Shown here: positions 1 to 31,362 of the stretch, in pieces
Position numbering within the stretch: the first letter of the stretch is position 1
Layout of the letters: every line of letters starts with the position of its first letter
Assembly: GCA_964342835.1 (NCBI GenBank)
Contig: CAYFGJ010000001.1
Span: forward strand, 1 to 31,362
Source: an uncultured Ectothiorhodospiraceae bacterium
Lineage (GTDB): Bacteria > Pseudomonadota > Gammaproteobacteria > GCA-002705445 > GCA-002716945
Reading direction: 5' to 3'
DNA: 31,362 nucleotides
Program-made: the position numbers and the translations under genes
Notes under the pieces: model-generated
The model's database searches: none
The model's input: only the letters and a program-made list of their open reading frames with translations
Told to the model about the DNA's origin: nothing

Positions 1-1
1 A

Positions 2-544
2 GTTATAGGAACTATGGGCCAAATTAAATCTAAAATATATCTAGTTGAAAATGAGAATCAGATAGACAATATAGTTATAAAAAATGAAAAAATAGCTTAC
101 GTTACACAAACTACTTTATCAGTAGATGATACAAAAAAAATAATAAATAAAATTAAAAGAAAATTTCCTAATATTATTTGCCCATCAAAAGATGATATAT
201 GTTACGCAACACAGAATAGACAAGATGCTGTAAAAGAAATACTCAAATTATGTGATTGTTTGATCGTTGTGGGTTCTAAAAATAGTTCTAATTCTAGACG
301 ATTAACAGAATTAGCTGAAAAAAGAAATATACCAGCATATTTAGTTGATAATAAAAATGATCTTAATATTGATAAAATAAAAACAATGAAATTTATCGGT
401 ATAACAGCAGGTGCTTCTGCCCCAGAAAAATTAATTAACGAAATTATTGAATATTTAGAAAGTTTTGGAGCATCAATAACAAACTCAGATACAAAATTGA
501 TTCAAGAACATATTACGTTTACGTTACCAAAAGAATTAAGATAG
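2..544 (+). CDS. ispH: 4-hydroxy-3-methylbut-2-enyl diphosphate reductase, C-terminal part (5' end outside window)
   Basis: Frame open from base 2 (VIGTMGQ); motifs QTTLS, DDICYATQNRQ, VVGSKNSSNS, GITAGASAPE. The ATG at 14 is the internal GTMGQ Met, not the start. Confidence 0.95.
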   Translation, partial: VIGTMGQIKSKIYLVENENQIDNIVIKNEKIAYVTQTTLSVDDTKKIINKIKRKFPNIICPSKDDICYATQNRQDAVKEILKLCDCLIVVGSKNSSNSRRLTELAEKRNIPAYLVDNKNDLNIDKIKTMKFIGITAGASAPEKLINEIIEYLESFGASITNSDTKLIQEHITFTLPKELR

Positions 545-550
545 TAGAAA

Positions 551-904
551 TTATAAATCATGAGTAGTATTACTATCTAAATTTTCATCTAGTGGTGAAT
601 AATTTGGATCATTTGGATTGATAAAGATAAATTGATAATTATTCTGTTCTAACTCAACATAATCTAATACACAATGCTTTAAGTGTATCATTGAATCTGG
701 TGATATAATAATTTCTATATTATTAATTTTGAGTCTTAAATCCTCCTCTTTTGATTGATCAAAACCCATCATATAATTAAATTTCCCAGTTGAATCAACA
801 CTAACACCAATACGTAAAGGCCAATTTTCAGAATTACTCTCTTTAGCAGATTTCAAAATCTGATCACAAGCATTTTGACTTATATCAAAAATTTTTTTAT
901 TCAT
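551..904 (-). CDS. dsrR: IscA/HesB-like protein DsrR
   Basis: LRI...YMMGFD...LDYVELE...FIFINPNDP pattern of DsrR; last gene of the dsr operon; overlaps dsrN stop. Confidence 0.85.
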   Translation of the reverse strand: MNKKIFDISQNACDQILKSAKESNSENWPLRIGVSVDSTGKFNYMMGFDQSKEEDLRLKINNIEIIISPDSMIHLKHCVLDYVELEQNNYQFIFINPNDPNYSPLDENLDSNTTHDL

Positions 905-2267
905 TTCTTTTATATTTATCTATAAAACTTAAAAAGTTCTCTATCCATAATGATTGTCGTGTATCTCGCATATGGCTATAAGTTGCTACTAAATTTTTAT
1001 ATAAAATACCATCAGATTTGCCATTGACACCATGACCTCTTTTTACATTATATGCATACTTATATTTTTTTTTAAAAAATTTAATATCAGAATAATGAAA
1101 TTCATGTGCATTAATATTATTTTTACTAATTGGCCAAGGATGCTTATCACTGCAATTCAAAACTACATAACCTCGTCCAACTGGCTTTGAAAACATGTTA
1201 ATTTTAGCATCAATTATACCCACCATAGGGTATGATGCCTTGTTATAAGTGATATTTTTACATAAATACATTAACCCTCCGCATTCAGCATATACTGGCT
1301 TTCCATCTTCAATAAAATTATATATTTCTTTCATCAATAATCTATTTCTAGAGATTTTATTTGCAACTGTTTCAGGAAATCCACCTCCAATAAAAAGTCC
1401 ATCTACATTTGGTAATTTTTTGTCAGTTAGAGTATTAAAAAATTTTATAGAAACTCCATAATTTCTAATTTTTTCAATATCATCTGGATAATAGAATCCA
1501 AAAGCATTGTCTAATGCGACACCTATTCTTATTGATCTAAATTTTTTCTTATTTATATAAACTTTAGATATGCTACCTCTTAATTTTTTCTTTGGATTAG
1601 GTTTGAATATTTTCTTTATGTCCACAGAATTTTTTATAATTTTTGTTATTTTATTAATAATTTCTATAGATTTATTGTTTTGAAATGTTGGTTCTAATCC
1701 TAAGTGTCTTTCGATTATGTTTAATTCTTTATTTTTATGTATAGATCCAATAATTTCAAAATCAGTATATTCTTTAATTGAGTTTATTATTTTATTCTCA
1801 TGCCTATCATTTGCTATATTATTGAGTACAACACCAAAATATTTTATTTTTTTATCAAAGTTTTTATAACCTTGTAATAATGGTGCTATACCACGTGTGG
1901 TTCCAATACAATCTATAATTAATATAACAGACAAATTTAGCAATTTTGCCAATTGTGCGTTACTATCTTTCCCAGAAATACTTAATCCATCAAATAATCC
2001 CTTATTTCCTTCAGTAAGTGATACATTGGCATTAACTGTTTTTTCTTTAAATAACTTGAGTATTTCTCTATCTGACATAGTAAAAAAATCTAAATTATAG
2101 CAAAAATTTTTACTTGCTTGTTTTAACCATAAAGGATCAATATAATCTGGACCTTTTTTAAAAACAGCAACATTTTGATTTAAGTTACTAGCTATTCCAG
2201 TTAGACCTATAGTAAGCGTTGTTTTTCCTGATGATTTTTTAGTTGATGAAACAAGATAAGAGTTCAT
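897..2267 (-). CDS. dsrN: Siroheme amidase (cobyrinic acid a,c-diamide synthase family)
   Basis: KSSGKTT P-loop, FKKGPDYIDP, EGNKGLFDG, glutaminase domain GGGFPE...YAECGGLMYL, HEFHYS; dsr operon context. Confidence 0.93.
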   Translation of the reverse strand: MNSYLVSSTKKSSGKTTLTIGLTGIASNLNQNVAVFKKGPDYIDPLWLKQASKNFCYNLDFFTMSDREILKLFKEKTVNANVSLTEGNKGLFDGLSISGKDSNAQLAKLLNLSVILIIDCIGTTRGIAPLLQGYKNFDKKIKYFGVVLNNIANDRHENKIINSIKEYTDFEIIGSIHKNKELNIIERHLGLEPTFQNNKSIEIINKITKIIKNSVDIKKIFKPNPKKKLRGSISKVYINKKKFRSIRIGVALDNAFGFYYPDDIEKIRNYGVSIKFFNTLTDKKLPNVDGLFIGGGFPETVANKISRNRLLMKEIYNFIEDGKPVYAECGGLMYLCKNITYNKASYPMVGIIDAKINMFSKPVGRGYVVLNCSDKHPWPISKNNINAHEFHYSDIKFFKKKYKYAYNVKRGHGVNGKSDGILYKNLVATYSHMRDTRQSLWIENFLSFIDKYKRNE

Positions 2268-2275
2268 GAGAATAA

Positions 2276-3439
2276 TTAATTATTTTCATCGCTAGGAATA
2301 AATTTTAGATTAGATATCGTAGCTAGAATAATAAACAATGCTAGTGCTATACCGCCAACACCTAAAGCTATTTCATAAATCGAAGGTGTGTATGAATACA
2401 CGCCTGAGTCATAGAAAGAACTCTCGACAATTTCATGGTTAGGGAAAATATTAAGTGGAAATGCTTGTCCTCCAATAATTATTACCCAAATACCAATAAA
2501 ACCACCCACAATTACAAGCAAAGATGAGATAGATAAATTTTTGTCAGATAAAATAAAAATTGGAATAATAATCCCTAAAAATATTTGTCCAATCCAGAAT
2601 AATAATGTATAGGAACCGCCACTAAATAATATGAATAATTCATAATCAATATGTTTAGAAATATATATATTAGTAAGATGATATAATATTAAAAAATATA
2701 AATTTATATATAGAAAAATTTTTAAAAGTTTAGTAAAGCTTTTGGTAATTTCTATAGATACTATCTGTTTATTTAGTTTATATATCAAATTGAATAATAA
2801 ATAGTATATAGCAGTTCCATACAAAAGTGACATTACTATAAACAGAGGTGCTAAAATTGCAGTTGCATACGCCTCTCTTGCTATTAAAAAACCAAAAATT
2901 GAACCAGTACCAGTAGTGAGTACAATTCTCCAAATAAAAGCAAATTTACCAACAGCTTTTGAGTGTTTTTTTACAGTAAAATCTAACATTGACCATATGT
3001 ATATTACTAAAATTACAAAGAACCCACTATATAGAAAAATATTCCAAGCAAATATTGATTTAAAATTATATGTTGTCATTGCTACAATTAAACGATCTGG
3101 TCTTCCTAAATCTAAAACAAGAATTAGTAGTCCAGAAATAAGAAATGCTACAGCAAAAAGCGCAGATAACGGTGCTAATGGTTTAAACAAAGATTTATCA
3201 AAAACAGATGATAGAGTAGCTGTATTCAAAACGCCAGATGATATAACTATTAACATGACAGCAAAAACATGTGGTAATCCCCAAATTATTTGATTATTCA
3301 TTCCAGTTATATGATGCCCTTGTTCTTCCATTATATGAGCACTGAATAATCCTACTAATATAAAAATGCCTAATAGTGATAATAAAAACCAAAATATTTT
3401 CTGATCTATTTCTAATTTTGACATTAAATTACTTTTCAT
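2276..3439 (-). CDS. dsrP: NrfD/PsrC-family membrane subunit DsrP
   Basis: Polytopic hydrophobic protein with TGMNNQIIWGLPHVFA and LDLGRPDRL motifs; follows dsrO. Confidence 0.93.
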   Translation of the reverse strand: MKSNLMSKLEIDQKIFWFLLSLLGIFILVGLFSAHIMEEQGHHITGMNNQIIWGLPHVFAVMLIVISSGVLNTATLSSVFDKSLFKPLAPLSALFAVAFLISGLLILVLDLGRPDRLIVAMTTYNFKSIFAWNIFLYSGFFVILVIYIWSMLDFTVKKHSKAVGKFAFIWRIVLTTGTGSIFGFLIAREAYATAILAPLFIVMSLLYGTAIYYLLFNLIYKLNKQIVSIEITKSFTKLLKIFLYINLYFLILYHLTNIYISKHIDYELFILFSGGSYTLLFWIGQIFLGIIIPIFILSDKNLSISSLLVIVGGFIGIWVIIIGGQAFPLNIFPNHEIVESSFYDSGVYSYTPSIYEIALGVGGIALALFIILATISNLKFIPSDENN

Positions 3440-3441
3440 TT

Positions 3442-4179
3442 TTAAAATCCAGTATATGTTACTCTTTGATTAAGTTTCAAATCAGCCCGTAATTTGATAG
3501 ATGATGAATTTTTAAGACTTTTATTAACTCTGCTTGATGTATTAGCTAAATTTCCAAATGAGATAGCCTGATGTCCTTCATCAATACAGGCCTCTTCACA
3601 AGCGGTCATCTCTTTGCCTGCGTCTAATCTACCCACACAAAAATTACAACTTTCTACACATCCTTTACCTCTTGGAGCGTTAGTTAATTGTTCAGTTAAA
3701 TTTTCATGAACAAATGATCTTGCTTTAAATGGACATGCCATCATACAATACCTACACCCTATACATGTATGCTGATTTACCATAACAATACCATCTTCAC
3801 GTCTAAATGATGCGCCTGTTGGACAAACATCGCAACATGGTGGATTTTCACAATGCTGACAAAGCATGGGCAAAATTGTAATTTTATCTGTATTGATATC
3901 TTTTATCTTAACTTTTCTTATCCATTGTGGATCAGTTTTAGGTCTATTAAATCCATAAAGTCCATTCTCTTTATTACAAGCATCTATACAAGCAGTGCAA
4001 CTATCAGCACATTTTGCAGTATCAATATGCATAGCCCAACGAGTTTTGTTAGATACTTTTTGTGCAGGAGTTTTAGCTGCGAATGTTCGCTCTGATATAG
4101 AAGGAATAATATATATAACAGCTACAGCTGAAATAGATTTGATTAAAAATTGTCTCCTGCTAGTAGATGTACTATTCAT
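3442..4179 (-). CDS. dsrO: Periplasmic 4Fe-4S protein DsrO
   Basis: Tat signal SRRQFL; Cys motifs CxxxCxxCxxxC, CQHCENPPCCDVCP, CIGCRYCMMACP, CNFC...C. Confidence 0.95.
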   Translation of the reverse strand: MNSTSTSRRQFLIKSISAVAVIYIIPSISERTFAAKTPAQKVSNKTRWAMHIDTAKCADSCTACIDACNKENGLYGFNRPKTDPQWIRKVKIKDINTDKITILPMLCQHCENPPCCDVCPTGASFRREDGIVMVNQHTCIGCRYCMMACPFKARSFVHENLTEQLTNAPRGKGCVESCNFCVGRLDAGKEMTACEEACIDEGHQAISFGNLANTSSRVNKSLKNSSSIKLRADLKLNQRVTYTGF

Positions 4180-4639
4180 GATATTTTATGTTTAATTCTT
4201 TATTTAACTCTGAATGAACTTGAGAAATCATATTTATTTTATGTGTCTTCTTATTAAGGTATTTTTTGCTATATTTTGGTGTAGTTGCATGACATGTAAA
4301 ACAATCAATTTTTGTAGCTGTCTCAATATGACAAGTATAACAAAATTGACCCTCACTGTTTATAGGTATTGCTATACCATTCTCATCATAAGACACATGG
4401 CAATCAATGCAATTAGCCAAACTATGTTGTTTTGTTCTAATACCATCAATCACGGTTAAATCTCTATGATGATATAAAAATTCATAATGCTTTTTTCTCA
4501 TAATATCTGTAGGTTCTACACATTGTTTTAATTTATCAGCTTTTGATGATGTTGTGTGATGTTTATGATTATCATGAGAATATGAAATATTTGAGATAGT
4601 CATTGCTAGTATTAAGATGGTTCTAACAACTGAAATCAA
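4172..4639 (-). CDS. dsrJ: Triheme cytochrome c DsrJ (TTG start)
   Basis: Three CxxCH motifs (CIDCH, CYTCH, CFTCH), conserved CVEP...MR..H...L.H.RD.TV..GIR segment, signal peptide; SD GGAGA upstream of TTG at 4639. Confidence 0.92.
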   Translation of the reverse strand: MISVVRTILILAMTISNISYSHDNHKHHTTSSKADKLKQCVEPTDIMRKKHYEFLYHHRDLTVIDGIRTKQHSLANCIDCHVSYDENGIAIPINSEGQFCYTCHIETATKIDCFTCHATTPKYSKKYLNKKTHKINMISQVHSELNKELNIKYHE

Positions 4640-4661
4640 TTATCTTCTCCGATGTTTAAAT

Positions 4662-6635
4662 CTATTCACCAAGACCCATTTTAATATAACCTGTAGGACA
4701 AACATCGGCACAAATATGACAGCCTATACATTTATCATAATCAGTATCAACATATCTGCCCATTGTAGATGTATCTTTTTTTACTCTGAAAACAGCATCT
4801 TGAGGACAATAAATCACGCAATTATCACACTCAAAACACATGCCGCAGCTCATACATCGTGATGCTTCTTTGATGGCATCTTCTTCGGTTAGTCCAATGA
4901 TTCTATCTTCATAATGATCTATTACTTCATCGCCAGATGGTACAGCTTCACCTCTCTTCAACCGATCTTCATGTTTAAAATGTCCTAAAAATAATTCTGT
5001 ATGTGGTATAACTTCTTGTGCTGATCTATCTTCAAAATTATGGACTACGGCTTTACTATTATCTGTTCCTCTTTGTTTGTCTGGATTATCTAATGTAGGT
5101 GCATACGTATCTGGTTGTAAATCTGTTTCTCTCAATTTTTCTAAAAGATTAAAATGATGTACATCAACTTTAGGTCTTCTTTTAAAATCTTTATTCTCAA
5201 AATAACTTTTAATGGATTGAGATGCGATAGAACCCTGTCCGATTGCAGTTGTTAAAAGATGTGGTCTAATAATGTCTCCAGCTACAAAATGCCCTTCTTT
5301 AGTTTTATGTCTATAAAACTCATCAACTTCAAAAAATCCTTTATCATTTCCTAAATCTTCTAGACCTTCTATATCTGGTGCTTGACCAATAGCTGCAACA
5401 ATCAAATCAGCTTCTATTTTTTTCTCAGTATTGTCTATTGGTTTTGGTATATTATCCTCGAACACACAATCTGCAACATATATTGCAGTAGCACGATTCG
5501 AATCATCTTTTTCAATCCTTACAGGGATTACACCATTTATAATTTTAACACCTTCATGGACAGCATCATTTACTTCTTGTTCGGCTGCAGTCATTTCTTC
5601 TTTCTTAAATAAAGATGTTAGTGTTACATCTGCGCCTTCCTTACTGGCAGCTTCAGATACATCCTGAGCCACATATCCATGAATAATACTTTCTGGTCTT
5701 TCTTGTGGTTTTAAATTTGATATATGTCCTAATCTTCTAGCAACTGATACTACATCTATAGATGTATCACCACCACCAACACATACAACTTTTTTTGAAC
5801 CAACTTTTAATCTACCATCACAAAATGCTTCTAAGAAATCCACACCGCTAATACAATTCGTTGCATCACCACCTTCTACGGGTAGAGCTTTACCATTCCA
5901 ACACCCTATTGTCCATAACACTGCATCATGAGACTTTTCTACATCTTTAAGATCTATGTCTTTGCCAACCCTTTTGTTTAAAATAGTTTCAATTCCACCT
6001 AAATTTAGTATCCTTTCGATTTCTTTGTCTAAAAGATCTCTAGGAGTTCTATAACCAGGTATACCATATTTCATCATTCCGCCAAGTTCTGATCTTTCTT
6101 CAAAAATTGTTGAACCATATCCCATTTTCCTTAATTGAAAAGCTGCTGATAAACCAGCTGGTCCACCACCAATTATTGCAACTTTTTCTTTTTTTAATTT
6201 TGGCGCTTCTTCAAATTTATAATTCTCTTTCAAAGCTGTATCACCAATATATTGTTCAACTGCATTAATTCCGACAAAATCATCAACCTCGTTTCTATTA
6301 CATCCTGTTTGGCATGGTGCAGGGCATACTCGTCCCATTTGTGATGGAAAAGGATTTGCAGCAGTAGATCTTCTAAAAGCATATTCAGACATTGATAGAT
6401 CTTTAGGTGTTTTTTCAATACCTCTTACAATTTGAAGCCAGCCACGAATATCCTCACCAGATGGACAACTACCTTGGCAAGGTGGTGTTTTATGGATATA
6501 TGTTGGACATTTATGAGAATTATCTTCATTAAAAATTTGTTCAGAAAAATCATCATAAACATGCACACCATCTTCAAATCGACGATATGTATTATCTTTC
6601 TTCATAAGATTTATTTTCTTTTCTGTATCTGTCAT
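4662..6635 (-). CDS. dsrL: NAD(P)H:acceptor oxidoreductase DsrL (iron-sulfur flavoprotein), likely DsrL-1 type
   Basis: KTPPCQGSCPSGEDIRGWL, GRVCPAPC, GGGPAG, GGGDT, C-terminal CMSCGMCFECDNC and CIGCHICADVCP. It has TSLF where NADP-preferring DsrL-2 has YRR. Confidence 0.95.
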   Translation of the reverse strand: MTDTEKKINLMKKDNTYRRFEDGVHVYDDFSEQIFNEDNSHKCPTYIHKTPPCQGSCPSGEDIRGWLQIVRGIEKTPKDLSMSEYAFRRSTAANPFPSQMGRVCPAPCQTGCNRNEVDDFVGINAVEQYIGDTALKENYKFEEAPKLKKEKVAIIGGGPAGLSAAFQLRKMGYGSTIFEERSELGGMMKYGIPGYRTPRDLLDKEIERILNLGGIETILNKRVGKDIDLKDVEKSHDAVLWTIGCWNGKALPVEGGDATNCISGVDFLEAFCDGRLKVGSKKVVCVGGGDTSIDVVSVARRLGHISNLKPQERPESIIHGYVAQDVSEAASKEGADVTLTSLFKKEEMTAAEQEVNDAVHEGVKIINGVIPVRIEKDDSNRATAIYVADCVFEDNIPKPIDNTEKKIEADLIVAAIGQAPDIEGLEDLGNDKGFFEVDEFYRHKTKEGHFVAGDIIRPHLLTTAIGQGSIASQSIKSYFENKDFKRRPKVDVHHFNLLEKLRETDLQPDTYAPTLDNPDKQRGTDNSKAVVHNFEDRSAQEVIPHTELFLGHFKHEDRLKRGEAVPSGDEVIDHYEDRIIGLTEEDAIKEASRCMSCGMCFECDNCVIYCPQDAVFRVKKDTSTMGRYVDTDYDKCIGCHICADVCPTGYIKMGLGE

Positions 6636-6671
6636 ATCTATATAAGTTTATTCTACTTTTCTAATAAAGCT

Positions 6672-6680
6672 ATTATATCA
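6672..6680 (-). promoter_or_regulatory. Candidate internal extended -10 promoter (TGA-TATAAT) ahead of dsrL
   Basis: Perfect TGnTATAAT in the 58-bp dsrK-dsrL gap, the largest gap in the operon; no clear -35. AT-rich background limits significance. Confidence 0.35.
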
Positions 6681-6693
6681 TAAGAAAAAACAG

Positions 6694-8193
6694 CTAAACC
6701 TCTTTTTTATTCATAATTAGAGCATTTCCTACTAATTGATGAAGACTAACAATTTGGTCTAATTCTAGTCCATAATACTGAAATACCTTAGAAAACTGGC
6801 TTTTGCATATAGCACATATAGCTGCCATGTGTGTTACGCCTCTTTCTTCGACAACTTGTTTTAGAGCTTCCATTCTAGGTAGAGCACCTTTAACTCTTAA
6901 CTCTATAAGATCATCCGTCAGTAATCCGCCTCCACCTCCGCAACAGTAAGTTTTTTCTTTTATTGTTTCTTCGTCCATATCATAATAATTATTCACGACA
7001 GATTTGATAATTTTTCTAGGAATAGAAAATTGGCCACCAATAAAACCACCCATGTTTGATGCTCTCGCTACATTACATGAATCATGGTAAGTTAAAGTCA
7101 TTTCATCATTAGCAGATTTATCAAAATCTAAAACTTTTTTATCTATTAAATCATTGGTTACTTCACAAATATGCTGTGGAATTGGATACTTACTATCTAG
7201 AAAATCAAATGGTCCTGCAAGTGTATTTAGAAAACTATATGCAACTCTCCATGCATGACCACATTCACCAAATACAATTCTTTTTACATTTAATTCTAAT
7301 GCAGCTTCTCTAATACGAAGAGCTAACTTTCGCATATTTTCATAACTCCCAATAAACATACCAAAATTAGCAGCTTCACTTGCATGAGAACTTAAAGTCC
7401 AACTAACTCCAGCTTGATGAAATACTTTCGCATATCCAATGAGTCCATCAACATGTGGTTCAGCAAAAAAATCTGCTGAAGGAGTTACTAATAATACATC
7501 TGAATCTTTTTGATCAAGTGGAAATTTAACATCAATGCCAACTTCATCTACTACATCTTCTTCTAATCCTTCTAAGGTATCTACAAGAGCAGGTTCTGGT
7601 AAGCCTAAATTATTTCCAATCTTATGAACCTTACCAATTATTTCATTACAATATTTTTGTCCAACTCCAATAGAATCCATAACTTCTCTAGCAGCCATTG
7701 ATATTTCGGCCGTATCAATTCCAATCGGACAAAAAACTGCACATCTACGGCATTGTGAGCACTGATGATAATATGAATACCATTCATCTAATACTTCTTT
7801 CGTTAGATCTTTTGCGCCTACGAGTTTAGGAAAATATTTACCAGGTAAAGTAAAATATCTTCTATAGACACTTCTCATTAAATTTTGACGACCTACAGGC
7901 ATATTGTTAGGATCTTTAGTTCCAAGATAATAATGACACTTATCTGTACAAGCACCACATTGCATACATGAATCCAAATAAACTCTTAATGAGCGATATT
8001 TTTTAAGTAAGTCACCCATTTTATCAATAGCTTTATGTTGCCAATTATCAATTAATTCTCCAGGATAACCTAATGATGACTGAAATTCTTCTTTTGACTT
8101 GAATGGGGCTATATGTGATGTAGCTTCCTTTTCTAATGCAGGTATTACAGGGTATTCTCTAATTTTTGGTATATTAAATTTATTATCAGACAT
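6694..8193 (-). CDS. dsrK: DsrK, HdrD-like Fe-S catalytic subunit
   Basis: CMQCGACTDKC, CSQCRRCAVFCP, GECGH, YHDSCN, CCGGGGG (CCG domain), CAICKSQ. Confidence 0.96.
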   Translation of the reverse strand: MSDNKFNIPKIREYPVIPALEKEATSHIAPFKSKEEFQSSLGYPGELIDNWQHKAIDKMGDLLKKYRSLRVYLDSCMQCGACTDKCHYYLGTKDPNNMPVGRQNLMRSVYRRYFTLPGKYFPKLVGAKDLTKEVLDEWYSYYHQCSQCRRCAVFCPIGIDTAEISMAAREVMDSIGVGQKYCNEIIGKVHKIGNNLGLPEPALVDTLEGLEEDVVDEVGIDVKFPLDQKDSDVLLVTPSADFFAEPHVDGLIGYAKVFHQAGVSWTLSSHASEAANFGMFIGSYENMRKLALRIREAALELNVKRIVFGECGHAWRVAYSFLNTLAGPFDFLDSKYPIPQHICEVTNDLIDKKVLDFDKSANDEMTLTYHDSCNVARASNMGGFIGGQFSIPRKIIKSVVNNYYDMDEETIKEKTYCCGGGGGLLTDDLIELRVKGALPRMEALKQVVEERGVTHMAAICAICKSQFSKVFQYYGLELDQIVSLHQLVGNALIMNKKEV

Positions 8194-8205
8194 TTATCTC
8201 ACCAT

Positions 8206-8937
8206 TTAATTTTCTATTTCTTTTGCCCACTTTGAAATATGCCTCTTATCCCTTGCAGTATCAGTTTGATTTCTAGTTGGACTGAAAAACAATCCAGGTG
8301 CATGAAGTAACTTGCTGTAAGGAAATATTATCATTAATAATATAACTAAAGTTAAATGTATTAAAAGCATAAAATCATTCGGTAATTCATGTAATTCAAA
8401 ATACATTAATCCTAAAAAAAACTGTCTAACAGCTAAAATATCAGTTTGAAACCATTTCATCATTAATCCCGTTGAGGCAATAGAAATAATCAATATCAGT
8501 AACAAATAATCAGAAGGTGAAGATATATATCTAACTCTATCTACAAATATTCTTCTACCTAATAAACCTAATAACCCAAATATCATCACATATGCACCAT
8601 AATGGCCAGCCGCTTGAATAATATCAAATGAGACCCAGAACCAAACAGGGTCAGTAAAATATTTAAGATGCCTAAATGCTGCTAAAAGCAACGCAAAATG
8701 AAAGAGCCAACTAAATAGCCAAGTCCATTTAGTCGCAGAAAATAGACTTTCAAATAATACAACTTCTTTAAAAAACCTAAAAAGAACACCTTGTTTAGTT
8801 TGGGGTGCTGGTGGTGTTGGTATTTTAAGTGGAGCTGGTATAGTAGAATACTCGTATATTCTATATGCTAGACCAACAAAAAGTATCATTGTGGCGATAT
8901 AAAACATAACTGCATATAATATCGTCACAAATGACAT
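8206..8937 (-). CDS. dsrM: DsrM, NarI-like diheme cytochrome b
   Basis: P.PLKIPTPPAP, FHFALLL...RHL, LIH, FPYSKLLHAPG..FSPTRNQ.D. Confidence 0.94.
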   Translation of the reverse strand: MSFVTILYAVMFYIATMILFVGLAYRIYEYSTIPAPLKIPTPPAPQTKQGVLFRFFKEVVLFESLFSATKWTWLFSWLFHFALLLAAFRHLKYFTDPVWFWVSFDIIQAAGHYGAYVMIFGLLGLLGRRIFVDRVRYISSPSDYLLLILIISIASTGLMMKWFQTDILAVRQFFLGLMYFELHELPNDFMLLIHLTLVILLMIIFPYSKLLHAPGLFFSPTRNQTDTARDKRHISKWAKEIEN

Positions 8938-8964
8938 TATTAATTCTCCATGTATTTAAATTTA

Positions 8965-9297
8965 CTAAACGCAACCAGTTGGTTTTGGTAATCCAGCAAA
9001 TTTACATGCTTGTTTAGCTGGTCCATATGGAAATAGTTCATATAAATATTTACTATTACCTTTATCCTTACCAAGTTTCTTAGCTACAGCTTTAGTTAAA
9101 ACACGAACAGCTGGCGCAATTTGATATTCCTCATAATATTCACGTAGAAAATTAATTATTTCCCAATGATCATCGCCTAGGGTAATATCCTCAGCTTCAG
9201 CCATGACACTAGCTACATCTTTTTCCCAATCATTTAAATTGGCAAGATAGCCTTCTTCATCAGTTTCAAGTGTTTTACCATTTACTTCAATACCCAT
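8965..9297 (-). CDS. dsrC: Sulfur carrier protein DsrC
   Basis: TDEEGYL, HWEIINFLREYY, C-terminal GPAKQACKFAGLPKPTGCV with both conserved cysteines; SD AGGAGA. Confidence 0.97.
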   Translation of the reverse strand: MGIEVNGKTLETDEEGYLANLNDWEKDVASVMAEAEDITLGDDHWEIINFLREYYEEYQIAPAVRVLTKAVAKKLGKDKGNSKYLYELFPYGPAKQACKFAGLPKPTGCV

Positions 9298-9313
9298 ATT
9301 AGTCTCCTATTTT

Positions 9314-9616
9314 TTATAACCAAGTTTGAGTTTTTTCATGCTCAACTGTTAATTTGACAAAACCTTTATAACTTATTATCTCTATATTAGGGATTAGAGA
9401 ATTTTTATCAAGTCCTCTTGCCTTTAAGTCGGGATCTAAAACATAAAATTTAAAATTATTTAAATTCTCTTTTATAAGACTAGATACTTTAGTATTATCA
9501 AGAGCAGCATAAACCGCATCTTCGATTAACAAAATGGATGATCCTTCGTTTGCTAATCTAATACATGTTGCAAAACTATTTTTTTCGTATGGTGATTTGT
9601 TAACTGTATGTAACAT
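9314..9616 (-). CDS. dsrH: Sulfurtransferase complex subunit DsrH
   Basis: MLHTVNKSP, LLIEDAVY, DLKARG, Y.GFV.L. Confidence 0.95.
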   Translation of the reverse strand: MLHTVNKSPYEKNSFATCIRLANEGSSILLIEDAVYAALDNTKVSSLIKENLNNFKFYVLDPDLKARGLDKNSLIPNIEIISYKGFVKLTVEHEKTQTWL

Positions 9617-9999
9617 TAGAAATTAAAAATCACCTCGCTATCATTAATTAATTTTTTCATATCTTTTGATGTAATAATTTCAACATCTACCGATAAATCG
9701 TTTTCTTTAAGGCCTCTTTCGCTTAATGATTCTTTTTCAACATATATTTTTTCAACATCATACATTTCTAATGCAGAATATGTTTTTGAGAAATTTTTAG
9801 TATTAATATCCACTGTATCTTGATCTTTTTTTAATTGATAAACTCCATCATCTATAAAAGCTAAACTAACATCTTGTTCAAATGCTGCTGCAATTAAAAC
9901 AACTTCAAGTGCTTCATGCGCATAAATAGATCCATGTGGTGCACGTCTATTTACATATAGAAATTTTTTAACAATTCCACTTTCTGCCTGATCTTCCAT
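9616..9999 (-). CDS. dsrF: Sulfurtransferase complex subunit DsrF
   Basis: KKFLYVNRRAPHGSIYAHEALE, FIDDGVYQL, ESLSERGL. Confidence 0.95.
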   Translation of the reverse strand: MEDQAESGIVKKFLYVNRRAPHGSIYAHEALEVVLIAAAFEQDVSLAFIDDGVYQLKKDQDTVDINTKNFSKTYSALEMYDVEKIYVEKESLSERGLKENDLSVDVEIITSKDMKKLINDSEVIFNF

Positions 10000-10392
10000 T
10001 TAATCACCAAAAGTTATTAATCTATCAGATTGTATTCCTGCTTCAATAAGCTGACCTAACCCAGAAATTCTAAAATTATCAGCAATGTTGTGGGCATCCT
10101 TTTGATTTCTTTTCATTTCATCTGGGTCAACCATTCCTCTACGTTGGGCTGCTGCAACACATAATACTAAATCTAATTTATGTTCTTTTGCTAGCTCAGA
10201 CCATCTATTTGGTATGTGTCTATCATCTTGTGGTGGCGTTGCCAATCTTGTTCCGTTGTTTACCCCATCATGATAAAAAAATACTCGATAAATTTTATGC
10301 CCTTCTTCTAAAGCTGCTTTAACAAAATGATATGCTGTATCAGATGCTTGATGTGTATAAGGTCCTTCGTTGACTAAAATACCAAACTTCAT
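10000..10392 (-). CDS. dsrE: Sulfurtransferase complex subunit DsrE
   Basis: GPYTHQASD, FFYHDGV, active-site CVAAAQRRG, SGLGQL. Confidence 0.96.
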   Translation of the reverse strand: MKFGILVNEGPYTHQASDTAYHFVKAALEEGHKIYRVFFYHDGVNNGTRLATPPQDDRHIPNRWSELAKEHKLDLVLCVAAAQRRGMVDPDEMKRNQKDAHNIADNFRISGLGQLIEAGIQSDRLITFGD

Positions 10393-10404
10393 AACTGATT
10401 GTCT

Positions 10405-11508
10405 TTAAAATCTTATGTATGTAGATGAGTTTAATGTTTTTCTGCCACCACGCCAGTTATCAATATGATATTTAGTGAAAGGTAATTCTGTTAATTCAAA
10501 AAATCTTGGCCATCCAATTCTCTCAATCCAATCATTGATTCTTTCCCAGTCTCTGGCATCATCTTTATACGCTTTAAGTATTCTTTTTACTATAGCTGTA
10601 GCTTCAGGCCATCTTGGTGGATTATTAGGTATACCTGCTGCCACTAATTTTTGGAATGTAGGTTTACTTCTAGCATTAGAGTGATTACCACCTACCCATA
10701 TAGCTAATTTACTATGTTCCGGATCATTTATTTGCATTGGTGGACATGGAGGATAACACGCTCCACAACATATACATTTTTTCTCATCAACTTCTAATGA
10801 TGGTTTACCATTTACCATTGCAGGTCTAATTGCAGCTACTGGACATCTAGCTACTACTGATGGTCTTTCACAAACATTTGAAACTAAATCATGATTAATT
10901 TTTGGTGGTTTTGTATGTTGAATATTAATTGCTATATCACCTTGACCGCCACAATTGATTTGACAACACGAAGTTGTCATATGGACACGATTTGGCATTT
11001 CATTATTTTTGAATTCCTCTATTAATTCATCCATCATTGCTTTCACAACACCAGATGCATCTGTTCCAGGTATATCGCAGTGCAACCAACCTTGGGTATG
11101 GGCAATCATAGCTACAGAATTTTTTGTTCCTCCAACAATAAATCCTTCTTTTTCAAGTTCATTGATTAATGGATCAACTTTCTTAGCATCTTTAACCATG
11201 TATTCAATGTTACTTCGGATCGTAAATCTAACATATCCATCAGCATATTTATCTCCAATATCACACAATTTTCTTAGAGTAAATACATCTAAGATTCTTT
11301 GAGTTCCAGCTCTTATTGTCCAAATTTCTTCACCGCTATTAGCAATATGCTTTAAAACACCTGGTTTAGGATGTTCATGATATTTCCATTGACCAAAATT
11401 CTTACGCATGGTTGGATGCATATATTGAAAACCATCAGGACAACCAGTTTCAATTGGTGATCTAGGTTTAGCCTTTTCTTCTTTTGGGTTTGTTGATTTA
11501 TCAGTCAT
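10405..11508 (-). CDS. dsrB: Dissimilatory sulfite reductase beta subunit (oxidative type)
   Basis: HTQGWLHCDIPGTDASG, TSCCQINCGG, CICCGACYPPCP, PNNPPRWPE, WERINDWIERIGWPRFF. Confidence 0.97.
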   Translation of the reverse strand: MTDKSTNPKEEKAKPRSPIETGCPDGFQYMHPTMRKNFGQWKYHEHPKPGVLKHIANSGEEIWTIRAGTQRILDVFTLRKLCDIGDKYADGYVRFTIRSNIEYMVKDAKKVDPLINELEKEGFIVGGTKNSVAMIAHTQGWLHCDIPGTDASGVVKAMMDELIEEFKNNEMPNRVHMTTSCCQINCGGQGDIAINIQHTKPPKINHDLVSNVCERPSVVARCPVAAIRPAMVNGKPSLEVDEKKCICCGACYPPCPPMQINDPEHSKLAIWVGGNHSNARSKPTFQKLVAAGIPNNPPRWPEATAIVKRILKAYKDDARDWERINDWIERIGWPRFFELTELPFTKYHIDNWRGGRKTLNSSTYIRF

Positions 11509-11511
11509 AAT

Positions 11512-12768
11512 TTATGCAGTTTCTTTTTTATCAGCCTTTTCATACCATTTTACAGCTTCTTGATCCCACTCATCTGTTCTCACATATGAACTTTCTCTTG
11601 GATTAGCAACCATATTAGGATCAACATCAATTCCTATTCCCTCTAAAAAATTGACTAATCCAACTCTTTCTATCATCTCTCCACATCTTTCATGTTCTAG
11701 CGCATTGTCAGCCCAGAAATCTATTGTATTTTCAGCAATTTCTACAAGTTTTTCCCAATCTTCCTCATTTTCTAGTTTCATAAATGGAACAATTACTGTA
11801 CCCATTAAATCACCAATTTTAAGAGTTCTCTTACCGCCAATTAGGATAGTTGCTCCTTTATCATCACCAGGATGTAAAGCTTTAGGAACTACATTCAAAC
11901 AATGCATACATTTGACACAATTTTTGTTATCTATTTCTATGGTGTCATCATCATTTAATGAAATAGCATTTGTTGGACATCTTGTAATAATATTATCAAT
12001 AATATATTTACGTCCCTTTAGTTTCGCGTATTTTTTAAATTCATCTTGATCAACTTTTATATCATCTCTCCATGTACCTATAACTGACATATCAGCTCTC
12101 TCAATTGAATTCATACAATCATTTGGACATCCTGAAATTTTAAACTTAAATTTGTATGGTAAAGCTGGACGATGCATATCATCAACAAAGTTATTTACCA
12201 ATAATCTATGTGCTTTGTGCTCATTAACATTAGACATTTCACATCTACCAGCACCTACGCATGACATTGCAGTTCTGACACATGGACCTGCTCCACCAAG
12301 ATCAAATCCATAACCATTTATATCATCAAAAAAATGTTGAGTAGCTTCAGTGGTAGCACCAATAAACATAATATTTCCAGTTTGACCATGAAACGTAACT
12401 AATCCTGAACCATGTTTTTCCCAACTATCAGCAAGTTTTCTTAACATCGAAGTAGTATAATAATTACCCGCTGGCGGTTGGACTCTTAGTGTATGAAATT
12501 CTTTTGATGCAGGAAATACCTTACCAACTTCGGAAAATCTAGGAATGATACCTCCACCATATCCATAAACACTAACTGTTCCACCTTTCCAATAGCCTTT
12601 TCGTGTTTCATATGAATGCTCAAGTTGCCCTAACAAGTCATTCGTCATTTCATTAATTCTTTTATCTGGATGTGTATCTCTAAGAGTCTTTATGCCACTA
12701 ATAAAGCTAGGCCATGGGCCAGTCTCCAGATCATCTAACATTGGTGTATCATGTTTTTTCATAGTCAT
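11512..12768 (-). CDS. dsrA: Dissimilatory sulfite reductase alpha subunit (oxidative type)
   Basis: TPMLDDLETGPWPSF, WKGG.V.V.GYGGG, FHTLRV, siroheme-Fe4S4 ligands CVRTAMSC and GCPNDC, CVKCMHC, HERCGE. Confidence 0.97.
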   Translation of the reverse strand: MTMKKHDTPMLDDLETGPWPSFISGIKTLRDTHPDKRINEMTNDLLGQLEHSYETRKGYWKGGTVSVYGYGGGIIPRFSEVGKVFPASKEFHTLRVQPPAGNYYTTSMLRKLADSWEKHGSGLVTFHGQTGNIMFIGATTEATQHFFDDINGYGFDLGGAGPCVRTAMSCVGAGRCEMSNVNEHKAHRLLVNNFVDDMHRPALPYKFKFKISGCPNDCMNSIERADMSVIGTWRDDIKVDQDEFKKYAKLKGRKYIIDNIITRCPTNAISLNDDDTIEIDNKNCVKCMHCLNVVPKALHPGDDKGATILIGGKRTLKIGDLMGTVIVPFMKLENEEDWEKLVEIAENTIDFWADNALEHERCGEMIERVGLVNFLEGIGIDVDPNMVANPRESSYVRTDEWDQEAVKWYEKADKKETA

Positions 12769-12797
12769 TCATTCCCCATTGGAATACTTCGTATATT

Positions 12798-12827
12798 ATT
12801 TTATCATTAGTTTCTAATATATGTCTA
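12798..12827 (-). promoter_or_regulatory. Candidate sigma70 promoter of the dsr operon
   Basis: TAGACA-18 nt-TAAAAT with extended -10 TG, about 30 nt upstream of dsrA in the 115-bp divergent intergenic region. Confidence 0.35.
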
Positions 12828-12883
12828 AATATTTATTTTAAGCCATTTTTTATAAATGTAAACTCAATAATAAGGATAAAATT

Positions 12884-13738
12884 ATGGATGTATTGAAAAC
12901 TAATAAAAATACATATGAACGATGGGCAAATAATAAATTAGAGTCTTTCACATCTGATATCGATGATTTATTGGTCGAAATTAGTGATCCTGCACGTATA
13001 AGTAAAGGTGAAATGATTAGAATAAAAAAAATTATCAATGCTTATAACATGGTTTTTTATGAATTTACTAGGCCAATTAAAGACACACAATCGTCTCTAA
13101 TTAAATTAATGCATAATTTAAATATCAAAAATTTTGTCAAAGATTCAAAATCTAATAAAAATGGTATTACTGCCATTGAATTAGATCAAAAAATAATGAC
13201 TGAAGATGAATATATTCCATATACTAAAAGATCATTAAATTGGCACACTGATGGTTATTATAATAAATTAAATAAACCCATATATTCATGGATACTCCAT
13301 TGCAAACAAAGAGCAAAGAATGGTGGTGTTAATACCTTTTTTGATCACGAGATCATATATATTTTATTTAATCAATTAACGAATAAAATTTTATCTTTGA
13401 TGGATAATGAAATTTATATAATTCCAGAAAATAAAAAAAATGGAAGAAAAGAAATAAAAAGCTATGTTTTTTCATATGATAATCCATATAAAAAATTGCA
13501 TATGAGATTCACTATGAGAGAGAGAAATATTAAATGGAAAAAAATGTATGAAGATGAAATAGAAATTTTAAAAAACATAATAGAAAAAAATTCCAAATAT
13601 AAAATTTCCTATAAACTTCAACCTGGACAAGGAGTAATAACAAACAATGTTATTCATTCAAGAACAGCATTTACAAACGATATCAATCATCATAGGCTGA
13701 TATATAGAATTAGATCAACTCAAAGAATTAATTTATAA
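12884..13738 (+). CDS. TauD/TfdA-family Fe(II)/2-oxoglutarate dioxygenase-like protein
   Basis: WHTDGYY (HxD), LHC...A..GG.N, PGQG...NNVIHSRT (distal His and Arg). Confidence 0.8.
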   Translation: MDVLKTNKNTYERWANNKLESFTSDIDDLLVEISDPARISKGEMIRIKKIINAYNMVFYEFTRPIKDTQSSLIKLMHNLNIKNFVKDSKSNKNGITAIELDQKIMTEDEYIPYTKRSLNWHTDGYYNKLNKPIYSWILHCKQRAKNGGVNTFFDHEIIYILFNQLTNKILSLMDNEIYIIPENKKNGRKEIKSYVFSYDNPYKKLHMRFTMRERNIKWKKMYEDEIEILKNIIEKNSKYKISYKLQPGQGVITNNVIHSRTAFTNDINHHRLIYRIRSTQRINL

Positions 13739-13741
13739 AAT

Positions 13742-13933
13742 ATGTTGTATTTAAGTAGTGTATTAATTGAATATAAAGAAATTGAAACATTCGATGAATT
13801 GTTAAATGTCATTAAGGAAAAAGCTAAATTGGGTGAAATATTTATTAAAATGGACCTAAAACCACCATATCCTGATACACCAGATAATTGGGAAGAAAAA
13901 ATTGAAGCAGCATTCAGTGGTTATCAAAAATAA
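13742..13933 (+). CDS. Small hypothetical protein (63 aa) of a type recalled from dsr-containing sulfur oxidizers
   Basis: MLYLS..L....IETFDEL...MDLKPPYPDTPDNWE; 3-bp and 2-bp gaps to its neighbours. Confidence 0.7.
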   Translation: MLYLSSVLIEYKEIETFDELLNVIKEKAKLGEIFIKMDLKPPYPDTPDNWEEKIEAAFSGYQK

Positions 13934-13935
13934 TT

Positions 13936-14610
13936 ATGTGGGAATCAGACGAAAAAAAAATTATTGAAAGTAAGGCAAAAATGATAGATGTTTCATATGC
14001 TATAGAGTGTTCAACTCTACCTTATGATCATGCTTTTGAATTATCTAACGAGATTATAAAAAAACTTCCTTGGTTTTATGATAATAAATTAAATGGAATA
14101 CAAACGCTGCATGGTCCTGACTCTGGAAATGGTTGGACAAGAGCTGAAAATGAAACAATATTTTTATCTAAAAGAACAAAATTAATTATTAGAATTTCAA
14201 AAAATCTGATTGAGAATGCAAAAAATCTAGAAAATGCTGAAATTAATATTGACGGTAATATATTAAAAATAAAAAAATTAACTCTAAAACCATTCTCCAT
14301 CTCAAAAGTTCTTTTTTGTAGATGTGTATTAAGTAATGAAAATATTGATGAAAGTAATTTTTTAAATGCCATTACAGATGAACTAAAAAAACATAAAATT
14401 ATAATAAAAAAAGCACTTTGTGGTAAAAGTAGAACTATAAATTTAGAAGGAAAAAATAATTATACGAGAAGCTTGATGCTAGCTGGTTTATCTAAACAAG
14501 ATTCTATTACATTACAAGATGTAGGTATTGGCAGAGGAAGAGTTTTTGGATGTGGTATTTTTCTTCCATATAAGTCAATTGATGCTGTAGATAATTTTAA
14601 AGACGAATAA
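13936..14610 (+). CDS. cas6: Cas6-like RAMP endoribonuclease (Cmx6 / I-MYXAN-like), orphan
   Basis: N-terminal D..Y.I....LP.DH...L, H...SGNGW, LSKRTKL.IR and C-terminal G-rich loop GIGRGRVFGCG matching GhGxxxxxGhG. Confidence 0.8.
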   Translation: MWESDEKKIIESKAKMIDVSYAIECSTLPYDHAFELSNEIIKKLPWFYDNKLNGIQTLHGPDSGNGWTRAENETIFLSKRTKLIIRISKNLIENAKNLENAEINIDGNILKIKKLTLKPFSISKVLFCRCVLSNENIDESNFLNAITDELKKHKIIIKKALCGKSRTINLEGKNNYTRSLMLAGLSKQDSITLQDVGIGRGRVFGCGIFLPYKSIDAVDNFKDE

Positions 14611-14688
14611 ATATTTTTTTAATATAGACTTATACTTTTTAGTATATTAGAATTTTGCAATATAGTTGAATTGTTTGATAAGTATACT

Positions 14689-15027
14689 ATGAAAATTGAA
14701 CATGAAGGAAAAGAAATAGAACTTACAGATACTGGTTTTTTAATCAATATTGATGATTGGAATGAAGGCATAGCTAAAATAATAGCTGATCAAGAAGAAA
14801 TAGTCTTAACAGATAAACACTGGGATGTGATTAATTATCTAAGAGATGAATTTTTAAATAATAAAGAAAATCAGCCAAATACACGTAATATGGTTAAAGA
14901 TTTAGGTAAGATGTGGAATGAAAAAATTGATACTAAAGCATTATTTGATCTATTTCCAGGTAACCCCAGCAAGCAAGCTGGAAGAATAGCTGGATTACCT
15001 GAAAGTAGAAGAAAAGGTGGCTATTAA
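14689..15027 (+). CDS. DsrC/TusE-family paralog lacking both C-terminal cysteines
   Basis: TDTGFL.N.DDWNE, LTDKHWDVINYLR, LFPGNPSKQAGRIAGLP; no Cys at all. ATG at 14689 preferred to TTG at 14671. Confidence 0.85.
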   Translation: MKIEHEGKEIELTDTGFLINIDDWNEGIAKIIADQEEIVLTDKHWDVINYLRDEFLNNKENQPNTRNMVKDLGKMWNEKIDTKALFDLFPGNPSKQAGRIAGLPESRRKGGY

Positions 15028-15260
15028 TGAATGATACAAAAGATAATAAAGCGCTCCAAGATGAAAGAAAAAAAATAATCGCTAGATTACTAGAAATTCA
15101 GAAAAAATTTATGGAGCTAGAAAGAAAAAAAGGTGTTACAGAAAAAGATATCCATCATAATCCCAAAGGAATTGTTAAAGAATATAAAGAAGAACATGAG
15201 AAATTAGCAAATCGCTTGGTTGATATTGCGCATCAGTTAAAAGGCTCAATAAGAACATAA
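15027..15260 (+). CDS. Small helical hypothetical protein
   Basis: Translationally coupled (TAATG overlaps on both sides); ends RLVDIAHQLKGSIRT; resembles a family recalled from sulfur oxidizers. Confidence 0.7.
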   Translation: MNDTKDNKALQDERKKIIARLLEIQKKFMELERKKGVTEKDIHHNPKGIVKEYKEEHEKLANRLVDIAHQLKGSIRT

Positions 15261-15454
15261 TGAATAAAGAATATTTCGATAAAATAACTGAATTAGAAAA
15301 AATGAATGTTTCTGAAGATTATATTATTGGATGGCAAGAAGGTTATCAGCATAGTCCAAAAGTAGAAGAACAACGATTAAATAATGCATATGAAGCTGGC
15401 TATGAAGATGGCGAAAAAAAATCAATAGAAAACGCTCAAAAATATAAAAAATAA
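15260..15454 (+). CDS. Small protein, likely Alvin_2107-like sulfur-globule-oxidation family
   Basis: EKMNV..DYIIGWQEGY...P..EEQR...AYEAGYEDG pattern; family name from memory, not searched. Confidence 0.55.
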   Translation: MNKEYFDKITELEKMNVSEDYIIGWQEGYQHSPKVEEQRLNNAYEAGYEDGEKKSIENAQKYKK

Positions 15455-15456
15455 AT

Positions 15457-16020
15457 TTAATCTCTTGTTATTGATTCAAAAGTCTCAATTATTTTATTAC
15501 AAATATCGTTTGCATCAATATCAACAATCTGGTCCATTACCCATTTATTAGTTTGACTTAATCCCATAGCATCTTGAATTTTCTTAGCCAAATGTCTAAA
15601 AATTGAATAATTATTTTCTTTTTTATCAAATGAATATTCAGAATATTCTGCGGATCTAAGATTGAGAGTATTAATGTACCCTTTTTTATAATTACCATTT
15701 CCAAACAAATCTTCACAATTTTCTTGCATGATTCGAGCTGATTGTTTTCCTAAAGCATTCATAATATTCAATCGTTTCTCATCACTAAAAGAATTATTGT
15801 ACAAAAGTCTATCAATTATATGTACTTGAAAAGACATATATTCAACAATCACCGTAACTCTTTGATGATCAGAACTATATTCATAATCATCTCCATGGAG
15901 TTGTTTCGCTTTATGAAGAGCAATTTTCCATGATATAAAAGATAGAGCACTAGCTATATCATCAGGGCTTTTTTGATTTTTAGAGGTTTTAGACCATTTA
16001 TTCTTAATTCTTATAGCCAT
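15457..16020 (-). CDS. Hypothetical protein (187 aa)
   Basis: Long ORF convergent on the accessory operon; RIKNKW.K...DDIASALSFISWKIA resembles a sulfur-oxidizer conserved family (recall only). Confidence 0.7.
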   Translation of the reverse strand: MAIRIKNKWSKTSKNQKSPDDIASALSFISWKIALHKAKQLHGDDYEYSSDHQRVTVIVEYMSFQVHIIDRLLYNNSFSDEKRLNIMNALGKQSARIMQENCEDLFGNGNYKKGYINTLNLRSAEYSEYSFDKKENNYSIFRHLAKKIQDAMGLSQTNKWVMDQIVDIDANDICNKIIETFESITRD

Positions 16021-16088
16021 ATTTATTTGATATTTTTTCTACAAAAATGCATCATTTTATACTATAGATTTATCAGAAAAACATATAA

Positions 16089-16682
16089 ATGAACATAGAA
16101 ATACAAAAAAGATTAATTGAAGTTAAACCTGGAAGTTTCATTTTTGAGTTTAATAACTCTATCGATAAAACAAAATGTGAAGAAATAATTGATAGATTTG
16201 AGAATTCAAAAAATGATCATTATCGTGGACGTGTCGGTCAAAATTATAAAGAAGATCCAAGCATAAAACGTTCCACTGACATGGTGCTTAGCGGAAAAGA
16301 TAATTGGAAAGATATAGATGAATTATTGTTTACCAGTTTATCTAAAGCTTTGAGTATCGTAAAAAAAGAATATGATTTTTTCAATGGTCCTTTTAAAGAT
16401 ATTGGTTATGCTGTCCAAAAAACTGAATCTGGTGAATTCTTTAACTGGCATATTGATAGTGGAAATCACCAACTAAGTGATAGGCAACTAGTAGCAATCT
16501 GGTATTTGAATGATGTTGCTGGGCCAGGTGGTGAAACAGAATTTTTAAATCAAAACATTAAAATAAAACCAGAAGTAGGGAAATTAATATTATTTCCTCC
16601 GTTTTGGACACATGAGCATCGTGGTGTTAAACTTCAAAATGGTATTAAATATATTGCAACTACATGGATTGTATTTAAATAA
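16089..16682 (+). CDS. Prolyl-4-hydroxylase-like 2OG-Fe(II) oxygenase
   Basis: WHIDSG (HxD), WYLND...GGETEF, P..GKLILFP..WTHEHRG, KYIATTW. Confidence 0.88.
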   Translation: MNIEIQKRLIEVKPGSFIFEFNNSIDKTKCEEIIDRFENSKNDHYRGRVGQNYKEDPSIKRSTDMVLSGKDNWKDIDELLFTSLSKALSIVKKEYDFFNGPFKDIGYAVQKTESGEFFNWHIDSGNHQLSDRQLVAIWYLNDVAGPGGETEFLNQNIKIKPEVGKLILFPPFWTHEHRGVKLQNGIKYIATTWIVFK

Positions 16683-17806
16683 TGAACAAGACTAAACATC
16701 AAGAATTATCATCTGATGAATTAATAAAATCTGTAATTCAAAAGATTGCGACTGGTCCTACACAAAGCAAAAATATAAGTAGAGAAGAAGCAAAACAGTG
16801 TATGTTAAATATACTTGATAATAAAATAGATGAAGTAAGATCATCAATATTCTTAATTGCATTACGTATGAAAAGAGAAACAGATGATGAGAATTTAGGT
16901 ATACATGATGCCATAATTGAAACAACTAAAACGATAGACATCTCTTTGGATCATTTAATAAATATTGCTGATCCTTATGATGGATTTACAAGACACATTC
17001 CATCATCCGCATTCATTCCACCAGTACTAGCGGAATTAGGTTATCCAACAATTTCACATGGATTAGAGTCTGTTGGGCCTAAATATGGTTGTACACATCA
17101 TCAGACCTATGCAGAACTTGGATTAAATCCAAAATTAAATCATGAACAAAATATTGAAAGATTATTAAATAAAAAAATTGGATGGGCATATATTGATCAA
17201 TGTCAATTTAATAAAAAACTTTTTAATCTTATGTCTCTTAGAAAAAAGATTATCAAGAGACCTGCTATTACAACAGTAGAAGTTTTAGTCAAACCTATTG
17301 CAGCTAAAAAAAATTATTTTGTTACTGGATATGTTCATAAAGCATATCCTCCAATATATTTAAAATTAGCAAGAAATGCAGGATTTAATAGTTCAATGGT
17401 TATAAAAGGAACAGAAGGTGGAATAATTCCCTCTCTAAGTCAACCAAGTAAAATATTTTCTTATAAAAATATTAATGATGAAGATGTGGCTAGTGAATAT
17501 GATCCAAAAAAAGATTGTGAAATTGATCAATCTATAAGAGCAGTAGAAATACCAAAAAATGCATCTATAACATCAGCGGTTGATAAAATTGAATCAAAAA
17601 TCCAACCAAAAGATATAGCAAAAGAGAGCGTAAAACAAGGAATTGAGGCACTGAAGGGGAAAGAGGGTTCAATGAAAGATTGTATAGCATATGGAGCATC
17701 TATTATCTTCAGCAAAATTAGTGGATACGATATACATAAAAGTAATAATGAAATTAAAAAAGTTCTCGATTCTGGATCTGCATTTGAGAGAATAAATCAT
17801 GAATAA
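16682..17806 (+). CDS. Anthranilate phosphoribosyltransferase-like (glycosyltransferase family 3, TrpD2/YbiB-like) protein
   Basis: N-terminal helical domain (IATGP...FLIALRMKRET..E), TISHG...VGPKYG, GYVH..Y, KGTEGG; lacks GTGGD and KHGN. Confidence 0.75.
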   Translation: MNKTKHQELSSDELIKSVIQKIATGPTQSKNISREEAKQCMLNILDNKIDEVRSSIFLIALRMKRETDDENLGIHDAIIETTKTIDISLDHLINIADPYDGFTRHIPSSAFIPPVLAELGYPTISHGLESVGPKYGCTHHQTYAELGLNPKLNHEQNIERLLNKKIGWAYIDQCQFNKKLFNLMSLRKKIIKRPAITTVEVLVKPIAAKKNYFVTGYVHKAYPPIYLKLARNAGFNSSMVIKGTEGGIIPSLSQPSKIFSYKNINDEDVASEYDPKKDCEIDQSIRAVEIPKNASITSAVDKIESKIQPKDIAKESVKQGIEALKGKEGSMKDCIAYGASIIFSKISGYDIHKSNNEIKKVLDSGSAFERINHE

Positions 17807-18239
17807 TACAATTACATTTGACTGGAGTGATAAAGAAATATGGAGTAGATCTGCATATAATACAATGTGGTGTTTAATTGGCTGCAGTATAGGTGATCTT
17901 GGTACAATTTATTATTTTCAAATAACAGGCATTCCTTGGACTACTATGTCAATAATGTTATTAGCAATGTTTAATGGCATTGTTACTAGTATTATTTTAG
18001 AAACATTTATTCTATTAAAACAAATGTCTTTTTTTGTTGCTCTTAAAACTGCTATGGGTATGAGTTTAATTTCTATGATAAGTATGGAATTAGCAATGAA
18101 TCTTGTTGATGTATTATTAACTGGAGGTGCTAGATTAAACCTTTATGTCATTCCAATCATGTTGATTGCGGGTTTTATAACACCCTGGCCATATAATTAT
18201 TGGAGATTAAAAAAATTTGGATCTGGTTGTTGCCATTAA
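17799..18239 (+). CDS. DUF4396-like membrane protein
   Basis: CLIGCSIGD, SIILET, MSLISMISMELAMN..D, GF..PWPYNYW; Met/Cys-rich, ends GCCH. Confidence 0.75.
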   Translation: MNNTITFDWSDKEIWSRSAYNTMWCLIGCSIGDLGTIYYFQITGIPWTTMSIMLLAMFNGIVTSIILETFILLKQMSFFVALKTAMGMSLISMISMELAMNLVDVLLTGGARLNLYVIPIMLIAGFITPWPYNYWRLKKFGSGCCH

Positions 18240-18865
18240 TTAATATGGGATGTAAAAATTTGTGTAACAGAATTTTCTATATTATTTTTTAATTTATTAG
18301 TAAGAGTCCTAAACCATGACTCACATATAACAATGGGTATTGCAACACTCAATCCGGCTGCGGTTGTTAATAAAGCTTCCCAAATACCACCAGAAAGCAT
18401 AGATGGATCAACATTTTTTCCAGCTATTTCCATTTGTTGGAAAGCTTCTATCATACCAAATACTGTACCCAACAAACCTAGAAGCGGAGCTATAGTAGCA
18501 ATAACTTGCAAAGAATCTAGTTTTTGATTATAAAATTCTATCCTTTCTTCACATAATCTTGTAATCTCTTCTCTTATATTGCTTTCTTCTTTTTCAGTAA
18601 TTTTCTTATGTTTCAATAATTGATACATTGTAAATGAAATAACTTCGGCAACAGGGTGCATAATATTTTGGATAGAATCATAAGCATGAGTTTTTTCGTC
18701 TTCTATCCATAACTGAATACTTTTATTAATTACAGCATGCTCAAAAAAGTTAGCATGATAAAATTGATGAAGTTTATATAAAATAACAGCTAAAGCAAAT
18801 ATTGATAATAATAACAATATGTATATGATTGGCCCGCCTAAATCTAATAATGCATTTATTTCCAT
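18236..18865 (-). CDS. exbB: MotA/TolQ/ExbB proton channel protein
   Basis: APLLGLLGTVFGMIEAF, GGIWEALLTTAAGL.VAIP. Confidence 0.9.
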   Translation of the reverse strand: MEINALLDLGGPIIYILLLLSIFALAVILYKLHQFYHANFFEHAVINKSIQLWIEDEKTHAYDSIQNIMHPVAEVISFTMYQLLKHKKITEKEESNIREEITRLCEERIEFYNQKLDSLQVIATIAPLLGLLGTVFGMIEAFQQMEIAGKNVDPSMLSGGIWEALLTTAAGLSVAIPIVICESWFRTLTNKLKNNIENSVTQIFTSHIN

Positions 18866-18875
18866 ATATCTTCAA

Positions 18876-18934
18876 ATTAGTGGTTGATTTTTAAAGTTAG
18901 ATTATATTAACTAATATCTTTTTCAACCACTAAT
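18876..18934. repeat. Long stem-loop between the Cu receptor and exbB
   Basis: Perfect 12-bp inverted repeat ATTAGTGGTTGA (18876-18887) / TCAACCACTAAT (18923-18934), with further inner pairing (AAAG/CTTT, TTAG/CTAA). Confidence 0.8.
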
Positions 18935-18950
18935 CACAATTATTTACATA

Positions 18951-21035
18951 TTAAAAATCAACAATTAATGATCCCCAAAAACTTCTGCCGGGCTCATCTA
19001 CTCTATCAGCATCAGAATCAATAGCATTGGTGATATTTAAGTGTGTTGCATAGCGTTTATCGGTTAAGTTATTAACTCCTAAGGTAAGCTTATAATTAGG
19101 AGTTGGTTCAAAACCCGCATAAAGATCATACACCACATAGCCACCAGTTTTACCCACATCATAAATACGAGTGTCGACATTATCTTGAGTATCAGCAAAA
19201 CGGGCTCTGATCCCAAAATTAGTAGTTACGGTAACATAATCGACACTCATATCACCAGAAAGGGGCATTATCTGTGGCAAAGCAATATTGGTGGTATCAT
19301 CTGTACCATTTGTATAATTCAAATTTAATGTGGTAGATAAGTTAGGTGAAAATGATTTCATTAAAGTTAATTCATATCCCCATATTGTTGCATCCACATT
19401 TTTATATTTCTGTGCATCTGTAGCATCATTATCAAAAGTTGTATCTGTTGCACTCATTGATGCGCGATATGATGTAACAAAGTCATTAATATCATTGTGA
19501 TATATAGATGCATTTAAATTTGTATCAAACAATTTACCAACATAACCAAATTCAATAGTGTTATGTGTTTCTTCTTTCAAATTTGGATTACCTATATTTC
19601 TTCTTCTGTATTTTCCAGCCATTGCCATAGAGGTTTTTGCAGAATATAATTCTGTTGCATCTGGAGTTCTCTGGTTACGACTAAATGAAAGATAATAATT
19701 TCCATCTTGAAAATCTTTTTTATATCTTAAAAAGCCGCTCAAATTATTAAAATCTCTTTTACCAGCAGTTACTCCATAAAGACTATTAGCAGAAACTTGT
19801 AACGCGTGGTCACTACCTGGATCATCTGCAGCCCTTGTAGCATGTGTTTCAATTTGATCAAGTCTTAAGCCATAAGTCAAAATTGTATTAGTATTTAACT
19901 TATTATCTTTTTCCATAAAAATTCCAAATTTCTCGATTTCTACACCAGGCCATAAATATGTTAAATGATAATTAGTTCCACTAATCATCATATTTTGTTC
20001 AGCATCTCGAGTATTTTCTTCATAATCTATACCAACTCTCATATTCTTTCCGATTGTACCTATCAATCGTCCTCCATATGTATCAGATGCGGCAGGTGTT
20101 TTCATTTTCATTTCACTACCTCTTTCATTTGCAGATCGAACAGTATAGTTATCCATAAAATGATCCATATCTGATTGGAAAAGTTCAAAATTTAAACTAC
20201 TAAATGGTCCAACAGGGTTAGGGGTACGGTATTTAAAACTATAAATATCTGTGTAACTATAGACAATGTCCATTAACAAGCCAGCATATTCAACATTTTC
20301 CTGTTTATTGTTGTCATATATTATTTCAACTTTTGATCCACTAGATGTTCGTTGCCCAAGTATAAATGCATAATCTGATGTGCGATAAGCGGTTGCAGGT
20401 TTTATTCCTGTACCTGTTTCATATCGATTGGCATCAGAATAAGATCCATTGATTCTGAAATATGTATTGCCACTTCCAAATGTTATATCACCAATCGTAG
20501 TAGCAGCTTCAGAGTTAGAATCAAATGTTTGACCTATTTTTAACTTATATGGTTTTTGTTCTTTTTGATCTTTATTATTTGTTATATATGGCAACGGCTC
20601 TGTAACACGCTCAAAGTTCAAAGCACCTCCTGGTCCTCCAGCCCCAAACATTACAGATTGAGTTCCTTTAATCAAAGTAACAGAATCATAGTTTTCAATA
20701 TTTACATACGTAGTAGCAGGATCCATTTTAGAAGAACAAGAACCATATACCATTGCTCCATCCATAAAAGTATTTAATCGTTGATCACTTAAACCTCTAA
20801 TAGAAATATCTAATCCATGTCCCCCTCTTCTTATTGTATTAACTCCGTTAATATTTTTTAATAAATCTCCACCGTCAACAGGGTTAGAGGTCTTAAGATC
20901 TTCAATAGCTTCAATACTATTAGTATTTAATACATCAGGGCTTATAATTTTAATCCCTGTCAAATTTTCATCTGCGTTAGCATACGTTATATAACTTACT
21001 AATAACGATACTGATAATAATATATTTTTTTTCAT
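18951..21035 (-). CDS. TonB-dependent copper receptor, OprC/NosA-like
   Basis: Plug DGGDLL..INGV..IRRGGHG.D..IRG; CxxxM (GSCSSKMDP) and HxM (DHFMDNY) copper ligands; terminal Phe. Start placed at 21035 (SD AAAGGAGGA), not 21083. Confidence 0.85.
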   Translation of the reverse strand: MKKNILLSVSLLVSYITYANADENLTGIKIISPDVLNTNSIEAIEDLKTSNPVDGGDLLKNINGVNTIRRGGHGLDISIRGLSDQRLNTFMDGAMVYGSCSSKMDPATTYVNIENYDSVTLIKGTQSVMFGAGGPGGALNFERVTEPLPYITNNKDQKEQKPYKLKIGQTFDSNSEAATTIGDITFGSGNTYFRINGSYSDANRYETGTGIKPATAYRTSDYAFILGQRTSSGSKVEIIYDNNKQENVEYAGLLMDIVYSYTDIYSFKYRTPNPVGPFSSLNFELFQSDMDHFMDNYTVRSANERGSEMKMKTPAASDTYGGRLIGTIGKNMRVGIDYEENTRDAEQNMMISGTNYHLTYLWPGVEIEKFGIFMEKDNKLNTNTILTYGLRLDQIETHATRAADDPGSDHALQVSANSLYGVTAGKRDFNNLSGFLRYKKDFQDGNYYLSFSRNQRTPDATELYSAKTSMAMAGKYRRRNIGNPNLKEETHNTIEFGYVGKLFDTNLNASIYHNDINDFVTSYRASMSATDTTFDNDATDAQKYKNVDATIWGYELTLMKSFSPNLSTTLNLNYTNGTDDTTNIALPQIMPLSGDMSVDYVTVTTNFGIRARFADTQDNVDTRIYDVGKTGGYVVYDLYAGFEPTPNYKLTLGVNNLTDKRYATHLNITNAIDSDADRVDEPGRSFWGSLIVDF

Positions 21036-21109
21036 GTTTTTCCTCCTTTGGTTAATTAGATATTTGCAACATGTCAAAGACATTGCAAAAAAATAAATAT
21101 TATTGGTGT

Positions 21110-21424
21110 TTAAAATTGATTAGGAGGTGAACGTAGTTTAGGTGATATTAAAAAAGTAACAATAGATATGTCTTTATAAGACAAATTTTTTGCAGCAATT
21201 AAATCTAAAGATTCTAGATTTTCTAGATTAAGTTGTGAATCATATGAAAAATAATCTGGTGAAGATTGATAATTTGCATGCCTATCATTTGAATCTGATA
21301 ATTTACACAGATATGAAGTTTCATATGTTTTTATATCATTTGATGCAATAGATAGTAGTGGTAGCAATAAAATAGCCACACTTAAAAATATTGTAAAAAA
21401 ATTATGTATTATTGTATTTTTCAA
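21110..21424 (-). CDS. Putative leader/arrest peptide (CruR/DUF2946-like) upstream of the Cu receptor
   Basis: TTG start with GGGG SD, N-terminal hydrophobic signal segment, C-terminal LRSPP three residues before the stop; directly upstream of the OprC-like gene. Confidence 0.55.
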   Translation of the reverse strand: MKNTIIHNFFTIFLSVAILLLPLLSIASNDIKTYETSYLCKLSDSNDRHANYQSSPDYFSYDSQLNLENLESLDLIAAKNLSYKDISIVTFLISPKLRSPPNQF

Positions 21425-21465
21425 ATTTAACCCCGGTAGGTATTATAAACCAAATATTTATATTT

Positions 21466-21503
21466 AAAAAGTATAGCAGGTTATTTTTTATAACCTGCTA
21501 TAC
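21466..21503 (-). terminator. Intrinsic terminator of the candidate sRNA
   Basis: 14-bp perfect stem GTATAGCAGGTTAT/ATAACCTGCTATAC (21471-21503), 5-nt loop, followed by TTTTT on the minus strand. Confidence 0.88.
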
Positions 21504-21507
21504 AACT

Positions 21508-21534
21508 TCACATCGGAGAATGATGAAAGTTCTT
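21508..21534 (-). repeat. 27-nt direct repeat copy 1 (AAGAACTTTCATCATTCTCCGATGTGA on minus strand)
   Basis: 26/27 identical to 21753-21779, with a 21-nt exact core. Confidence 0.95.
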
Positions 21535-21625
21535 TGCAATATTAACAGGGTCAGACATCCTAGGGAAAGTTACTAGTTCTAATGAAATCTTCATATAAAT
21601 TATGTCAACCTGTCCCTGCATAACT

Positions 21626-21644
21626 GCAAATGAGAATCATTATC
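21626..21644. promoter_or_regulatory. Fur box
   Basis: GCAAATGAGAATCATTATC, 16/19 match to GATAATGATAATCATTATC; overlaps the -10 and start site. Confidence 0.85.
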
Positions 21645-21670
21645 ATATAAGAATTAGCCATGTCTGTCAA
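21642..21670 (-). promoter_or_regulatory. Sigma70 promoter of the candidate sRNA
   Basis: TTGACA (21670-21665)-17 nt-TATGAT (21647-21642). Confidence 0.8.
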
Positions 21671-21704
21671 TAGAATATTAGTAACATTTAGTGTTTTTAT
21701 GATT

Positions 21705-21735
21705 AAAATAATACAGCCAGCAAAAGCTGGCTGTA
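21705..21735 (-). terminator. Intrinsic terminator of the FecA-like receptor gene
   Basis: 10-bp stem TACAGCCAGC/GCTGGCTGTA (21712-21735), 4-nt loop, then TTATTTT on the minus strand. Confidence 0.88.
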
Positions 21736-21752
21736 CTACGTATAACTAACAC

Positions 21753-21779
21753 TCACACCGGAGAATGATGAAAGTTCTT
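21753..21779 (-). repeat. 27-nt direct repeat copy 2, starting in the receptor stop codon and running through the 3' UTR
   Basis: AAGAACTTTCATCATTCTCCGGTGTGA; a single A/G difference from copy 1. Confidence 0.95.
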
Positions 21780-24021
21780 AGAAATCTAATTTAACCCCAG
21801 CCATAAATGTCTGTGGTTTATTAGGCCTTTTGCCATAGTTGTGTTCAGAAGCTACTATAGTTTTATCAAATAAATTATCAATATTGATAAAGCCACGAGC
21901 ATTTCTAACTCCAGCAACTTTGATCGGTAAATTCATACTTGAATGCAAGTCAAATAACCATGCTTTACCAGTTCTGTAAGTATTCTCAGCATTAGTAAAT
22001 GTATCGTCGTGATACTTAGCACCTAATGTTACATCCCAATTTGGAGTTTCAGCTCCTAGAGAAACATACATTTGAAAATCTGGTACATAAGCAATAGATT
22101 TACCCAATTGACGTGGTTCGTCATCTGTATTTGTTTTATATTCAGAACTTTGAAGTATACCACTTACTAGTAATGGGTATTTTATTGACTTCATAGATGA
22201 ATGGCCTTTCATTGTTGGTGCTGCAAAAATATCAGCTAATCTGTATTGGAATTCAACGCCATGAATTTCAGCTTTACCGGCATTGTTTGAATCACCAATA
22301 TTACCAGTACATCCGTTGGCAATTAAACATGATTCTAACAAGTTATCGTAATCTACATAAAATGCAATAAGTTCTATAAAGCTATCAGGCGTGCTCATTC
22401 TGAGCCCTACTTCATAATTATCAGATTCTTCAGGAGTAGCATCTGCTGATGTTCCTGCACCAATAGGTGAATAACCTTGATGATAACCAGCAAATATTTG
22501 TGCTCCACCAGGTATTTGATAAACTGTTGCCGCACTCATCATAGTTTCATCATCATTAACATCCTGTTTTGAGTTACCTGGATTAGCTTCAGTTCCATCA
22601 TTAGACTCAGTATCTTCATATCTTAATCCAAGAGTGGTTGTAAAATTTCCATGTGTGATGATATCTTTGATGTGCCATGATTCAGCATCGGTATCTTTTA
22701 ATTCACCAGCGCCCTCTGTAGCACCTGTTTCTGATTTAAATGTTAAAGTGTTATTAGAATCAAGGCCATATTTACGAATAAAACCACTATCTTGTCTTAA
22801 ACGATAATCTTTATGACGTCTATAACCAATTTCTATATCATGGTTACCCATTTGTTTATTTATTACAAACTGAACACCTGTCATTCCATAATCTCTGTGT
22901 CCCATAGCCATTTCTAGATATTCGTTTGAGTCTGTAGCAGTAGTACCTGTAATAATATTACAAGCTCTAAGTTCATTTCCTGCATCTGCTGCACACGCAC
23001 CTTGCATATCTAGAGCTGATAGTGAAACAGATGAAACTGATCCACTGCCATTACCTTGTGGGTCAACATATACTTTGCCCATCTTACCCCAGAGTCTACT
23101 AAATCTTGTTTTATAAAGTTTAGAAGTAACTCTCATGGTTGATGAAGGTTCCATATAATGTGTAAAAATATAGCGGTGATAATCTGCATCCATTTGATCT
23201 GCTGCCGAAGCGCCATATCTTTGGAATGGATCAGAATGAAATGCTGCAGTTGTTAATCCAATGTATGTTTCATTAGATGTTTCTTCAGTGTTTTGACTTG
23301 ATAATTCAAAATATTGATTCCACTTACTCCCAACTGGTGTATATCTGATTTTAAATAAATCACTTGTTTTATCGAAACCAGTATCACCTGGATTACTTGT
23401 CCCTTTAATACTTTTATAACCGTCGGCACGATAGTCATGTATTTCAAAAACATAACTTATTGATGGTGTAAGTTGTGCACCATAATAAGCATGATTTCTA
23501 TTAAAACCATCATCACCTAAAGTAAAAGAATAATGTCCTTTCGTTCCTTTAGTAGGTACTTGTCGCGATATCCAGTTGATAGTTCCTGCTGTTGTTTTTG
23601 GTCCTGTTCCGACTGCTGCAGGTCCTTTTAGAACTTCAACACCTTCCATACGTCCAGTATCTGGATAAAAATACATGCTAAAGTTGGAATACTGCGCAGG
23701 TCCCTGTAGAACACCATCTTCCATAGTATTAATTTTCTGCGATCTTAATGGATTTACCCCTCTCATTCCAAGATTGGTACGTAGTCCATATCCATCTTCA
23801 GTCTGAGAATACACGCCAGGTATACGAGATAATATTCTCTCTGGATCTGTATAATTGTATTTTTTTATTTCATCATCACCTATAAAGTGTGCTGAACCAG
23901 CTTGTTGTGTCTCATCTTGAGAACCAAATACACTTACTGATCCTAGATCTTCTGCATCAGAAATATTAGTTGTTAATATTAATGCTGCACTTATAGATAA
24001 TAATCTTCCTATAATTTTCAT
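21778..24021 (-). CDS. TonB-dependent iron receptor, FecA-like family
   Basis: IPGVY...EDGYGLR.N.GMRG..P.RS.KI..MEDG, MEGVEVLKGP, terminal Phe; Fur boxes upstream. Start placed at 24021 (SD GAGG) rather than 24033. Confidence 0.85.
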   Translation of the reverse strand: MKIIGRLLSISAALILTTNISDAEDLGSVSVFGSQDETQQAGSAHFIGDDEIKKYNYTDPERILSRIPGVYSQTEDGYGLRTNLGMRGVNPLRSQKINTMEDGVLQGPAQYSNFSMYFYPDTGRMEGVEVLKGPAAVGTGPKTTAGTINWISRQVPTKGTKGHYSFTLGDDGFNRNHAYYGAQLTPSISYVFEIHDYRADGYKSIKGTSNPGDTGFDKTSDLFKIRYTPVGSKWNQYFELSSQNTEETSNETYIGLTTAAFHSDPFQRYGASAADQMDADYHRYIFTHYMEPSSTMRVTSKLYKTRFSRLWGKMGKVYVDPQGNGSGSVSSVSLSALDMQGACAADAGNELRACNIITGTTATDSNEYLEMAMGHRDYGMTGVQFVINKQMGNHDIEIGYRRHKDYRLRQDSGFIRKYGLDSNNTLTFKSETGATEGAGELKDTDAESWHIKDIITHGNFTTTLGLRYEDTESNDGTEANPGNSKQDVNDDETMMSAATVYQIPGGAQIFAGYHQGYSPIGAGTSADATPEESDNYEVGLRMSTPDSFIELIAFYVDYDNLLESCLIANGCTGNIGDSNNAGKAEIHGVEFQYRLADIFAAPTMKGHSSMKSIKYPLLVSGILQSSEYKTNTDDEPRQLGKSIAYVPDFQMYVSLGAETPNWDVTLGAKYHDDTFTNAENTYRTGKAWLFDLHSSMNLPIKVAGVRNARGFINIDNLFDKTIVASEHNYGKRPNKPQTFMAGVKLDF

Positions 24022-24047
24022 ATATAACCTCATTTATATTTTTAAAC

Positions 24048-24066
24048 GCAAATAATTCTCATTATC
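24048..24066. promoter_or_regulatory. Fur box
   Basis: GATAATGAGAATTATTTGC (minus strand), 15/19 match; overlaps the receptor promoter -10. Confidence 0.75.
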
Positions 24067-24091
24067 TTATAGATTCCTGTACAAATGTCAA
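24064..24091 (-). promoter_or_regulatory. Sigma70 promoter of the FecA-like receptor
   Basis: TTGACA (24091-24086)-16 nt-TAAGAT (24069-24064), bracketed by two Fur boxes; same -10/Fur layout as at 21642. Confidence 0.65.
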
Positions 24092-24092
24092 T

Positions 24093-24111
24093 AAAAATGA
24101 GAATCATTATC
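24093..24111. promoter_or_regulatory. Fur box
   Basis: AAAAATGAGAATCATTATC, 16/19 match; lies between the receptor and the divergent exbD-exbD-tonB genes. Confidence 0.82.
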
Positions 24112-24212
24112 ATTTATAGTATTATTTAGCAAATATGAAGAATTTAGATATTTTTGTTATTAGTGATTATTTGATACAATTTTTAAGCTGTTAATAAAGA
24201 AATGGAGAAAAT

Positions 24213-24599
24213 ATGGTAAGAATCAGTTTAACACCTATAATAGATGTGGTTTTTATTCTATTGATATTTTTTATGCTAGCTACAAATTTCCAGCAGTTTA
24301 ATAAGATGGATATTAATGTAACTACAGAATCTTCTAGCATATCAGCTAGTGACAAGAAAATCTTTGTTATAGAGTTTGATCAAAAAGGAAATTATAAATT
24401 AAATGATACTCCTAATTCTCTTGAGACAATAGAGAAAAATATTTTGTCTGCTAATCTTGATAAAGATAAATATTTGGTTGTGATAAAACCAGAAAAAAAT
24501 ACTGAATTGCAAACAACATTCAAAGTAATAGAAAGTCTTAATAATAAAAAAATTCAAAATATAACGCTTGGTATATCTAAAAATGAAACTGAAAGATAA
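24213..24599 (+). CDS. exbD: Biopolymer transport protein ExbD (copy 1)
   Basis: LTPIIDVVFILLIFFM transmembrane segment with the essential Asp; SD GGAGA. Confidence 0.88.
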   Translation: MVRISLTPIIDVVFILLIFFMLATNFQQFNKMDINVTTESSSISASDKKIFVIEFDQKGNYKLNDTPNSLETIEKNILSANLDKDKYLVVIKPEKNTELQTTFKVIESLNNKKIQNITLGISKNETER

Positions 24600-24978
24600 G
24601 AAAAATATTAGAATTGATGACAATAACCTATTACCTTTGGTTAATATTATTTTTCTACTATTAATTTTTTTCATGATGGCGGGTATTATTGAAAAGAAGA
24701 AAGACCTATATAATATTAATCTTGCTACTGCGACAATTGAAAGTTATGTAGAAGAAGATAAAAGTATTTTGTATCTATATGGAAATGGAAATATAAGACT
24801 AAATGATAAAAAAATAAAAATTCATAATCTTGAGAAATTATTAACTGAGAATGATAAAAAAGATTTACTAGTAGCAGCTGATGCAACTATCACTGCAAAA
24901 ACATTGAACAAAACACTCGAAATTTTAAATAAAATAAAAGTAAATAAATTAACTTTACTGACATTAAAAAATGAATAA
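24583..24978 (+). CDS. exbD: Biopolymer transport protein ExbD (copy 2, Asp-to-Asn in TM)
   Basis: LLPLVNIIFLLLIFFM, C-terminal AADA..T...L. ATG at 24583 preferred over TTG at 24568. Confidence 0.8.
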   Translation: MKLKDKKNIRIDDNNLLPLVNIIFLLLIFFMMAGIIEKKKDLYNINLATATIESYVEEDKSILYLYGNGNIRLNDKKIKIHNLEKLLTENDKKDLLVAADATITAKTLNKTLEILNKIKVNKLTLLTLKNE

Positions 24979-25537
24979 AGAACAAAGTTTATCTGGATAT
25001 ATTCTACTGGCATTTATTATTCATGTCTTTGCATTTGTATCTTTGCATCATACAAGCTTCGTAAATGATATATCTAAAATTGGAGATTCTGGTATGGAAG
25101 TTCAAATGATCTTTTTACAGAAAAAAGTAACAAGGTCTGAAGAGACATTTTCTGTTGATCCAATTAAAAAAAAGGAGGTAGAAATTCAAAAAGAAAATAA
25201 AGAAATTATTATGGATAACCGTAAAATAGGTGAGTCTGTAAAGATCACATACAATTCATATCAAGCTAAAGTAAGACAGATTATAGATGGAAATAAAAAA
25301 TATCCACTACTATCCAGACAGAGGCGTCAAGAAGGTACAGTCATTGCAAAATTTACAATATTAAAAAATGGAACTGTTGATAAATTAATTTTAAGATCAT
25401 CTGGTTATCGTGGCTTAGATAGAGAAGCTAGACGTATGATTATGGCTTCATCTCCATTTCCACCAATACCAGATAATGTTAGTAAAAGTCCAATGAACTT
25501 TACCGTTCCAATTAATTTTACTCTGAATACATACTAA
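24971..25537 (+). CDS. tonB: Energy transducer TonB (short, no Pro-rich linker)
   Basis: N-terminal TM with His (IIHVF), C-terminal YP..SRQRRQEG.V...F.I..NG.V...SSG...LD.EA. Confidence 0.85.
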   Translation: MNKEQSLSGYILLAFIIHVFAFVSLHHTSFVNDISKIGDSGMEVQMIFLQKKVTRSEETFSVDPIKKKEVEIQKENKEIIMDNRKIGESVKITYNSYQAKVRQIIDGNKKYPLLSRQRRQEGTVIAKFTILKNGTVDKLILRSSGYRGLDREARRMIMASSPFPPIPDNVSKSPMNFTVPINFTLNTY

Positions 25538-26928
25538 TCGGTCTTATACCAATTTAATTTATCTCTTAATCTAACAACCGTTCCTATAATAAATATAGTT
25601 GGTGCAGATGGTTTTTTTTGTTTTACAACAGACGGCATATCTTTAAGAGTTGAAATATATTCTTTTTGATCTGATGTTGTTCCCTGTTGGATAAGTGCAC
25701 ATGGTGTTGTTTCTGACAAACCATGATTAATTAATTCATTACATATAATATCTATTGAAACCAAGCCCATATAAAAGACAATTGTTTGTTTATCTTGTAC
25801 CAGATTATCCCAATTCAAATTTAGTTTTCCATCTTTTAAATGTCCAGTAACAAAAACACATGATTGAGCATGATCTCTGTGTGTAAGGGGTATACCACTG
25901 TAGGCTGAACAACCCGATGCAGATGTAATTCCTGGAACAACTTGAAAGGATATTTTTTCATCAACCAATGTATCTATTTCTTCTCCTCCTCTTCCAAAAA
26001 TAAATGGATCTCCACCTTTAAGTCTTAATACCCTGTTACCTTCTTTTGCATACTTAACCAACAACTCATTAATTTCCTCTTGTCTTACTACATGAAAATC
26101 TCTCTCTTTTCCAACATATATTTTTTTAGCATCTCTTCTTATAAGATTAATAATGTCAGGATGAACTAAACGATCAAAAAGAGCTATGTCCGCTTGTTGC
26201 ATAAGTCTCAAAGCTCTAAAAGTAAGTAAATCAGGATCACCTGGTCCAGCACCAACTAGATATACTTCACCTTGATTTTTTTTCTTTTCATCAAAAATTT
26301 TTATTTCCGATTTCAAAAATTGTACAGCTTGTTCTTCTTGGCCACTCAATACTAATTCTGCAAACTTTCCATTTAACATTTGTTCCCAAAATATTCTGTT
26401 TGATTTTGAATTACGCATTTTTTCCCGAACTGATATTCTATTATCAGAAACTATTTTAGCTAATCTCCCATAAGCACCTGGAATCATTGTTTCTAATTTG
26501 GTACGTAACATCCTTGCGAGGACAGGTGAAGATCCTCCTGTTGATACAGCAACTGTGATAGGTCCTCTTTCCAATAGAGATGGGAAAATAAAATCACATA
26601 ATTTGGGTTTATCTACAACATTAACAAATATATTTTTTTTATTTGTATCATGTGCAATTGTTTCATTAAGTTTTTCATCATCTGTGGCTACAATTACAAA
26701 TTGAAATTTTTTTGGATCTAGAACGTTATCTGAATATTTTTTATTTATAAGGGTTATATTATTTTTTACTGATAAATCTTTTATATAATCTGTAAAATCA
26801 GGAGAAACAATTGTAATATTCGCATTAACTTTTACTAATAAATCTACTTTTCTCTCAGCAACATCTCCGCCACCAATCAATAAGACGTTTTTTTTATTAA
26901 GATTGAAAAAAAAGGGAAAATATTTCAT
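25534..26928 (-). CDS. cysG: Siroheme synthase (multifunctional CysG)
   Basis: IGGGDVAERK, NVVD.P..CDF, STGG.SPVLAR, LVGAGPGDPDLLT, RLKGGDPFIFGRGGEE, VPGITSA. Confidence 0.96.
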   Translation of the reverse strand: MKYFPFFFNLNKKNVLLIGGGDVAERKVDLLVKVNANITIVSPDFTDYIKDLSVKNNITLINKKYSDNVLDPKKFQFVIVATDDEKLNETIAHDTNKKNIFVNVVDKPKLCDFIFPSLLERGPITVAVSTGGSSPVLARMLRTKLETMIPGAYGRLAKIVSDNRISVREKMRNSKSNRIFWEQMLNGKFAELVLSGQEEQAVQFLKSEIKIFDEKKKNQGEVYLVGAGPGDPDLLTFRALRLMQQADIALFDRLVHPDIINLIRRDAKKIYVGKERDFHVVRQEEINELLVKYAKEGNRVLRLKGGDPFIFGRGGEEIDTLVDEKISFQVVPGITSASGCSAYSGIPLTHRDHAQSCVFVTGHLKDGKLNLNWDNLVQDKQTIVFYMGLVSIDIICNELINHGLSETTPCALIQQGTTSDQKEYISTLKDMPSVVKQKKPSAPTIFIIGTVVRLRDKLNWYKTD

Positions 26929-27369
26929 TTAAGTTTTTTCTATACCAGCTTTTTTATACCAGTATTGTGCTTTTTCAATATCCTGCGGCACCATTTTACC
27001 TTCTTCATAAATCATAGCCAGTGTAGTCGCAGAACCAAGTAGTCCTTGTTCAGCAGCCTTAGTAAACCACTCTATACTTTTATTAATATCTTTTTCAATA
27101 CATTCGCCTTCAAAATACATAAATCCAATTGCATGTTGTGCTAGAGCAAAACCATTTTGAGCAGATTTAAGCATAAATTCATATGCTTTATCAGTATCTT
27201 CCATACAACCAAGTCCATTTTGCAACATAATGGCCATTCGATACAAAGCATCTACATTACCCTCATCAGCTATTGGTGATAGTAATTTAATAGCATGTGC
27301 AAAATTCTTAGTTTCAAATGCAGCTATTCCACTTTCTAATTCCATTGCTCTGTTTTCATATTTATCCAT
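26929..27369 (-). CDS. Sel1-repeat (TPR-like) protein
   Basis: Repeated A..G...A...L...Y..G.G...D...A..W..KAA..G units. Confidence 0.85.
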   Translation of the reverse strand: MDKYENRAMELESGIAAFETKNFAHAIKLLSPIADEGNVDALYRMAIMLQNGLGCMEDTDKAYEFMLKSAQNGFALAQHAIGFMYFEGECIEKDINKSIEWFTKAAEQGLLGSATTLAMIYEEGKMVPQDIEKAQYWYKKAGIEKT

Positions 27370-27370
27370 T

Positions 27371-27634
27371 TTAATCTTCTAATAATGGCTGAAGTTTTCC
27401 ATCCATATCATGTTCAACTAAATCATCAAATCCCCCAACATGATAATCAAGGTCTGGTCCAATGAAAATTTGCGGCACAGATTGTCTTCCTGATTTTTCC
27501 ATCATAATTTGAGCTTGATCAGGATTTTCATCTATTTTGATTTCTTCATAAGGTATATTTTTTTTATCAAAAAAAAATTTTGCTCTTTGGCAATATGAAC
27601 ATATTCTTGTGCTAAACATCGTTACTTTTTTCAT
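27371..27634 (-). CDS. grxC: Glutaredoxin 3-like protein
   Basis: CSYC, GRQSVPQIFI, HVGGFDDL. Confidence 0.9.
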   Translation of the reverse strand: MKKVTMFSTRICSYCQRAKFFFDKKNIPYEEIKIDENPDQAQIMMEKSGRQSVPQIFIGPDLDYHVGGFDDLVEHDMDGKLQPLLED

Positions 27635-27648
27635 TAGTTAAACTCCGA

Positions 27649-27978
27649 CTAATAATGAGTAATTTTTCTATTTACATTTTTTTGTACAACTATACCTATA
27701 ATATCATAGGAATTATCTAATTTTATTTCTGGATATAAATCATTAAGTGGAATTAAATATTGTCCTGTTTTGTTTTCTATAAATTTTCTAAACCACCGGA
27801 CACCATCATATTCTACAAAAACATAATCACCATTTTTGCATTGTGTAGTTGGATCAATAATTACTATACAATTTCTAGGGAATTCTTTTTCCATAGAATC
27901 ATCCGTAACTTGTAATGCATATGGTTCTGATGCTCCGCATTCTGAATGTAGTTCAGTAATTTTTTTTTCACTTGTCAT
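27649..27978 (-). CDS. Stand-alone S24 peptidase-like domain protein
   Basis: ALQV.DDSM...F..N.IVIIDP....NGD.V, FRKF, L.PLN..YP; no DNA-binding domain. Confidence 0.8.
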   Translation of the reverse strand: MTSEKKITELHSECGASEPYALQVTDDSMEKEFPRNCIVIIDPTTQCKNGDYVFVEYDGVRWFRKFIENKTGQYLIPLNDLYPEIKLDNSYDIIGIVVQKNVNRKITHY

Positions 27979-27993
27979 AATTCTATATTATCT

Positions 27994-29064
27994 TCATTTA
28001 ACAAGTAATTTCCATAAGTAACCACTGGTATTAATTATAAATAATTCTCCCTTACTATTTATCTCAATATCACGCAGTCTTCCTATTTTATCTTCAAAAA
28101 CAATATGTTGTTTTTTAACTTTTCCATCTACAAAATCTAACCGATATAGTGTTCTATACTTAAGAGAAGTTACCAACACATCTCCTTTCCAATCTGGATA
28201 AGCATCGCCATCATAAATAAGAATATTACTTACTGCAATAGATGGTGTCCAAGTATGAATTGGTTTTGTAAAACCAGGCTTCCATGCACTACCATCACCA
28301 ATTTTAGTTCCACTATAATTAGTTCCACCCCATCCAATTATTTTCCAACCATAATTTTCACCAAATTTAACTTCACCAAAAAAATCACCACCTCTTGCGC
28401 CATGATTAGAAATATATACTTTCCCATTAAAGGGTGATAAATACATACCTTGCGGGTTTCTAATGCCTATTTGATATACTTCTGGTAACCAATTAGGTTT
28501 ATCTATAAATTTAGGATTATCTTTAGGAATAGATCCATCGATATTTATTCTAATAATACTTCCTGGATGATTAGTTATATCTTGAGCAATCATTCCTCCG
28601 CCACGTTCACCAACAGATGCATACAAATGATTATTTTTTATTACAATGCGTGAACCAAAATGATATCCACTACTAATAGGTGGCTCTGCTCTAAATATAT
28701 TTTTAAAAATAATTTCTTTTTCATTATACAGACCTCTTGCTATTGAAGTTGATGTGCTTCCTTCTCCTCTATCTTCAGAATAACTAACATAAACATATTC
28801 ATCTTTATACAAAATATCTAATAAACCACCTTGACCATAATAATAAAAATCTAAATTATGTTCGATCGTGTATCTTTTTCCATTAGTCATGTCTACTCTT
28901 TTGATGTCACCTGTTTTTTCAGTAATAAGTAAATTATTATCATCAATAAAAGACATACCCCACGGCTCAGAAAGTCTATTAGTAACTTGTATAAGTTCAA
29001 TGTCTTCAGAAAATGTAGGAACTGAAATAAAAAATAACACAAAAAAATAAAAAGAGTTCTTCAT
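27994..29064 (-). CDS. PQQ-dependent aldose/sorbosone dehydrogenase (YliI-like)
   Basis: Signal peptide, L.EPWGM.F, GQGGLLD, HFGSRI, GIRNPQG, HGARGGD, NYGW, GRLRDI. Confidence 0.88.
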   Translation of the reverse strand: MKNSFYFFVLFFISVPTFSEDIELIQVTNRLSEPWGMSFIDDNNLLITEKTGDIKRVDMTNGKRYTIEHNLDFYYYGQGGLLDILYKDEYVYVSYSEDRGEGSTSTSIARGLYNEKEIIFKNIFRAEPPISSGYHFGSRIVIKNNHLYASVGERGGGMIAQDITNHPGSIIRINIDGSIPKDNPKFIDKPNWLPEVYQIGIRNPQGMYLSPFNGKVYISNHGARGGDFFGEVKFGENYGWKIIGWGGTNYSGTKIGDGSAWKPGFTKPIHTWTPSIAVSNILIYDGDAYPDWKGDVLVTSLKYRTLYRLDFVDGKVKKQHIVFEDKIGRLRDIEINSKGELFIINTSGYLWKLLVK

Positions 29065-29071
29065 AATAAAA

Positions 29072-29545
29072 TTATCTTTTTGACTGAAAAAATTTCTTCA
29101 ATAATTCAGATGATTCTTTTTCCATTATTCCTGATATAACTTCAGGCTTATGATGACATGATGAAGATTCAAATATCATTGGGCCATGTTTTACACCACC
29201 GCTTTTAGGATCATCTGCCGCATAAAACAGTCTGTCTAATCTAGCAATACTTATTGCATGTGCGCACATAGGGCAAGGTTCTAAACTTACATATATATCA
29301 CAACCTAATAATCTTTCATTCGATAAAACATTAGTAGCTTTTTGGATTGCAAGCATTTCTGCATGAGCTATTGCATTTCGAAGTTCACGCATTTGGTTTG
29401 AAAATGCAGCAACAATCTCAGAGTTTCTTCTTTGTACAATTACAGCGCCAACTGGTACTTCATCTTTTTCAAAAGCTGTTCTTGCCAATTCAATTGTAAG
29501 ACCCATAAATAATATAGAATTCTCAGAATTATTCTTTGTTATCAC
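29072..29545 (-). CDS. tadA: tRNA adenosine deaminase / nucleoside deaminase
   Basis: EVPVGAVIV, AHAE, EPCPMC; GTG start overlaps the pyrC stop (GTGA). Confidence 0.8.
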   Translation of the reverse strand: MITKNNSENSILFMGLTIELARTAFEKDEVPVGAVIVQRRNSEIVAAFSNQMRELRNAIAHAEMLAIQKATNVLSNERLLGCDIYVSLEPCPMCAHAISIARLDRLFYAADDPKSGGVKHGPMIFESSSCHHKPEVISGIMEKESSELLKKFFQSKR

Positions 29546-30879
29546 TGTTCAGTCTCTTCAAAAATAATTGGCTTACCTATCGGTGAACCGATTATTTCAT
29601 TTTCTAGCATTACAATATTCCCTCTGATAATAGTAGCATGAGGCCATCCTTTAACTTTCATTCCATCATAAGGGGTCCACCCCGTTTTAGATTTTTGTTG
29701 TGCATTTGTAATTTCCATTTCTTTATTCATATCAACAATTGTAAAATCAGCATCATAATCTATTTTTATTCTTCCTTTGCCTAAAATTTTATGAATTCTC
29801 TCTGGTCCGTATGACCATAGTTCCACAAGCCTTTCTAATGACAATTTATTATTATTTACATGATTCAACATTATAGGGACTAATGTTTGAACACCTGGAG
29901 TCCCACTTGGAGATGAAGGATATTTTTGATTTTTTTCTTCAAGTGTATGTGGGGCATGATCACTTGCAATAATATCTACAACTTTATTACGAAGAGCTTT
30001 CCAAAGTGCATCTTGATGATTTTTCTCTCTTATGGGAGGATTTTGTTGTGCTAGAGTACCTAATCTTTCATAACATTCAGGTGCCGTTAAAGTTAAATGA
30101 TTAGCTAAAAGTTCAACACTTGCAATATTTTTATTTTTAGCAAGTAAATCCATCTCTTCTGATGTAGTTATATGAAGAACATGTACACGTCTGTTGTGTT
30201 TTTTTGCAATATTCAACAATCTGCTAGTAGCAGAGAAACAACTCTCAGGTGAACGCCATTTACAATGCAATGCCACATCATTACTATCGCCTAAAATGGT
30301 TTTCTTATTTTCATCCATTATGAATTGATCTTCGGCATGTACTGCTACAACTCTTTTCCCATTTGATAGAACTGATTCTACTTCTTCGTCAGTTGCTGCT
30401 AGTAATTCTCCAAAACTTGCTCCCATAAAAATTTTTATACCGCAGATTCCAAGAGCATTTTCCCATTTAGGCAAATTTGGCCCATTTTTTCCTGTTCCAC
30501 CCAAATAAAAGGCATAATCTGACCATGGAGCTCTAGCGGCTCTTTTCATCTTGTCTTCGATAGATTCTGGATCAATTGTTAGTGGCTTTGTATTTGGCAT
30601 CTCAAATATTGATGTGACTCCACCTGCCACAGCTGCCATCATACCTGATTCTAAATTTTCCTTGTTTTCTAACCCAGGTTCTCTGAAATGACATTGACTA
30701 TCTATAACACCTGGTAATACATGCAATCCTTTGCAATCTATAACTTTCTGAGCATCTAGGTTACTATCGTTAGTAATAGTTGCTATTTTCCCATTTTTGA
30801 TACCAACATGACATTGCTTCAGACTATCTGGCAACATTACTTCACCGTTTGTTAATAATAAATCGTACTTATCAGACAA
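29542..30879 (-). CDS. pyrC: Dihydroorotase (amidohydrolase superfamily)
   Basis: DSQCHFREPG, GGVT..FEMPNT.P, HAED, HVLHITT, NPPIR, SDHAPHT..EK, KSKTGWTPYDG; TTG start with GGAGG SD. Confidence 0.88.
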   Translation of the reverse strand: MSDKYDLLLTNGEVMLPDSLKQCHVGIKNGKIATITNDSNLDAQKVIDCKGLHVLPGVIDSQCHFREPGLENKENLESGMMAAVAGGVTSIFEMPNTKPLTIDPESIEDKMKRAARAPWSDYAFYLGGTGKNGPNLPKWENALGICGIKIFMGASFGELLAATDEEVESVLSNGKRVVAVHAEDQFIMDENKKTILGDSNDVALHCKWRSPESCFSATSRLLNIAKKHNRRVHVLHITTSEEMDLLAKNKNIASVELLANHLTLTAPECYERLGTLAQQNPPIREKNHQDALWKALRNKVVDIIASDHAPHTLEEKNQKYPSSPSGTPGVQTLVPIMLNHVNNNKLSLERLVELWSYGPERIHKILGKGRIKIDYDADFTIVDMNKEMEITNAQQKSKTGWTPYDGMKVKGWPHATIIRGNIVMLENEIIGSPIGKPIIFEETEQ

Positions 30880-30972
30880 TTAAATACCCTCCAAATAATC
30901 ATTGTATCAATATACTAGTTTTTTTGTAAAAAATTGCCGGAATATGATATGCTCTCATCTACAAATAAAATT

Positions 30973-31362
30973 ATGAGAAAATATCTAGATATAGCAGGAA
31001 TATCATTATCAGGAGTGTGTTTTATACATTGTCTATTAACCCCAATAATGATCATGATTAGTCCAATCATTAGTTTCGGTTTTTTTTCATCTCATGAATT
31101 TCATGAAACTATCATATACTTTGTCATACCTTTCGCAGTAATAGCTTTAGCAATTGGGTGTAAAAAACACCATGATTTAATTGTTGCTATACTAGGTATA
31201 GTGGGTATATTTATACTATTTACAGCTTTATGGGTTCATGAACATGAAAGTAATTTTCCAGAAGTTTACGCAATCCTAATTACAATGACAGGTAGTCTTA
31301 TAATAATCGGTGCTCATTATAGAAATCGTCTTCTTTGTCAAAAAGAAGAATATAAATGTCAC
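30973..31362 (+). CDS. MerC-domain membrane protein (truncated by window end; absent from the supplied ORF track)
   Basis: Hand translation, open to the edge: MRKYLDIAGISLSGVCFIHCLLTP...HEFHE...GCKKHH...HYRNRLLC; the CxxHC motif and four hydrophobic segments fit MerC. Confidence 0.75.
   Translation, partial: MRKYLDIAGISLSGVCFIHCLLTPIMIMISPIISFGFFSSHEFHETIIYFVIPFAVIALAIGCKKHHDLIVAILGIVGIFILFTALWVHEHESNFPEVYAILITMTGSLIIIGAHYRNRLLCQKEEYKCH

Follow-up and report, generated by a model that had tools for sequence, protein, structure and literature searches.

A putative iron-starvation small RNA borne by a TonB-dependent receptor gene, with Fe-S assembly genes and possibly dsrJ among its candidate targets

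The 31,362-nt stretch of DNA analyzed here (referred to as the window) carries two copies of a hairpin that we consider quite likely to belong to a genuine trans-acting, RyhB-like, iron-sparing small RNA (sRNA), as judged from its sequence features. One copy is located in the 3' untranslated region (3'UTR) of a TonB-dependent receptor (TBDR) gene and the other in a predicted stand-alone sRNA (sR1 and sR2, respectively; Table 1). The sulfur oxidation gene dsrJ is a plausible target in this genus, although it is not part of the regulon core, and in our judgment the case for its being a true target that is silenced falls slightly short of an even chance. The broader proposal, i.e., that in small-genome pelagic sulfur oxidizers an iron-starvation sRNA carried by a siderophore-receptor mRNA directly couples the iron supply to dissimilatory sulfur oxidation, splits the reverse-Dsr operon at dsrJ, shuts down the heme- and Fe-S-rich DsrJOP module, and throttles Fe-S assembly, is put forward tentatively.

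In the proposed mechanism, Fur would leave its boxes when iron is scarce and two RNAs with the same hairpin would be made. The first would be the 3'UTR of the TBDR mRNA (ancestral and family-wide), and the second would be the stand-alone duplicate, an sRNA of about 170 nt that is confined to this genus. The CU-rich anti-Shine-Dalgarno (anti-SD) loop AUUCUCC would nucleate pairing, which would then spread into the arms and open the weak hairpin (6 to 8 kcal/mol). The ribosome-binding sites (RBSs) of mRNAs reading (A/U)CAUCGGAGA(A) would be hidden by this pairing, with occlusion of the 30S binding site. Hfq would probably assist, and either the 3'UTR fragment would be released or a small RNA would be independently transcribed. 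The core of the regulon would consist of a 59-aa 4Fe-4S protein (Fer4_19) and Fe-S assembly (iscU and, in this genome, also iscX, an IscR-like gene, and hscB), and the RNA would thereby be functionally analogous to RyhB. The dsrJ site, which is situated within the dsrAB...LJOPN operon, would be recognized through the same complementarity in this genus and in g3, and through a variant of it in g6 (g1 to g6 denote the six genera of the family). If dsrJ translation were blocked, DsrO (and probably DsrP) would be lowered via the dsrJ/dsrO overlap, and three hemes and several 4Fe-4S clusters would be spared; cleavage inside the dsr operon is also possible. That the RNAs are expressed, that the 3'UTR fragment is released, that Hfq is required, and that dsrJ is affected in any way are inferred.

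TABLE 1 Features of the window discussed in the text, ordered by position
Feature	Position	Strand	Description
dsrJ	4172..4639	-	TTG start; 155 aa; three CxxCH heme-binding motifs
Three additional pairs, GAU (sRNA AUC)	4642..4644	-	Beyond a 1-nt bulge in the sRNA; duplex folding
dsrJ RBS, proposed sRNA target ACAUCGGAGAA	4645..4655	-	SD GGAG at 4650-4647
sR2, predicted stand-alone sRNA	21466..21635	-	About 170 nt; fold far more stable than shuffles (z = -5.7)
sR2 intrinsic terminator	21471..21503	-	14-bp stem, followed by UUUUU
Hairpin copy 2	21505..21533	-	5' arm ACUUUCAUC, loop AUUCUCC, 3' arm GAUGuGAAGU
Predicted Fur box GATAATGATTCTCATT	21629..21644	-	Over -10 element and start site; identical 16-mer upstream of receptor gene
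Sigma-70-like promoter	21642..21670	-	TTGACA-17-TATGAT; 11/12 consensus matches
Terminator hairpin of receptor gene and sR1	21708..21739	-	
Hairpin copy 1 (sR1), seed UUCUCCGGUGU	21750..21777	-	Begins inside receptor stop codon; 3'UTR-borne sibling
TBDR gene	21778..24033	-	Plug and beta-barrel domains; copy 1 in its 3'UTR
Two predicted Fur boxes, receptor/exbD intergenic region	24048..24111	-	24111-24096, exact 16-mer; 24066-24048, over -10 element

A 27-nt block of the sR2 hairpin is repeated about 245 nt upstream, in the receptor 3'UTR, where the seed strand is certainly transcribed within the receptor mRNA. The predicted Fur box of sR2 (21644-21629) is superimposed on the promoter, where it covers the predicted start and part of the -10 hexamer TATGAT (21647-21642). 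Rather than being a free single strand, the seed consists of the hairpin loop (AUUCUCC) and the adjoining portion of the 3' arm (GAUGu), and it is positioned just before the terminator. Genes for Fur, another Fur-family protein, and Hfq (92.7 bits; contig C11) are present in the genome under study (G000), the sR2 terminator with its UUUUU spans 21503-21466, and pairing of the sRNA is probably aided by Hfq. A coding reading of the plus strand was ruled out from the sequence, its open reading frames (ORFs) being just 18 aa and 9 aa long and unequal.

Two marine metatranscriptome contig sets provided RNA coverage of positions 21300-21434 alone, at a depth of about 2, and the sRNA is outside the covered stretch. 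The metatranscriptome contig ends near 21437, just past the sRNA terminator and a TATAAT-like hexamer, which hints at a separate start for a 104-aa ORF and a second receptor gene. Within the 3'-terminal part of the receptor gene there is a promoter-like site (TTGATA-16-TATAGT; 21881-21854, minus strand) that could drive an independent transcript of the 3'UTR hairpin.

All 24 readable receptor orthologues, which cover the six genera, have the hairpin directly after the stop codon, and in each case it precedes the terminator of the parent gene, as in 3'UTR-derived sRNAs. The loop UCUCC(C) and the 3' arm (GAUG or GGUG) are kept across genera, while the outer stem pairs vary by genus; the loop is longer by two bases in g3, where the hairpin was identified by reading the receptor 3'UTRs and not by pattern search. 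Since the receptor 3'UTRs of all six genera contain the hairpin, the 3'UTR element is, on this comparison, the ancestral form, and the stand-alone gene arose by a duplication that is confined to this genus. Fur boxes adjoin the receptor start in g1, and the same holds, by coordinates, for g4, g5, and g6. It is very improbable that the hairpin is without function, i.e., a locally duplicated 27-nt repeat that resembles an SD complement by chance. Short CU-rich sequences do pair with many leaders and the repeat was duplicated locally, but it occupies the same position in six genera although the receptor proteins are only 46 to 69% identical in the part compared.

Both hairpin copies are present in the sister species (G001), in which the terminator stem shows a compensatory change. 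Its stand-alone copy has a terminator-like hairpin without a U-tract, followed by UUGAAAAUCC, and the sRNA of this species may read through into the next gene. A scan of genome contigs with the 17-mer returned chance matches for the most part, the true copies being five MAG contigs. The named assemblies with the hairpin are MAGs of marine Gammaproteobacteria (two of them from Saanich Inlet); we infer that the family is probably the SUP05/Arctic96BD-19 group, and its members appear to be small-genome sulfur oxidizers of oxygen-minimum zones and hydrothermal plumes. In a search of the whole window at the gathering thresholds, no Rfam family was matched (RyhB, PrrF, and NrrF included), and at an E value of ≤10 the region 21420-21820 gave unrelated subthreshold matches alone (best, RsaF; 26.7 bits versus a cutoff of 60).

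On the minus strand, positions 4655-4645 read ACATCGGAGAA (ACAUCGGAGAA) and positions 21520-21510 read TTCTCCGATGT (UUCUCCGAUGU), i.e., exact reverse complements forming 11 of 11 Watson-Crick pairs, as the initial annotation had stated. That annotation was equally correct in placing the SD of the triheme cytochrome gene inside the match (GGAG, 4650-4647; 7 nt upstream of the dsrJ TTG start at 4639-4637) and in its three further pairs past a bulge, which duplex folding reproduces (GAU:AUC). It had also read the single A/G difference in the second seed copy (TTCTCCGGTGT; UUCUCCGGUGU; 21765-21755) as a wobble, and one A:U pair against dsrJ indeed becomes G:U. The match is contained in the 22-nt spacer (minus strand) between the dsrL stop codon (4664-4662) and the dsrJ start codon. 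The duplex energy of the dsrJ site and the sRNA is -19.9 kcal/mol (duplex folding, including the three postbulge pairs), and the opening costs are 7.4 kcal/mol for the partly structured dsrJ site and 6.2 kcal/mol for the seed, half of which is in the stem.

Such a match had been estimated to occur about 0.01 times per window, a figure of the right order of magnitude but with the wrong denominator for a trans-acting RNA. With up to one mismatch allowed, the window contains three matches (0.27 expected), two of which are the repeat itself. Because 8 to 9% of 120 shuffled 18-nt seeds reach an equal best start-region energy (-19.9 kcal/mol) somewhere in the genome, the 11-mer match alone is only mildly unusual (about 0.03 to 0.1 per genome). 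Several sites of equal strength fall within coding regions of this genome, and an 11/11 match at C20:13896 was rejected as a start-region target, its position being inside the tatD coding region. Apart from an occurrence antisense to the sRNA gene, the 9-mer CATCGGAGA is confined in this genome to dsrJ and iscU. The 14 genomic occurrences of ATCGGAGA include five at start positions (dsrJ, iscU, iscX, Fer4_19, and a false start internal to tatD).

As for the gene itself, DsrJ matched no Pfam model; it was recognized by its three CxxCH motifs within 155 aa and by the position of its gene between dsrL and dsrO. The neighboring DsrL, DsrO (4Fe-4S), DsrP (NrfD), and DsrN carry the expected Pfam domains. 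The dsrJ stop codon overlaps the dsrO ATG by 8 nt, and this overlap is the sole basis for extending the predicted silencing to dsrO and dsrP, a part of the earlier claim that is left unsupported or weakened.

Potential targets were ranked among 1,146 start regions (simple ORF caller; crude starts) on the basis of hybridization and both opening energies, with all hairpin subwindows considered. Fer4_19 ranked first for both the stand-alone copy (-13.7; hybrid, -28.9) and the 3'UTR copy. The ranks of the other candidates, with the stand-alone copy given before the 3'UTR copy, were as follows: iscU, 3 and 7; rubrerythrin, 6 and outside the top 25; iscX, 7 and 11; a membrane-protein gene just upstream of aprB, 8 and 12; an Rrf2/IscR-like gene beside iscU, 9 and 10; hscB, 10 and 8; dsrJ, 17 and 26 (i.e., the top 1.5 to 2.3% of the 1,146 regions); and dsrA, 22 and 27. 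The identities of the ranked targets were confirmed by Pfam. A ranking by minimum-hybrid duplex (dsrJ, 38 and 91) over-penalized long duplexes and was superseded by the subwindow scan.

In the shuffle control, the 22 letters flanking UUCUCC were permuted 80 times with UUCUCC fixed in place. Four ISC genes are in the top 25 for the real hairpin versus a mean of 0.61 for the shuffles, none of which reached four (an enrichment spotted after the ranking). The rank of dsrJ in this scheme was 15 versus a shuffle median of 333 (0 of 80 shuffles reached 15), and Fer4_19 came first in 1 of the 80. Since shuffles keeping UUCUCC do not reproduce them, the iron theme and the dsrJ rank come from the seed flanks and not from SD strength alone. 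These results support a predicted regulon that is strongly iron-themed (i.e., Fer4_19, iscU, iscX, the IscR-like gene, hscB, rubrerythrin, dsrJ, and dsrA). In the accessibility ranking (17th and 26th), dsrJ is not the best target.

Several further observations concern the candidate targets of this genome. The reverse complement of the hairpin (ACAUCGGAGAAUGAUGAAAGUU; 21505-21533) closely resembles the Fer4_19 start region (UAUCGGAGAAAGAGAUGAAAGUA; G000 C67:2845-2870), with the codons M-K-V common to both, and an inverted copy of the start region of its best target may have given rise to the seed. The iscU gene is outside the isc-hsc-fdx-iscX cluster, beside a second Rrf2/IscR-like gene (contigs C29:10025-10846 and C3:21894-26678), and both starts are top predicted targets. 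The aprB start region (ranks 41 and 58) and the preceding membrane-protein gene (ranks 8 and 12) pair with the loop (G000 C85:2683-3518), and APS reductase may be another member of this iron-sparing set. The seed also pairs with a coding-region site, codons 4 to 12 of csrA (-19.6 kcal/mol; G000 C7:2540-2592).

For comparison across genera, the hairpin of each genome was paired with the start regions of that genome, the other genomes being incomplete MAGs and kin that are not independent of one another. In seed-by-target matrices by genus (720 permutations), own-genus seeds outperformed foreign seeds at iscU (p = 0.007) and at Fer4_19 (p = 0.047). Fer4_19 offers 8 to 14 uninterrupted pairs in g1, g2, g3, and g5, with pairing on the SD side as well as on the AUG side, and the g5-specific 5' arm UAUAUC is opposite a g5-specific GAUAUG. 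The iscU site reads ACAUCGGAGA(A) in g1, AUCGGAGAAA or UCGGAGAAAUU in g3, and ACCGGAGA(A) in g2, where an A-to-G change in the seed is matched by a U-to-C change in iscU (i.e., a compensatory change). For iscX and erpA, conservation of the site stops at this genome or genus, so neither is counted among the core targets. In one g3 genome (G017; L215), the receptor 3'UTR seed has undergone a C-to-A change (CUUCUCAGAUG) and iscU and Fer4_19 are without the AUCGG extension, which looks like co-decay of the regulator with these two targets. Since dsrJ of the same genome retains UCAUCGG despite the mutated seed, its CAUCGG motif may be kept for another reason.

These comparisons also bear on a reading in which the hairpin acts in cis and has no trans targets. 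It would serve as a 3'-terminal stability or processing signal of the receptor mRNA, and its duplicate would form part of a leader or attenuator, under Fur control, for the downstream 104-aa ORF and the second receptor. We consider this reading improbable. The invariable location of the hairpin between stop codon and terminator would suit it, as would the second hairpin of G001, which has no U-tract and past which transcription may enter the next gene, and the lack of a similar Rfam family. However, neither the invariant UCUCC loop nor the GAUG arm would be needed for pure structure, and an element of this kind would not change in step with the starts of iscU and Fer4_19 from genus to genus or yield an ISC enrichment reached by none of the 80 shuffles. 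In addition, the metatranscriptome contig that starts from near 21437, past the terminator, hints at a separate start of the next gene (depth, 2).

At dsrJ, the uninterrupted helix measures 11 bp in this genome, 11 bp with one G:U pair in the sister species, 11 and 12 bp in the g3 genomes G003 and G008, 9 to 10 bp in g6 (seed UCUCUCCC versus SD GGGAGGGA), and 11 bp with two G:U pairs in one metagenome contig; in g2 and g5 it measures 6 to 8 bp. Four of the five g1/g3 genomes have 11 to 12 uninterrupted pairs (two of the three from g3), while the remaining spacer has diverged and the DsrJ proteins are 57 to 65% identical. The flanking pair is U:A in g1 and A:U in g3, with both partners changed. 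Family-wide, the advantage of own-genus seeds in the same matrices was not significant for dsrJ (p = 0.32). A DsrA-based metagenome scan found five loci with both features, none of the g1/g3 type, and supplied no added evidence of covariation. The pairing is absent from g2 and g5. On the basis of these comparisons, dsrJ looks like a lineage-variable addition to a conserved regulon core that comprises Fer4_19 and iscU.

It is a serious possibility, though not our preferred one, that the iron-sparing sRNA is real and that its functional targets are restricted to Fer4_19 and the ISC genes, with the dsrJ match being a fortuitous look-alike of the sites in those genes (a strong GGAGAA SD plus CAUC) and of no regulatory effect. 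The contrast between dsrJ and iscU in the permutations, the absence of pairing in g2 and g5, the 8 to 9% of shuffled seeds with an equal best energy, the dsrJ ranks together with the costly opening of its site, and the motif kept in G017 opposite a mutated seed are all in keeping with such a look-alike. Conversely, a fortuitous match would not readily account for the 11 to 12 pairs retained in four of five g1/g3 genomes within a diverged spacer, for a flank that differs between g1 and g3 on both partners, for the g6 seed variant opposite a matching SD, or for a 9-mer that is otherwise common to iscU alone. The initial annotation's iron-dependent silencing of dsrJOP is retained in part: the RNA is Fur-boxed and present in two copies, its predicted regulon is iron-themed, and dsrJ is among its top-ranked sites, but dsrJ is not the best of these, shows no significant family-wide covariation, and is unpaired in g2 and g5.

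Three groups of known sRNAs invite comparison with a trans-acting RNA of this kind. RyhB of Enterobacteria is a Fur-repressed, Hfq-dependent iron-sparing sRNA; PrrF1 and PrrF2 of Pseudomonas are two neighboring, Fur-repressed sibling sRNAs with an iron-sparing role; and CpxQ and SdhX are 3'UTR-derived sRNAs of Gram-negative bacteria. The proven Fe-S biogenesis targets of RyhB are iscR-SUA, hscBA-fdx-iscX, and suf (PMC12533949), and erpA is also targeted (PMC5040110). Like RyhB, the RNA described here has a Fur box at its promoter, is predicted to occlude the RBSs of iron-protein mRNAs, and has a predicted regulon that overlaps the Fe-S biogenesis targets of RyhB; it would also split expression inside a polycistronic operon, as RyhB does in the isc operon. 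Unlike RyhB, it is a sequence-based prediction, and it has no sequence or structure similarity to that sRNA (no Rfam match at the gathering threshold or at an E value of ≤10). Its seed comprises the loop and one arm of a hairpin and has an anti-SD core, its ancestral copy is 3'UTR borne, and a dissimilatory sulfur oxidation gene is among its candidates. The two siblings about 245 nt apart, with one seed, Fur boxes, and a proposed iron-sparing role, recall PrrF1/PrrF2; however, one sibling here is a receptor 3'UTR, the other stands alone with its own promoter, and there is no homology. As in CpxQ and SdhX, the seed is situated between a stop codon and an intrinsic terminator, and the regulation and terminator hairpin of the parent are shared, whereas processing or an internal promoter is putative in the present case.

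A literature search found no description of a Fur-controlled TBDR gene as the parent of a 3'UTR-derived sRNA, and nothing on sRNA control of dsr genes or on Fur-regulated sRNAs in SUP05-type bacteria. The RNA is thus likely to be previously undescribed and a nonhomologous addition to the class of Fur-controlled iron-sparing sRNAs. Its origin in a receptor 3'UTR with a stand-alone duplicate, its hairpin anti-SD seed, and its candidate dissimilatory sulfur oxidation targets are, as predicted here, uncommon traits. It offers a clean case of a 3'UTR-borne regulator giving rise to a stand-alone duplicate. Iron is often scarce in the habitat of these bacteria, and their energy metabolism is extremely iron-rich. 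If true, a posttranscriptional link from iron to Dsr, Apr, and ISC would account for the way in which iron is budgeted by a 1-Mb genome that has few regulators, and receptor 3'UTR RNA set against the dsrJOP/dsrAB ratio would serve as a testable metatranscriptome marker.

Other CU-rich loops occur near the seed hairpins. The 5' half of sR2 contains a second small hairpin (21560-21590, minus strand) with the loop UAACUUUCC, which is conserved in G001 and may be a further CU-rich pairing site. The receptor 3'UTRs of g2, g4, g5, and g6 (e.g., L218, L225, L228, and L232) contain a large hairpin after the seed hairpin, with CU-rich loops (e.g., AAUCUCUCCCUUAAG and CAUCAUUCUCCAUCUU) that are possible second anti-SD seeds.

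Follow-up and report, generated by a model that had tools for sequence, protein, structure and literature searches.

Genomic Context

The stretch analysed here, which we will call the window, covers positions 1 to 31,362 of contig CAYFGJ010000001.1, from a genome of 993 kb assembled in 118 contigs and 94.7% complete (GCA_964342835.1). On its minus strand it carries dsrB (10405-11508) and dsrA (11512-12768; TIGR02064 with 613 bits at 11536-12738), which encode a dissimilatory sulfite reductase of the reverse type. An intergenic region of 115 bp (12769-12883) separates dsrA from a divergent operon on the plus strand, and promoter-like hexamers can be found there on both strands, at a frequency not above that of shuffled sequence. 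The first gene of this operon (12884-13738) encodes a TauD-like Fe(II)/2-oxoglutarate dioxygenase (PF02668, E 1.8e-10). It has the position and the orientation of dsrQ, a name that goes back to Lenk et al. (2012; cited here after the accessible text of Löffler et al. 2020, PMC7596348) for the tauD-like gene transcribed away from dsrA in aerobic, chemotrophic sulfur oxidisers; that accessible text describes dsrQ only and mentions neither Cas6 or CRISPR nor the genes downstream of dsrQ.

The stop of dsrQ at 13738 is followed by orf63 (13742-13933, +), which encodes a small acidic helical protein, and a gap of 2 nt then separates the orf63 stop from the ATG of the gene under study. This gene (13936-14610, +) encodes a Cas6-like protein of 224 amino acids and has no internal stop. 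Beyond it come a spacer of 60 nt (14611-14670, +), with a promoter-like TAGACT-17-TAGAAT at 14625-14653 and a weak AT-rich hairpin, and a cysteine-free DsrC/TusE paralogue (14671-15027, +; PF04358 E 2.2e-32) whose true start is likely the ATG at 14689. The small orf77 (15027-15260, +), for which the Pfam matches are at chance level, overlaps the stop of the DsrC-like gene, and it is followed by a member of the Alvin_2107 family, the 'globule sulfur oxidation protein' (15260-15454, +; NF049856, E 6e-24, 84.1 bits for a cut-off of 60). Two looser members of the neighbourhood lie further on, namely orf187 (15457-16020, -), found in 28 of the 80 loci that we compared, and a second 2OG-Fe(II) oxygenase (16089-16682, +; PF13640 E 2.7e-12), found in 33 of them. 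The gene is indeed, as a reading made from the sequence alone (hereafter the sequence-only reading) had it, tightly coupled to non-CRISPR genes and divergent from dsrA.

Family and Fold

Cas6 is the RNA-cutting enzyme of CRISPR. The protein encoded at 13936-14610 matches the PF09559 'Cas6' model over positions 1-190 of 191 (E 4e-50, 170.9 bits for a cut-off of 26.7) and the TIGR02807 cas6_cmx6 model with 110.7 bits (cut-off 98.85), so that the profile search proposed by the sequence-only reading gives scores above the curated cut-offs for both families. A profile built from the protein and eight relatives matches the type I-B Cas6 of PDB 8fcj_B (E 1.5e-21). The same structure comes out of the comparison of folds: the AlphaFold2 model (pLDDT 79.8, pTM 0.76) is closest to 8fcj_B and 8fcu_B (TM 0.71-0.76 overall and 0.73-0.76 for 8fcj_B, E 1.6e-15), the next ones being archaeal Cas6 and Cas6e structures, and it displays the two ferredoxin-like (RRM) domains and the C-terminal glycine-rich loop that characterize the Cas6 fold.

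The likeness to the CRISPR enzymes is thus one of sequence family and of double ferredoxin-like fold, as far as the Cmx6 of the I-MYXAN/I-B systems (8FCJ/8FCU chain B) are concerned. It extends to the G-rich loop, whose pattern G-h-G-x5-G-C-G is common to Cas6/Cmx6, and, for the I-MYXAN type, to the D-H dyad after strand 1 and to R86, F142, G163 and Q194. The intact RAMP protein with a Cas6 G-rich loop that had been read from the sequence is therefore there, its loop GIGRGRVFGCG occupying residues 197-207 (14524-14556) of an uninterrupted frame. The protein is, however, about 30 residues longer than the CRISPR type, owing to an acidic N-terminal extension, to an insertion (residues 61-76) in which W67 is invariant, and to an extension of the C-terminus that carries K213.

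CRISPR in the Genome

The gene had been called an orphan, in a window free of array, cas1/2/3 and effector genes, and a cognate type I system with its array elsewhere in the genome had been named as what would speak against this. What was seen in the window extends to the genome: over the whole 993 kb (118 contigs, 94.7% complete), there is no match at E<=1 to Cas1, Cas2, DevR/Cas7, Cas5d or Cas3_HD, and a k-mer array scan finds no CRISPR array. The PF22590 model (Cas3-like_C_2) is uninformative here, because it has matches in all 14 of 14 control genomes. One weak array candidate (C9:3144-3274) turned out to be a coding low-complexity repeat. Unlike the Cas6 of I-MYXAN/I-B systems, the gene thus has no array and no cas partners, and the genome lacks the array, cas1, cas2 and effectors among which a functional CRISPR Cas6 is found.

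Distribution and Linkage to dsr

We examined the distribution of the gene in a family-balanced sample of the class comprising 401 genomes. The Cas6 family is present in 125 of them and dsrA in 127; both are found in 120 genomes, 5 have the Cas6 family without dsrA, 7 have dsrA without the Cas6 family, and 269 have neither. Two of the five genomes with the Cas6 family only hold true CRISPR Cas6, and the other three a dsr-type operon cut by a contig end, which are the only exceptions among the 123 carriers of the dsr-type gene, 120 of which have dsrA. As for the seven genomes with dsrA only, completeness is 55-90% in four of them, and in one the contig is interrupted immediately upstream of dsrA. 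The co-occurrence of the dsr-type gene and dsrA holds even when the two are far apart on one chromosome, as in four of the genomes, and Cas1 is absent (hand count) from 59 of the 120 carriers of both genes, closed genomes included (G042 and G049, for example). Among the sister genomes of the same family, which are about 1 Mb each, 20 of 24 hold the gene, which has therefore been kept despite genome reduction. A sample taken at the level of the phylum gave 3 matches in 341 genomes and is uninformative on other classes, because it is dominated by non-sulfur families.

The neighbourhood is recurrent, too. In 80 loci from other species, we find again the order dsrA on the minus strand, dsrQ, the 63-aa protein, the Cas6-like protein and the cysteine-free DsrC, with orf63 in 77 loci, the DsrC-like gene in 70, dsrQ in 60, the divergent dsrA in 56, orf77 in 54 and the Alvin_2107 family in 20, the loci without dsrA being mostly on short contigs. 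The dsrQ gene is absent from three loci of the named Chromatiaceae Halochromatium and Thiorhodococcus, where the core of orf63, Cas6-like and DsrC-like genes persists, and two divergent members also adjoin dsrA. The fixed core is the translationally coupled pair of orf63 and the Cas6-like gene, usually with dsrQ before it and the cysteine-free DsrC paralogue after it, head-to-head with dsrAB.

The tree of the family separates 66 dsr-type from 45 CRISPR-type sequences by a single branch (SH-aLRT 100), and the identity of the dsr-type proteins between families is 34-58%. A CRISPR-type context was confirmed at four loci on the other side, one of which reads WYL-Cas6-Cas3-DevT-DevR-x-Cas4/Cas1-Cas2, and genuine Cmx6 genes lie at most 8 kb from Cas1 and an array. 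The phylogeny and neighbourhood checks that the sequence-only reading had suggested thus bear out its dsr-linked, CRISPR-free clade, through 120 co-occurring genomes, a neighbourhood shared by 80 species and about half of the carriers devoid of Cas1. Homologues without dsr association, which it had considered fatal to its proposal, were encountered, but as genuine I-MYXAN Cas6 across the branch with 100% support. Phyletic co-occurrence with the oxidative dsrAB and a conserved position near the dsr operon, two marks of a Dsr accessory gene, are both observed. Taken together, these data make it very probable that the product of the gene is a genuine member of the Cmx6 family (PF09559) with a Cas6 fold, that it belongs to a distinct clade that left CRISPR-Cas, and that, in Gammaproteobacteria, nearly all oxidative (reverse) Dsr gene sets include a gene of this clade as an accessory in single copy.

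Neighbouring Proteins

The obligate upstream neighbour, orf63, has no Pfam or NCBIfam match, and its model (three helices, pLDDT 90) has no PDB fold match. Its family is acidic (median pI 4.5) and carries the invariant motif D38..P41..D45-T46-P47..W50. Atlas clusters of these proteins are auto-named 'sulfur relay protein DsrC', a name to which the alignment with DsrC by hhalign gives no support (E 0.08-0.13). In divergent lineages, its position is occupied by an unrelated-looking protein of 70 aa (DUF6967), and hhalign gives a weak match between the two (E 0.0025 and 0.013). No fusion of orf63 with Cas6 was found among the retrieved representatives, and the long N-terminus of one of these (P0154) is unrelated to orf63. 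For the Cas6-like protein with orf63, the complex prediction gave a score of 0.00, the mark being 0.32, which is neutral as to binding.

The product of the downstream gene aligns with the true DsrC (hhalign E 1.5e-39), but 56 of the 71 members of its family have no Cys at all, and their conserved C-terminal tail reads ...LPxxxRKGGY, with RKGGY in place of ...PTGCV. As indirect evidence of a regulation shared with sulfur oxidation, the DsrC paralogue Alvin_1508 of Allochromatium vinosum, which may not be an orthologue of the gene at 14671-15027, decreases on pyrite along with the dsr genes (PMC11267869). Lastly, the Alvin_2107 family (NF049856) lies in the same operon here and is distributed among genomes almost like the dsr-type Cas6-like gene; in the class sample the two share 108 genomes, 15 have the Cas6-like gene only and 5 Alvin_2107 only. 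It is an unrelated protein of 59 residues, often unlinked, and found in the neighbourhood at 20 of the 80 loci.

Residue Conservation and Charge

Several residues are kept in both the dsr-type and the CRISPR-type clades: D18, D31-H32, G66, R86, F142, G163, Q194 and the loop glycines G197, G199, G205 and G207, the G-rich loop glycines being 92-97% conserved in the dsr-type clade. In this scaffold, the dsr-type clade has its own near-invariant residues, W67 (141/141; codon at 14134-14136), R80 (142/143), R129, R178 and K213, and such a set of Trp and Arg/Lys would be typical of nucleic-acid or anion recognition. Conversely, the basic residues that are invariant in the CRISPR type, a comparison set that is a narrower clade and whose apparent conservation is inflated, are not conserved in the dsr type (H48, R59, K101, R141, R165 and the loop R201/K203), and the median pI is 6.6 for the dsr-type clade versus 9.5 for CRISPR-type Cas6.

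The His that is conserved is H32 (codon at 14029-14031), in the 'LP.DH' segment, for which a catalytic role may be proposed from its place after strand 1; the Cas6 of CRISPR systems are endoribonucleases that need no metal and use a His, Tyr or Lys for catalysis. It is replaced in 14 of 143 dsr-type representatives (Tyr in 10, Asn in 2, Cys, Ala), versus a His in 116 of 116 CRISPR-type sequences, and, according to the alignment, the solved Cas6 of the I-B CAST (8fcj_B) has an Asn at the equivalent position. A replaceable His, the loss of invariant basic residues and a lower pI thus set the clade apart from I-MYXAN/I-B Cas6. The segment LHGPDSGNGW (residues 58-67), whose His had looked conserved from the sequence, did not hold up in this respect: H59 is found in only 68% of the clade, which otherwise has Y, Q, L or F there, and only G66 and W67 of this segment are near-invariant. 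We also considered C25 and C206 as sulfur-relay residues and rejected them; conservation of C25 is only 57%, and C206, being shared with CRISPR-type Cas6, is structural.

RNA Targets and Expression

No cognate repeat hairpin was found. In particular, no site in the genome matches the repeats of the CRISPR-type relatives (consensus ...TGATGCCGRAAGGCGTTGAGCAC) with up to 4 mismatches over 23 nt, a search that a diverged target may escape, and the hairpin of these repeats (ATGCC-GRAA-GGCGT) is absent from the genome. The MFE z-scores of 70 spacers downstream of the Cas6-like gene reveal no general structure, and when the downstream regions are searched by iterative nhmmer and for enriched k-mers, only lineage-specific promoter-like motifs and coding k-mers come out. 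Strong downstream hairpins are seen in some lineages only, for example at loci L042 and L044 (z -5.1). The dsrA leaders show no excess of structure (median z -0.26), and Rfam has zero matches in the window. The proposal of a domesticated Cas6 acting on host RNA, such as dsr mRNA or local hairpins, is thus sustained in its first part by the CRISPR-independent clade; on the side of the RNA, the repeat hairpin, leader structure, downstream structure and Rfam are all negative, and the basic character of the protein is much reduced.

Among the assembled contigs of three marine metatranscriptomes are exact matches to parts of dsrA/B, dsrQ, the DsrC-like gene and orf77/Alvin_2107, but only one partial contig piece lies on the Cas6-like gene itself, whose expression is thus thinly attested. 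The contigs of two runs start at 14681 and 14682, to which little weight should be given.

Possible Functions

Our leading, tentative reading, somewhat short of an even chance, is that the Cas6-like protein is a re-specified RNA-binding protein or regulator. In this view, the protein retains the G-rich loop architecture of RAMP proteins together with the D-H dyad, and it would recognise a host RNA through the new conserved set W67, R69, R80, R129, R178 and K213, so as to tune the expression, processing or stability of the transcripts of sulfur-oxidation genes. Binding, and not an obligatory His-dependent cleavage, would be its main mode of action, since about 10% of lineages do without the His. 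Considered as a whole, the combination of a CRISPR-free, dsr-linked clade of Cas6 fold with this RNA-binding mechanism is the best explanation that we can offer, and we would give it an even chance of being right. A bolder form of it, to which we give roughly one chance in three, would make the Cas6-derived protein an integral and near-universal component of the reverse Dsr pathway that acts on RNA, for instance in the processing or protection of transcripts of the dsr or accessory genes, alongside a small new partner protein and the cysteine-free DsrC, and hence a Cas protein domesticated into core energy metabolism.

Two explanations keep the gene within CRISPR biology, and both fare badly. 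That it could be an ordinary CRISPR Cas6, the array and cas partners of which were lost from a fragmented assembly, or which serves a CRISPR in trans, is suggested by the 118 contigs and 94.7% completeness of the genome, by the frequent failure of arrays to assemble and by a TIGR02807 equivalog score above the cut-off. This idea is nevertheless close to refuted: zero core cas families were found in the genome, closed genomes devoid of Cas1 carry the same gene in the same dsr setting, 20 of the 24 sister genomes (about 1 Mb each) have it too, and it stands on the non-CRISPR side of the branch with 100% support, whereas genuine Cmx6 lie within 8 kb of Cas1 and an array. Even less credible is the view that the gene is decaying, without function, as what remains of a CRISPR-Cas locus since lost. 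Its orphan status speaks for this view and nothing further does; the conservation pattern refutes it, the frame being intact, full length and single copy, with 34-58% identity between families, near-invariant clade-specific residues, retention in reduced genomes of about 1 Mb and a fixed position beside dsrA in 80 species.

The main rival, which we consider unlikely but far more serious than these two, is that the Cas6 fold was reused as an adaptor for proteins or ligands and lost RNA binding. Working with the acidic orf63 and the cysteine-free DsrC paralogue, it could for example deliver, sequester or regulate a partner of DsrAB, DsrEFH or DsrQ, or bind an anionic sulfur compound. The pI lowered to about 6.6, the disappearance of several CRISPR-type invariant basic residues (the loop RRK included), the dispensability of H32 in 10% of lineages and the negative searches for an RNA target (repeat hairpin, downstream spacers, Rfam, dsrA leaders) all go in this direction, and so do the strict coupling to the acidic 63-aa partner (77/80 loci), replaced by the DUF6967 protein of 70 aa in divergent lineages, and the nature of the neighbours, which are acidic sulfur-metabolism proteins. 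The insertion proper to the clade (residues 61-76) and the N- and C-terminal extensions could form new interfaces. However, the G-rich loop glycines, R86, Q194 and D31-H32 are conserved across a very deep clade, which would be unexpected if the RNA surface were obsolete, and no fusion to orf63 exists among the representatives.

Relevance for the Dsr Pathway

A literature search found no published description of a dsr-linked or orphan Cas6 of the Cmx6 type. In the class sample, the copy is not CRISPR-linked in 123 of the 125 genomes with the Cmx6/PF09559 family, so that the TIGR02807 'equivalog' wrongly gives the label of an immune gene to what is a metabolic accessory gene. The core of orf63, Cas6-like and cysteine-free DsrC genes tracks dsrAB about as faithfully as the known dsr genes do and survives in genomes of 1 Mb, and it is missing from the accessible descriptions of the pathway. 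The gene would also offer a clear-cut natural example of a Cas RNA-binding fold put to a new use by exaptation. The sulfur oxidiser A. vinosum is genetically tractable, with dsr mutants reported (PMC3368242), and the question is thus directly testable.

A Cas6-family gene in the dsr neighbourhood

The Cas6-like gene is an intact ORF of 224 aa (13936-14610, plus strand). It comes third in a closely spaced set on that strand, which begins with the dsrQ-like TauD dioxygenase gene (12884-13738) and orf63 (13742-13933) and continues, after a 60-nt spacer (14611-14670), with a DsrC/TusE paralogue (14671-15027), orf77 (15027-15260) and an Alvin_2107-family protein (15260-15454). The dsrAB genes, which head the full dsr operon, are divergent from this set (10405-12768, minus strand). 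The tight packing with non-CRISPR genes and the divergence from dsrA, both described in the sequence-only reading, are thus seen, the set running from dsrQ to the Alvin_2107 family. The name dsrQ was given by Lenk et al. 2012 to a tauD-like gene divergent from dsrA (cited through PMC7596348). Further along, the stretch 15457-18239 holds more genes conserved with the module in relatives: orf187, which belongs to no family, a P4H-like 2OG-Fe(II) oxygenase (16089-16682), a protein of 374 aa (16682-17806) that contains a Glycos_trans_3N helical-bundle domain, and, at 17799-18239, a DUF4396 membrane protein. One neighbourhood carries two distinct Fe(II)/2OG oxygenases, adjoining small proteins with invariant prolines.

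Both motifs on which the first assignment relied are present in the ORF (LHGPDSGNGW, residues 58-67; GIGRGRVFGCG, residues 197-207). The Pfam model PF09559 'Cas6' spans its entire length on the protein (E 4e-50, 170.9 bits), and the NCBIfam equivalog TIGR02807 'type I-MYXAN Cas6/Cmx6' reaches 110.7 bits for a cut-off of 98.85, so the assignment to Cas6 stands. When a profile made from the protein plus eight relatives was run against solved structures, the one match was 8fcj_B, the Cas6 of a type I-B CAST Cascade (E 1.5e-21). The AlphaFold2 model (pLDDT 79.8, pTM 0.76, with an ill-defined loop at 61-70) matches 8fcj_B and 8fcu_B with TM 0.71-0.76 (E 1.6e-15), the next-best matches being archaeal Cas6 and Cas6e/Cse3. 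From these sequence and structural matches, the protein belongs to the Cas6 fold and sequence family. By the searches for cas genes and arrays given below, it falls outside CRISPR-associated Cas6 in the functional sense.

No CRISPR-Cas found, and association with dsrA

The orphan status of the gene holds genome-wide in the host assembly, of which the window is contig C1 (993 kb, 118 contigs, 94.7% complete): Cas1, Cas2, DevR/Cas7, Cas5d and Cas3_HD gave no match at E<=1, the array scan found no CRISPR array, and PF09559 is present in a single copy. A cognate type I system or array elsewhere in this genome, which would speak against domestication, was looked for and not found. The sole weak match of the array scan (C9:3144-3274) is a T-rich, coding low-complexity repeat, with near-repeats at about 65-nt spacing and a Lys/Ala-rich opposite strand. 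The absence of CRISPR-Cas cannot be proved from an incomplete assembly, but of 24 genomes from its family, each about 1 Mb, 20 have this single-copy gene. That the gene belongs to a CRISPR system missing from the assembly, or that it is a relic, are both readings that we regard as effectively excluded.

We also examined 401 genomes drawn evenly across the families of the class, calling the Cas6 family by PF09559 (125 genomes) and dsrA by TIGR02064 at E<=1e-30 (127 genomes). By hand comparison, 120 genomes have both genes, 5 only Cas6, 7 only dsrA and 269 neither, counts that are family-balanced but drawn from related, non-independent genomes. Taking the single-gene genomes from either total gives 120 alike (125-5 and 127-7). 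Two of the five with only Cas6 (G045 and G331) carry a 193-194-aa protein that is a genuine CRISPR Cas6, since Cas1 and a CRISPR array lie within 8 kb; in the other three (G156, G191, G281), a dsr-type operon, i.e., one with the dsr-linked form, is interrupted by a contig end. Among the seven with only dsrA, completeness is 55-90% for four, and in G316 the contig breaks off roughly 100 nt upstream of dsrA. In G076, G175, G341 and G422 the two genes are far apart on one chromosome and still occur together. Cas1 was found in 150 of the 401 genomes (G063 being counted solely in this background total); a hand count of the 120 with both genes gives 61 with Cas1 and 59 without, the latter including closed genomes, and G042 and G049 explicitly had no match. 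In a phylum-level sample drawn otherwise, 3 of 341 genomes matched. The Alvin_2107 family is present in 113 of 400 genomes, 108 of them in common with the dsr-type gene, often unlinked.

Conservation of the neighbourhood

With one genome scanned per species, at least 591 stretches carried relatives, and the best 80 were annotated using profiles that had been built from proteins of the window. All 80 belong to sulfur oxidisers, among them Thiothrix, Thiomargarita, Thiolinea, Halochromatium, Thiorhodococcus, Ectothiorhodospiraceae, Thiohalobacter, Thiogranum and Cocleimonas, and the dsr-linked gene order repeats across them. In these best 80, orf63 lies directly upstream of the Cas6-like gene in 77, a DsrC paralogue is near it in 70, dsrQ in 60 and divergent dsrA in 56 (most of the other loci being short contigs), with orf77 in 54, a second 2OG-Fe(II) oxygenase in 33, orf187 in 28 and Alvin_2107 in 20. 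Three Chromatiaceae loci of Thiorhodococcus and Halochromatium (L085, L087, L090) lack dsrQ while keeping dsrA, orf63, the Cas6-like and the DsrC-like genes, and therefore this oxygen-dependent enzyme is outside the fixed core of the module. These loci fit a comment in PMC7596348 linking dsrQ to (facultatively) aerobic chemotrophs. L039, L060, L070, L074 and L088 lack dsrQ as well.

The small protein directly upstream comes in two forms. The orf63 family has no Pfam entry, carries an invariant D..P...DTP..W..E..F and is modelled as a three-helix protein (pLDDT 90) with no PDB match. Beside P0266 and P0268, the most divergent dsr-type representatives listed, both next to dsrA, a 70-aa DUF6967 protein (PF22295; L108:7783-7995 and L109:7789-8004) takes its place. 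Both forms show the short pattern G-x-x-F-x3-D-[LV]-x-P...W; homology was not supported by hhalign (E 0.0025 and 0.013).

Divergence from genuine Cmx6

A search with the G045 protein retrieved proteins of about 200 aa named I-MYXAN Cas6 at source (CRISPR type). One such locus (P0354) reads WYL-Cas6-Cas3-DevT-DevR-x-Cas4/Cas1-Cas2, followed by a 27-repeat array. When 66 dsr-type and 45 CRISPR-type proteins were placed in one maximum-likelihood tree, a single branch split the groups (SH-aLRT 100), membership being assigned by the retrieving search and context confirmed for more than 80 dsr-type and 4 CRISPR-type loci. The predicted dsr-linked, CRISPR-free clade is thus recovered, with its 120 dsrA-bearing genomes, 59 of them without Cas1; the homologues without dsr (G045, G331) are CRISPR-linked and fall across that branch. 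Among the 125 PF09559-positive genomes, a CRISPR-linked copy was seen only in G045, G331 and G330, the last having both types. As the window protein scores above the cut-off of an 'equivalog' model, automatic annotation will label the PF09559 copies of all 125 genomes 'type I-MYXAN Cas6/Cmx6', CRISPR-linked or not.

Both types share D18, D31-H32, L36, G66, R86, F142, G163, Q194, the four glycines of the G-rich loop and mostly C206. Only the dsr type has an N-terminal extension that is acidic and about 20 residues long, a C-terminal extension, an insertion at 61-76 (W67 in 141/141 representatives, N65 in 91%), R80 (142/143), R129 (His in the CRISPR type), E139, R178 (Tyr in the CRISPR type) and K213. 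It has lost basic residues invariant in the CRISPR type (H48, R59, K101, R141, R165), as well as R201 and K203 of the G-rich loop, although conservation appears inflated in the CRISPR-type set, a narrower clade. The median pI is 6.6 for the dsr type (263 sequences) and 9.5 for the CRISPR type (116 sequences); that of the window protein is 8.7, in a Lys-rich host genome of 30% GC. P0001, a database representative given as 100% identical to the window protein, has Ser at residue 80, where the window has the near-invariant Arg.

The His segment proposed as conserved did not hold: H59 is 68% conserved in the dsr type and aligns with an invariant Arg of the CRISPR type. H32, which follows strand 1, would by its location be only a candidate catalytic residue, since the solved I-B CAST enzyme carries Asn at this site. 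Among 143 dsr-type representatives, 14 have another residue in place of H32, all of them full length and otherwise well aligned, whereas all 116 CRISPR-type proteins keep it.

Ligand, partners and expression

The exaptation of a Cas6-family protein from CRISPR to the reverse-Dsr genes, the 'domesticated Cas6' of the first reading, is real and robust. The residue pattern fits a protein with its RAMP core and part of its old surface kept and its ligand changed, whether to another RNA or to something else. We tentatively favour a re-specified RNA-binding regulator. CRISPR-type loci share a repeat hairpin (ATGCC-GRAA-GGCGT then TGAGCAC), and nothing resembling it was found in the host genome. Across loci, the spacer 3' of the gene (median 108 nt) has no general excess of structure, its motif searches gave only lineage-specific, promoter-like elements, dsrA leaders are not unusual in structure, and Rfam has no match within the window.

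The main rival, which we hold to be less likely, is an adaptor that binds a protein or ligand and works together with orf63 and the DsrC paralogue. The paralogue encoded in the window has no cysteine, as in 56 of 71 family members, and where DsrC ends in the catalytic ...PTGCV the family has a conserved ...LPxxxRKGGY. With the arm of DsrC kept and its chemistry gone, the protein may serve as a plug or decoy that occupies a DsrC-binding enzyme. A literature search on Cmx6, on Cas6 as an orphan, solo or stand-alone protein or in connection with dsr or DsrC, and on the neighbouring Alvin locus tags returned no account of the Cas6-like protein, the likeliest two A. vinosum omics papers lying outside it; the available portions of PMC7596348 mention neither Cas6 nor CRISPR.

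In L042 and L044, a very stable long hairpin (z -5.1), which might act as a terminator or be specific to a lineage, lies between the Cas6-like and DsrC-like genes, and most other loci are without it. Exact pieces of dsrA/B, dsrQ, DsrC-like and orf77/Alvin_2107 occur in the RNA libraries, which consist of assembled contigs of unrecorded strand; the Cas6-like gene is hardly represented. The 60-nt spacer of the window contains a promoter-like TAGACT-17-TAGAAT (14625-14653), and contigs from two independent metatranscriptomes start at 14681 and 14682, which hints that the DsrC-like/orf77/Alvin_2107 trio may have its own promoter and be transcribed apart from dsrQ/orf63/Cas6-like.

Follow-up and report, generated by a model that had tools for sequence, protein, structure and literature searches.

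The small ORF preceding the copper-receptor gene in this DNA (the window, i.e. the whole stretch analysed, comprises 31,362 nucleotides) is probably an arrest leader derived from the CruR type, which still gates translation of the receptor and has lost its copper input. The leader shows homology to CruR/DUF2946 leaders and conservation of the R-x-P-P motif, it has lost the CxxC sensor site, and a predicted mRNA helix that includes the receptor's Shine-Dalgarno (SD) sequence is conserved among its relatives (Table 1). In the proposed model, the ribosome would stall on this motif and thereby unmask the SD, and the switch would be blind to copper.

Table 1. Features of the leader-receptor locus, with coordinates in the window
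Feature	Coordinates	Strand	Remarks
Possible leader promoter	21434..21447	-	-10 TATAAT (21447-21442), start near G21434; read from sequence
Leader ORF, 104 aa	21110..21424	-	TTG start, TAA stop (21112-21110)
Signal-like N-terminus, residues 1-28	21341..21424	-	Translation, by inspection
Cys40 codon (TGT), sole Cys of leader	21305..21307	-	Invariant column, alignment of 26 leaders
Degenerate sensor site H49-A50-N51-Y52-Q53	21266..21280	-	H-C-x-x-C at equivalent position in relatives
Candidate arrest motif R98-S99-P100-P101	21122..21133	-	3 residues ahead of stop
Pro-Pro codons CCU CCU, predicted anti-SD strand	21122..21127	-	SD-paired in minimum free energy (MFE) and centroid folds, P 0.97-0.98
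Inner spacer hairpin, imperfect	21063..21089	-	6 + 4 bp with 2-nt bulge; MFE and centroid folds; nested within the helix of Pro-Pro codons and SD (PP:SD)
Receptor SD, AGGAGG	21042..21047	-	6 nt before ATG
OprC/NosA-type TonB-dependent copper receptor, 694 aa	18951..21035	-	ATG at 21035
ExbB/TolQ-like gene	18236..18865	-	Pfam MotA_ExbB; 3' of receptor and on its strand; conservation begins near 18778

Leader ORF, candidate arrest motif and gene context

The leader was compared with its counterparts at 26 syntenic loci, which belong to six genera within one family of uncultured marine Gammaproteobacteria with genomes of about 1 Mb, and where the leader-receptor order is kept in all 26. Its TTG start codon is matched in the alignment by the ATG of the leader in the sister species, and the N-terminus, as read by inspection, contains K2 and a 19-residue hydrophobic run (F9-A27) followed by S-I-A|S. 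A hydrophobic N-terminus is common to all 26 homologous leaders, with Pro22 near-invariant. The leader may thus be regarded as carrying the signal-like N-terminus typical of the CruR/DUF2946 family, where an export signal is found in more than 95% of members. Coordinates and translation bear out the original prediction of a 104-residue ORF with an export-like N-terminus and an RSPP near its C-terminus, lying 74 nt (leader stop to receptor ATG) ahead of an OprC-like gene. The statement that it has only Cys40 and His49 holds as far as Cys40 is the sole cysteine and CxxC is absent, but it overlooks His7.

The leader ends with the RSPP codons, N-Q-F and the TAA stop codon, and R-[A/S/D]-P-P followed by two to four residues forms the C-terminus of the leader at every one of the 26 syntenic loci, with R98, P100, P101 and C40 invariant in the alignment. 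The original prediction had made itself dependent on conservation of the motif in homologous leaders, and on this point it holds. The motif is otherwise rare, as R-[ASDG]-P-P occurs just twice in 2579 stop-to-stop ORFs of at least 60 aa (426,740 aa in a 0.99-Mb genome), each time as an RSPP that lies exactly 3 residues short of a stop and directly 5' of a TonB-dependent receptor, and ORFs of at least 200 aa contain none (1.7 expected from composition). RSPP and RDPP are arrest-permissive variants of R-x-P-P, where RSPP is only partially permissive in ApdA/ApdP and has also been recovered in random arrest screens (PMC12992588). As judged from the translated ORF, RSPP thus represents a putative variant of the arrest motif of CruR/DUF2946 leaders. 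Elsewhere in the genome, a second RSPP leader, which bears CxxC, lies upstream of a ZnuD-like receptor, the SD of which is hidden in a predicted 15-bp stem (z -3.99).

The receptor is most similar to TIGR01778 (TonB-copper) in NCBIfam, with 402 bits, below the cutoff of 472, and to Pseudomonas aeruginosa OprC (6FOK, E 1.5e-49) among solved structures. All four copper ligands of OprC (C143/M147/H323/M325) are kept, as they align to C100/M104/H292/M294 of the receptor, which thus retains the CxxxM-HxM copper site of OprC/NosA receptors. The ExbB/TolQ-like gene is syntenic in 22 of the 26 loci. As in the CruR family, where the partner genes include TonB-dependent transporters of TIGR01778 type, PepSY, PCuAC and others, a small leader ORF appears to head an operon that contains a copper-related gene.

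Metatranscriptome contigs with 100% identity span 21277-21434 and 21102-21252, which indicates presence in RNA libraries only, not transcript structure or regulation. A separate weak promoter for the leader seems more likely than read-through from the upstream Fur-box promoter, because a strong terminator (21503-21471) intervenes between the latter and the leader, and one RNA-library contig terminates exactly at 21434 (a single contig of low depth, hence weak evidence).

Relationship to CruR/DUF2946 leaders and loss of the CxxC site

The leader has no match in Pfam and NCBIfam scans even at E 10, and the HMM search against DUF2946 (PF11162) that had been proposed as a check leaves it unmatched up to this threshold, while only one of the 26 relatives is matched by PF11162 (E 0.26). 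Profile comparison ties the clade weakly to DUF2946, as hhalign, with the clade set against 25 canonical DUF2946 sequences, yields a probability of 58% and an E-value of 1e-4 over 104 columns with the motifs superposed, and the weakest hits of the clade profile form a bridge, matching Pfam DUF2946 at E 1e-4 to 0.05. These comparisons support descent of the leader from the stalling leaders of the CruR/DUF2946 family and its provisional identification as an arrest-type leader of the CruR kind.

Such leaders evolve too fast for single-sequence searches, as the leader retrieves solely a 98%-identical copy from 5.8 billion proteins, and a canonical DUF2946 protein retrieves only itself. The clade profile, by comparison, retrieves 413 proteins (66 clusters at 50% identity), with no Pfam domain among the best 120 listed. 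A whole marine clade of these leaders is overlooked by Pfam DUF2946, and surveys keyed to RAPP/RGPP would overlook forms with RSPP or RDPP.

Among the closest known systems is CruR (Bp2923) from Bordetella pertussis (DUF2946/PF11162; Roy et al. 2022, PMC9426467). Like CruR, the leader is small and apparently exported, opens an operon that includes a TonB-dependent transporter and contains R-x-P-P three residues from the stop; its relatives carry CxxC at the same spacing of about 45 residues, and OprC-type (TIGR01778) receptors are among the listed partners of the CruR family. It differs from CruR in having RSPP instead of RAPP, no CxxC and no Pfam match, and in a 74-nt spacer with the SD predicted to pair with the stall codons; in CruR, the spacer is long and termination depends on Rho.

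The leader has H-A-N-Y-Q where its relatives have H-C-x-x-C, with 44 residues intervening between Q53 and R98. CxxC is present in 23 of the 26 syntenic leaders, 42-46 residues upstream of R-x-P-P; the corresponding spacing is 43-47 in canonical DUF2946 members, and the published value for CruR, from CxxC to the arrest motif, is 45 +/- 2 residues (PMC9426467). Among the six genera, both cysteines are gone solely in the leader's own genus (source genome and sister species). Because the relatives keep CxxC at the canonical spacing, its absence is, on this alignment, a real and lineage-specific loss; that the usual CxxC is missing, as originally stated, is confirmed by translation and by alignment with the relatives. 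Accelerated divergence of the leader in the CxxC-less genus was also considered and rejected, since leader identity is 26% at 83% receptor identity in this genus and 24-34% at similar receptor identity in CxxC-bearing genera, a rate not above theirs, so that there is no independent sign of relaxed constraint.

Predicted pairing of the Pro-Pro codons with the receptor SD

The Pro-Pro codons (CCUCC) are predicted to pair with the receptor SD (GGAGG) in 24 of the 26 loci (P about 1), while at the two RDPP loci the SD pairs with the next codons instead in the predicted folds. In the sister species, CCACCCC faces GGGGGG, so that both strands have changed and the pairing is kept. The spacer hairpin noted originally is real in both MFE and centroid folds, but it is merely the inner part of the larger PP:SD helix; most of the 26 loci are predicted to have an AT-rich inner hairpin at the equivalent position. 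The idea that the spacer contains an intrinsic terminator was rejected, as the T-run precedes the hairpin instead of following it. The Rfam scan of 20900-21900 yields nothing above the gathering score, and the fold energy at the leader locus is unexceptional (z -1.35).

Several observations are signs of selection on the predicted helix. Among 733 long ORFs of the genome, no more than 11 (<=1.5%) are preceded by GGAGG, whereas GGAGG or a close variant is found at all 26 receptor loci. CCU encodes the first Pro of the pair in 21 of the 26 leaders, versus 33% at Pro-Pro sites genome-wide. Sequestration of the SD is 0.98 in the native sequence versus a mean of 0.57 for synonymous recodings, with 11 of 150 recodings equal to the native one; this test lends support, but it saturates and lacks phylogenetic independence. 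When the footprint of a stalled ribosome is masked, SD pairing decreases from a median of 1.0 to 0.32 across the loci and from 0.98 to 0.50 at the leader. Since the Pro-Pro codons pair with the SD, a ribosome stalled on RSPP would uncover it.

Two further observations count against the proposed switch: the SD at the leader locus remains about 50% paired with the footprint masked, and any Pro-Pro codons placed near a strong SD would account for much of the PP:SD pairing, the synonymous mean being already 0.57.

Proposed mechanism, alternatives and significance

The leader would serve as a gate on translation of the OprC-type receptor. In the free mRNA, the AGGAGG would be locked in a helix with the leader's CCUCCU, which is closed by the inner hairpin. 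The leader ribosome would stall on R-S-P-P with P100 and P101 occupying the P and A sites, respectively, as do Pro3 and Pro4 in the toeprints of CruR arrest (PMC12992588), and its occupation of the anti-SD strand would free the SD for a second ribosome to initiate on the receptor. We infer that the expression platform here is sequestration of the SD by the stall codons, not Rho termination. In the five sister genera, CxxC at 42-46 residues would lie just outside the exit tunnel of the stalled ribosome, so that copper could modulate release; with both cysteines gone from the leader's genus, copper probably no longer adjusts the stall-dependent opening via the known site, and the likely outcome would be copper-blind, stall-dependent and effectively constitutive translation of the receptor.

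CutF from Rhodobacter capsulatus likewise belongs to the DUF2946 leaders, and its stalling opens an mRNA stem-loop that covers the ribosome-binding site belonging to the downstream gene cutO (Ozturk et al.; bioRxiv 10.1101/2025.02.05.636593). CutF, however, contains CxxxC and PPP, stalls upon copper induction and has a detoxifying oxidase as target, whereas the leader, which has lost its Cys motif, would act on an uptake receptor and supplies the predicted anti-SD strand with its own Pro-Pro codons. Mutation of the Cys motif in CutF switches expression off, not on (bioRxiv 10.1101/2025.02.05.636593), so the consequence of the CxxC loss is not certain.

The leader could instead still be a metal sensor through other ligands (Cys40 with nearby Asp, His or Tyr, or a periplasmic mixed disulfide), making the receptor copper- or redox-responsive, which is unlikely but deserves more weight than the other alternatives. 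Cys40 is invariant in 26/26 leaders, and both CxxC-less species, although their leaders are only 26% identical overall, keep it together with the block C-K-L-S-D, so that some sensing role may remain, and the partly degenerate Cys motifs of other members (SICC, HCDQS and CDC) imply that the sensor site tolerates variation. A lone thiol is, however, a poor Cu site, and His49 has no counterpart in the sister species, which contains no His at that position. Cys40 aligns with the first Cys of the family, equivalent to C51 of B. pertussis CruR, which is dispensable for regulation (C51S), while CxxC is required for copper control, as the C90S+C93S mutant keeps expression and loses this control (PMC9426467). 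A substitute metal site formed by C40/H49, as originally suggested for a divergent metal sensor, is thus unlikely and finds no support in the alignment. Control as in B. pertussis, where stalling blocks Rho loading and release leads to Rho-dependent termination in the spacer, would make the PP:SD pairing incidental; it is the mechanism shown for the sole characterised CruR linked to a TonB-dependent transporter, and a Bordetella-like termination layer may exist, as the genome contains a rho gene. We consider it improbable, given a spacer of just 74 nt (33-83 nt in most relatives) in a family described as having "long intergenic distances", its AT-rich and C-poor composition, and the conservation of a strong SD and its pairing.

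Decay of the leader into a relic without stalling or regulation, with the receptor expressed independently, might be read from the missing sensor motif, a peptide body just 26% identical between the two species and an RSPP weaker than RAPP. This is very improbable, since both species have an intact ORF whose RSPP stands exactly 3 residues ahead of the stop and retain the signal-like N-terminus and Cys40, both helix strands have changed together, the whole proteome has otherwise been purged of RxPP, and RNA-library contigs span the leader. The least credible reading, to which we attach hardly any weight, is a monitor of secretion (Sec/YidC) like SecM, ApdA or ApdP. Like the leader, these RAPP/RGPP arrest peptides combine an export signal with an R-x-P-P type motif close to the C-terminus (PMC10951233, PMC12992588), but they regulate secretion genes and have no metal link, whereas the homologues of the leader bear a metal-type CxxC. 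Because the genes downstream code for the copper receptor and for an ExbB-like protein and not for Sec/YidC components, nothing points to the secretion-monitoring arrest peptide also proposed originally. The original view of a divergent CruR-like arrest leader therefore stands for the conserved R-x-P-P and for a leader of CruR kind before a copper receptor, while a C40/H49 metal site and a secretion-monitoring role are not supported.

Leaders of the CruR/CutF type represent a recently described form of copper sensing through the nascent chain, and the locus provides a natural comparison in which the arrest motif, spacing, export signal and mRNA switch are kept while CxxC is lost. The CxxC-bearing sister genera, with the same gene context, and the likewise CxxC-bearing paralogue in the same genome may make it possible to tell the sensor apart from the arrest and expression platform. 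More tentatively, the stall codons throughout the marine clade could themselves be the anti-SD strand (the same 6 nt, CCU CCN), forming a direct unmasking switch, and one genus could have gone further, to a copper-blind gate or to a sensor of another cue via the single invariant Cys. If so, the CxxC-less genus would be the natural equivalent of the laboratory SxxS mutant.

The leader, its receptor and their neighbourhood

The leader ends in L-R-S-P-P-N-Q-F-stop (RSPP codons at 21133-21122), and its translation opens with K2, a 19-residue hydrophobic run (F9-A27) and S-I-A↓S. It is separated by a 74-nt spacer, containing an imperfect hairpin at approximately 21064-21089, from a receptor with Plug and TonB-barrel domains, whose top NCBIfam match is TIGR01778 TonB-copper (402 bits, cutoff 472) and whose best match among solved structures is the P. 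aeruginosa protein OprC (6FOK; E 1.5e-49). OprC binds copper through C143, M147, H323 and M325 (PMC8610252); all four are matched in the alignment by C100, M104, H292 and M294 and, judged by these ligands, the receptor would remain a copper transporter. The original prediction of a 104-aa ORF with an export-like N-terminus, LRSPP near its end and a 74-nt gap is thus borne out by the sequence, and its term "OprC-like" is justified as far as the metal site is concerned. It was also right that CxxC is absent and C40 the sole cysteine, while its listing of His49 as the only histidine missed H7.

Coordinates of the features discussed
Feature	Position	Strand	Remarks
Leader ORF	21110-21424	-	TTG start, 104 aa
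Receptor SD	21047-21042	-	AGGAGG, perfect, ahead of ATG 21035
ExbB/TolQ-like gene	18236-18865	-	downstream of copper receptor, same strand
DUF4396 gene	17799-18239	+	convergent on ExbB/TolQ-like gene
TATAAT	21447-21442	-	candidate -10 of leader promoter
Terminator, 14-bp	21503-21471	-	upstream of leader
Promoter TTGACA-17-TATGAT	upstream of leader	-	overlapped by Fur-box-like sequence
Fur-box promoter and terminator unit	21466-21670	-	85% identical in the sister species (G001)
Second RSPP leader	C36 9833-10072 (L067:934-1173); G001 copy L069:1501-1740	+	79 aa, from the ORF count

A search with the receptor detected it in 27 of the 37 genomes of the family; each of these has about 1 Mb, and uncultured marine Gammaproteobacteria are represented among them by MAGs. 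At the 26 receptor loci from six genera where the upstream DNA was read, a leader ORF ending in R-[A/S/D]-P-P, 2-4 further residues and a stop is always present. The order siderophore-type receptor, leader, OprC-type receptor, ExbB-like gene (syntenic in 22/26 loci) and convergent DUF4396 gene is kept across the six genera, which suggests that the ExbB/TolQ-like and DUF4396 genes may provide a dedicated energiser for the copper receptor. With a receptor and an ExbB-like gene downstream rather than Sec/YidC parts, the proposed role as a secretion monitor is not supported. Only C40, R98, P100 and P101 (window numbering) are invariant in the alignment of the 26 leaders, so the lack of RSPP conservation that would have refuted the original prediction is not seen; this conservation of the motif supports its arrest-leader reading. 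Two genomes of another genus have R-D-P-P in place of R-A/S-P-P (L017:1095-1418 and L019:1137-1454), while some leaders of one genus (L021, L027) have no ATG, GTG or TTG before the hydrophobic segment and possibly start at ATT or ATA.

The promoter-terminator unit upstream is far better conserved in G001 than the leader coding sequence, its terminator stem shows a compensatory A-T to G-C change between the two species, and it looks like a separate small RNA. A second copy of the unit's CU-rich seed lies in the siderophore-type receptor's 3' UTR, at 21705-21780 (-), and the gene for this receptor is preceded, at 24096-24111, by an identical copy of the 16-nt Fur-box-like sequence. Since an RNA-library contig ends at 21434 close to the TATAAT, we suggest that the leader is transcribed from a weak promoter of its own with a 5' UTR of 10 nt, as indicated by this single contig of depth 2.

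Relationship to DUF2946 and the CxxC motif

The DUF2946 search envisaged in the original prediction gave no match to the window leader at E up to 10, and PF11162 scores only one of the 26 syntenic leaders (E 0.26); among the best 120 of 413 metagenomic relatives, no Pfam domain was found. Profile-profile comparison of the 26-leader alignment with 25 canonical DUF2946 sequences (ORFs from other Pseudomonadota) gave a probability of 58% and E 1e-4 over 104 columns, with the signals, the first cysteines and the CxxC motifs of the two sets aligned to each other and RxPP aligned to RAPP. The same alignment, searched as a profile against 1.84 billion representative proteins, recovered 66 clusters, nearly all combining R-[A/S/G/D]-P-P with a CxxC 42-47 residues before it, and its weakest significant matches reach PF11162 (E 1e-4 to 0.05; best 23.2 bits, cutoff 23.7). 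Because of these profile links and the shared architecture, the clade is regarded as divergent CruR-type leaders, and the window leader as a putative CruR-type descendant failing one defining feature, CxxC.

CxxC (CDHC, CDSC, CNVC, CDKC, CENC, CDNC or CVCC) lies 42-46 residues before the Arg in 23 of the 26 leaders, the corresponding distance in the canonical ORFs being 43-47 (n = 25). The other three are the window leader, that of G001 and one retaining only the last two cysteines (SICC). H49-A50-N51-Y52-Q53 occupies the position of H-C-x-x-C in the window leader, with 44 residues from Q53 to R98, and G001 has L-N-L-N and no His there, so the proposed C40/H49 metal site is not supported. Both cysteines are absent only from the window-type and G001-type members of the 66 clusters and, since all other genera and the outgroup have CxxC, its loss in the window's genus is the parsimonious reading. 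Partly degenerate motifs (SICC, HCDQS, LLCC, CDC) occur at L027:3526-3924 (-) and in the proteins P0157, P0173 and P0179; erosion of CxxC has therefore occurred more than once, though loss of both cysteines is confined to the window's genus. Some sensing role may persist, as both CxxC-less species retain Cys40 and a C-K-L-S-D block in leaders that are 26% identical overall. This divergence, at 83% receptor identity, is no outlier compared with CxxC-bearing genera, and thus gives no independent sign of relaxed constraint.

Predicted pairing of the Pro-Pro codons with the receptor SD

When the segment from the Arg codon to just beyond the receptor start was folded, CCUCCU (P100-P101 codons, 21127-21122) was predicted to pair with the SD at a probability of 0.97, and the spacer hairpin of the original prediction reappeared nested within this helix. 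The pairing is predicted in 24/26 loci with a probability of about 1, while at the two loci with RDPP it is the two Leu codons just after Pro-Pro that pair with the SD, and a stalled ribosome would still cover these. In G001, CCACCCC faces GGGGGG, both strands differing from the window with pairing maintained.

Three controls (SD rarity, CCU bias and recoding) addressed whether the helix is selected or automatic, in 26 loci that are related to one another. Of the 733 long ORFs in the window genome, no more than 11 (at most 1.5%) are preceded by GGAGG, and about two thirds have no SD-like motif by crude start calls; all 26 receptors have GGAGG or one of its close variants AGGAG and GGGGG. CCU serves as the first Pro codon in 21/26 leaders; its genome-wide share is 33% at the first position of Pro-Pro sites and 38% among all Pro codons. 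Synonymous recoding of the last leader codons reduced SD sequestration in 23/26 loci; in the window the native value was 0.98 against a recoded mean of 0.57, the latter remaining high owing to the intrinsic anti-SD-like character of CCNCC, and the native was matched by 11 of 150 recodings. The window fold does not stand out in energy (z -1.35). Once the footprint of a ribosome with its centre at the first Pro codon was masked, the median SD pairing fell from 1.0 to 0.32 and the window value from 0.98 to 0.50.

A second RSPP leader and the proposed gate

Among all stop-to-stop ORFs of at least 60 aa in six frames of the window assembly (0.99 Mb, about 30% G+C; 2579 ORFs, 426,740 residues), R-[A/S/D/G]-P-P occurs exactly twice, both times as RSPP three residues before the stop of an ORF directly upstream of a TonB-dependent receptor. 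In ORFs of at least 200 aa none was found against 1.7 expected from composition, a scarcity consistent with the report that bacterial proteomes have been purged of RAPP-like motifs (PMC12992588). The second ORF, 96% identical in G001, has a His/Cys-rich N-terminus, HDDHDHQCGCVKC, carrying H-D-D-H-D-H-Q-C-G-C-V-K-C with no hydrophobic signal ahead of the Cys motif, and CVKC is separated from RSPP by exactly 45 residues. The gene that follows 41 nt downstream encodes a TonB receptor with an E/H-rich loop, whose top NCBIfam match is ZnuD (147 bits, partial), and the last codons of this second leader form a predicted 15-bp stem with the receptor SD (z -3.99, 0/200 shuffles). We regard it as a candidate arrest leader for zinc or copper sensing; as it bears cysteines, the genome still uses such a leader, and only the OprC leader has undergone the loss.

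In the PURE system, arrest on CruR places the third and fourth RAPP codons in the P and A sites, respectively; RSPP and RDPP are arrest-permissive variants (PMC12992588), and stalling on CutF of R. capsulatus melts a stem shielding the cutO RBS (bioRxiv 10.1101/2025.02.05.636593). By the proposed mechanism, the receptor SD would be shut unless a ribosome arrested on RSPP covered the anti-SD strand, freeing the SD and permitting receptor translation. Copper presumably tunes arrest release in CxxC-bearing relatives, and this input would be lost in the window leader. In B. pertussis, downstream expression requires RAPP, and a CxxC-to-SxxS change leaves expression intact and abolishes copper control (PMC9426467); by analogy with this mutant, the window gate probably does not respond to copper and, in effect, stands open each time the leader is translated. 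However, the sign of the effect is not guaranteed, since mutation of the CutF Cys motif turns expression off (bioRxiv 10.1101/2025.02.05.636593). Genes for rho, efp and two copies of fur are present in the genome, and with rho a Rho-dependent layer may exist at the leader, yet the short and C-poor spacer makes Rho unlikely as the main mechanism. What is new in the arrest-gated reading is an apparently CruR-derived RSPP leader without CxxC, from a clade invisible to Pfam, in which putative stall codons would double as the anti-SD.

Follow-up and report, generated by a model that had tools for sequence, protein, structure and literature searches.

The receptor gene at the centre of this locus ends in a near-copy of the seed of a small RNA (sRNA) predicted a short distance away. 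Does the receptor mRNA itself also give rise to a regulatory RNA, and which of the two copies came first? The window, i.e. the whole 31,362-nucleotide stretch of DNA analysed here, was compared with related genomes. The receptor mRNA probably does carry a small regulator as well, since the family keeps an RNA element at that very spot. We assign a probability of about 60% to the reading in which the copy at the receptor gene (copy B) represents, in this genome, a conserved structured RNA of the 3'UTR of a TonB-dependent receptor mRNA with Fur boxes at its promoter, and in which this RNA functions as an anti-Shine-Dalgarno (anti-SD) riboregulator produced along with the iron-uptake mRNA. By its sequence distribution, the stand-alone copy with a promoter of its own (copy A) is probably the derived one, since it is confined to the genus of the window.

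Two copies of one module and their predicted transcripts

The preliminary description had reported a 27-nt block, identical to the sRNA seed at 26 of 27 positions, that begins inside the TAA of the receptor gene. A repeat search of the window bears this out. The direct repeat extends over 33 nt (21508-21540 against 21753-21785, identity 30/33) and its core reads AAGAACTTTCATCATTCTCCG(A/G)TGTGA on the minus strand, where the receptor stop codon (21778-21780) supplies the first two bases (AA) of copy B. A 21-mer searched against all 993 kb of the assembly, with up to 3 mismatches allowed, returned no copies beyond these two, and the reversed 21-mer used as a control returned zero matches. The features of the locus are listed below.

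21466-21636, minus strand: stand-alone sRNA (copy A), about 170 nt, predicted from its fold and terminator
5' part of copy A, minus strand: long hairpin with apical loop UAACUUUCC, from folding
21529-21506, minus strand: hairpin H1' of copy A, loop AUUCUCC at 21521-21515, from folding
21503-21471, minus strand: terminator of copy A, a hairpin followed by U5
21626-21670, minus strand: promoter of copy A, with -35 TTGACA at 21670-21665, -10 TATGAT at 21647-21642 and a Fur box at 21626-21644
21753-21779, minus strand: core of copy B, a 26/27-nt match to the stand-alone sRNA seed at 21508-21534
21751-21779, minus strand: hairpin H1 of copy B, from folding and from homologous hairpins in relatives
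5' of this hairpin, minus strand: A-rich leader AAGAAC of H1
21775-21767, minus strand: 5' arm of H1, ACUUUCAUC
21766-21760, minus strand: loop of H1, AUUCUCC
21759-21751, minus strand: 3' arm of H1, GGUGUGAGU
21701-21739, minus strand: intrinsic terminator of the receptor mRNA, with stem 21739-21708, core 21729-21714 and U-rich tail 21707-21701
21778-24033, minus strand: gene for a TonB-dependent receptor of 751 aa (Pfam Plug and TonB_dep_Rec_b-barrel), whose mRNA is the parent of the 3'UTR element
24046-24116, minus strand: promoter region of the receptor gene, divergent and shared with exbD-exbD-tonB
24091-24086, minus strand: -35 TTGACA of the receptor promoter
ending at 24064, minus strand: -10 TAAGAT of the receptor promoter
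24046-24071 and 24093-24111: two Fur-box-like sites of the receptor promoter

Copy B is situated between the stop codon and the mRNA's own terminator, the arrangement of a processed 3'UTR-derived sRNA, and the RNA predicted from stop codon to terminator measures about 76-80 nt. The order of seed and then terminator was recovered at both copies, each of which is followed by a hairpin and U-run (21503-21471 and 21739-21708). In the sister species G001 the stem of the receptor terminator has another sequence and keeps its pairing. A terminator scan of the locus found none ahead of the copy B element, which would therefore be transcribed along with the receptor. A candidate internal promoter for copy B at 21881-21854 (10/12) was rejected; its -10 is lost in G001, and 22 promoter-like sites were found where 19 are expected.

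The fold places the seed in the hairpin loop AUUCUCC rather than in a free single strand. The (AU)UCUCC loop, together with the CAU that flanks it in the 5' arm, is complementary to a GGAGA Shine-Dalgarno (SD) sequence plus AUG. Partial sequestration of the seed in the H1 stem counts against our preferred reading, as does the interrupted U-run 3' of copy B (UAUUAUUUU). Inspection of the sequence for Hfq sites gives a divided picture, in that AAGAAC 5' of H1 is ARN-like, yet the U-tail is interrupted; Hfq may bind the RNA, and the genome holds genes encoding Hfq and RNase E/G along with two Fur-family genes.

The promoter of copy A is the best sigma-70 match of the region (11/12) and that of the receptor scores 10/12. 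The two promoter strings quoted in the preliminary description are both present at these Fur-box promoters, TATGATAATGATTCTCATTTGC at about 21648-21627 (minus) on the copy A side and TAAGATAATGAGAATTATTTGC at about 24069-24048 (minus) on the receptor side. The predicted boxes overlap the -10 and -35 elements, and the genome's two top matches to the Fur-box consensus, which is that of E. coli, lie at 21626 and 24093. This suggests that both transcripts belong to the Fur regulon, and agrees with the earlier proposal of a 3'UTR copy on an mRNA with Fur boxes at its promoter. The term "FecA-like" is an overstatement, as the likeness of the receptor to siderophore receptors is weak and falls under every NCBIfam cut-off; its iron specificity rests on the Fur boxes. 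The sRNA and receptor promoters are 76-83% alike over 29 nt. Descent of the former from the latter was considered and set aside, because this likeness is inseparable from the constraint of Fur binding and the same Fur box occurs family-wide.

Conservation, structure and strand across the family

The comparison set is a family of roughly 1-Mb marine bacteria with dsr sulfur-oxidation genes, comprising six genera (g1-g6). Orthologues of the receptor occur in 25 of 37 family genomes. Homologous H1 hairpins with the (AU)UCUCC loop are found 0-25 nt 3' of the orthologous stop codon in 24 genomes, representing all six genera, and the element is also present in about 25 marine metagenome contigs; the g2 and g5 variants seem to be the more frequent ones in metagenomes. 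Longer hairpins, one or two in number and with CU-rich loops, usually follow H1, and a UTR of the other genera has two or three such loops. Several genera have no clear terminator 3' of the last hairpin. The 5' neighbour is always the receptor; on the 3' side the element is followed by exbB in some cases and by a leader ORF in others. In g2, g3, g4 and g6 the H1 pattern has a single match per genome, at the receptor 3'UTR; an extra match in one g6 genome (G006) runs antisense to the receptor within its coding sequence and was discarded as a second copy.

Linkage to the receptor was tested in g5, where the 21-mer is exact in all eight genomes with the receptor and missing from all five without it, one of the latter being 98% complete. 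In this genus the first 40 columns of the UTR are 90% invariant, the corresponding figure for third codon positions over the final 240 nt of the gene being 10%, and the comparison goes the same way in g2, g3 and g6. Seed and UTR are hence conserved across species past neutral expectation. Outside the order, about 300 genomes gave 36 matches to the pattern (two of them from the genome G075). None of the 15 inspected resembles the element, and 14 of these 15 lie wholly within reading frames of at least 94 aa, e.g. at an HtrA-type FIISGDGY motif.

The second hairpin (H2) of g5 shows three compensatory pairs and none broken. In a g2-type set of 20 sequences, compensatory changes occur in 9 of the 19 pairs of H2 and pairing holds in 96.6% of cells, versus 31-49% when the partners are slid, and the hairpin loops are invariant. 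Covariation support for H1 is small because its stem sequences are nearly invariant. Many conserved G.U pairs, which would be A.C mismatches on the opposite strand, place the structure on the mRNA-sense (minus) strand. The sense-strand fold is better by 8-10 kcal/mol in g1 and g5.

Copy A is limited to genus g1, in which it was found in G000, G001 and the metagenome contig L202. Both copies persist in G001 with diverged flanks and terminators, where the terminator of copy A has no U-run, and in the third strain (L202) at a spacing of 246 nt. The question posed earlier, of whether the copies persist in homologous loci, is thereby answered positively, and for the 3'UTR copy in all six genera. 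The copies are true siblings as had been proposed; the framing of the 3'UTR copy as the second one is reversed, the 3'UTR copy being ancestral and family-wide and the stand-alone one genus-specific. The presence of the same module in two transcript contexts in g1 fits a trans-acting unit.

Proposed action and alternative explanations

With no terminator in front of it, the element would be transcribed whenever low iron derepresses the receptor gene. The RNA would act in trans, either cut from the mRNA by an enzyme of the RNase E type or still attached, and would pair with the ribosome-binding sites of several mRNAs to lower their translation. The most promising target predictions concern iron-cofactor genes, namely iscR-iscU, hscB and dsrJ: among 1608 start regions scored, hscB ranks 3rd, an IscR-like gene followed by iscU 5th and dsrJ 10th. 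With the cognate H1 seed, the start region of iscR scores within the top 0-4% in all genera tested; with the loop of the second hairpin it is within the top 1% in g2 and g6 and outside it in g3 and g5. Any strong ribosome-binding site will pair with an anti-SD seed, which counts against target specificity. The best target energies are no better than what shuffled seeds give, while the count of good matches is about doubled. Cognate and non-cognate seed/iscR pairs across genera (-15.3 vs -14.2 kcal/mol) do not differ significantly. The start region of fur has no GGAG and no pairing with the seed, a whole-genome search for the 22-nt seed complement at up to 5 mismatches found no site besides the two loci themselves, and scanning for duplexes with long seeds yielded matches so full of loops as to be uninformative.

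A 1-kb query of RNA runs identified two metatranscriptome runs with this organism, which yielded a single contig of 161 nt over 21277-21434, in the downstream leader ORF, and none over the sRNA or the 3'UTR; a search of RNA runs with the 346-nt element (21455-21800) matched no run. Rfam gave zero matches at the gathering score in the window and three chance-level matches at E<=1 across six loci, and covariance models accordingly place the element in neither RyhB, PrrF nor any other described iron sRNA family. The literature search retrieved no small RNA described for these roughly 1-Mb marine bacteria.

An unlikely alternative is a purely cis-acting 3'UTR structure, whose hairpins set the stability or the 3' end of the receptor mRNA or bind a protein; on this view copy A would be either a by-product or a 5' element belonging to the copper-receptor operon downstream. 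The strict linkage of the element to the receptor gene, the stable and covarying hairpins and the fact that the trans targets are model predictions suit this explanation, and the copy A terminator devoid of a U-run in G001 means that transcription could run on into the leader ORF downstream. It is opposed by the loops, which are invariant while the stems vary, pointing to sequence-specific loop recognition, and which are anti-SD-like in every genus. The module is also preserved in g1 where it is no longer part of the receptor mRNA, the downstream gene differs between genera, and the receptor's own SD (UGAGGU) has no complementarity to the UCUCC loop. Much less probable is a functional RNA on the plus strand, with GGAGAAU loops similar to the GGA loops in sponges of the CsrB/RsmZ type. 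A gene for CsrA is indeed present, and the hairpins are roughly symmetric, with sense and antisense folds about equally stable in g2, g4 and g6. Against this stand the U-runs trailing the hairpins, which exist on the minus strand only, and the conserved G.U pairs, which become A.C mismatches on the plus strand, as do the one-sided G-C to G-U changes. An antisense RNA would moreover need to end within the receptor coding sequence, no plus-strand promoter is prominent, and Rfam gives no CsrB/Rsm match; the structure belongs to the strand with UCUCC loops, and not to a sponge of this type.

The preliminary description had named a neutral, genome-specific duplication as the outcome that would speak against it. 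The 245-nt distance between the copies is what local duplication would give, but functionless duplication or chance similarity is hardly credible given the fixed position in six genera, the conservation far above synonymous sites and the retention of both copies by three g1 strains; the 3'UTR copy is strongly selected. We give just as little credence to selection on short plus-strand ORFs of 9-18 codons (MMKVL...) starting from GGAGAATGATGAAAG. The repeat on that strand does read as an SD plus ATG ATG AAA; the peptides, however, diverge after 5 residues and differ in length, both from copy to copy and from G000 to G001, the ATG context is lost in other genera, and no promoter is prominent on the plus strand.

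On the preferred reading of an anti-SD riboregulator in the receptor 3'UTR, the module in g1 would have come under a Fur-box promoter of its own, by copying or by splitting off, to yield the stand-alone sibling sRNA. We tentatively go one step further, at somewhat less than even odds, and view the locus as a case of sRNA gene birth: a multi-loop anti-SD riboregulator, old and shared by the family, would reside in the receptor 3'UTR as the iron-sparing arm of the Fur response of these streamlined sulfur oxidisers, and one module of it would have gained its own Fur promoter and terminator in one genus, leaving two differently wired sources of the seed. If true, a riboregulator linked to an iron receptor would tie iron supply to sulfur oxidation post-transcriptionally, with genes for Fe-S assembly and for heme or Fe-S sulfur oxidation as its targets. 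The locus would also be a dated natural example of 3'UTRs as a nursery of sRNA genes, with the ancestral form in six genera and the free-standing gene in one.

Comparison with known systems

CpxQ from cpxP, SdhX from sdh-suc and NarS from narK are processed (type II) 3'UTR-derived Hfq sRNAs of enterobacteria (PMC9438474). Like them, copy B lies directly 3' of a stop codon, uses the terminator of the mRNA and would be made under the parent promoter, whereby the regulator reports the regulon of the parent gene; its seed is better conserved than the surroundings, and the RNase E and Hfq genes are in the genome. In contrast to them, the anti-SD seed is in a hairpin loop, two to three such loops occur in most genera, the processed form is a prediction here, and there is no sequence or Rfam relation.

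Fur-box promoters and predicted iron-cofactor targets including the isc system are shared with RyhB (RF00057) and PrrF1/PrrF2. RyhB acts on iscRSUA. The two sibling seeds side by side recall the PrrF1/PrrF2 tandem. Unlike in RyhB and PrrF, one sibling is embedded in the mRNA of an uptake receptor rather than free-standing, and the seed sequence and architecture are unrelated, with no Rfam match even at E<=1.

The loops of CcsR1-4 carry C-rich anti-SD motifs, CCUCCUCCC as compared to UCUCC here. These RNAs of Rhodobacter sphaeroides are processed by RNase E from the 3'UTR of ccaF1 (PMC8625941). Both systems have several CU-rich, anti-SD-like hairpins in one 3'UTR that are co-transcribed with the upstream ORF; they differ in bacterial class and in the stress concerned, iron here and oxidative stress there, and are not homologous.

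Chao et al. reportedly found in 2012 that DapZ has a GcvB-like seed. The seed similarity of DapZ and GcvB is regarded as convergent. DapZ of Salmonella has its own promoter inside dapB (PMC9438474), unlike the present case, in which G001 does not retain the internal promoter-like site (21881-21854). As with DapZ and GcvB, a 3'UTR-borne and a free-standing sRNA share one seed; here, in contrast, the two are clear duplicates, 245 nt apart.

The repeat, its two copies and their signals

The repeat occurs on the minus strand behind the stop codon of a TonB-dependent receptor gene (copy B) and within a stand-alone small RNA (sRNA) candidate (copy A). The features of the locus are as follows.

24091-24064, minus strand: receptor promoter, sigma-70 score 10/12
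21778-24033, minus strand: TonB-dependent receptor open reading frame (ORF), 751 aa, Plug and barrel domains
21780-21778, minus strand: receptor stop codon TAA, end of the ORF
21779-21753, minus strand: copy B string AAGAACTTTCATCATTCTCCGGTGTGA, beginning within the receptor TAA
21739-21708, minus strand: copy B terminator, hairpin then U-rich tail UUUAAUC; last stem pairs include UAUUAU
21670-21642, minus strand: sRNA promoter TTGACA, 17 nt, TATGAT, the region's best sigma-70 match
21534-21508, minus strand: copy A match in the stand-alone sRNA candidate, 26/27 identical to copy B
21503-21471, minus strand: copy A terminator, hairpin then U-rich tail UUUUU

The preliminary description had reported a 27-nt block starting in the receptor TAA and matching the sRNA seed at 26 positions, and its coordinates and identity were reproduced. 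The seed-then-terminator order was likewise recovered, a hairpin and U-rich tail lying 3' of each copy, as were the similar promoter and Fur-box signals ahead of both: sigma-70 matches are present at both, and the genome's top two matches to the E. coli Fur consensus lie at 21626 and 24093. With repeat, terminators, promoters and Fur matches all found, the original observation is confirmed. The label “FecA-like” is too specific; although a siderophore-receptor subfamily model is the best match, the score falls under all NCBIfam cut-offs. The full repeat is 33 nt long with 30 identities, and the CU-rich anti-Shine-Dalgarno (anti-SD) stretch common to both copies is termed the seed. Across the whole 993-kb assembly (genome G000), a 21-mer allowed at most three mismatches has two sites, copies A and B, and the reversed control has no match.

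A hairpin element in the receptor 3' UTR

The orthologous receptor was fetched across the family, and the sequence 3' of its stop was examined. An orthologue is present in 25 of 37 family genomes, in all six genera (g1-g6, g1 being the genus of the window), and a small hairpin, H1, lies 0-25 nt past the stop in all 24 genomes whose contig continues.

H1 (arm-loop-arm) and CU-rich loops of later hairpins, by genus
g1: H1 CUUUCAUC-AUUCUCC-GRUGUGAG
g2: H1 UUUUCAUC-(AU)UCUCC-GGUGgAAAA; later loop AACUAUUCUUAAUCUCUCC
g3: H1 UUCAUC-AAUUUCUCC-GAUGAA
g4: H1 (A)UUCAUC-UCUCCC-GAUGA(AU); later loop ACUUUCGAAUAUUCUCC
g5: H1 UUUAUAUC-GUUCUCCGAU-GAUAUGAA; later loops AUUCCCU and UUCCUUAUUUCCCUAUU
g6: H1 as in g4; later loop ACUUUCACAUCAUUCUCC, nearly the g1 seed

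A long second hairpin (H2) follows H1 in g2, g4, g5 and g6, and a third in g5, the large loops being CU-rich again; g3 carries a short stable hairpin in place of the long one, with CUCC in its loop in 2 of 3 genomes. The H1 pattern gives a single match per genome, at the receptor 3' site, in g2, g3, g4 and g6. An extra match in genome G006 sits on the opposite strand within the receptor coding sequence. A g5 21-mer is exact in the 8 of 8 g5 genomes having the receptor and absent from the 5 of 5 without it, one of them 98% complete. Beyond the order the frequency of the H1 pattern is about 0.05 per Mb, a count that takes in the unpublished genome G075 and on which no claim is based; 14 of 15 matches inspected there fall fully within reading frames of at least 94 aa, and none of the 15 resembles the element.

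We also note a further lineage outside the 37 genomes (metagenome contigs L159, L163, L181, L184 and L200; receptor end ...FDF-TAG), whose H1 does not depart from that of g1/g2 and whose second hairpin does, with loop GAUCAUCUCUCC or variants. Directly 5' of H1, both g1 copies, g3 and part of g6 have an A-rich hexamer, AAGAAC, made up of two ARN triplets (window 21774-21779), which might serve as a distal-face site for Hfq or as a site for RNase E.

The architecture demonstrated here bears marks of selection. Among eight g5 species, invariant columns make up 90% of the initial 40 in the UTR vs 10% for third codon positions over the gene's final 240 nt, and the trend runs in the same direction in the other genera compared. 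Loops are constant and stems variable. The g5 H2 has three compensatory pairs and none broken. In g2-type H2 (20 distinct sequences, 19 metagenome contigs and one genome), double changes occur in 9 of 19 pairs, and 96.6% of cells are paired vs 31-49% with partners slid by 1-3 columns, values reached by 0-1 of 500 shuffles. H1 in the g2-type set was picked by exact pattern, so its invariance there is uninformative; across genera its arms are near-constant except for U-A/U.G changes and the g5 replacement, and its support is thus conservation more than covariation.

A functional RNA on the plus strand, acting as a CsrA sponge with GGA loops, is argued against on several grounds. Read on that strand, the numerous conserved G.U pairs, as well as the one-sided changes from G-C to G-U, would become A.C mismatches, the sense-strand fold is better by 8-10 kcal/mol in g1 and g5, and U-runs 3' of the hairpins are confined to the minus strand. 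Moreover, no terminator lies between the receptor ORF and H1, so the element must be co-transcribed with the receptor mRNA.

Persistence and descent of the two copies

Both copies persist within g1. Over the full 390-nt stretch, which is retained in the sister species G001, identity is 81% and neither seed is broken; the terminator stems are unlike those of G000 in sequence and remain paired. A third strain (Tara contig L202) has the two copies as well, 246 nt apart. Persistence in homologous loci, proposed earlier as a check, therefore holds for both copies in G001 and L202, and for the receptor 3' UTR element in all six genera. Nor is the repeat limited to one genome, given these copies and the hairpin in 24 genomes. 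In runs X2 and X3, DNA contigs from related strains match both flanks of a 69-nt stretch at 21655-21725 (copy B terminator and spacer up to the sRNA -35) and do not cross it. The stretch is also the part in which G000 and G001 diverge; seeds and promoter are conserved. In G001 (locus L004), UUGAAAAUCC follows the stand-alone sRNA terminator without a U-run, and transcription there may to a substantial extent read through past copy A, into the leader ORF and the operon of the copper receptor.

The 5' neighbour of the element is always the receptor, and the 3' gene is, depending on the genome, either exbB or the leader ORF of an operon with a copper-type receptor, which indicates that the element belongs to the receptor 3' end. 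Seed searches showed no stand-alone promoter-bearing copy beyond g1, and neither did the Fur-box loci retrieved from the remaining genera: these are either receptor/exbD promoters or different genes. In a midpoint-rooted maximum-likelihood receptor tree (480 aa), g5 stands against a well-supported clade, within which g1, (g3,g6) and (g4,g2) form a polytomy. Confinement to g1, read on this tree, favours one gain there; for any true root off the g1 branch, a single gain is a more parsimonious account than multiple losses. The g1 3' UTR retains only H1 and a plain terminator, and the stand-alone RNA is predicted to fold into a long hairpin (apical loop UAACUUUCC) plus H1', the counterpart of H1; the CU-rich modules that other genera gather in a single 3' UTR are thus divided in g1 between two transcription units. 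Since the whole family has the same Fur box, Fur-box likeness is no guide to descent of the sRNA promoter from the receptor promoter.

Proposed action, predicted targets and known systems

Under low iron, Fur repression would be lifted and receptor mRNA made, whose 3' end, freed by RNase E or still attached, would occlude ribosome-binding sites of iron-cofactor genes. We infer Fur control, trans action, processing and Hfq dependence for the element; in favour of trans action, g1 also retains the module whole within another transcript of unrelated context. The G000 assembly, from marine metagenomes (0.99 Mb, 118 contigs, 28% G+C, 94.7% complete), has genes for Hfq, RNase E/G, two Fur-family proteins and CsrA. 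An orphan Cas6-family ORF (window 13936-14610; Pfam PF09559, E 4e-50) adjoins a DsrC-like gene in this 1-Mb genome. Two metatranscriptome runs with this organism (X17, X18) gave a single 161-nt contig on the region, over 21277-21434; 158 nt align with 0 differences, and DNA carry-over is possible. It lies over the 5' portion of the leader ORF (104 codons) that precedes the copper-type receptor, and ends short of the sRNA terminator.

The invariant loop UCUCC and 5'-arm CAU are complementary to GGAGA...AUG. When the 21-nt seed was scanned against 1608 putative start regions of G000, hscB ranked 3, an IscR-like Rrf2 gene with iscU directly after it ranked 5, and dsrJ, which like dsrA also lies within the window, ranked 10. 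Predicted pairing is 9 + 6 bp between IscR-like mRNA CGGAGAAUG-gaa-AUGAAA and seed CUUUCAU/CAUUCUCCG; dsrJ ACAUCGGAGAA would pair at 11/11 positions with copy A, and the duplex with copy B contains one G.U. GGAGA and AUGAAA are conserved in the iscR start region of every genus, and this region, scored with its cognate H1 seed, falls within the top 0-4% in each genus tested; with the second-hairpin loop, it falls within the top 1% in g2 and g6, not in g3 or g5. Shuffled seeds match the extreme target energies, good matches being in about two-fold excess, and across genera cognate seed/iscR pairs are no better than non-cognate ones, both as expected for an anti-SD seed. As sequence predictions, hscB, iscR-iscU and dsrJ are leads only. 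A conserved palindrome, ATACCTTACTATTATTATCAGGTAT, just 5' of the ribosome-binding site of the IscR-like gene in g1, g3, g4 and g6 (G000 contig C29:10846-10900, locus L080, and orthologues), looks like an autoregulatory IscR site. A second Rrf2/IscR-like domain (G000 C3:21894-22334; also in G001 and G004) is part of an open frame of 565 aa that precedes iscA-hscB; the frame may be an IscR-IscS fusion or two same-frame genes with no intervening stop.

Neither sequence nor covariance models relate the element to an Rfam family, and the literature searched describes no sRNA in this clade. The kind is already known, and the element would be a further member without Rfam relatives. RyhB and the tandem PrrF1/PrrF2 are Fur-repressed iron-sparing sRNAs, the kind to which the receptor element and sRNA would belong. 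DapZ, a 3' UTR sRNA, has its seed in common with free-standing GcvB, and CcsR1-4 of Rhodobacter place several anti-SD loops in one 3' UTR. A seed common to a 3' UTR sRNA and a free-standing one is the likeness to DapZ/GcvB; that to CcsR1-4 (PMC8625941) is the multiple loops. Processed 3' UTR-derived sRNAs are known in CpxQ, SdhX and NarS (PMC9438474), and the receptor element would belong to the same kind.
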